Source: Eledone cirrhosa (taxonomy: Eukaryota). From it: 64,000 nt of DNA. The notes beneath the pieces are model-generated. The model saw only the letters and a program-made list of their open reading frames with translations, was not told where the DNA came from and did no database searches. Location: the NCBI GenBank assembly GCA_964016885.1, contig OZ024745.1, forward strand, positions 131,316,001-131,380,000, in the 5' to 3' direction. This document shows positions 1-64,000 of the stretch, one piece after another. The translations under genes were made by a program, and so were the position numbers. Each line of letters begins with the position of its first letter. The stretch's first letter is position 1.

Positions 1-614
1 AAATTATTCTATCCAAATTTACGAAAAGAAAGAAGCAATAATTACTATTATTCCTGATCAGTCATGTTCATTCCAATTTTGGTGCCAAATAGTTAGGATT
101 ACTTTTTATACTGCAGGATTACTGATTTTCCCAACCCTCCAAGATCAGTAATCCTAGTTTGTTGAAATTTACTAGTCTTCTTTCCTTCGATAACTTTCTC
201 TATTCTTCTCACTTACGATTACACGGTACTATGAAAAGACAATGTTAAACTCTAACGCTCGAAGAGCTTCTTACGTTCCCACTGAGAAATTTCGACAGAA
301 ATTTCATTAGTAAGCTGAAGTTCTATTTTATCCTGTTAACTCAACTCTTTCTCCGACGACTGATCTAATAGAACTTGCTGTGGCAATGGTAGTCAGCACT
401 TGTAGTATTTGTTGCCTTCGTTATCACTACTACTGTTACTGATGTTGCAAGTTTGTCATCACTTTTACTGCTTTTGTTACTGACGTGTTGGACTGTCCCT
501 TAACCTGCATTAATAGATCGCAAGACAGTTACAGCAATGTTTTCACTGAATAATATAACATGACAGCTGCCTGATCGATGACTGAAACCAGTTGGATATA
601 TTGGTATCTAGGAA

Positions 615-790
615 TAAGGCCAGCACATTTGGAAGAAAGGGCAAAGTTGATTAAACCAACCCCACTACTTGACTGATAGTTTATTTCATAGACCTCGGAA
701 GGATAAAAGGCAAAGTTAACATCAGTGGGATTTGAACTCGGGATGTAAAGAGCAACACTAAATGCCGCTATATGTCATTTTATCCGACGA
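615..790 (-). mobile_element. tRNA-derived SINE (family 1; core CTTTGCCTTTCATCC..GGTCGATAAAATAAGTACC), degenerate
   Basis: Reverse complement contains B-box-like GAGTTCAAATCCC followed by the core shared with the copies at 16045, 49413, 50006, 51620 and 63110. Confidence 0.75.
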
Positions 791-939
791 TCCCTCATTC
801 CCCTGAAAAGAAACTAAAATATATGAAGAGTTAATGTTAAGAAATTTAGTTAGTAATTTATAAATTTATTACTTCCATTGAGTTCTATATTCTTCTTGTC
901 GTATGATATATGCTCAATGGTTAGAGAGGGAGGGGGAGA

Positions 940-1850
940 GAGACTGGTGATCCAGACTAAGGTGTCGTAATATTATGGATTGCCTCAAGGCCGCTGGGAA
1001 AAGATCTGAGGGGTCTGTAGCGGTTGTCTCCCTTGTTTAGATTAATGTCTGGACGGGAAGTGGGGCCCTTTCTGTAACTTCCGGTCAGAGCCCTATAAAA
1101 CTAACAACTGTAAGCTCTCTTTCTCTCATTGCCTTTTCGGCACCAGGTCAAGAGCCTCTCATTTGGCTCTGCCATTCATTTGGCTCTGCCATTCATTTGG
1201 CCAACAGGCGCCTGGCCTTAACCAGGCGTCCTCTGCCAGCCGCGTTTGCCTGGCAATCAAAACGGTAACTACTAACTTTGCTTCATTCTATCATCCTCAT
1301 CTTTGACATGTCAACTATACTATCTACCATTGTTAATTAAATATTATACACACAAACAATGTATTCCTTGTTACATTCATACAACCCAGTATCCTCGCTA
1401 TAGGTCAATCCCAGACAACATGCAGCACTGTCTGGTCAGGGTCCCCACAGTCACATGCTGGGCTGTCTTTGATTTTCCATCAATGGAGATGACGGACTGT
1501 CCTGGCATGTGTTGTACAGGTCCGATTAAGGGACACCCATTGATTTCTAAGAAAGTCAAAACTGGCTGGTTTAGATGTGGGGTCAGTGACGAAGGCATGG
1601 TTGACAAATTTGGACTCATTCCATGATCTGCGTCACCCTTTCCTCAGATCAAAGTTATTGTCTTGAAGGATTTTCACTGATTCACAGAATAGTTTGCGTG
1701 ATTTCAAATCCACGTTGGGAAGGTTTTCATGGATGGGCTTGGACTTTTGGTAAGAAATGTTGCCTGGCGGATCATTTCCTGACGCCGCATGTGAGAAGGA
1801 GCTATATTAGAAAGGGTATTAAGTATACCCATGGAAATTGAACCGCCGTG
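940..1850 (-). mobile_element. Degenerate Vingi/Ingi-like (I-group) LINE ORF C-terminal remnant, interrupted by 963-1420
   Basis: Frameshifted minus-strand translation gives LSNIAPSHMRR, LKSRK and WVSLNRT..HLH*WKIKDSPACDCGDPDQTVLH, matching the Ingi/Vingi C-terminal CxC..H knuckle region. Confidence 0.65.
963..1420 (+). mobile_element. Solo-LTR-like insertion (458 bp)
   Basis: TG...CA termini (TGTCGT...ACAACA), TATAAAA at ~1093, AATTAAA near the 3' end; removing it restores the host LINE frame (DQTVLH-LSLDH). Confidence 0.55.
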
Positions 1851-2102
1851 TCCTGGCTACTGCGACGGCGGTGTTTAAGATAAGGTACAGTGTGTCGGCC
1901 TGCCCATAGGGCATACATAGTCATCAAGGTATGGTGTCAGATCCCATGGACCCGCGCTGCCACCCCGACTGACGTCCGCTTCCCCGTGTGGTTTTATTAG
2001 GGCCATCCGGAGGTACTCATGCAGAGAGTGTGCACCTTCTCTGGTGTCTACATGGAGTGCTCAACCGGCATACCACCCATGGACGCATCCAAGCAACCTT
2101 AC

Positions 2103-2133
2103 CACACACGCACGCACACACACACACACACAC

Positions 2134-2208
<75 letters not shown>
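2103..2208. repeat. (CA)n microsatellite
   Basis: Direct inspection. Confidence 0.95.
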
Positions 2209-2210
<2 letters not shown>

Positions 2211-2599
2211 ATTATTCACTTAGTTCAAAACTACACCGTATATTTACTTCTGTAGAATATTTACAAATTATTGGTTGACAGCCGTTGTTGTTGCTCGTTC
2301 ATAATGATCTTTTAACTGACGTTGTTGGTACTGTTAGCTCAACTTGTTCGAGAAACTTCTAAAGCTCCACAAACAGCGAACTAATGCCTATCTTGTCACA
2401 TGAAAGAACGAAAGAAACAACGAAGAAACCTAAAAAACATTCTAACATCCTGTTTGTTACTCAATTCTCATAACATTTATCTCTGTTGAAAAGTGTCAGC
2501 TTACAGCCTTTAGTTATTCCGTTGAATTGGTCTCACTATATAGAATTGTGTAGGTTACAAAACGTGAAGTGATGCAGTTATCTTATAATTATGTGTAGA

Positions 2600-2900
2600 G
2601 ACGCCTGGCTTGGAAAAGGTTTTCAACTCACAATTGCTAGGTCGTGAGTTCGATTTTAGGCGGCACATTGTGTCCTTCAGCAAGATACTTTACTTCACAT
2701 TGTTCCAGTCTACTAAGCAGGCAAAAATGAGTTGTTCCTGTAATTCAATGGGTCAACCTTGTCTCATGCTGAATCTCCCTGAGAATTATGTTAATGAGGC
2801 ACCTGATGGTGGAATGCTCAGTCACTTACACGTTAATTTCGCGAACAGGCTGTTCCGTTGGTCGAACAACTAGAACACTCGTCATCGCCAGCGGTGGAGG
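2600..2900 (+). mobile_element. tRNA-derived SINE (family 2)
   Basis: GAGTTCGATT B-box-like motif followed by GTGTCCTTCAGCAAGATACTTTACTTCACATTGTTCCAGT, shared with 8400-8540 and 50400-50555. Confidence 0.7.
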
Positions 2901-3007
2901 TCCAGCAGCACCGCTCCATTTATAAGTGTCGGTGCATGCTGTATTTACTTGTGTTAAATAAGTCTTTAGCGGGGGTTAAATATTGGTTTGGTCATGGGTT
3001 GCTTCAT

Positions 3008-3175
3008 GGAGTGGAGTCATGTTTAGTGTGGAGTGGAGACATGTTTAGTGTGGAGTGGAGACATGTTTAGTGTGATGTGAAGTGGAGTCATGTTTAGTGT
3101 GGAGTGGAGTCATGTTTAGTGGGATGTAGTGTGGAGTGGAGACATGTTTAGTGTGATGTAGTGTGGAGTGGAGTG
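3008..3175. repeat. ~22-bp minisatellite (CATGTTTAGTGTGGAGTGGAGW)
   Basis: Tandem units visible directly. Confidence 0.9.
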
Positions 3176-3307
3176 AGTAGCTTGTTGAGTTATGACAAGT
3201 GAAGTGTGCTTCAGGGATTCACCAGAAGTTTTGTCATGTTCTAGAAAACAGTTATACTTGTTTGTTGTGGGAATTGATATTACCATGGGGAAGATTATCT
3301 TCCTAAA

Positions 3308-4095
3308 TCACATGGAATAGAAGTAACAAGACACCGCCACATGGAATAGAAGTAACAAGACACCACCACATGGATAAGAAGTAACAATACACCGCCACAT
3401 GGATAAGAAGCAACAAGACACCACCACATGAATAAGAAGTAACAATACACCGCCACATGAATAAGAAGTAACAAGACACTGCCACATGAATAATAAGTAA
3501 CAAGACCGCCACATGGATAAGAAGTAACAAGACACCGCCACATGAATAATAAGTAACAAGACACCGCCACATGAATAAGAAGTAACAAGACACCGCCGCA
3601 TGAATAAGAAGTAACAAGACACCGCCACATGGATAAGAAGTAACAAGACACCGCCACATGGATAAGAAGTAACAAGACCGCCACATGGATAAGAAGTAGC
3701 AAGACACCGCCACATGGATAAGAAGTAACAAGACACTGCCTCATGAATAAGAAGTAACAAGACACCGCCACACGAATAATAAGTAACAAGACACTGCCTC
3801 ATGGATAAGAAGTAGCAAAACACCGCCACATGGATAAGAAGTAACAAGACACCGCCACATGGATAAGAAGTAACAAGACACCGCCACATGGATAAGAAGT
3901 AACAAGACACCGCCACATGGATAAGAAGTAACAAGACACTGCCTCATGGATAAGAAGTAGCAAGACACTGCCTCATGGATAAGAAGTAGCAAAACACTGC
4001 CACATGGATAAGAAATAACAAGACACCGCCACATGGATAAGAAGTAACAAGATACTGTCACATGGATACAAGGTAACAAGATGCCGCCACATGGG
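3308..4095. repeat. 29-bp minisatellite (CACCGCCACATGGATAAGAAGTAACAAGA), ~27 copies
   Basis: Tandem units; explains the repetitive ORFs at 3295-4268. Confidence 0.95.
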
Positions 4096-4410
4096 TAATA
4101 ATAATAATAAGTATAATCGATAAGTAAACCTGGACCTGATTGATAGATATTAATGGATAAATATCTTTGATAGGTTTCTGGGAATTCGAAAGGTGTGTTC
4201 CAAGTTGCGTAATATATATGCAAATTAGTAATGCACCCTAAGATGGAACTGGTATTTCCCTTCAGCAACAGGTTTTACGTTCTAAGTATCTGCTCTCTCT
4301 GGGTTCTGAGACATCACTTTTAGTCGACTGCAGCAGTAAATTTGGCAGTAATGTCACGTGGCCTTTCTCAAGAAGAGGAAAGTCAGTTGCCTGAGTTTTG
4401 GTGAGTACAT

Positions 4411-4447
<37 letters not shown>

Positions 4448-4642
4448 AACAAATGATAAAGTGAGTGTTGCGAAAGCTGGTACAATGCAGATAGATATAT
4501 AATGCTCGAGTAAAAAGTATAACAAAACAAAATATACTGCAATATATAGGGCTGAAACATTTTGTTTAATATTGTCATCCTGTTTATTCCAGTTCAATCT
4601 TTATACCTCTACTTCTACATACATTGTAGCAGCTTCCCAACT

Positions 4643-4647
4643 ATATA

Positions 4648-4727
<80 letters not shown>
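4643..4727. repeat. (TA)n microsatellite
   Basis: Direct inspection. Confidence 0.95.
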
Positions 4728-4732
<5 letters not shown>

Positions 4733-5389
4733 TTATTATATCAATAAATCAACAAAGGTACCCAGCATTTCCAGGCATCAAATATGTAGATTTTGCTTCT
4801 TTTTTTGTCAAACTCATAGATAACTTTTATGAGATTCTTAACAAATGTAATTCAAAAGAAATCCCAGGGCATGTATATTTACACTCCCTACAGAGTATGT
4901 TGCACAGAAAAGGGGACTTGTCTTAGACTTGTGGAAAGATGGACAATCCTTGAAAGGATCTCTCAGAACACTTTTCTTTGCTATTTAGTTGCATGTTCCC
5001 ACATCATTCCGGAACTTATATCTCATGGTCACATATCATTTATGGTCATTCTGACCAAGAGTTCATCATATGGATGTTTGAAAGCGATCTTCCCAAAGCC
5101 AGCCTCCCTATTTGTATGTTGTTGTCCTGCGTTATATAAAACTTCAGTTCCTTATTATGAGACAACTCAGGTCTAGGGACCACATCTTGCTCATATGGAT
5201 CTGTATTTTGGATTGTTTTCTATAACTGGAATAACTGGATAACCTTCCTAACACCTAACATTGTTTAAAATAATCTTACACCTTACCGACGTAATTTTTC
5301 ACTAACTCCAGAATTTTCTGTGGTGTTGTGTGTAATCTCTACTCCATACATTTTTACTCACACCTCCACTTCTTCAGGAATCCTGATAT

Positions 5390-5520
5390 GAGAACCAGTA
5401 CAACACTGGCAAAAAAAGTCTGGCAATTAAAGGAGAAAGGAATCCCACATACGGTTATATGAAAGATCAAGTCCTTACATGAATGGTACCAAGAGATGTC
5501 TCTATCTTAATGAAACATTT
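5390..5520 (+). mobile_element. Penelope-like element remnant (C-terminal part of GIY-YIG region)
   Basis: Translation STTLAKKVWQLKEKGIPHTVI*KI..GTKRC resembles the PLE T.LSK.IW.LK...I.W.I...KRC.LC motif. Confidence 0.5.
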
Positions 5521-5634
5521 AGAATATTAGTGAGAAATATAGAATGTAATCTTACACATTACATCCAATTCCACATATGCAAAGTTTTTCTTTCAGTTCA
5601 CTTATGTTGTTATACACACTAACATTTCACATCT

Positions 5635-6200
5635 ATCGGAGCATACTCACTGCATTTCTCTCCAGCATTTCACAGGTCTTCTGTGATTAAGGCCAATGTT
5701 TCACTGCCATGTAGCATTGCAGTTTGCATGCATACATCATATAGTCCACTCTTCACTCTGAGTGAGAAGCCCTTTGTTGTCAGCAGAGGTATCAGCTCTC
5801 TAAGCTTCTTTCAGCCTATTCAAGATTCTGGCTATCATACTTTCAGTGCATCCTTGCCAACTGCTAATTTGATCACTTAAGTAACAAAAGTTGTTGATAA
5901 CTTCTAAGGAGTCTCACTGGCAGCTGAATTTCATGTGTGTTCTTAGTGCTTACTTCTCCTGTGTATCTGCCACATAAAGTCTATCTTTTCCATTAATCTA
6001 CCTGCAATCCCACTCCATCTCTTGTGCATCCATAATTTATACTGTGTGCACCTTATAGGATTTCTGCCCACCCCTCTCTGACATATCAAACAAGACTGTT
6101 TCCATGATGGTATCACTTTCCTCTCCTCTTTCCTACTTATTAGAACTTTCCTCTTTGCTAAGTTTAGTTTTAAGTCTTTCAACTCTAGGTTCTTCTTCCA
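5635..6200 (-). mobile_element. Degenerate RTE LINE fragment (PHD-finger region to 3' part)
   Basis: KLNLAK.KVLISRK..CLICQRGVGRNPIRCTQYKLWMHKRWSGI, homologous to 28660-29200; multiple stops. Confidence 0.85.
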
Positions 6201-6259
6201 TGTTTAAAATTATGCCTATAACTCTCCTACATATTCAGCTATTAGGACTAGGTCATCAG

Positions 6260-6772
6260 CACACACACACTTATACACATACACACACTCACTTATACAC
6301 TTACACACACACACTTATACACATACACACACACATACACTTATACACACACACACTTATACACATACACACACACACATACACTTATACACACACACAC
6401 TTATACACACACACAAACACACTTATACACACACACTTATACACACACTCACTTATACACACACACACTTATACACATACACATACATACACTTATACAC
6501 ACACACACATACACACATACACACATATACACACACACTTACACATATACACACACACACACACACTTATACACACACATATACACTTATACACACACAC
6601 ACTTATACACACACACATACACACTTATACACACATACACTTATACACACACCTATACACACACACTTATACATACACACACACATACACACTTATACAC
6701 ACTTATACATATACACACACACACACACACACACTTATACACACATGCACTTATACACACATACACACACAC
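6260..6772. repeat. (CA)n microsatellite with CTTATA interruptions
   Basis: Direct inspection. Confidence 0.95.
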
Positions 6773-6892
6773 ATTATTCTTTCTAAATGTTTGTTAAAGT
6801 AAAAGAGTAACAAGAACAACAGAAATAAGGAAAACAGCTGAAATAAAAGAGCGAAAAAACAATTTATCAGAAGTTGTAAGAAATAAAAGGCA

Positions 6893-6927
6893 TGTGTGTT
6901 TATGTGAGTGAGTGAGTGAGTGTGTGT

Positions 6928-6991
<64 letters not shown>

Positions 6992-7027
6992 TTGTGTGTG
7001 TATGTATATATTTGTGTGTGTGTGTGT
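6893..7027. repeat. (TG)n microsatellite
   Basis: Direct inspection. Confidence 0.95.
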
Positions 7028-7068
7028 TGAGTAAATAACAGTAAATTAATTTGTTTCCCCATATAAGA

Positions 7069-7925
7069 ACCTAGGTACCATCACACCTATGTACCAACAC
7101 ACCTAGGTACCATCACACCTATGTACCAACACACCTAGGTACCATCACACCTATGTACCATCACACCTAGGTACCATCACGCCTAGGTACCACCACACCT
7201 ATGTACCATCACGCCTAGGTACCACCACACCTATGTACCATCACACCTAGGTACCATCACACCTATGTACCAACACACCTAGGTACCATCACATCTAGGT
7301 ACCATCACACCTATGTACCAATACACCTAGGTACCACCACACCTATGTACCATCACACCTAGGTACCATCACACCTATGTACCAACACACCTAGGTACCA
7401 TCACACCTAGGTACCATCACACCTAGGTACCATCACACCTATGTACCATCACACCTAGGTACCATCACACCTAGGTACCATCACACCTAGGTACCATCAC
7501 ACCTATGTACCAACACACCTATGTACCAACACACCTAGGTACCATCACACCTATGTACCATCACATCTAGGTACCATCACACCTAGGTACCATCACACCT
7601 AGGTACCATCACACCTAGGTACCAACACACCTAGGTACCATCAAACCTAGGTACCATCAAACCTATGTACCATCAAACCTAGGTACCATCAAACCTATGT
7701 ACCATCACACCTATGTACCATCACACCTCAGTACCATCACGCCTAGGTACCATCACACCTATGTACCAACACACCTAGGTACCATCAAACCTAGGTACCA
7801 TCACACCTAGGTACCACCACACCTAGGTACCATCACACCTCGCACACCTCGGTACCATCACACCTAGGTACCATCACACCTCAGTACCATCACACCTATG
7901 TACCATCACACCTAGGTACCATCAC
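7069..7925. repeat. 16-bp minisatellite (ACACCTAGGTACCATC), ~53 copies
   Basis: Tandem units with AGG/ATG and ATC/AAC variants. Confidence 0.95.
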
Positions 7926-8162
7926 CTTACATTGCCTAAAAGTATCAACAGCAGTAGGTAGAAGTTGAAACTTTGCCAAAACTAACACAAAATATAGAAA
8001 TACAATAAAATTACTTTATGAAAAATAACAAATGCAAGAAAATACATATAAATTAAATTAACCGATATATAAGACACAGAAGCGAAAAGCGAAAACCAAC
8101 CAAACAGTGAGTGTGTTCTGTTATTAATTCTGGCAATATTACACAAATATGACCCTCCCCAA

Positions 8163-8197
<35 letters not shown>

Positions 8198-8216
8198 CAT
8201 ATATATATATATATGT

Positions 8217-8540
8217 ATCATCATCATCATTTCATTTTACGTCCGCTTTTCCCTGCTTGCAAGGGTGGGACAGGAACTGATTCTGGCTTGATTTCTATAG
8301 CTGGATGCCCTTCCTAACACCAACCTCATTTACAGTGGGTGCTGGGTGCTTTTTTGCCGTGGCACCTCCACGACCACTTTGTAGTGGAATGATAGGGAAC
8401 TATCTCATTTCTACAGCTGAGTAAACTGGAGCAATGTGAAATAAAGTGTCTTGTTCAAGGAAACAACACATCACCTGGTCTGAAAATTGAACTCACAACC
8501 TTTCGATTGCAAGGCCAACCACTAAGCCATGTGCCTCCAT
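8217..8540 (-). mobile_element. Full-length composite SINE: tRNA-like head, body and RTE-derived 3' tail with (GAT)n
   Basis: A-box-like GGCTTAGTGG and B-box-like GAGTTCAAT at the 5' end; the last ~45 nt nearly match the RTE 3' end at 29513-29562. Confidence 0.8.
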
Positions 8541-9221
8541 GTATATATATGTGTGTATATGTATATGTATGTATGTATGTATATGTATGTATATATATGT
8601 ATATATGTATATATATGTATATATGTATATATGTATATATATGTATATGTATATATATGTATATGTATATGTATATATATGTATATGTATATATATGTAT
8701 ATGTATATGTATATATATGTATATGTATATGTATATATATGTATATGTATATATATATATATGTATATGTATGTATATGTATATATATGTGTATATGTAT
8801 GTATATGTATATATATGTGTATATATATGTATATGTATATATATGTGTATATATATGTATATGTATATATATGTGTATATATATGTATATGTATATATAT
8901 GTGTATATATATGTATATGTATATATATGTGTATATATATGTATGTATGTATATATATGTATATATATGTATGTATGTATATATATGTATATATATGTAT
9001 GTATGTATATATATGTATATATATATGTATGTATGTATATATGTATATATATATGTATGTATGTATATATGTATATATATATGTATGTATGTATATATGT
9101 ATATATATATGTATGTATGTATATATGTATATATATATGTATGTATGTATATATGTATATATATATGTATGTATGTATATATGTATATATATATGTATGT
9201 ATGTATATGTATATATATATG

Positions 9222-9268
<47 letters not shown>
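8540..9268. repeat. (TA)n/(TATG)n compound microsatellite
   Basis: Direct inspection. Confidence 0.95.
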
Positions 9269-9269
<1 letters not shown>

Positions 9270-9895
9270 GACCCGTGAGGCAAACATATGTAAACCAGGT
9301 GCGCACCTGACCGAGCACACAACATTGGAAGATACATCGCATGGGCCGGGACCGGCTAACACGGGGCCCACTGGCGCCCGGACCGATACCCCAAACATAT
9401 AGAACAGCACACCCCAGCCACGTTGCCATGCCCCATGGTGACCGGGCCGGGCGTCGCCTTATATGTGTACCCCGTCAGTCGTGACTATATACTCTCCACA
9501 ATGATTATTACTGTCATTATTGTTATATTATTGTTCTGTTACTGTTACCTGTTCTGTGTAGGACACAAGTTTGCACCTCATACTACCTGTGTGTAGTACA
9601 TCACATGGATACATGCACCTTCTCCTGTACCTCCTCCCCGTTTTTTATTTTACCCCTTTTTTCATGTACCTATTTATGAAGTTACATACAGATTTTAGTG
9701 TACCCTAAAATATTGTAAATTTATTTAGTTATTTTATTTTATTTTTTATCCTATTGTGTTTATATTCGCGTGCTTCTGTGTGTGGACCTGTTTAGCAGTA
9801 AATTGAATTACCATCTGTCATATACTATCCCCTCTCTTCTTCCTCTATTACTAATATAAATACTTCGATTTTTCTGATTTTATCCAATTTATCCA

Positions 9896-10068
9896 AAATC
9901 TCTGAAGAAGTGACAACTGATTATACATTTGCTATCGAATACTTGCTAACACTATATGATTACGCAAGCAGCGATACATAGGTATTCCGTCTGTTACAGA
10001 AACATATGTCAATACCTAATAAATTCCTTTTTAAAAAAAGCACTTTCATTTTATATTCATCTTTTCTA
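9896..10068 (+). mobile_element. Penelope-type terminal module with hammerhead-like core (copy 1)
   Basis: CTGAAGA-A-GTGACA...TGTTAC-A-GAAAC-ATAT-GTC; a closely similar inverted copy lies at 21481-21657. Confidence 0.55.
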
Positions 10069-10170
10069 CATTTTCTCTGGAATATAATTTACACTCGTTG
10101 AGCAAACCTACACGTACGCTGTTCATCTCTAACGTAACGATAAATTATCACTACATTATTGATAACCTGA

Positions 10171-10175
<5 letters not shown>

Positions 10176-10217
<42 letters not shown>

Positions 10218-10692
10218 TGTATGTATATATATATATATGAGTGTATGTATATATATATATATGAGTGTATGTATATATATATATATGAGTGTATGTATAT
10301 ATATATATATGAGTGTATGTATATATATATATATATATGAGTGTATGTATATATATATATATGAGTGTATGTATATATATATATATGAGTGTATGTATGT
10401 ATATATATATATATGAGTGTATGTATATATATATATATATATATGAGTGTATGTATATATATATATATATGAGTGTATATATATATATATATGGGTGTAT
10501 GCATATGTGGGCCTCTATGTGTGCGTATGTGTATTTGTGCATACATGTATGTGTTTATGTGCATCTCACAGGAATGTGTACGGATGATTATATATGGAGT
10601 ATATATGCATTTTATTACTATTATTCTTTTTGTATTACTTTATCATATATCCTTTGTATATATCCGTATGTGTATGTATGAATGTTTGAACA

Positions 10693-10746
<54 letters not shown>

Positions 10747-10789
10747 TTATTATATATATTTATTATATATATTTATTATATATATATAT

Positions 10790-10823
<34 letters not shown>

Positions 10824-11034
10824 ATATTATATATATTTATTATATATATATATTATATATATATATTATATATATATATATTATATATATATATTATATA
10901 TATATATTATATATATATTATATTATATATATATATATTATATATATATTATATTATATATATATTATATATATGTTATATTATATATATATTATATATA
11001 TATATATATTATATTATATATATATTATATATAT

Positions 11035-11068
<34 letters not shown>

Positions 11069-11572
11069 TATTGTATAATTTTTTTATATTTTATGTTGTT
11101 ACTTTACCGTTATTTTATTGTATATTGTGTTTTTTAGTATATAATGTATTTTTAATTTACGGTTTTGTTTATATTTGTATATTTGGAAGCACGTGTGTGT
11201 AAGCAAATATGCATATGTGCAGGTGTATACATGTGGCAGCCCGTGTGCGTATGCATATGTAGATGTATATATGTCTGCATGTGTGTATGTATATGTGTGG
11301 GTGTGCGTATGCATGTAGGTTTTTTTCTGTATATATATGTGTGTGTGTATGTAATTTTGTATACGTATGTGTATTTTGTATGTATGTGTGAGTGTATATA
11401 TATATGTGTATATATGTATATATATGTATATATATGTGTATATATGTATATGTGTATATATATGTGTATATATGTATATGTATATATATGTATGTATATG
11501 TATATATATGTATGTATATGTATATATATGTATATATATGTGTATATATGTATATATATATGTGTATGTATG

Positions 11573-11605
<33 letters not shown>

Positions 11606-11700
11606 ATATGTATATATGTGTGTGTGTGAGTGTGTATATATATAAATGTATATAAGGTTGTGCGTGTGTGACCGTGCATATGTGTGTATATATGTGTATG
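10176..11700. repeat. Compound microsatellite region: (TA)n with GAGTGTATG units, (TA)n with TT breaks, (TA)/(TG)
   Basis: Direct inspection; low-complexity spacers lie between the arrays. Confidence 0.9.
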
Positions 11701-12318
11701 TATACGTAGGCCATGCTTGTCCGACCGGATGTATGGCGCGACTTAGTAGCCGTCAAAAGGCTTGTGGCGATATGTATCTAGAAGTGGGTGTGACTGGGTC
11801 CGTGGAAGTGAGAGAGAGCGTGTGTGTGTATATATACATATATGTATGTATGTGTGTGTGGGGGGGGGGTAAGCATGTAGGCGTACGTGTGTGTATGCAC
11901 GAATGTGTCTGTGTCTGCATGTGTGTGTGTGTCTATATTCGTATGTGTGGGTGCTTACTCTGGAGTGTGAACAGACGTGTGAGATACTGAACCCAGCATG
12001 ACTCCATTGAAGTGTGTTGGACGGAAAATGGCTGATGACCCGTGTAGCAGTAATACTGACCAGAACTTGTGATGACGTGGAGTAAAAACAGCCAATGGCA
12101 TGACAAGAGTGGAAGAGGGTTTTTTGAGGGTGTTTTTTGATGATAACACCCCAGTGATAAAATTTGCTCCAAACGAAATACCCGTGTCTGAACGAACCTG
12201 CAGCCGTAGAATCAGCCAGATCCATACAAGGACCATATCTCGAGCTACCTGCCGGCGAAACAATTGTAACACGCAATAAATTAAGTCCAGATGCATCACT
12301 GATTTTTCGTTTTCTTTA

Positions 12319-12360
<42 letters not shown>

Positions 12361-12364
<4 letters not shown>

Positions 12365-12925
12365 CCCCACTGTAATCCAAGCTCTCCTCACCTGTAATAT
12401 TCCCCCACTGTAATCCAAGCTCTCCTCACCTGTAATATTCCCCCACTGTAATCTAAGCTGTCCTCACCTGTAATATTCCCCCACTGTAATCCAAGCTCTC
12501 CTCACCTGTAATATTCCCCCACTGTAATCCAAGCTCTCCTCACCTGTAATATTCCCCCACTGTAATCTAAGCTCTCCTCACCTGTAATATTCCCCCACTG
12601 TAATCCAAGCTCTCCTCACCTGTAATATTCCCCCACTGTAATCCAAGCTCTCCTCACCTGTAATATTCCCCCACTGTAATCCAAGCTCTCCTCACCTGTA
12701 ATATTCCCCCACTGTAATCTAAGCTCTCCTCACCTGTAATATTCCCCCACTGTAATCCAAGCTCTCCTCACCTGTAATATTCCCCCACTGTAATCCAAGC
12801 TGTCCTCACCTGTAATATTCCCCCACTGTAATCCAAGCTCTCCTCACCTGTAATATTCCCCCACTGTAATCCAAGCTCTCCTCACCTGTAATATTCCCCC
12901 ACTGTAATCCAAGCTGTCCTCATCT
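12361..12925. repeat. 38-bp minisatellite (ATTCCCCCACTGTAATCCAAGCTCTCCTCACCTGTAAT), ~15 copies
   Basis: Near-identical tandem units. Confidence 0.95.
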
Positions 12926-12959
12926 GTGATACTGACTGCACCACACACCTCTTATTAAC

Positions 12960-13570
12960 CCACCACTCACCAACACCTCCCTTCCTTTCCCCCTCACCTA
13001 CCACTCCTCTTCCTTCCCCCTATGGCACCGTATCCTTCATTGCTTCCGAACCTTTGTCAGTTCTCGCCTCTTTCCCAACACACCCATCACTGTCTTTAAG
13101 TGTGCCTATAATCTCCATAACCAACCTTCTTGTGCATAGTTCCTTCTCCACCTCCCCTGTGTCTCCACCTTCCCTAGGTCTCCACCTGGCTCCCTGTCTG
13201 TGTTCCCGGCCTCGCTTTAATACTTGTCCCTATATAACAAACCTCACTGCTTACACAGGTGCAAACCATTCTTTCGGCATTTACCACTCCTTCACCCGCA
13301 CCCCTACGAATGTCGTCTATGTCCTCCAGTGTTCCCTTTGTAGAGTTACTTACATTGGACAAACAGGCTGCCATCTGGCAGACCAATTCACTGAGCACCT
13401 GAAGAAAATACGAATAGGTAAAGACACTCCTGTCACTTTCATTTCCCCAACCATTCTACTCAACACCTCACTAGGCCTCCTTTTACACCACGGATCCACA
13501 GCCACTCACTCCAGGACTTAATTTTTTGTAGTGGAATTACTTTTCTAAATGGACTCAATTCACTCCCGCA
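12960..13570 (+). mobile_element. Penelope-like element remnant (RT-EN linker and GIY-YIG endonuclease), pseudogenised
   Basis: PFPLTYH..NLLVHS..CSRPRFNTCPY..NVVYVLQCSLCRVTYIGQTG..FTEHLKKIR..NGLN: canonical PLE GIY-YIG signature. Confidence 0.85.
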
Positions 13571-13647
13571 ACAGTTCCTATAACCTCTTGTTATCCACAC
13601 ACAACTCCAGCCACCACACAATACACACCGACATTCCAAGACTCAAG

Positions 13648-13801
13648 CTTGAGGGTGCATCTGTGCTTGTATCTCTTGAGGGTGCATCTGTGCTTGTATC
13701 TCTTGAGGGTGCATCTGTGCTTGTATCTCTTGAGGGTGCATCTGTGCTTGTATCTCTTGAGGGTGCATCTGTGCTTGTATCTCTTGAGGGTGCATCTGTG
13801 T
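13648..13801. repeat. 27-bp minisatellite (CTTGAGGGTGCATCTGTGCTTGTATCT), ~6 copies
   Basis: Tandem units. Confidence 0.95.
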
Positions 13802-14139
13802 TCCTGGCTGTGGCTCCAGTGTTGAATGTTTCCTAGCATTTACTCCACCATTCAAAAGAAACAATGAGAAGATCTTCGGAATTTCAGAACAACCATCCAA
13901 AAAAATCATGTAACAAGGAAAAAACTTCAAAATAGCAAAGAAGTAATTAAATGAAGGAAAACTGTAATTGATAAGAGTCCTAGAAGATAACGTTTCCTTA
14001 ACAGTGGGTTGAGATTGAATCATCAAAAGGATACACGAGTTCTATGAACAACTGTATTCATTCGACCAAGTTGAACTAGAGCCTGGGGACTGGGAGACAG
14101 AAATTCACCAACAGCTGGAAGGCTTTCCAAAAACTAAAG

Positions 14140-14235
14140 TCTATAGTAGAAGAAACTTGACCAAGGTGTCACACAGAGGTACCAGATCTGGAACCACATG
14201 GATGAAAAAGAACTCCTTAATCAAACAGCCATGAA
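14140..14235 (-). mobile_element. tRNA-derived SINE head (family 3), degenerate
   Basis: Reverse complement CATGGCTGT..TTAAG..CATGTGGTTCC..CACCTTGG..TTCTTCTACTATAG; related fragment at ~54920-54980. Confidence 0.5.
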
Positions 14236-14685
14236 TAAAAATTCTTTTTTGTTAATAAATCAAACCCAAATTTGAACCAGTTTTCCTGTACTAAACAACA
14301 TTCAAGTTTTAGCAAAGAAACTGTTCAGTTTCAACTTGAAGCAACCCATTGAAAAGCAAGATAACTGAGATAAGAATAAATAAGAATTTTGGCTTAGAGT
14401 CAACTTTTTAACATCAGTTTAAACAAATGGAAAACAGACATATTTTCACATATTTCAAAAACAAGTCCTAATTAATCTAAAAGATAAAAAACATCACAAT
14501 TTAACAATTTCATTGACGAAGATAAATAAAACAAAATATTTGCATTCTAAAAATTTTAATTTTATCATCAAATATAATAAATATTTTTGTTGGGTTGATT
14601 ATTTTTTAGATCTAGTCTGGCAGTAAATGCTGGTGATGATAGAGTCTCCAGCCTTCTTTCTACCACTGCAGTACCTTACAAATTA

Positions 14686-14851
14686 CCGTATTTCCCAGTG
14701 CCGAAGACACTTCATCCTTGAGGATGCACCCTAATTTTGACAACCAAAAATTTGAAAAAAATAATAAACAATCTCCGGCCTCCAGGACGCATGGCAGATT
14801 TTTGAGACTTATTTTAGGAAAAAGTAGTGTCTTCGACGCTGGGAAATACGG
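14686..14851. mobile_element. Tc1/mariner-pogo (Tigger-like) MITE
   Basis: TIRs CCGTATTTCCCAGTGCCGAAGACAC / GTGTCTTCGACGCTGGGAAATACGG flanked by a TA TSD. Confidence 0.9.
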
Positions 14852-15644
14852 TAAATATGTATCAGGTTGTTTTGCATGTGGAATGATTCAAGCACGTCAT
14901 TGTAAGCTTACAAAACATTTGAAAATTCTACAATACTTCTGTTATCTGTCAATGGCTAAAAAATCTACCTCATCATGAAACTTACTCTCGGGTCTTGAAT
15001 AATCCCCCCCCCCCCCCCCCCCCACACACACACACTTATTAATTTTTCAGATTTTTTCCAAATCCCCACTCTTAATTAAATTTTGCTGATCTATCTCTAA
15101 AAAAAAATTATTTTAAGTGGTTGCATTTCTGCAACAATTAATTTTCCTTTAAAAAACATTATACATTGCAAAAAAAGTACATTACAAGAAATCTAATACA
15201 TTATAAAATAAATAGGATGGAATGGGCTCTCAATATGTAAACTAAACGACTAATTCTGTTTTTTTTAAAAATCAATGGAGACAACCTAGAAAAATTACCA
15301 ATTTTCCATCCAGCTCCACTTATTCCAGCCCTGCTTCTATTATTTGGGACCTAAGAGTATTGTCTGGTAGATAGCGTCTTCTATTGAAAACTGAGTGAAT
15401 TTTTTCAAATGATGGAACATGTCCTAAGTAGCTCTGGCAATAGCAGATACATGTGGACCAACAGAGTGCTAGAAGAGTTGACTCAATCTGGGACCAGATG
15501 CCATCCAAAACCACTGGTTCGGCTCTAACATTTGTAACAGAAGGGATGGAGAAGAAATGGAGGGGATACAAAAAGATACTATGATATGAAGTTGTGCTCG
15601 GACAGAACCTGCTTGGACCAGAATGGGATTGGGTGATACCTGAT

Positions 15645-15843
15645 CTGCGGCAAAAAGCACCCAACACACACTGTCAATGTGGTTGGCATTAGGAATGGCA
15701 TCCAGCCTTAGAAAACCAGTTGAAAACTCTCCTATATGAGCGAGACACAATCACCTAACCCAACTTGCCTCTAATTGGGACAAACCCACCTAACCCATGC
15801 TAGCATGGAAGATAGACGTTAATCAATGATGATGATGATGATG
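15645..15843 (+). mobile_element. SINE/RTE 3'-end fragment with (GAT)n tail
   Basis: GGCATTAGGAATGGCATCCAGC..AACCCATGCTAGCATGGAAG..GACGTTAA(TGA)n, related to 19200-19379. Confidence 0.75.
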
Positions 15844-16044
15844 AACCATTTTCATCATCCAGTCATCTGTGATTTTAAGGTACTGATGGAGTCCAATGGT
15901 TGATATCCTGTATGACAGCTCAAGCTGGGTCATTCCTCAATCTCCATTTTTGTCTAGTGAGATAGATTCACATCTGGGTGATGTATTTTATTACAGGTTT
16001 ATTATTGTTATTGTTATTATTATTAATATTATTATTAGGGTGGG

Positions 16045-16255
16045 GGATTGGCATTATTGATAGTGTCAGACAACATGCTTCGAAGTATAAAGTTACGGCC
16101 CTTTACGTTCTCAGTTGAAATCCCGCCGTGGTTAACTTTGCCTTTTATCCTTACGGGGTCAATAAAATAAAGTACCAATCATGCACTGGGGTCGATTTAA
16201 TCGACTTTCCCCTCCCCCAAAATTGCTGGCCTTGTGCTTATATAAGAAACCATTA
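16045..16255 (+). mobile_element. tRNA-derived SINE (family 1)
   Basis: GTTGAAATCCCGCC..AACTTTGCCTTTTATCCTTACGGGGTCAATAAAATAAAGTACC..GCTGGCCTTGTGC, (ATT)n tail. Confidence 0.85.
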
Positions 16256-16265
16256 TTATATTTTA

Positions 16266-16485
16266 CCCTTTAGCATTTAAACCGCCTGTATCTGGCCAGA
16301 ATCCTCTCACCTCTTTCTATTCAAACTGGCCATAACTAGCTGCTTATACTTATGTTGAGGTATTGTTCTCAAAATAAATAATATCAAAATCTGATAGATT
16401 TGATATCATGTGAGATAATTATGTGAGATAAAGCCTTTACTGTGAAAATATATAGTAAATATAGAGTAATGTAAATACTAAAGCG
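16266..16485 (+). mobile_element. piggyBac-like MITE (family 1), partial
   Basis: CCCTTTAGCATT terminus and internal sequence homologous to 49766-49972. Confidence 0.7.
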
Positions 16486-16494
16486 TAAATACTA

Positions 16495-16680
16495 AGCAGT
16501 GGATTAGCAGAATCTTGATAGCGTTGAATGGTATTTGTTCTGGTTCGCTACATTCCGAGTTCAAATCCTGCCAAGACCAACTTTGCCTTTCATATATCAA
16601 AGTTACCATTTAAGCACTGGCATTGATTTTATCAACTAAACCCTTCCTGCAAATTTCTGGCCTTTTGCCTATTTTAGAAA
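16495..16680 (+). mobile_element. tRNA-derived SINE (family 1), degenerate
   Basis: GAGTTCAAATCC..CAACTTTGCCTTTCAT..CTGGCCTTTTGCC. Confidence 0.75.
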
Positions 16681-17198
16681 TTATTATCATTATCATTTTA
16701 GGTCTGCATCTCAGTAAGGTTTCTAAGGAAACACAGTATACAGTTCTCTAAATATCTGTAGCAATATACGATACTATGGTCTTAAATACCTGCTTTTCTT
16801 TCATTTTCACCATACACATTACCGTGATTTTGGAACTACAGGAATGCAAATAATGCTTATATATTTTTTGTTGTTGATGTTGTTTTTGGCATTCTACCAT
16901 CTATATTTAGAGTTATGTAAAATCAGTAGCAACTCAGACATATATTAATGTACCTAAGTATAGGTGCTAGTATTTGGGTAAAGGCTTAAACTATAAAGAA
17001 ACATTGAAGTTGATATATCAAAATATTGCTCCAAAAGAAGTTAAAAAAACTGTCAAAATAAAATCTTACAATTAAAATAATCAAGATTTAAGGCATGAAA
17101 GTAAAACAAGTGCTAATAAAAATCAGAGCACTGGGTATGATTAAAAATATAGGAACAAAAACATAGCAGCAATAGTAGGGTATCACAATGCTATACAG

Positions 17199-17365
17199 CA
17201 GGCATGTCAAACTGAGGGTCACCTGAGGGTCACATGGATCACATGTGTTGTCTGAGGGTCACACATTACAACTAATATTTTTTATTTTAAATTACACTCG
17301 CGCTGTAAAAACAATTGTGCGGGCCGCAGATGTGCTTGTAAAGGGCTGCATGTTTGACATGCCTG
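17199..17365. mobile_element. hAT (Charlie-like) MITE
   Basis: Perfect 14-bp TIRs CAGGCATGTCAAAC / GTTTGACATGCCTG; 8-bp TSD CTATACAG/CTATACAC. Confidence 0.9.
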
Positions 17366-17588
17366 CTATACACTATCCCCCAAAATATGTTTGCTAAGAA
17401 CAGCCGACATCAATTCAATAACTCGGGTCAAACAGAACAGTCTACACACACAACACCTCCCCTATACAACAAGTGCCTCATTAAATAAAATCCAACACAC
17501 AAAATACATATACTCTTGAACCCTTTAACATTTACATTACTCTATATTTACTATTGTATTTTCATGGTAAAGGTTTTATCTCCTATAA

Positions 17589-17617
17589 TGCATATATATA
17601 TATATATATATATGCAC

Positions 17618-17656
<39 letters not shown>

Positions 17657-17672
17657 CATATATATATATATG

Positions 17673-17706
<34 letters not shown>

Positions 17707-17978
17707 TATATATATATATATATATATGCATATATATATATATATATGCATATATATATATATATATGCATATATCTATATATATATATATATATATATA
17801 TATGCATATATATATATATATATGCATGTATATATATATATATATATATATGCATATATCTATATATATATATATATATGCATATATCTATATATATATA
17901 TATATATGCATATATATATATATATATATATATGCATATATATATATATATATATGCATATATATATATATATATATA

Positions 17979-18046
<68 letters not shown>

Positions 18047-18070
18047 TATATATATATATATATATATATA

Positions 18071-18122
<52 letters not shown>

Positions 18123-18194
18123 TATATATATATATATATATATGCATATATATATATATATATATATGCATATATATATATATATATATATGCA
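17589..18194. repeat. (TA)n-TGCA self-complementary satellite, block 1
   Basis: Begins abruptly inside a truncated piggyBac MITE end (17520-17588). Confidence 0.95.
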
Positions 18195-19379
18195 TTGGTC
18201 GTGCTCGGTGTGTAGGAAAGGCGTAGGTAGAAACTCCATTTTATGTCCTAAATGCAAAGTATGGGTGCATAAAAGATGTAGTGGGATCACAGGTAGGCTA
18301 ACTAAGAACATAGATTTTACATGTGGCCGGTGCTCTGGTGCAATAAGTAGCAGCAAGTGCCCACAAAATACTAGCTCTTTCAATTGCGCAGAGGGTTCTA
18401 TAGAAATAGTGGACAGCTTCCGTTACCTGGGCGATAAAATCAGCAGTGGGGGAGGGTGCTCTGAAAGTACTGTAGCTAGAGTCAGAACTGGTTGGAAAAA
18501 GTTCAGAGAGCTTATACCACTATTAGCTGCTAAAGGGTTCTCACTAAAAATGAAAGGCAGGTTGTACGATGCCTGCATACGAACAGCAATGCTGCATGGC
18601 AGTGAGACCTGGGCATTGTGTGCAGAGGATATACGCAGACTAGAGAGGAACGAAGCTTGCATGCTCCGCTGGATGTGTAACAGTAATATACGTGAACGGC
18701 AAAGCATAAACGAACTAAGGAATAAATTAGAGATAAGAGGGATCAGATGTTGTCTACTCGAGAGAAGGCTACGTTGGTATGGACACGTGATGCGCATGAA
18801 AGTCGATAGCTGTATAACAAAGTGCAGGGCAATAAAGATAGACGGTAGTCACGGAATAGGCAGACCTAGAAAAACCTGGGACGAGCTGATAAACTCCGAC
18901 ATCACACACTTACACCTCTCCAAGACAATGTCACTGGACCGAGACCTTTGGCGGTACTCAGTAACAGAGAAGACCCGCCTTACCTAAATATATAGTAAAA
19001 CCTACTCCAGCCAGTAGGCATCTCTAACAAATACACCCCGTCCCACCACCCCCACCCGATCCACACCACCCCGTTCTATGTAAAGTTATGTTGGTGCCGC
19101 GCCATCGAGGCCGAAACAAATGAGATCGTGTAGGTGTCACGACAAAAAAACACACAGTCCACGCTGTAATGTGGCCGTGTAGGCAACACGGTAAAAACCT
19201 CCCAGACCCACACTGTAAATGTGGTTGGTGTTAGGAAGGGCATCCAACTGTAGAAAACCTGCCAGACAGTCCTATGCGAGCAAGACAATCACTCTTGCCT
19301 CAAGTGGGACTACCCCCGTCCAAACCCATGCAAGCGTGGAACACGGACGTTAAACGTTGATGATGATGATGATGATGAT
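18195..19379 (+). mobile_element. 5'-truncated RTE LINE (subfamily B): PHD-like finger, RT C-terminus, 3'UTR and (GAT)7 tail
   Basis: Stop-free [61 protein letters not shown] to the stop at 18987. Confidence 0.93.
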
Positions 19380-19405
19380 ATATATATATATGCATATATA
19401 TATAT

Positions 19406-19650
19406 ATCATCATCATCATCAACGTTTAACGTCCGTGTTCCACGCTTGCATGGGTTTGGACGGGGGTAGTCCCACTTGAGGCAAGAGTGATTGTCTTGCT
19501 CGCATAGGACTGTCTGGCAGGTTTTCTACAGTTGGATGCCCTTCCTAACACCAACCACATTTACAGTGTGGGTCTGGGAGGTTTTTACCGTGTTGCCTAC
19601 ACGGCCACATTACAGCGTGGACTGTGTGTTTTTTTGTCGTGACACCTACA
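19406..19650 (-). mobile_element. Inverted copy of the last ~245 nt of the RTE-B 3'UTR with (GAT)5 tail
   Basis: Reverse complement of 19129-19373 with no visible substitutions. Confidence 0.95.
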
Positions 19651-19738
19651 TATATATATATATGCATATATATATATATATATATATATATGCATATATA
19701 TATATATATATATATATGCATATATATATATATATATA

Positions 19739-19774
<36 letters not shown>

Positions 19775-19841
19775 TATATATATATATATGCATATATATA
19801 TATATATATATGCATATATATATATATATATATATATATGC

Positions 19842-19876
<35 letters not shown>

Positions 19877-19878
19877 TA

Positions 19879-19918
<40 letters not shown>

Positions 19919-20020
19919 TATATATATATATGCATATATATATATATATATATATATGCATATATATATATATATATATATGCATATATATATATATGCA
20001 TATATATATATATATATATA

Positions 20021-20054
<34 letters not shown>

Positions 20055-20214
20055 TATATATATATATATATATGCATATATATATATATATATATGCATA
20101 TATATATATATATATATGCATATATATATATATATATATGCATATATATATATATATGCATATATATATATATATATATGCATATATATATATATATATG
20201 CATATATATATATA

Positions 20215-20252
<38 letters not shown>

Positions 20253-20270
20253 TATATATATATATATATA

Positions 20271-20304
<34 letters not shown>

Positions 20305-20406
20305 TATATATATATATATATATATATATGCATATATATATATATATATATATATGCATATATATATATATATATATATATGCATATATATATATATATA
20401 TATATA

Positions 20407-20442
<36 letters not shown>

Positions 20443-21480
20443 TATATATATATATATATGCATATATATATATATATATATGCATATATATATATATATA
20501 TATATGCAAATATATATATATATATATATATGCAAATATATATATATATATGCATATATATATATATATATGCATATATATATATATATATATATGCATA
20601 TATATATATATATATATGCATATATATATATATGCATATATATATATATGCATATATATATATATATGCATATATATATATATATATGCATATATATATA
20701 TATGCATATATATATATATATATGCATATATATATATATATATGCATATATATATATATATATATATGCATATATATATATATATATATATGCATATATA
20801 TATATATATATATATGCATATATATATATATATATATATGCATATATATATATATATATATATGCATATATATATATATATATATATGCATATATATATA
20901 TATATATATATGCATATATATATATATATATATGCATATATATATATATATATATATGCATATATATATATATATATATGCATATATATATATATATATA
21001 TATATGCATATATATATATGCATATATATGCATATATATATATGCATATATATATATATATATATATGCATATATATATATATGCATATATATATATATA
21101 TATATATGCATATATATATATATATATATATATGCATATATATATATATATATGCATATATATATATATATATATATATGCATATATATATATATATATA
21201 TATGCAAATATATATATATATATATATATGCATATATATATATATATATATATGCATATATATATATATGCAAATATATATATATATATATATGCATATA
21301 TATATATATATATATATATATGCATATATATATATATATATATATGCAAATATATATATATATATATGCATATATATATATATATATATATATGCATATA
21401 TATATATATATATATATATATGCATATATATATATATATATATATGCATATATATATATATATATATATATATGCATATA
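19651..21480. repeat. (TA)n-TGCA satellite, block 2
   Basis: Direct inspection. Confidence 0.95.
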
Positions 21481-21657
21481 TAGAAAGGATGAATATAAAA
21501 TGAAAGTGCTTTTGTTAAAAAAGGAATTTATTAGGTATTGACATATGTTTCTGTAACAGACGGAATACCTATGTATCGCTGCTTGCGTATTCATATAATG
21601 TTAGCAAGTATTCGATAGCAAATGTATAATCAGTTGTCACTTCTTCAGAGATTTGAT
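21481..21657 (-). mobile_element. Penelope-type terminal module with hammerhead-like core (copy 2), isolated in satellite
   Basis: Reverse complement of 9896-10068 with a few substitutions. Confidence 0.6.
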
Positions 21658-21681
21658 TATATGCATATATATATATATATA

Positions 21682-21719
<38 letters not shown>

Positions 21720-21827
21720 TATATATATATATATATATATGCATATATATATATATATATATGCATATATATATATATATATATGCATATATATATATAT
21801 ATATCTATATATATATGCATATATATA

Positions 21828-21905
<78 letters not shown>

Positions 21906-22128
21906 TATATATATATATATGCATATATATATATATATATGCATATATATATATATATATGCATATATATATATATATATATGCATATATATATATATGC
22001 ATATATATATATATATATGCATATATATATATATATATGCATATATATATATATATGCATATATATATATGCATATATATATATGCATATATATATATAT
22101 ATATATGCATATATATATATATATATAT
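21658..22128. repeat. (TA)n-TGCA satellite, block 3
   Basis: Direct inspection. Confidence 0.95.
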
Positions 22129-22752
22129 ATCATCATCATCATCATTTTACGTCTGCTTTTCCCTGCTTGCAAGGGTGGGACGGGTCTTATTCAGCACAGC
22201 ATCTCTCCACTCGTCACGGTCCCTCGTCATCTCCACCGTGAGCTTCAATGATCTGAGGTCTGTTCTCCCCACCTCCGCCCATGTTTTTCGTGGTCTACCT
22301 CTACCACGTCTTCCTTCAACTGGCATTTCCTGGCACTTCTTCACCCATCGGTCATCCTCCATGCGCATCACATGTCCATACCACCTCAGTCTCCTCTCCC
22401 GTACACTACATTCTATCCCTCTCAGACACAGTTTCTCTCTCAACACATTTATGCTGGGTCGTTCACGCACATTTACACTGCACATCCAACGGAGCATGCT
22501 TGCCTCATTTCTCTCCAGCTGTCGCATATCTTCTGCGGTTGCTGCCCATGTCTCACTACCATGCAGCATCGCGCTCCTCACACAGGCATCATACAACCGG
22601 CCTTTCGTACGCAGGGAGAAACCCTTCTTCGTCAACAGAGGAAGCAGCTCCGTAAACTTCTTCCAACCCATCCTTATTCTAGATACTATGGCCTCGGAAC
22701 ACCCTCCTCCCATGCTAATCTGATCTCCTAGATACCGGAAGCTATCCACCAC

Positions 22753-22753
<1 letters not shown>
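22129..22753 (-). mobile_element. 5'-truncated RTE LINE (subfamily A) 3' end with (GAT)n tail
   Basis: Stop-free [17 protein letters not shown]; only ~8 amino-acid differences from 28941-29547. Confidence 0.95.
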
Positions 22754-26694
<3,941 letters not shown>

Positions 26695-29547
26695 ATTTTC
26701 CTGGCTGAGAAATGGATCAATAAGACAATAGAGGTAGTTCGAGTTAGTAATCGAATAATTAAGCTTAGATTAGTTGTAGGAAGGAGACTACTGACAATCA
26801 TCTCGGTCTATGCTCCCCAAGCAGGCCTAGGCAAAGATGAGAAAGACTGCTTTTATGAGCAACTTTTGCAAACAACCACAATGACAGAGGACGGAGACAT
26901 CGTTATGCTAGCAGGAGACTTCAATGGTCATGTTGGACAGCTCCAGGATGGTTACACTGGGGTACATGGTGGGCACGGTTACGGTTCAAGAAATGAAGAA
27001 GGAGTGAGACTTCTTGAATTTTGTGATGCAAGTACATTGACTATTTGCAACACAAACTTCCAGAAACCTGCCAATCACCTAATAACCTACAAATCTGGTG
27101 AGCACATAAGCCAGATTGACTTCCTGCTAGTTAGGCAGTGGGACAGGCAGATAGTGTCTAATACCAAGGCATACCCTGGGGAAGAATGTACCCCACAGCA
27201 TAGGTTAGTTGTTAGTGATATCTCAGTAAGCAAGAGATGGAATGAGACATATAGGAAGGTGTGGAGAAGAAAGGTCTGGAAGCTAAAAGACATTTCACTA
27301 AAATTCAAATTTAGGAAAGCCCTTCAAGATGTATATGACGAAAAAGAAGACGATTTAGAGACGTATGACATAGATAATAACTGGAAGTTCTTACGTGACA
27401 ACTTGCTGAAGGCTACTGATGAAACCTGTGGCTGGAGCAGAGCTCCAACCAGACAGAGAGTGACCTGGTGGTGGAACAGCAGTGTAGATAAGGCTATTAG
27501 AGACAAAAGACTAGCATGGAAGGCTTGGAATAAGGGTGGGAGTAGGGAAGAATATACAGCCACTAAGAGAGAAGCTAGACGTCAGGTGTACTTAGCACGC
27601 AGGGAGGCAGAGAGTAGGAGGTTTGCCAATGTTCTGCGACGGGAAGATCAGAGGCGTGCGGTGTTCCACATTGCAAGGCAGTGTGTCAATGCAAATCAGG
27701 ATGTTGTTGGTGATAAATGTGTCCGGGATGATGCCGGTGTACTTAGTGTCACGAATGACCAGAAAAAGGAGGCCTGGAAATGTCATTATGAGAGACTGAT
27801 GAATGTGGAGAACGAATGGGAGAGAGAGAAATTACCCTTGGTAGATCCGACAGAGGGACCAGCTATTGAGATTGACGAATATAGAGTCCAAGAGGCGATT
27901 AGGGAAATGAAAAATGGTAAGGCGGCCGGACCATCGGGAATAGTTGCTGAGATGCTGAAGGCATCAGGGGACGTAGGCACTAAACTGGTTGCACGCATAA
28001 TCAATCAGGCTATATATGGTGGTGTCATACCCAAAGACTGGTGCAGCAGTATTCTCATAAATTGCTACAAAGGTAAAGGGGATGCTTTGGAGAGGAGCAA
28101 TTATAGGGGTATAAAACTGATAGATCAGGTTATGAAAGTGGCAGAAAGGATTTTAGCACAACTAATTAGAGAAAGGGTCAAACTAGATGAGATGCAGTTT
28201 GGTTTTGTGCCTGGGAAGAGTACAACAGATGCCCTCTTCTTGGTGAGACAAATGCAAGAGAGGTTCTTAGAGAAGAATAAGCCACTATACTTAGCCTTTG
28301 TTGACCTAGAGAAGGCCTTTGATAGGGTACCCCGATCTGTCATCTGGTGGTCCCTAAGGAAGCTGGGTGTTGAGGAATGGCTTGTAAGGACAGTGCAAAC
28401 TTTGTACAGAGGTACTCTCAGTAAAGTCAGGGTAGGAATGGAGTTTAGTGAGGAATTCCAGATACAAGTAGGAGTACATCAGGGTTCGGTCCTCAGCCCG
28501 CTCTTGTTCATTATAGTCCTCCAAGCCATAACAGAGGAGTTTAAGACTGGCTGTCCATGGGAACTTCTCTATGCTGATGATCTGGCTCTTATGGCAGAAT
28601 CAGTAGAGGAGCTAGAGAATAAATTCCGGCTATGGAAACAGCAGTTGGAAGCAAGAGGACTGAGAGTAAATCTAGCTAAGACAAAAGTGTTGATGAGTAG
28701 AAAAGAGGACAAAACCCTGATTCCGTCAGGGAAATGGCCATGTTCGATATGCAGAAAAGGAACTGGCATAAATTCTATAAAATGCACACAATGTAGGTCC
28801 TGGGTACACAAGAGATGTAGCGGGATAGCAGGCAAACTAACAGGTAGGGAGAAATATGTATGCAGTAGATGTACAGGGAAATTAGACAGTAGAAGTCGCA
28901 CTGATAGACACATTTTTCAAATGCGAGAGGGCGCTATAGAAGTGGTGGATAGCTTCCGGTACCTAGGAGATCAGATTAGCATGGCAGGAGGGTGTTCCGA
29001 GGCCATAGTATCTAGAATAAGGACGGGTTGGAAGAAGTTTAGGGAGCTGCTTCCTCTGTTGACGAAGAAGGGTTTCTCCCTGCGTACGAAAGGCCGGTTG
29101 TATGATGCCTGTGTGAGGAGCGCGATGCTGCATGGTAGTGAGACATGGGCAGCTACTGCAGAAGATATGCGACGGCTGGAGAGAAATGAGGCAAGCATGC
29201 TCCGTTGGATGTGCAGTGTAAATGTGCGTGAACGACCCAGCATAAATGTGTTGAGAGAGAAACTGTGTCTGAGAGGGATAGAATGTAGTGTGCGGGAGAG
29301 GAGACTGAGGTGGTATGGACATGTGATGCGCATGGAGGATGACCGATGGGTGAAGAAGTGCCAGGAAATGCCATTTGAAGGAAGACGTGGTAGAGGTAGA
29401 CCACGAAAAACATGGGCGGAGGTGGTGAGAACAGACCTCAGATCATTGAAGCTCACGGTGGAGATGATGAGGGACCGTGACGAGTGGAGAGATGCTGTGC
29501 TGAATAAGACCCGTCCCACCCTTGCAAGCAGAGAAAAGCGGACGTAA
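26695..29547 (+). CDS. RTE-clade LINE ORF (~950 aa, N-terminally truncated): APE endonuclease, reverse transcriptase and PHD-type zinc finger
   Basis: EN motifs [19 protein letters not shown]; RT motifs [40 protein letters not shown]; RTE C-terminal LHGSETW/RLRWYGH/GRPRKTW; no stops or frameshifts. Confidence 0.95.
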
Positions 29548-29562
29548 AATGATGATGATGAT
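26695..29562 (+). mobile_element. Young RTE LINE (subfamily A), 5'-truncated, (GAT)4 tail, inserted in (TA)n-TGCA
   Basis: Intact ORF ending 3 nt before the (GAT)n tail; satellite on both sides. Confidence 0.95.
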
Positions 29563-29565
29563 ATA

Positions 29566-29605
<40 letters not shown>

Positions 29606-29890
29606 TATGCATATATATATATCTCTCTCTCTCTCTCTATATATATATATGCTTATATATATATATATATATATATATATGCTTATATATATATCTATAT
29701 ATATATATATATATATATATATGCTTATATATATATCTATATATATATATATATATATATATGCTTATATATATATCTATATATATATATATATATATAT
29801 GCATATATATATATATGCATATATATATATATGCATATATATATGCATATATATATATATGCATATATATATATATATGCATATATATGC

Positions 29891-29923
<33 letters not shown>

Positions 29924-29975
29924 TATATGCATATATATGTATATATATATATATGCATATATATATATATATATA
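29563..29975. repeat. (TA)n-TGCA satellite, block 5 (with TGCTT/TCTA variants)
   Basis: Direct inspection. Confidence 0.95.
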
Positions 29976-30072
29976 TTTTTAATATAGATGACATCCTACA
30001 GGACTAGAACTGTTTCATTCTTTAGAAATCATCAGGAATTTGGGTATCAAAAAATAAATATGGTATTTATAG

Positions 30073-31805
30073 GTCATCCAGCGGAGCATGCAAGCTCCGT
30101 TCCTCTCCAGTCTGCGTATATCCTCTGCACATAATGCCCAAGTCTCACTGCCATGTAACATTGCTGTTCGTATGCTGTTCGTATGCAGCCTTTCATTTTT
30201 AGAGAGAACCCTTTAGCGGTCAATAGTGGTATAAGCTCTCTGAACTTTTTCCATCCTGTTCTGACTCTAGCTACTGTACTTTCGGAGCACCCTCCACCAC
30301 TGCTGATTTTGTCACCCAGGTAACGGAAGGTGTCCACTATTTCTATAGAACCATCTGTGCAATGGACTGAGCTAGTATTCTGTGGGCACTTGCTGCTACT
30401 TATTGCACCTGAGAACCGGCCACATATAAAATCTATATTCTTAGTTAGCTTACCTGTGATCCCACTACATCTTTTATGCACCCATACTTTGCATTTTGGA
30501 CATAAAAGGAGTTTCTGCCTACTCCTTTCCTACACACTGAGCATGGCCATTTCCCAGATGGGACCGGTGCCCTATTTTCCTTCCTACAAACTAGAACTTT
30601 AGTCTTAGACAGGTTAATTTTAAGGCCTTTTGATTCTAGGCCATGCTTCCATGTTTGGAATTTCTTCTCTAGTTCAGCCATTGATTCAGCTATGAGTATT
30701 AGATCATCTACGTATAGGAGTTCCCATGGGCAGCCGGTCTTGAACTCCTCTGTTATAGCCTGAAGGGCAATAATCAATAGTAGTGGGCTAAGAACACCAA
30801 CTTTTTCGCTAAACTCTTCACTATATTCGTTGTTAATTCTAACCTTGCTGACTGTTTCTTTATACATGGCTTGTATAGCTCTCACAAGCCATTCATCAAC
30901 ACCTAGTTTTCTAAGAGCCCACCAGATAATGGAGCGAGGGACTCTGTCAAAGGCTTTCTCCAAGTCAACAAAAGCTAATATAGGGGTTTACTTTTAGCTA
31001 GGTACTTCTCCTGTAGTTGTCATACAATGAAAAGAGCGTCTGTGGTACTTTTATCTGACACAAACCCGAACTGCATTTCATCTAGATCAATTTTCTCTCT
31101 GATTAGTTGCGCTATTACTTTTTCTGTGACCTTCATGACAGGTCGATTAATTTAAGGCCTCTATAGTTACCCCTTCGGAACGACCCCATTCTGTATGACT
31201 CGGTTTACTATCCGGGTGACCATAGTGTGTCCCACTGTTCCAGATGCTTTCAGCATTTCAGCAACTGTTTCCGAAGGCCCAGCCGCCTTACCCATCTTCA
31301 TATCTTTGATTGCCTTACTTATTATACTACCTTCAACTTGCACTGCTGGTCCCTCTATTGGATCGATGATGGGGAGACTGTCTTTCTCCCATTTATTCTC
31401 CTCATTTAGTAGCCTTTCGTAGTGACACTTCCAAGCTACCTTCTTATCAACGTCAGTGATGGCAAGTACACCATCATCATTAAGGACACACTTCTCCCCG
31501 ACAATATCACGGTTTTCCTTGACACACTGCCTAGCAATCCTGAACACCTCACGTTTTTGGTCCTCGCGTTGTAGAACATGCTTGAACTTTCTTTCCTCTG
31601 CTTCCCTTCTTGCGAAGTACACTTGTCTCCTAGCTTCCCTCCTGGCCACTTGATAGTCTTCTCTACTTCCCCCATCCTGCCATACTTTCTAAGCCTGCTT
31701 TTTGGCCTTAATTGACTCCTCCACCTTACTGTTCCACCACCACATTACCCTCCTCCTGCCTATAGGCCTGCTCCAGCCACAGACTTCATCTGCCGCCTTC
31801 AGCAT
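30073..31805 (-). mobile_element. Degenerate RTE LINE (subfamily B) internal fragment, RT region
   Basis: Frameshifted ORFs [43 protein letters not shown]. Confidence 0.93.
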
Positions 31806-32459
31806 CATGTATATATGTATGTGTGTACATGTGCATAGATACATATATATATGTGTGTGTGGTGTTGGTAATAGTAGTAGTATTAGTAGTTGTAGTGGTA
31901 GTAGTAGTAGTTGGTGTTATAGATATCTGTAAACATATTCGCAACACAGAGAAAATAATCTGATAAGCCTCAAAGGGAAAAATACAAAAGATATTGTAAT
32001 GAGACCAAGTTTGCTACTACTACAGCCTGTTTAATGAAGTATGCTGGGTTATAATGAGGTTTATTGGGATTACAAGAGTTTTCTTACTTTGGTACTCAGC
32101 CAATTCTTATAAGAAAAGTGTACAAACAATTGAATCAACTTCAGTAAATATTGGCACTCTCGAAGGATGGGATAAAAACTTGAAATCAGAACCTAAAATA
32201 ATGAAATAAAATACAGAAATACATTGCATACTGACTTTGAACTGTTTCAGTTCAACACACATTAAAGTATTCTAAAAAGGTTTGGGTGTTTTAATTAGTG
32301 ACAATAAGGACTGTTGTACACCCTTCTAGTTTGATATGATTGAGGTTGAGTTTGAACATCAGCAGGTTGACATATGTAAAACTTGTGTGAACAGGGCAGC
32401 TATTCTAAAGACATATAGATCTGAGGTTAAATGATTGATCAAAGTGTTTAAGTCTTTCA

Positions 32460-32680
32460 AGACCACATTTCTAATGAAATACACTTTGTGTCAGTTAATT
32501 AATAAAGAGTTTTGAGGGATTTATTAAATTTATTAATTATTTCATTACTAAGATAGTAACTTAATGTAAGGTTCTTATATAAAATTATGTAGCAAGATTT
32601 TAATTTAAATTGGAAACCTTTAAAATGTGTGGCTTTATTTGAACCAGATTTTGGCTGGATTGGTAACCAAAGTGTTAATG
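32460..32680 (+). mobile_element. piggyBac-like MITE (family 2)
   Basis: Homologous to 60963-61200, which ends AAAGGG-TTAA. Confidence 0.6.
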
Positions 32681-33149
32681 CTGGGTTTATGATGTGAATT
32701 AGCTGGGTCAGAAACAGTATATGGCTGACGGCTAGTTCAAATTCAAAGGAGCAGAGACTGATTGTAGTAGAAAAAACAGAAGAAAGAATAAACAGTGTAT
32801 TTATGAGCCAGTTGCAGCATCTCAGTAAGTGAGTCTTTGCTAGCCAACCTTCTGTTGGGTGTGATCAAGATATATGAGCTGTACTTAAAAGTCTGCTTTA
32901 CATAAACTTTGAAAACAATCAGAAGTGAAGTATTTTTTTCTGATTGCGAAAAGTCTTTGGGATGCAGCTTTAGCAATGTTATATATATGTGTATATATAT
33001 ATATATCATTCTTCATGATTTCATACAAATGAAACAGTTCTAGTCCTGTAGAAAGCCTCTCTATATTAAATATGATGTTCACACTCTACTTGTGTACTTT
33101 GTTAGCTGTGGCTGCCCTTGATTTAACTCAGGATCTAAATATATAAATG

Positions 33150-33330
33150 GCCCCCAGTACTCACTGTAAATGAGGTTGGTGTTAGGAAGGGCATTCAGCT
33201 GTAGAAATCAAGCCCAAATCAGTTCTGTATGAGCAAGACAGGGTCACCTGACCTGGCATTGCCCACAACAGGACAACCTGTCTAACCCATGCTAGTGTGG
33301 AAGAATGGACATAAAATGGTGATGATGATG
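33150..33330 (+). mobile_element. SINE/RTE 3'-end fragment with (GAT)n tail
   Basis: GGTTGGTGTTAGGAAGGGCATTCAGCTGTAGAAA..AACCCATGCTAGTGTGGAAGAATGGACATAAAAT(GAT)n. Confidence 0.75.
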
Positions 33331-33622
33331 TGTGTGTGTGAGAGAGATAGAGAGAGAGATTTCATGAAGGCTTTAGTTGTTAGCCTTTCATTCACAAAGG
33401 TGTAGTGACAGACTGCTTCCTTGATAAGAGCAGTGGTTGTGTCTTTGAGTTGCTTGATCCTCACCAGGGGATGTTTTCATGTAAAGTCTCACTTCATGGA
33501 AACAATGTATGTCTGGAATGAAGTATCTAGATTCTATGTGAATAAAATCTGCTTGCAGATGAAGAAGGAATGAGAAACGTATCATCTATGCCTGCATGGT
33601 CCCATTATGAGGGGGTTGTAGG

Positions 33623-34201
33623 GCTGCCGTATTGACATCTGCTGTATTGACATCTGCCGTATTGACATCTGCTGTATTGACATCTGCCGTATTGACAGCT
33701 GCTGTATTGATAGCTGCTGTATTGACATCTGCCGTATTGACAGCTGCCGTATTGACATCTGCCGTATTGGCATCTGCTGTATTGATAGCTGCTGTATTGA
33801 CATCTGCCATGTTGACATCTGCCGTATTGACAGCTGCCGTATTGGCATCTGCTGTATTGACATCTGCCGTATTGACAGCTGCCATGTTGGCAGCTGCTGT
33901 ATTGACATCTGCCGTATTGATAGCTGCCGTATTGGCATCTGCCGTATTGACATCTGCCGTATTGGCATCTGCTGTATTGACATCTGCCGTATTGGCATCT
34001 GCTGTATTGACATCTGCCGTATTGACAGCTGCCATGTTGGCAGCTGCTGTATTGACATCTGCCGTATTGACAGCTGCCGCATTGACATCTGCTGTATTGA
34101 CAGCTGCTGTATTGATAGCTGCCATGTTGACATCTGCCGTATTGGCATCTGCCGTATTGACAGCTGCCGTATTGACAGCTGCCGTATTGACATCTGCCGT
34201 T
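33623..34201. repeat. 15-bp minisatellite (TATTGACAKCTGCYG), ~38 copies
   Basis: Tandem units; source of four pentapeptide-repeat ORFs. Confidence 0.95.
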
Positions 34202-35084
34202 TCTAGGACATTTCTTTAAACCTGGCAAAACTCATTTTCTCTCCATCTATAAAGGACACCAAACATGGATCAAGGCTTTGCTAATGACAAGGGCAGCAAC
34301 ATTGCTTTTGTTTAAGTTCTCAAGGCTGAGAGACCACTGTTGTGTGTTGTGAGAGAGAGAGAGAGAGAGTGTTTTGATAGATCTGGATTAAAGAAATTAT
34401 AATTGCATTAATGAAAAGGAAGAGATTCAAAGGAAATAAAAAGGTGGTTAACTGTGGGTATTGTTATTTTATATTCCTTTGTAATACTGGATGCAGGAGC
34501 AAAAGACCAGAAATATTTGGTCAAAGAAGGATGAACCTTTGCAGTTTACCATTGAATAAGATGAATATCAAGAGAGAAAGAGGGAGAGTGAGAGAGAGAA
34601 TTGAAAGGTTTGGTGAGGGTATGAGCTAGTATTAGAGTGCATTTTAAAAATAACGGAAAGGAAATATCAAGACTGGTCACTTTGTTGTATTGAAGTAAAG
34701 TTTTCTTATTTGACAATTGTATGTAAAATAAAGAAGAAAACTTTAGTAGAGTTTTGTAGTGTAAAGCTGGAGGCAAATGAGCATCAAATGTGATAGTTTT
34801 AGCAGCAGAACTTGTGGCAGTTTGAGGAGTATTCAACTAATACACCTCAAGAGAGTTCTGCATAGAGGCATGAAACTGAAACCTTAGATACAATATTTTG
34901 TGCCAGAGAGTTCACAGGCTGTACAATGCCTAAATACATTCTTTCCCTTGTTGACGATTATCTTACAGGCATGGGTGGATATGGAAAGACAACTCTTGGC
35001 TGGTAACGAGGGAGAACTTCCACTAGTAAAGAGAGCCTGTCAATAAAGTCTTGTATTTTCTCATCTTTGTATTTTGTTTTTACT

Positions 35085-36287
35085 CTAGACAGGAGCAACT
35101 ACCAGGGAATAAAACTAACAGACCTGGTTATGAAAGTGACAGAAAGAGTTCTAGCACAATTAATTGGGGGAAAAAGTCAAAGTAGATGAGATGTTATTCA
35201 GTTTTATGCTAGGCAGAGGCACCACAGATGCCTTCTTTATAATAACTACAAGAGTAAGCCTATATATCTAGCTTTTGTTGATCATGAGAAAACCTTTGAC
35301 AGAGTACCCCAATCTATCTTCTGGAGGTCCTTAATGAAACTACGTGTTGAAGAGTTGCTTGTGAGAGGAGTGAAAACCATGTACAGAGGAGCTGTTAGTA
35401 ATGTGAGAATAGAAAGTGAGTTTAGAGAGGAATTCAAGGTACAATTATAAGTATATCAGGGCATCCAGCCGTAGAAAACACTCCTATACGAGCAAGACAA
35501 CCAATCTTGCCTCAAGTGGGACAATTCCCATCTAAACCTATGCTAGCGTGGAAGATAGACGTTAAATGATGATGATGACAACAGGTGTAGTAGGATAATA
35601 GGCAGACTATCAGGAAAGGAAGACGTATGTAGATGTTGAGGGTGAAGTGCTAGGAAGAGGGGCAGAGATATAAACCTATTCCAATCCCAGGAAAGATCAG
35701 TAGAAGTGGTTGATAGCTTCTACTATCTAGGTGATATAATTAGCAGTGGAGGAGGGTACTCTGAGAGCATAGTAGCTAGAATATGGACAGGATGGAAGAA
35801 GTTTAGGGAAATACTACCTCTGTTGACAACAAAAGTTTTCTCTCTATAACAAAAAGTTGGCTGTATGACACCTGTGTGCAAAATGCCTTGCTGACTGATA
35901 ATAAGACATGGGCAGTGATGACAGAGGACAGGTGGAGGCTGGAGAGAAAAGAGGCAAGAGTGCATTGATGGATGTGCAATGTTAGTATGCAAGAACAACA
36001 AAGCATGGATGAATTGAGAAGAGAGAGACTGGATATAAGAGGAATCGGATGTAATGTGCAAGAAAGGAGACTGTGATGGTATGGACTTGTTATACACATG
36101 GATGATGATTGCTGGGTGAAGTAATCTCAGTGGAGGGAAGCCACCTGGGTGGAAGTAGAGAGAGCTGATCTGAAATTGCTGAAGCTCACAGAGGAGATGA
36201 CAAAGGAATGTTTCAAGTAGAGTTATGCTGTACTGAAAATAACCCATGCAACCATGATTCAACGGACATACAATTATGATGATGATA
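35085..36287 (+). mobile_element. Old RTE LINE fragment interrupted by a SINE tail (35460-35579)
   Basis: Degenerate NYQGIKL, EKTFDRV, VVDSFYYLG, WYG motifs and (GAT)n tail. Confidence 0.85.
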
Positions 36288-37549
36288 ATCTATTTAGAAC
36301 ATGTACTGAAGAAAAATTGACAAAATTCCTGGCATAAAAAATTATCGAATTATGCTACAGTGTAGCTGAAATTTGTTGTATGTTACATTTTCTGACAGCT
36401 TCATCTTGTTCAAAGACATGGTAGTAACACCACATACAATGGTCTCCCATATACACACTGCTCCAAAATCGTTGTACTTAACCTTCTTCCATTAAAAAAA
36501 TTACTTCAATAACATATTAAGAGAAACAAACTATCAATTGTTACAAATTTATTATTATTATTATTTTCTTTGTAATTTTTATTCCAATCAAAACTATCAA
36601 ATTCAAGGCTGCAGCTATTGGATGTAGAATTCTCTTTCAGGTGGAATAAAATAAGTTGTTTTTTTTTCTCACTTTTTGGCAGTGGAAACTGTACTGAAAA
36701 TAATATTACTTGGAGAAAGGTGGCATTTAGAACAAATGAAAGAAAATTGGACGCATGCCTGGTTGCCGGCGAAGTTATCTTAACATATAAAGCAGATGTT
36801 CTTTAGTATACACAACTTTGTCAGACATATTTGACCTAACATCAAAGCCTAGCCTCATTACACTACACAACCAATTTATTACTGTATTTCAAGTTTCTTT
36901 ATTCCCCACCTCTTTTATTCCAATGAAGGAATTATTCAGGTCAAATATAAAATATGGCTATAATTAACAAACCATTTAGTATTTATCACCACAATCATTA
37001 CAACCATCACTATCAATTTTATTTTTTATTGCCACCTCTCCTCAATTAATGTTAGACAGCAATTTCATAACTTTTCCTTTTCTGTAGATATGTTTCCATG
37101 TTATGTTGGAAGGCAGGCTTAAAATAATATGCCCTTTTTTGGTTTTCAAGAAAAGTCTTTTATCCTCTATACAGTTAGCAGCACAATGTGTGATGTTAAG
37201 AGGGGAGTGTCCACTCATTGAACAAGCTAGTGTTGTTGTATGCTTATAACCATTTCATTTAACTGGTGCTGCTAATGTTGTTGTTTAACTTCAGATCAGT
37301 CCTGATCTGACCAATTGCCAAAGACAGTCAAGATCATCAGACCAATTGCCAAAGACATTAGAGTCAAGATCATCACATCGTTTTGTGTAGCAGGGATACA
37401 TTGTATCCTTCTTTATTTCAGACAGAGTTTGATTTGGCTGCAATTTCTAGCAAACCAAGCAACTACAGAGAGACTCCCTCATGGCCAAAACAATTATGGT
37501 ATATTTCAGAAGGCTGAGGAAACTGTCATATTTTAAGTATTTATTCTAT

Positions 37550-37870
37550 TGGGATGGACCGAAGCAATACGATTGAGAACACAGGTGGCAGAAATGGGGT
37601 CTCTCCGAAGGGTTTTGGAGTAACGTTACTCAATAAAGTGTGTAGCTCAGAGATCAGAGAATCACTTGCAGGTAGAGCCACTACTTCTCTGAATTGAGAG
37701 ATCACAGCTCCTATACTATGGGCATGTGGTTAGAATGTCTCAGGAAAGAATCACTGGATTGAGCTCAGCTGGTCTTGCTTGGATCAGTTGGGGATGGTTG
37801 CTTCTGACAGAACCTGCTGGAAGGAGTGTTTGAATACTCTGCTCACTTATTCCTGAGAGAATTGAGGAGC
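37550..37870 (+). mobile_element. Degenerate RTE (Expander/Rex3-like) C-terminal fragment
   Basis: AEMGSLRRV..SSEIRESL..VEPLLL.IERSQL..YGHVVRM. Confidence 0.7.
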
Positions 37871-38409
37871 AAAGAAAAAGAAGGGAATATTGTGCTGCAG
37901 TGAAACTAAAATAATAGGGTATCATCTTCAGAAAAAATTAAACTGTTCCCCTCCAAATTCTACTCCCTATAGAAGGTCATTCTATTCACTTCCTCCCTTT
38001 TAAATGTGGATATTGTATGGAAATAATCTGTCTAAATACAACATACAAGAGGAGTTGCAGAGTAACAGATTAAATACTTTTCAGTATTTAATTTTTTACA
38101 TTTATTAAATTAAAATTCCACCAGGGTCAAGGTTATCCTTCACTCAGCATTACCTATAGCTAGACTGTATCACTCCCAGCACCAATTCATTACCCCCATA
38201 ATTATCAACTGCCACCATCTTCAAGTTGTTTACCATATCTTTGTAGGTACCATGTATTTCTTTTGATCTTCATAGTGACTGTAGTGGTTGTATAGAAATT
38301 TACTTGAAAATTTTGATAATATTGGAATCTTTGATTATTATAAGATTTTTAATCCCATTCAACTAAACCCACTAATTATGAAAACAATATTATAAGAAAT
38401 GGCCCCCAC

Positions 38410-46700
<8,291 letters not shown>

Positions 46701-47909
46701 ATACCCTCTTCTTAGTGAGACAACTACAAAAGAAGAATAAGCCACTATATTTAGCTTTTGTTGACCTAGAGAAGGCCTTTGATAGGGTACCTTGATCTGT
46801 CATCTGGTGGTCCCTAAGGAAACTAGGTGTAGAGGAGCTGTCAGTAAAGTGTGAGTAGGAATGGAGTTTAGTGAGGAATTCCAGATACAAGTAGGAGTAC
46901 ATCAGGGTTCGATCCTCAGCCTGCTCTTGTTCATTATAGTTCTCCAAACGATGACAGAGGAGTTTAAGACTGGCTGCCCATGGAAACTTCTCTATGCTGA
47001 CAATCTGGTACTTATAGCAGAATCAGTAGAGGAGCTAGAGAATAAATTCTGGCTATGGAAACAGCAGTTGGAATAAAGAGGAGAGTGAACCTAGCTAAGA
47101 CAAAAGTGTTGATAAGTAGAAAAGAGGACAAAACTCTGATTCCATCAGGGAAATGGCCATGTTTGATATGTAGAAAATAAGTTGGCATAAACTCTATAGA
47201 ATGTACACAATGCATTAGATGTTCAGAGAAATCTGACAGTAGAAGTCACAGTGATAGACACATTTTTCAAATGCAGGTAGGATCAATAGAGGTGGTTGAA
47301 AGCTTCTGGTACCTAGGTAATCAGATTAGCAAGGGTGGAGGGTGCTCTGAGGCCATATTATCTAGAATAATAACTAGTTGGAAGAACTTTAGGGAGCTGC
47401 TTCCTCTGTTGACAAAGAAGGGCTTCTCCCTGTGAACGAAAGGCCGGTTATATGATGTCTGTGTGAGTCACACGATGCTGTATGGTAGTGAGACATGGGC
47501 AGCAACTGCGGAGGATATGCGACAGCTGGAGAGAAATGACGCAAGATTAGTCCGTTGGATGTGCAATGTCAATGTGCGTGAACGACCAAGAATAGATGAG
47601 TTGAGAGAGAAACTGTGTTTAAGGGGGATAAGTTGTGGTGTTCAGGAAAGAAGACTGCGATGGTATGGACATGTGATGCATATGGAGGATGACCGCTGAG
47701 TAAAGAAGTGCCAAGCAATCCCAGTAGAAGGAAGATGCAGTAGATGAAGACCACAAAAATCATGGGCGGAGGTGGTGAGAGCTGACCTCAGATCGCTGAG
47801 ACTCATGGAGGAGATGACGAAGGACCATGACTGATGGAGAGATGCTGTGCTGAATAGGACCTGTCCCACACTTGCAAGCAGGGAAAAGCGGACGTAAAAT
47901 GATGATGAT
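46701..47909 (+). mobile_element. Degenerate 5'-truncated RTE LINE (subfamily A) with (GAT)n tail
   Basis: [35 protein letters not shown]; several stops and deletions; TA-rich flanks on both sides. Confidence 0.93.
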
Positions 47910-49412
47910 ATACATATATATATATACACATACATACATATATATTTATACATATATATATACATACATACATTCACGTATGTATATATATACAAGCTCT
48001 GTACAATACATAGAGCACTCTTTCCTTTACTTTTTCTACAGAAATACTTAAAAAAGATTATATATATATGTGAGTGTTATCTTCCCAAGTAAATGACAGG
48101 GGAAGGGGATGTCAATGAAAATCTCAATAGTAAACTATTGAGATTTTGTTATATAAAATTACTGTAGTCCTTGTTAGAATTCTTTGAACACAATGTGTGG
48201 GTGTCTACTAACATCCTAGGAATGCTACTATGTACTTATTTCATTGCTAAGACATCTTACTTTTTTACATATTCATATTTCTACTAACCAAACATAGTTA
48301 TTCTACTGTTATCAATCTAGAATCTTCACTGCTTTGCTTCTCCACAGTTTATATATCACTTGAAAATATTGAAGAAATTACACCTATTTACATTTCATGT
48401 TCAAATCCTTTCACGGTCAACTTTGCCTTTCATCCTTCAGGGAGGAAGTCAATAAATTACTTTAGAGTCCCAAATAATCCTATTTTTTCTATAACATATG
48501 GGATTTCTTGTAATGTTCTTTTTTTGTCATGTATAATATTTTTTAATGTCTGAAGAAAATTATCACAAGAATTCTACCACTTAAAATAACATTTTGCCGG
48601 AGATGGATTAGCAAAATTTAATAAGCGGGTGAGGGAGAAAAAGAGCAGGGATGGGGCATTATTCGAGATACGAGAGTATTCTACATGCATAGTGGTCCTG
48701 GCAGATAGGATTTTGAAAGAAAATTTGTTTTTAAAGAATCAGCTATATATGATGCTGTCTGCCGGGACCACAAGGCAAAAGAGAAAAGGAAACCCTGACA
48801 TAAAATAGTTCAAGATACCACTACAAAAATGGAATAGTCAGAGCTGGAATAACTATGACGACAGGTGTATTTGATTAGGGTTAACCTGGGGTTAAATAAC
48901 AACAATAGCTAATGTAGATCACTGTCTTGTGATCAAGAGGTTATATAGGATATAAAAATAATGTTTTGTTTTTCTATGAGTTTATGGCATCTTGGTAAAA
49001 CAACATAATAGATGAAAGACATTTTTAGTATTGAATGATTTAAGTGAATTTCAAATAATGTAATTGTTACAAGTTAACCCATGTAGATTATTTGGGAAGC
49101 CTGTTTTGACAACTTGCATAAATCAAAGACAATTTCTACATTTCAAAAGGTGGTGACAAGTTTTACAAAACAATTATAGTCTAAATAACTCTGTTGATAT
49201 TTTACTGACAATTTTGGAACAACATTTATAATCAACTTCAAATACTAAAGAGGGGAACACGACAGCTAAGTTTATAGACTGCTGAGCTATTATGGTCTAA
49301 AACAGCGGTCACCAACCTTTTGGACCTCACAGACAACTAAATTCATAATTTTAAATCCTGCAGACCACTAATAAACATTTTTTTAAAAAGATAAATACAT
49401 TTGTAAAATAAT

Positions 49413-49566
49413 TGTTTCTATTTTAGGCACAAGGCCAGCAATTACCCAGTGCATTACTGGTACTTTATTTTATCGACCCCGTCAGGATGAAAGGCTAAGT
49501 CAACCTCGATGGGATTTGAACTCAGATCGTAAAGGGACGTAACTATGCTGGAAAGCATGGCGTCTG
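49413..49566 (-). mobile_element. 5'-truncated SINE (family 1) with 16-bp TSD
   Basis: TSD ACATTTGTAAAATAAT at 49397-49412 and 49567-49582. Confidence 0.9.
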
Positions 49567-49765
49567 ACATTTGTAAAATAATGATCAGAGAACTTCCATT
49601 TTATTAATATAAAATTCACCTATTAAATATAACAAAATTATAAATACTGAAGTCTATGTGTGTCATATTGTCGATAGATGATACATATGTGTAAAATCCT
49701 TTCATGGATGTTAGTTCTTTACTGAGAAGAAACATTTTTTAGTGGGGTTCTAAAATATATCTTAA

Positions 49766-49972
49766 CCCTTTAATGTTCAAACCGGCCCAAACCAGCCAGA
49801 ATTCTCTAGCTCTTTCTGTTGAAACTGGCTGTAACTGGTCACTCAAACTGATGTTAAGGTATTGTTCTCAAAATAAATACTTTCAAAATCTCATAGATTC
49901 GATATTATGCGAGATAAAGCCTTTACCATGAAAATATAACAGTATATATAGAGTAATGTGAATGCTAGAGGG
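49766..49972 (+). mobile_element. piggyBac-like MITE (family 1)
   Basis: TTAA-CCCT...AGGG-TTAA. Confidence 0.88.
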
Positions 49973-50005
49973 TTAACCAAATATTATTTTAATTTTATTA
50001 TTAAT

Positions 50006-50189
50006 TGTTTCTACTTTAGGCACATGGCCAGCAATTACCCAGTGTATTACTGGTACTTTATTTTATCGACCCCGTCAGGATGAAAGGCAAAGTTAACCTC
50101 GGCGGGATTTGAACTCAGATCGTAAAGGGACGTAACTATGCTGGAAAGCATGGCGTCCGACCCTCTACCGATACTGCCAATCCACCGCC
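50006..50189 (-). mobile_element. Full-length SINE (family 1) with 19-bp TSD
   Basis: TSD TTTTAATTTTATTATTAAT at 49987-50005 and 50190-50208; A/B-box-like motifs. Confidence 0.92.
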
Positions 50190-50399
50190 TTTTAATTTTA
50201 TTATTAATAAAACATAAAACTTGCAAATAATGTCCACATTTTTCTGCAGACCAACATTTTCTCTCAGACCACTGGTTGCTGACCCACAGGTCTAAAATAT
50301 ATTCATGTTGTTTTATAGCTCACACCTATGCAGGTTTAGCTGGCCTCCTCCAATGTATATCTCGGAGGTGACTTGGGTGATTTAATGATAGGGACCCCA

Positions 50400-50555
50400 G
50401 TCCTATCATCTCATTTTTACAGCTGAGTAAACTGGAGCAATGTGAAATAAAGTGTCTTGCTCAAGACAACAACACATCACCCGGTCCGAGAATTGAACTC
50501 ACAACCTTTTGATTGCAAGCCCAATGCTCTAACTACTAAGCCATGCACCTTCATG
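50400..50555 (-). mobile_element. tRNA-derived SINE head (family 2)
   Basis: Closely similar to 8400-8540. Confidence 0.85.
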
Positions 50556-50941
50556 TATTCATAGAGAGGTTTTGCTGCTATATCAAATAGCAGTAAAGCA
50601 GGCTAGTTTATTTGAAAATGTTCTTGGAGTAGGTGGAATTCTAGACAATTGTTGTATATTATAACATTTAATCACAGACACAAGGTGAAATAAGTACACA
50701 CCATTTTGTACATTGACACAACTAAAACAATTGAATAATTCAAAATCTAAACCCGACACCTTACAGTACCAGAGTTGAGCACCTGAGATAATCAACTGCT
50801 ATATCACTAAAAGGAGAAAAGAAATGGTTTTTCCTTGAGTGAGAGATATTGTGTGTGAGAGAGGAGGAGAGAGAGATATTGTGTGTGTGTGGGAGAGGGA
50901 GGGATGTGATGATTACAAAAGTCTACAGAATAGATAAAAGC

Positions 50942-51268
50942 AGAATTCTCACCTCTTTCTGTTCAAACCGGCCATAACCGACCACTCATGCTGATGTTAA
51001 GGTATTGTTCTTGAGATAAATAAGATCATTAAAATCTCATAGATTCCATATTACATGAAATAATTATGTGAGGTAAAGCCTTTACTGTGAAAATACAATA
51101 GTATATTTAGAGTAATGTAAATGTTATGTGAGATATTATGTGAGGTAAAGCCTTTACTGTGAAAATACAATACTATATATAGAGTAATGTAAATGTTATG
51201 TGAGATATTATGTGAAGTAAAGCCTTTACTGTGAAAATACAATAGTATATATAGAGTAATGTAAATAC
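50942..51268 (+). mobile_element. piggyBac-like MITE (family 1) fragment with a triplicated ~70-bp internal unit
   Basis: TTATGTGAGGTAAAGCCTTTACTGTGAAAATACAATAG..GTAATGTAAAT x3. Confidence 0.75.
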
Positions 51269-51619
51269 AAAATACATGTAACTGCTATAATCAGACAACT
51301 ACATTGACACTTTCAAATTAACACAATTTCAGCTGTAAAATGAAATAATAGAAATTATAAACCTAGCCTTTCACAGAGAGAGAGAGATAGAAATATTGTT
51401 CAGCTTTAATCAGGTTTAGCAATCTGTAAAACATGGCTTGTAAGAAACTATTACAAAAATCTTATGACAAAAGAAAAATAGTCCAAACCTACTTATTATG
51501 AAGGACATCTTAGAGCAGCTTGTAAAAAAGTTGTTTCTGTGGGACAGGCTGATTATAAAAACAAATTGCTTTGTTTGGTAACTTCTGCTTCTTGAAATAA
51601 ATGGTAATGGAATACTTAT

Positions 51620-51785
51620 AAAATAGTGCAGTAACGGTAGAGGGTCGGACGCCATGCTTTGACGCATTCTGAGTTCAAATCCCGCCGCGGTTAACTTTGC
51701 CTTTCATCCTTATAGAGTCGATAAAATAGAAGTACCAGTAATACACTGGGATAATTGCTGGCCTTGTGCCAAAAGTAGAAATAAT
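51620..51785 (+). mobile_element. tRNA-derived SINE (family 1)
   Basis: GAGTTCAAATCCCGCC..CTTTGCCTTTCATCC..GTCGATAAAATAGAAGTACCAGT. Confidence 0.88.
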
Positions 51786-51851
51786 TAAATTATTAAAATA
51801 AAAAGAAATAACATCTTATTTTCACGTTTCAACAAATTATCAATAGAACAT

Positions 51852-51857
51852 TTTATT
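51852..51857 (-). terminator. Candidate AATAAA polyadenylation signal for the 52631-53239 gene
   Basis: AATAAA on the minus strand ~780 nt downstream of the stop, after a repeat-free T-rich 3'UTR-like stretch. Confidence 0.35.
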
Positions 51858-52630
51858 TGCTTAAGCTTTCTTCAGGCTACATAATACCACAAAGAAAAAG
51901 AAAAGAATAATAAAGCAGTGTAGAAGTGATATATAAATAATATTGATTCTCCTAATGAAAAATAGAACATAAAAAAATACAGACAAAAATTAAGATTTGC
52001 AACAATTGAGGATTAAATTTGTTTGTCTCTTTTGTTTGTTTTTTTTAGAGAAAGAAAGAAAAATAAACCCAGCTTCTACAAATTTTTAACAAATTGTTTA
52101 TATATGTCCCTAGACATAATTATAAAGTAGTTTCAGAATTGAATTTTGTAGAATTAGATGAATCAACTATGTTCATTCCGTACCTTGTGCAGTGTTTTGG
52201 TAAAGTCATATAAAGACTTTTTCAGTTCAATTCATTAAACAAATAATTGAATAAAATGAAAAGAAAAAAATAATAGAAAGATTTCAAAAGGAAAGAGAAA
52301 AGTCATTTTCAGCAAGAAATGTATTGGAAGAAGGTAAAAAGAAAGGTAAGGCAACTTGAAGGTGAATATTTCAAATTTAATCTGATAAAAGCTAATAGTT
52401 ACTCCTGAAATGACTTTTCTTAATGTTTAATAAATATTGGATCATCTTTCCATCAAGGAAATTTTAGGGGAAAATATAGTCCAAATTTCCCTATAGCAAA
52501 AAAATTTATTTCTCTTGGTATAATCATTAAGAACTCTATTAATCTTTCCAAGAAAACACATCTGTTCATGTAACCATGCTTAAAAATAAAGAAGAATTTC
52601 AGAGGAACAGATTACTGCTTTTAAGAATCC

Positions 52631-53239
52631 TTAGGTGAGATGGCTGTCAGCACTGTCTGCTAGTTCAACAGAAGTGTTATCTACACTGTTGTTAGCTTTG
52701 TCTAAGTTGGCAAAGATTGTCTGTGTACTTGCCTCTGTAGTTGATGCTGACCGCTCCCGTCGAGGTTGAGAGTTAGATTCACGAGCCAGTGGAGAGACAC
52801 TCAGCTGTGGCTTTTTCAAGCAAGGTTTGAGGGGAGTTGTAGCAGTATTATTATTGTTGTTGTTGTTGTTGTTGTTGTTATTCTCTTGAGTCTGAGATGT
52901 CTTAGGGACCAAGCCATCCATAGATCGAGAAAATGCTTGGAACTGTCCTCTTAGGTTATCCTTCTTCTGTGTTTCTGGTTCAATGTTCTCTTCATCAACC
53001 TCTTTGATTTCATCAAAAGTAATGGGCTGGGTTTTATAGCGAGCCCCAGCACGACATTTTGGCTTCTTCGTACGCCGATGTGGTGTTGGGTACTCAGGGT
53101 TCAAGTGAAGTTTGGAAATACGCTCTGGAAAGTGTGTTTCGAAATGAAAAAGGGGATCAATAACTCTTGGTAATGCTGACATGATTGTTTCTGCAGATCT
53201 TGGAGGTGAAATATATTGAATAAAATCAGCAGCTTTAAT
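52631..53239 (-). CDS. Terminal coding exon of an uncharacterised host protein (RYKTQPITFDEIKEVDEE motif, poly-Asn tract)
   Basis: Polypyrimidine tract and acceptor TTCTTCTTTCAG at 53240; frame open from the acceptor (IKAADFIQYISPPRSAETI-MSALPR...) to TAA at 52631; normal amino-acid composition. Translation could alternatively start at the ATG at 53182. Confidence 0.8.
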   Translation of the reverse strand: MKAADFIQYISPPRSAETIMSALPRVIDPLFHFETHFPERISKLHLNPEYPTPHRRTKKPKCRAGARYKTQPITFDEIKEVDEENIEPETQKKDNLRGQFQAFSRSMDGLVPKTSQTQENNNNNNNNNNNNTATTPLKPCLKKPQLSVSPLARESNSQPRRERSASTTEASTQTIFANLDKANNSVDNTSVELADSADSHLT

Positions 53240-53342
53240 CTGAAAGAAGAAAAAAAAGATGAATAAATTTTTTAAATAATTTAAGAGATTAAAAAAAAAA
53301 AAACATTCTTCATAAAGAAAATAATCTTACATGATAGATAAT

Positions 53343-53530
53343 ATCAGGGAGCTGAACGTTCCTGGTTTGGGGTAAAAAAAAAATATAGGAGGATCAGTTA
53401 ATTATGATTTTATTCAACATATTCCCCTCTCAGATTCACACACTTATTGCAGTGGTCCTACCTCCCTCTAAAGGTAACAGCTCTACCCTTTCACAATACC
53501 CTTTAAGCCAGGAACTTTTCAGCACCCTGG
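53343..53530. mobile_element. mariner-derived MITE
   Basis: Imperfect TIRs CAGGGAGCTGAACGTTCCTGG / CCAGGAACTTTTCAGCACCCTG; internal TTATTCAACATATTCCCC typical of mariner ends. Confidence 0.65.
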
Positions 53531-53769
53531 TAATTCTAGCTTTTAATTTCATCAGTTTTATATAGCTAATCAGTTGCTGATCATGTGATCCAGTTTTAAA
53601 GTAGTGTTCGCCTAAGAAATAAACTAACTCACTACCATTGGTTTGGGCGATTATTACTACACTAACAGTTTTTGATCAGTTTTCTAACAGGTTGATGGTT
53701 CTTCTGGGCAGGTTGTTGCCCTCCATGGAATAGTCAGCAAATGAGGATGTCATGTTGGTGGTGAGCCGA

Positions 53770-53925
53770 AGCGATGTGGGTCACTGTTGGTCTGGAACCT
53801 CCCCAGGAGACTGGCGTGCCAAGGGTAGCTCTACTAGGAGCAAAGCTCCAGATGGTAACGCTCTCTCAACTTTACAGAACACACAATCCCCCTTGCCACA
53901 ACAAGGCCAGATGTCACCTTGGAGG
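53770..53925 (-). mobile_element. RTE-clade (BovB/Expander-like) 5'UTR remnant
   Basis: Reverse complement GCCTTGTTGTGGCAAGGGGGATTGTGTG..GGAGCTTTGCTCCTAGTAGAGCTACCCTTGGC..CCAGAC resembles the conserved RTE 5' leader (recalled, not searched). Confidence 0.55.
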
Positions 53926-55484
53926 ATGGAGAGGGGCTGGCACAGGACTGCCATTAATGGAGGGCATTGGGAGACCTGGTCAGCTCTATGCACAATGATG
54001 TCTCTGGGATCACTGACCTAAGATGACCCCAGTCTCATCAAGCAAGAAGAAAAAGAACATGGTTTGGTTAGGTATTTAGTTTTATCCATTGTTTCTGAAA
54101 TTCTAATTTAATCATTATTTCAGGTTTTTTGACACAAAAATTAATAGGGTCTCTAAACACTGTCTGAAGGTTGATAGTTTTTGTCTTAACACTGATACTT
54201 TGCTGAGTGACTGGACCCATTGCCAAACTGGGGAGTACTGGATACACCCCCGTTTTCAATTGCTGGCCTTGTGCCAAAAGTAGAAACAATACTTTCCAAA
54301 CCCTATCATTTTAAAATAGGGCCCAGATGTTTTAAATTTCAGGATTAAAGGTCTCAAAGAAAATGAGCTAAGCTTGGAACATTGAACCATGTGTTTAATC
54401 ATTCAACTATCAAAATGTTATAAAATTGTTCAAGCAGAGATGACTGGAGATACACTACAACAACTAAACTGAATCAGTTAAATCTTTTCATAATTCACAG
54501 AAATTCACAGAGCTGGTACCTACTTATTTTCATAGTATTAAACAGATAAGAAACAGGTCTCTTCATTAGATAAAATGCTAAGCTGTTACAGATTAATTTC
54601 GTTGCCAAAGTGATATTATACTTCCTAATTATATACATGGAGTCAAGTGGATTAAATCATATTAGTTTAAGAACAAATAGTTATATTTCCAGTAAAATAT
54701 AAATAGAAAAATATTGGCCATATTCTGAAATTTTATCTGTTTAAGATACATGATGATGTAGATCCTATTTTTAGTCTGCAATATTTATTTACAGAAATAT
54801 AACGAAAGTAATAGTCTACATTTCTTGATATAAATTTCAAGACAAAAATAAATTTGTGCTTTGATTTGTTGAGTTCAAACTAAAACAACACCCCACAACT
54901 AAGTACATGCAATGATGGGGTCCTAGGTTAGATCCTACTATGTGGAACCTTGGACAAGTTTTTTTGTCTTCTATACTCTTAAGTTGATTAATATTTGTGA
55001 AGGGAATTGGGCCACCAGATTTTATCCTGAGGCTGTGTGTGTGAGTAAATAGGAAACAGCTTATATTAAAATCATAACTGTTCATATGTAGTTGAGGGGA
55101 AGTTAGTTGTCAGAAAATATGCAGAAATGGTTATTCGCAGAATTTTCCGTAAAACCTAACTAATAATTTTTCATGGAAACCACCACATATTTGCGGAGTT
55201 GTAAACATCTTCTGTGATTTTTTAATGACTTTTTTTGTAGCAATATGTATTTTTCTAACACTAAATTATTAAAAACAATATACCGTATTTGCTGGCCTAT
55301 TGGACGCCCCTTCGCATAAGATGCTCCCTCTTTTTTTATTATATTTTAAGTTATATTTTGACGTTTATAGGCATTTTTATGGACAATGTCCAATATTTGC
55401 AGTTTTTCACTCTTTGTGGGTGCTCTAGAGATGTAACCCCCATGAATATTGGGGGACTACTGTATGTATGTGTATATATATATC

Positions 55485-55907
55485 TCGATGCTGCATGGTA
55501 GTGAGACATGGGCAACATGCGACGGCTGGAGAGAAATGAAGCAAGTATGCTCCGTTGGATGTGCAATGTCAATGTGTATGTGGGCGACCAAGCATAGACG
55601 AGTTGAGAGAAACTGGGTATAAAAGGGATAAGTTGTGGTGTGCAGGAGAGAAGGCTGAGATGGTATGGACATGTGATGCGCATAGAGGATGACCGATGGG
55701 TAAAGAAGTGCCAGGAAGTCCCAGTGGAGGGAAGACCACGTAAAACATGGGCGGAGGTGGTGAGAGCAGACCTCAGATCGTTGAAACTCACTGAGGAGAT
55801 GACGAAGGACCGTGACAAGTGGAGAGATGTTGTGCTGAATAGGACCCATCCAACCCTTGCAAGCAGGGAAAAGTGGACATAAAATGATGATGATGGTGAT
55901 GATGATA
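55485..55907 (+). mobile_element. 5'-truncated RTE (subfamily A) 3' end, degenerate
   Basis: [25 protein letters not shown] followed by (GAT)n. Confidence 0.92.
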
Positions 55908-56322
55908 TACGATTCATTTTCATTGGCACAGATTAAATATATATGTGTGTGTTCCTCCATGTATGTGTCTATCATGTGCCCTCTTTATGCCATATAACTT
56001 AGCTGTTTGGCATGTATAAGTTCTAGTAGCAATCTGACTAGAAACTATTATTGTGCTGCCCCAATATCTTCTACAGTCCAATGACTGAAATAAAAGAAAG
56101 TAAAAAGATTTTAAAAGATGTGTTTCTCTACATTCCATCCCCTATTATTGAGAGTAGCACCATATTTTGGTAAGAGGGGAGAGAAGACAAGAGATATTGC
56201 CAGTCTGACCTAATTCCAGTGAGAGTAGAATTGATAGAAGTTATTGCTAAGAATGGAGATGGGCAAATTCAAAGACCCAGTTTTCAGTGATGTAGCAATA
56301 TTAATAATAATCAACAGTCACT

Positions 56323-56329
56323 GACACAC

Positions 56330-56392
<63 letters not shown>

Positions 56393-56971
56393 CACATATA
56401 TATATACACACCACATATATATATACACACCACATATATATATATACACACCATATATATATATATACACACCACATATATATATATACACACCACATAT
56501 ATATATATATACATATATATATACACACCACATATATATATACATATATATATACACACCACATATATATATATATACATATATATACACACACCACATA
56601 TATATATATATACATATATATACATATATATATACACACCACATATATATATATATACATATATATACATATATATATACACACCACATATATATATATA
56701 TACATATATATACATATATATATACACACCACATATATATATATATACATATATATACATATATATATACACACCACATATATATATATATACATATATA
56801 TACATATATATATACACACCACATATATATATATATACATATATATACATATATATATACACACCACATATATATATATACATATATATACATATATATA
56901 TGGTGTGTATATATATATATATGGTGTGTATATATATATATATGGTGTGTATATATATATATATACACACC

Positions 56972-57003
<32 letters not shown>

Positions 57004-57004
57004 C

Positions 57005-57036
<32 letters not shown>

Positions 57037-57037
57037 C

Positions 57038-57069
<32 letters not shown>

Positions 57070-57397
57070 CATATATATATATATATATATATACACACCA
57101 TATATATATATACACACACCATATATATATATATACACACCATATATATATATATATATATACACACCATATATATATATATATACACACATATATATAT
57201 ATATATATATACACACCATATATATATATATATATATACACACCATATATATATACACACCATATATATATATACACCATATATATATATACACCATATA
57301 TATATATACACCATATATATATACACACCATATATATATACACACCATATATATATATATACACCATATATATATACACTATATATATATATATATA

Positions 57398-57435
<38 letters not shown>

Positions 57436-57524
57436 CATATATATATATATATACACCATATATATATATATATACACCATATATATATATATATATACCA
57501 TATATATATATATATATATATACA

Positions 57525-57560
<36 letters not shown>

Positions 57561-57664
57561 CATATATATATATATATATATATACACTATATATATATAC
57601 ACTATATATATATATACACCATATATATATATATATATACACCATATATATATATATATATACA

Positions 57665-57698
<34 letters not shown>

Positions 57699-59538
57699 CA
57701 TATATATATATATATATATATACACTATATATATATACACTATATATATATATATATACACTATATATATATATATATACACTATATATATATATATATA
57801 CACCATATATATATATATATATATATATATACACCATATATATATATACACCATATATATATATATACACCATATATATATATATACACCATATATATAT
57901 ATATACACCATATATATATATACACCATATATATATATACACCATATATATATATATACACCATATATATATACACCGTATATATATACACCGTATATAT
58001 ATACACCATATATATATATATATACACCATATATATATATATATACACCATATATATATATATACACCATATATATATATATATATATACACCATATATA
58101 TATATACACCATATATATATATACACCATATATATAATATACACACCACATATATATATACACACCACATATATATATACACACCACATATATATATACA
58201 CACCACATATATATATACACACCACATATATATATACACACCACATATATATATACACACCACATATATATATATACACACCACATATATATATATACAC
58301 ACCACATATATATATATATACACACCACATATATATATATACACACCACATATATATATACACACCACATATATATATACACACCACATATATATATATA
58401 CACACCACATATATATATATACACACCACATATATATATATACACACCACATATATATATATACACACCACATATATATATACACACCACATATATATAT
58501 ATACACACCACATATATATATATATATACACACCACACATATATATATACACACCACACATATATATATATATACACACAGTCCAACATATATACACCCA
58601 GTCCAACATATATACACCCAGTCCAACATATATATACACATACCACATATATATACACATACCACATATATATACACCCAGTCCAACATATATATACACA
58701 CACCACATTTATGTACACCCAGTCCAACATATATATACACACACCACATTTATATACACCCAGTCCAACATATATATACACCCAGTCCAACATATATATA
58801 CACACACCACATATATATACACCCAGTCCAACATATATATACACCCAGTCCAACATATATATACACACACCACATATATATACACCCAGTCCAACATATA
58901 TATACACACACCACATTTATATACACCCAGTCCAACATATATATACACCCAGTCCAACATATATATACACACACCACATATATATACACCCAGTGCAACA
59001 TATATATACACACACCACATATCTATACACCCAGTCCAACATATATATACACACACCACATATATATACAGCCAGTCCAACATATATATACACACACCAC
59101 ATATATATACACCCAGTGCAACATATATATACACCCAGTGCAACATATATATACACACACCACATATATATACACCCAGTCCAACATATATATACACACA
59201 CCACATATATATACACCCAGTCCAACATATATATACACACACCACATATATATACACCCAGTGCAACATATATATACACACACCACATATCTATACACCC
59301 AGTCCAACATATATATACACCCAGTCCAACATATATATACACCCAGTCCAACATATATATACACCCAGTCCAACATATATATACACCCAGTGCAACATAT
59401 ATATACACCCAGTCCAACATATATATACACCCAGTGCAACATATATATACACCCAGTCCAACATATATATACACCCAGTCCAACATATATATATACACAC
59501 CACATATATATACACCCAGTCCAACATATATATACACC
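56323..59538. repeat. 3.2-kb (TA)n-based satellite with progressively changing interruption motif
   Basis: CACACCAC -> inverted TGGTGTG x3 -> CACACCA/CACCA/CACT -> CACACCAC -> CACCCAGTCCAAC. Confidence 0.95.
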
Positions 59539-59717
59539 AAGGGAGAAATGAATCAGAGCTGTTTGAAATACACCACCAACAAAAAGGTTTATATTTGGTT
59601 CTGTAAGAAAATAATTCCTACTTAGTTAAAGTTATTCTATTTCTTTACTGCAAGCAATGTTACTCAAGTTACAGAATTAGAATACACTAGAAAACACACA
59701 GGTATAAACTTTGTCTT

Positions 59718-59995
59718 AGATTCTTCTGCCCCGTTCGGGGCATCGAGCAGTAAGTCCTCTCCAACGGTCACGATCAGCGGCAACTTTCTTGAGACCGTGC
59801 CAGGTGATGTTGGCCGTCATCAGGTCCTTCCGGAACGTTCGTCACCAGTTCATCGCTGTTTTCGAATGCCGTTTATTTGGCAGACGCAGAATATGGCCAG
59901 CCAGATGGCACCGACACTCCGTGACCACTCTCTGTAGCGTCCATGACTCGGCTCTCTGCAGGATCTCCTTGTTTCACATTCGGTCGTAATATGTA
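59718..59995 (-). mobile_element. 3' fragment of a third RTE family
   Basis: NKEILQRA..LAGHILRLP..AMNW..AADRDRWRGLTARCPERGRR. Confidence 0.8.
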
Positions 59996-60258
59996 GTTAA
60001 TAGGATTTATAACAAGCTAGACTATGGATTATGGTAGGCATGTCATTCCATGTTTTCATGTTTAAATTCTGTCAAAGTAAAAATTGAACTTCATCTAGCC
60101 ATGGATACTAAAACAAATTCCAGATACATAATGAAGTATTAAAAACTGTTTTCTACATACGTGTATGCAATTAGGAGCATACATGGCCCTAATCCTACTT
60201 AGAGGAGCTTAAACCTCCCTTCATCTGATTTGTATGAGCAGAAGAGAAGCGAATCTAA

Positions 60259-60816
60259 TATCATCATCATTTTATGTCTGCTTTTCCTTGCTTGCATGGG
60301 TGGAATGGGTTCTTTTCAGCACAGCATCTCTCCATTTGTCAAGGATCTTTGTCATCTCCTCTGTGAGCTTCAGCAATCTGAGGTCACTACTGCATCTTCC
60401 TTCCACTGTGATTTCTTGGCACTTCTTCACCTGGCGGTCATCTTCCATGCACATCACATGGCTATACCAATGCAGTCTTCTCTCCCACACACTACAGTTT
60501 ATCCCTCTTATACAGTTTCTCTCTTAACTCATCTATGCTTGGTTGTTCATGCACATTGACATTGCACATCCATTGGAGCATGCTTGCTTCATTTCTCTCC
60601 AGCCTTCACATATCCTCTGCAGTTGCTGCCCATGTCTCACTACCATGCAGCATTGCCCATCTCACACAGTAATCATACAACCAAACCTTTCGTAAGCAGC
60701 TCCCTAAACTTCTTCCATCCTGTCCTTATTCTAGATACTATGGCCTCGGAGCATCCTCTTCCCTTGCTAATTTGATCACCTAGATAACGGAAGCTATCAA
60801 CCACCTCTATAGATCC
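60259..60816 (-). mobile_element. 5'-truncated RTE (subfamily A) 3' end, degenerate
   Basis: [20 protein letters not shown] followed by (GAT)n. Confidence 0.92.
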
Positions 60817-60962
60817 TAGAGGTGGTTGATAACATGCATTAAAAGTATTAATTAGCCTATGGGATGTAGTCAATGAATGTAGTGTGACAATGCTTAGACC
60901 CTACCAAGTTGTAAATATTCTTAGAGGTCACTTTGGTAGAACTGTTATATAAGTTTTCCTGT

Positions 60963-61200
60963 CACCCTTTCCTGACTGCATTTCTAATGAAATACACTCT
61001 GTTTTAATTAATTAATGAATAATTTTGAGGGATTTACTAAAATTATTAATTATTTCATTACTAAGACAGCAACTTAATGTAAGGTTCTTATATAAAATTA
61101 TGTTAGAAGATTTTAATTTAAATTAGAAACCTTTAAAATGTGTGGTTTTATTTCATAGAACCAAAGCAGGTTTTGGTTGGGTTGGTAACTAAAGGGTTAA
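60963..61200 (+). mobile_element. piggyBac-like MITE (family 2)
   Basis: CCCTTT...AAAGGG-TTAA; homologous to 32460-32680. Confidence 0.7.
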
Positions 61201-61464
61201 GCACCAAAACTGCTGGAATAGATTTTTGCCTTCAAAAGGATGGAATGAGTAGCAGGTATATTAACCATGGTTAATTCAATAAAATTTGTGATCTTGTGCC
61301 AATGTTAGAAATTATTATTGAATTATACAAGGGTTTGAGATATTTTCTCTGAACATAACTAACAGATTTACATGTAATATATTTCTCCTCAGATCTGAAA
61401 TGATATCAGTTGTTATAAGATGTTCAGTAATTAAATTGTATAACATTAAATACTACATTGTAAA

Positions 61465-61630
61465 ATGGAAGGCAGTGAATTGGCAGAGTTGTTAGAATGT
61501 TTGATAGAATGCTTTGGTGTAGTCATACAGGTTCTCTGCACTCAAAGTTCAAACTCTGCTGAGGTTAAATTTGCCTTTCATCCTTTCAAGCTCAATAAAA
61601 AAAGTACCAATTTAGTACTGGGGCCAATTC
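61465..61630 (+). mobile_element. tRNA-derived SINE (family 1), degenerate
   Basis: AGTTCAAACTCTGCTGAGG..TTTGCCTTTCATCC..AAGTACCA. Confidence 0.75.
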
Positions 61631-63109
61631 TTCATCTATATTTCTTTCCCACTTTTTCTCTATCATTCTTTTTTCCTTCTCTGAATAAAATTGACTGTGT
61701 TCAGACTTGGGAAGGGGATGGGCTCTGCCAGGTTTTAAAAAATGCCCATATGTCACTACAACATCCTTACATCACCAGGAGTTATGGCATATATACATAA
61801 GTACCTGGAGAGGAATGGGTTCTGCAATGTTTTAAAATGTCCTTGAAATGTTGTATGTTAATACGGTGCCCTGACGACTCCAGGAGTTATGGGACCATGT
61901 ATACATAAGTGAAATATAATAGTGAACCAGCTGAGATTGTTCTGTTCAAATCCACTGTGGGTATATTACAATATGTTTGGGCAACAACACACCTAATTAC
62001 ATGTACTTAAGTGGCCTCTATATCTTCAGAGAATGTTACCTGTAGTAGAGACTGCTATTAACATCATGCCTGAGGGAGATATATTTTATCAGTTATCCAC
62101 AGTGGAAGATCTCCTTTGAACTGTTGGAAAACGTTTACATTATATTGCATATAATAATTTCTGTTTCTATGTATATAACAACAAAAACAAAATAACCCTG
62201 AATCCCAGAAATCTTGGTGAGAATGACATTTAAAGAATATAACTAGCTGCAGGTTTGTTGCTATTTATATACAACATTGAGGTATAGTTAGAGTGTTGTA
62301 TATATACACACACATTCTAACTTATACCCTCCTCCCCCTTCAGTTCATTCAACTCCCGCTACATCACATGATTCAATGCAATCATTGCCAGATTCTATGT
62401 TACTTCTGAAGAAAGAGAAAGAAGGCAGCCAGATTCTGAATTAGGTTGTTTCCTTTGAATGGCATGGCTGTCTACATTGTTTTGATAGTTTGGCAAGAAG
62501 CAGACAGAAGACAAAAACAAACAAAATCCAGAAAAAATATTTCTACCAACATGTCATAAATAAAGATTAACAACAGCCAATATTACATCTATTTTGGAGT
62601 GGAGAATTATTAGTGAAGCTGAGAGTAGATTGTCAGACTAAAATACACTGTCTTATGTATTTTTCATCTCTCGAAGTTGGGTTCAGACTTCATCAGGAGT
62701 AACTGTTTTTCTCCCTCCAGAGTTGTTAAAAGTAGGAATAGTTATATAATAATTTTTAGATTCAAGCCCGCAGACTCATGGGAGAAGTATAGTAGATAAG
62801 TTCAAATTCAGTACTTAGCTGCTTATTTTACTGACTTTGGAGGGGCGAAAGGCAAAGTTGACCGTAAGAACCTAAAAGGCCATAATTAATCATTTCATTA
62901 CTGCATTTCTAATGAAGTACTTTGTATTTTAATTAATTACTGACAAATTTGGGAAGTATTTACAAAGGTTATAATTTCATTAAGATGAAGTCATTAAGAT
63001 GCGTTTCTAGGGCATTTTAAGTCTGGCGGAATGCATTCTTCTCCAGGCCTGAGTACAGCAGATGTCTTCCAGAGAAGGACAGAGAGAGATATATATATAG
63101 AGGAAGAAT

Positions 63110-63275
63110 AGATCCTAGTACCCCAGTACTAGACTGGTACTTTTTTATTGACCTCGAATGGATGAAAAGCAAAGTCGACCTCTGCAGGATTTGAACTGAT
63201 AGAGGAGAGAGTCGGAACAAATACCATAAAGTGTTCTATCTGATGTTCTAACGACTGCCAGTCTGCTACCATGCA
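63110..63275 (-). mobile_element. tRNA-derived SINE (family 1)
   Basis: Reverse complement AGTTCAAATCCTGCAGAGGTCGACTTTGCTTTTCATCC..GAGGTCAATAAAAAAGTACCAGT. Confidence 0.8.
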
Positions 63276-64000
63276 AGGAAGTGAAATTAAACCCATTTTG
63301 TGGGTTTCATTCATTAGGTGCCGGCCTCTACTCCTTGACACTTTCTACAATAAAATTAAAGTGTAAGTTGATTTTTTACTACCTTATTCTCTCCATGTAA
63401 GTTTATGCATGAATGAGTGAGTGTGTGTGTGTATGTGTTAGTAAAAGCATATGCAAATGTCTGTATGTGCCTGTATATATGTGGATGTGAATGTTTGTAT
63501 GTGCATTCAAGTCAGGCAGTCAGTGAAATAGAAAAAAATCCCTAGATACACCTTTACTTGAAACGGATACGTTACTGCATACAATTTCCTATGAGATCCT
63601 TTAAAACTCATCTCGTAACCCAACTTTTAGCACAGCACTGAATACTCATCAGACTATCTTCATTTCACTATTTGTTACTAAAATAAACAAGGTCATCAAA
63701 ATTCCAAAGCCCAAATCAGAATCATATGCTAAACTTTGGATGAAGCAGGAAGGAAGCAGAAATAAGGAAACAAGCACACATTAGGCAGGCCTTGTATTTC
63801 TGGAAAATTATGGTTTTAAATATCATAGCAGAGAAGTTTTGATTAACATAAAGATGAGCAAAACAGTAGCCAATATTGTTTATTTTTCTGTATATATACA
63901 CAGCTCTGGTGGAGATGCCATAGACAATATAATGTTTTGTTTGGTGCCTCCTTGTGGTTTCAAATCAAATACTGCCAAAATTGGCAGCTTTTTAGCTTTC

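What the first reader, a model, noticed from the sequence alone, without database searches (positions are those of the whole stretch)
19129..19650. 522-bp near-perfect palindrome: two identical LINE 3' ends tail-to-tail around an exactly centred TGCA
Seen: arms 19129-19379 and 19406-19650 are exact reverse complements apart from tail length ((GAT)7 versus 5). The 26-nt spacer is itself perfectly symmetric (11 nt of TA, TG|CA, 11 nt of TA; axis 19392/19393). Established: L1-type twin priming gives internal inversions, not duplicated tail-to-tail 3' ends, and long perfect palindromes are usually unstable. Inference: either symmetric double target-primed reverse transcription on both strands of a palindromic target (different tail lengths suggest two priming events), or hairpin fold-back synthesis initiated at the TGCA dyad. 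A transcript would form a ~250-bp perfect hairpin (siRNA or ADAR substrate).
Basis: partly seen in the sequence, partly recalled or inferred. Interest (0 to 1): 0.75.

Follow-up and report, generated by a model that had tools for sequence, protein, structure and literature searches.

The report
Tail-to-tail LINE pair in TA repeat
The 522-base palindrome is real and is one of hundreds of tail-to-tail jumping-gene ends in this genome's TA repeats; it likely arose from two separate landings of a very young, uniform family, although a local mirror-copying error, which likely made a few percent of such pairs, is almost as likely.

Summary
The palindrome is real: 245 of 245 bases pair, with tails (GAT)7 and (GAT)5. 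The left arm is the end of a 1.18-kb truncated RTE-like LINE. The centred TGCA is one unit junction of the (AT)nGC array on both flanks. The family has at least 9,112 copies and is very uniform: 11 of 25 unrelated copies carry the same 226 bases. Tail-to-tail pairs are common (49 young-type pairs at gaps of 25-117; 236 in a related family). Most have diverged arms and asymmetric spacers, as separate insertions would. A minority (about 12 of 228 examined) are true mirror copies: short arms repeating private tail or spacer mutations around a palindromic TA spacer. One has an exactly centred GC, as here. This locus has no private variant inside the arm, so it cannot be assigned: two independent insertions about 0.5, fold-back copy about 0.4. 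Symmetric double priming at one break is unlikely, because it would point the tails outward. Reads and expression were not testable. The scan earlier noted TA-targeting LINEs and fold-back scars on other DNA of this genome. Ordinary in kind.

The parts
17584..18195 (.). (AT)nGC microsatellite array, left flank
18178..18195 (+). candidate target-site duplication of element 1, 5' copy (18 nt, includes one GC)
   Evidence: identical to 19378-19395; lies in a repeat, so its length is not unique
18196..19379 (+). element 1: 5'-truncated RTE-like LINE of the youngest subfamily (end of ORF, about 370-nt 3' UTR, (GAT)7 tail)
   Evidence: 98.7% to an intact endonuclease-RT-PHD copy; 0.11-0.18% from the nearest copies
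18196..18987 (+). open C-terminal part of the LINE ORF with a PHD finger (about 18202-18333)
   Evidence: translation; PF00628 E 2.3e-06
19129..19379 (+). left arm of the palindrome (3' UTR end plus tail of element 1)
19380..19405 (.). spacer (AT)6 GC (AT)6, one junction of the surrounding array; axis 19392/19393
19378..19395 (+). candidate target-site duplication of element 1, 3' copy
19406..19650 (-). element 2, the right arm: 245-nt copy of the LINE 3' end with a (GAT)5 tail, ending directly in the array
19393..19407 (-). candidate target-site duplication of element 2, 3' copy (15 nt; a 30-nt reading also fits)
   Evidence: identical on the minus strand to 19649-19663; a fold-back case (L100) shows a similar direct repeat, so this does not discriminate
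19649..19663 (-). candidate target-site duplication of element 2, 5' copy, with 2-nt microhomology to the element
19651..26700 (.). (AT)nGC array, right flank, interrupted at 21478-21655 and by an older RTE-like piece
22129..22755 (-). older, about 69% identical RTE-like LINE end inserted in the same array on the minus strand

Best explanation
Two copies of a very young, TA-seeking RTE-like LINE likely landed one after the other on opposite strands of the same (AT)nGC microsatellite, about 12 bases either side of one GC. Shown: the family sits mostly in TA repeats, is nearly invariant over its last 226 bases, and forms many tail-to-tail pairs at all short spacings. Inferred: each landing was an ordinary target-primed reverse transcription, primed through AT pairing with the (GAU)n RNA tail, truncated early, with its own tail length and its own 15-18-nt target duplication. 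Because alternating AT reads the same on both strands, either orientation is equally possible. The arms match because the family is young. The spacer is symmetric by a roughly 1-in-14 chance. The palindrome has no shown function.
For: Copy number: 4,467 + 4,645 exact matches of a 31-mer. Of 30 single copies, 23 continue with AT directly after the tail (read). Uniformity: 11 of 25 single copies and 17 of 59 other pair arms that cover the 226-nt stretch are identical to it; 55 of 300 random pairs of singles are identical. Tail-to-tail young-type pairs: 9, 21 and 19 at gaps of 25-55, 56-86 and 87-117, and still 10 at 300-330, against 0.67 per bin if uniform. This is broad clustering without a sharp peak. 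In 30 pairs with at least 150 shared bases, arms are no more alike than shuffled partners (mean 3.3% vs 3.4%, p 0.43; 1 identical pair vs 0.7 expected). Two other pairs have perfect arms over 200 nt and then diverge (L060, L052). Tail counts are equal in only 28 of 178 pairs. Five of seven pure single-GC spacers are asymmetric (read). Chance symmetry from this array's run lengths is 0.071. Both pieces have perfect candidate duplications; RTE duplications are mostly 7-15 bp (PMC6007223 passages). The 12 mirror copies that I picked reach only 12-96 nt past the anchor; this arm reaches 226.
Against: Palindromic interrupted spacers are strongly enriched (5 of 122 vs 0.2 shuffled). Of the 4 other than this locus, 3 are mirror copies (L100, L213, L237). 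L100 has the same build as this locus, and its arms share a variant seen in 2 of 100 listed copies. This explanation needs two coincidences (symmetry and identity). Element 1's candidate duplication (16-18 nt) is above the usual RTE range. The odds calculation spans 0.07-0.88 for fold-back, depending on an arm-length prior that 12 hand-picked cases do not fix.
Confidence: 0.5

Rival explanations
1. Fold-back (template-switch) copy. A nascent or nicked top strand ending just past the GC folded back on the self-complementary (AT)nGC(AT)n, copied the tail and 230 bases of element 1 in reverse, then rejoined the TA array through a 2-base microhomology. The tail count changed by slippage.
For: A real class exists here. 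15 of 228 pairs share rare features between arms against 2.0 in permutations (max 9 of 5000; 14 of 226 without the two loci of another repeat family). Six pairs have exactly palindromic middles, five of them with mirrored private or uncommon tail or spacer changes (L172, L185, L213, L237, L284). L048 shares a variant found in only those 2 of 103 arms. L100 is GC-centred. Tail counts differ in about half of the 12 mirror copies. Inverted fragments of median 160 bp are reported for yeast small inverted triplications (PMC13334657 passages).
Against: None of the 12 mirror copies exceeds 96 nt of element; a log-normal fit gives about 0.001-0.002 for this length. Long near-perfect pairs persist in this genome (L007, 3 mismatches in 1,283), so purging does not fully explain the lack of long mirror copies. 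The yeast break-site fold-backs of PMC11724301 are mostly 5-34 bp (abstract). There is no private variant in this arm to show copying.
Confidence: 0.4
2. Concerted double priming: one LINE protein dimer, or two, cut symmetrically round the GC dyad and reverse-transcribed two RNAs at once.
For: Equal offsets from the dyad, different tail lengths, and both pieces compatible with the youngest subfamily. In several short-spaced pairs one element's candidate duplication spans the whole spacer (L007, L010, L047).
Against: One staggered break primed at both ends gives tails outward (inference; PMC11702581 passages). Pair spacings show no peak. Partner arms are not enriched for similarity overall. The two 5' junctions are not mirror images. 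Whole-spacer duplications also occur in pairs with diverged arms (L047 90.7%, L003 90.7%).
Confidence: 0.05
3. Assembly artefact from fold-back long reads.
For: Perfect arms inside a long low-complexity array. No laid contig spans the centre, because the tool skipped the repeats.
Against: Tail counts differ by two units, and the sequence returns to the array after 245 nt with a junction like other truncated copies. Many similar pairs have diverged arms and so cannot be read chimeras.
Confidence: 0.05

Closest known systems
RTE-clade LINEs with microsatellite tails (PMC2887409, abstract and outline; PMC6007223, passages; RTE-2_OV of Octopus vulgaris, PMC9115989, passages)
   Same: Single ORF with endonuclease and RT, 5'-truncated copies, tail of short repeats whose last bases match the start of the target, short target duplications.
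   Different: This family has a PHD finger after the RT and a 3' UTR of about 370 nt, not an extremely short one; the target is alternating TA rather than a T-stretch motif. I did not compare it with RTE-2_OV by sequence.
Closely spaced inverted Alu pairs and CLIQUEs (PMC3215922, passages)
   Same: New insertions cluster at the tail and target duplication of earlier ones, giving closely spaced pairs including tail-to-tail ones.
   Different: In human the close pairs are mostly direct (inverted:direct 0.073 at spacers up to 24 bp). Here the target is self-complementary, so inverted neighbours are expected. I did not count direct pairs.
Short-range template switch, four-point model, inverted-repeat type 3-2-1-4 (PMC5453318, passages; PMC10710096, passages)
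   Same: One switch-and-return makes a perfect inverted repeat in one step; this fits the mirror-copy minority and possibly this locus.
   Different: Those studies worked in non-repeat DNA or filtered out simple repeats, and their example events are tens of bases. Here the turn is in a TA tract beside a LINE tail, and this arm is 245 nt.
Small inverted triplications and break-site fold-back insertions in yeast (PMC13334657, passages; PMC11724301, abstract and outline)
   Same: A 3' end folds back at a palindromic junction and returns by microhomology; inverted fragments of 20 bp to kilobases.
   Different: Here there is no third, direct copy of the element end; the return is into the TA array.
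L1 twin priming and two-RNA inverted insertions (PMC11702581, passages)
   Same: Two reverse transcripts in opposite orientation at one site.
   Different: Those join at an internal junction between the two transcripts; here target DNA lies between two tails.

Membership tests
RTE-clade LINE | single ORF with APE endonuclease and reverse transcriptase | tested here: met
   1,133-aa stop-to-stop ORF in L071 with PF03372 and PF00078; element 1 is 98.7% identical to its 3' part
RTE-clade LINE | 3' end in short tandem repeats | tested here: met
   (GAT)n, 3-10 units, in 30 of 30 single copies
RTE-clade LINE | very short 3' UTR | tested here: not met
   about 370 nt from the stop (18987) to the tail (19359); RTE-2_OV is also reported with UTRs of about 600 nt
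RTE-clade LINE | RT phylogeny places it in the RTE clade | not tested
   no reference RT set was fetched; the Atlas hit has the same three domains but no clade name. I therefore write 'RTE-like'; the label rests on recall of RTE motifs and on earlier notes
RTE-clade LINE | target duplications mostly 7-15 bp | tested here: inconclusive
   candidates of 5-30 nt, mostly within TA repeats and ambiguous
Template-switch (fold-back) inverted repeat | palindromic turn point | tested here: met
   (AT)6 GC (AT)6
Template-switch (fold-back) inverted repeat | inverted copy carries the local source's private variants | tested here: inconclusive
   element 1's three rare variants all lie outside the arm; met for L048, L100, L172, L185, L213, L237, L284
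Template-switch (fold-back) inverted repeat | copy exact through the whole mirrored stretch | tested here: not met
   tails of 7 vs 5 units; but several mirror copies also differ in tail count
Template-switch (fold-back) inverted repeat | ancestral allele without the inverted copy | not testable with these tools
   no relatives are held; laid contigs skip the repeats
Twin priming or two-RNA insertion at one break | tails face the flanks, internal junction between transcripts, one target duplication round both | tested here: not met
   tails face each other across target DNA, and each piece has its own 5' junction
Small inverted triplication | direct copy, inverted copy, direct copy | tested here: not met
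   only two copies of the element end at this locus

The most novel reading that the evidence does not exclude
TA tracts beside LINE tails are a recurrent fold-back hotspot driven by the LINE's own enzymes: the endonuclease nicks the TA tract next to an existing copy, the freed 3' end snaps back at the dyad, and the reverse transcriptase copies the neighbour, with tail slippage. That would give a steady source of perfect hairpins from LINE ends (candidate siRNA, microRNA or editing substrates), this locus being a long and recent example.
Probability: 0.12. Interest if true: 0.6.

Novelty: new member of a known kind. Interest (0 to 1): 0.27.

Why it matters
As a single locus it matters little: both leading explanations are known processes. 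The useful result is at population level. In a TA-rich genome with a TA-seeking LINE, tail-to-tail inverted repeats form by the hundreds, and a few percent are one-step mirror copies turning in the TA tract, a setting that the template-switch surveys I read had filtered out or left aside. If transcribed, such pairs would give long double-stranded RNA; that was not testable here. My searches for tail-to-tail LINE palindromes in microsatellites or cephalopods listed no paper on this exact case; the library lacks most subscription journals.

Tried and rejected
A DNA search of the own genome with the arm found nothing because common words are skipped; patterns were used instead. The run search listed no RNA holder, which is no evidence on expression. 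Laying contigs of four runs (at most two samples, one study) on 19100-19672 gave no cover over the repeat centre or the right junction because repeats are skipped; this is no evidence either way, and the second laying call was not used. An Rfam scan of a full-length copy found no family. Target-duplication lengths could not be fixed inside TA runs. The idea that one element's duplication spanning the whole spacer marks a coupled event was dropped because it also occurs in pairs with diverged arms. Longer pairs that shared rare k-mers (L130, L212, L234, L295) were not counted as mirror copies: their spacers are not palindromic, and the partner was not clearly the closest copy except for L234. 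Rows dropped: L009 (near-duplicate of L008), strand duplicates, and L297/L311 (another repeat family caught by the pattern). Listings were cut: 100 of 156 rows, 100 of 136, 50 of 236 loci; the 30 single copies are the first on contig C1 and were selected by an exact 31-mer inside the arm, which favours identity. The shuffled-spacer control breaks locus-specific interruptions and so understates chance symmetry in a GC array. No supplements were read; the Additional file of PMC3215922 discusses closely spaced inverted pairs and may bear on the comparison.

Full report
Observation. The palindrome is as described. Window 19129-19373 equals the reverse complement of 19406-19650 at 245 of 245 bases. 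The tails are (GAT)7 and (GAT)5, and the spacer 19380-19405 is (AT)6 GC (AT)6 with its axis at 19392/19393. The left arm is the end of a longer piece, 18196-19379. Both flanks are the same (AT)nGC array, in which every GC is a dyad, so the centred TGCA is one ordinary unit junction. The arm has no variant against the family's commonest bases.

The element. The left piece holds the open C-terminal part of a LINE ORF with a PHD finger. A longer copy fetched from the genome has one 1,133-aa frame with endonuclease, reverse transcriptase and PHD domains, and the window piece is 98.7% identical to it. Single ORF, repeat tail and truncation match RTE-clade LINEs (PMC2887409 abstract; PMC6007223 passages). 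I did not build an RT tree, so I call it RTE-like. The host is probably an octopod; that rests on recall of such repeats and on earlier notes, not on a call. An exact 31-mer occurs 9,112 times. Of 30 single copies, 23 continue with AT right after the tail (read). The family end is nearly invariant: 11 of 25 single copies and 17 of 59 other pair arms covering the 226-nt stretch equal this arm exactly. The singles were chosen by a motif inside the arm, so the second figure is the fairer one.

Tail-to-tail pairs are common. Young-type pairs number 9, 21 and 19 at gaps of 25-55, 56-86 and 87-117 bases, and 10 at 300-330, against 0.67 per bin for a uniform scatter. Patterns with an older-type end gave 156 and 136 strand rows, and a related family gave 236 loci. 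In 30 young-type pairs with at least 150 shared bases, partner arms were no more alike than shuffled partners (3.3% vs 3.4%, p 0.43). Of 178 distinct pairs, 3 have perfect arms of 200 bases or more: this one, and two that diverge further out. The bulk of the class is therefore separate insertions into one TA tract. That parallels insertion clustering at earlier copies in human (PMC3215922 passages), except that a self-complementary target allows either orientation (inference).

A minority are mirror copies, which counts against my best explanation. Among 228 pairs examined, 15 share rare features between arms against 2.0 in permutations; two of the 228 belong to another repeat family, leaving 14 of 226. 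Six have exactly palindromic middles, five of them mirroring private or uncommon tail or spacer changes, with a short arm that mostly ends in TA. L048 shares a base found in only those 2 of 103 arms. L100 has this locus's build, (AT)4 GC (AT)4 with tails of 7 and 8, and its 43-nt arms share a variant seen in 2 of 100 listed copies. Palindromic interrupted spacers are 5 of 122 against 0.2 in shuffles, although that control understates chance symmetry within a GC array. These fit template-switch inverted repeats (PMC5453318 passages; PMC10710096 passages). The 12 cases I picked by eye as mirror copies, some weaker than others (L012, L197, L225), reach 12-96 bases past the anchor.

This locus. 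Element 1's three rare variants lie outside the arm, so the direct test is blind. For two insertions: the arm is more than twice as long as any mirror copy seen; tail counts differ, as in 150 of 178 pairs; each piece has a perfect candidate duplication, 18 and 15 nt; chance symmetry is 0.071; five of seven pure single-GC spacers are asymmetric. For fold-back: three of the four other palindromic interrupted spacers are mirror copies; mirror copies often differ in tail count too; a duplication-like repeat also flanks L100; and fold-back fragments of median 160 bp are reported in yeast (PMC13334657 passages). A rough odds calculation gives 0.07-0.88 for fold-back, depending on the arm-length prior. 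I settle at 0.5 for two insertions and 0.4 for fold-back. Shown: anatomy, family uniformity, both classes. Inferred: the priming mechanism, the order of events and the assignment of this locus.

Priming both 3' ends of one staggered cut puts the two tails at the flanks and joins the 5' ends inside (inference; in line with PMC11702581 passages). A tail-to-tail pair with target DNA between needs two complete 5' joins, and the two joins here are not mirror images. I give it 0.05. An assembly artefact gets 0.05: contigs of public runs could not test it, but unequal tails and a return to the array argue against it.

Function. The strand would fold into a hairpin of about 245 pairs. No RNA holder was listed, so expression, small RNAs and editing are untested. 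Nothing suggests selection.

Papers seen. Passages only: PMC13282606, PMC9115989, PMC6007223, PMC3215922, PMC11702581, PMC10710096, PMC7999016, PMC13334657, PMC5453318. Abstract and outline: PMC2887409, PMC11724301. No supplements. Searches for this exact case listed no paper on it. Earlier notes of the scan gave the lead to PMC6007223 and mention longer fold-backs elsewhere in this genome; I did not check those loci, but they made me give long fold-backs a little more weight.

Verdict. A real, ordinary by-product of a TA-seeking young LINE in a TA-rich genome, with a near-even chance of being a long template-switch mirror copy. New member of a known kind; interest 0.27.

Noticed in passing
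L100 (G000:C26:22895957-22895992): Second exactly GC-centred tail-to-tail palindrome; the 43-nt short arm shares a rare variant with an older, internally deleted element.
   Followed up: yes
L172, L185, L191, L213, L237, L284, L221, L197, L048, L012, L225: Short mirror copies of LINE tails turning in TA tracts; several repeat private tail or spacer mutations.
   Followed up: partly
L007 (G000:C3:32777406-32777489): Tail-to-tail pair with 1,283-nt arms and only 3 mismatches round an asymmetric 18-nt spacer; both arms share a variant seen in 3 of 48 copies. A long near-perfect palindrome that has persisted.
   Followed up: partly
L297 and L311 (G000:C2:54487507, C2:222503340): A different repeat with a 575-nt unit and an A/T-run core; in L297 two units face each other with 1 mismatch in 575. 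Family not identified.
   Followed up: no
L014, L015, L030, L046, L049, L054, L068: Copies whose match to the LINE end stops at about 204 nt and is preceded by a further copy of part of the 3' UTR; possibly a shorter derivative or SINE with an internal repeat.
   Followed up: no
L071:2946-6347 and L073:570-3758: Open single-ORF copies (1,133 and 1,062 aa stop to stop) with a PHD finger inserted after the RT domain; a paper search for PHD in RTE ORF2 listed only two general papers.
   Followed up: partly
L024, L034: 2 of 30 single young copies sit tail-to-tail, 4 bases from the tail of an older RTE-like family.
   Followed up: no
L042-L045: Four neighbouring young copies all face one way in an 18-bp satellite at a similar phase.
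   Followed up: no
window 22129-22755, 26701-29562, 30075-31804: Further RTE-like pieces (67-92% identity to the young family) in or beside the same TA arrays, in both orientations.
   Followed up: no
L008 and L009 (G000:C3:227718757, 227724431): The same tail-to-tail pair repeated 5.7 kb apart: a local duplication or an assembly duplicate.
   Followed up: no
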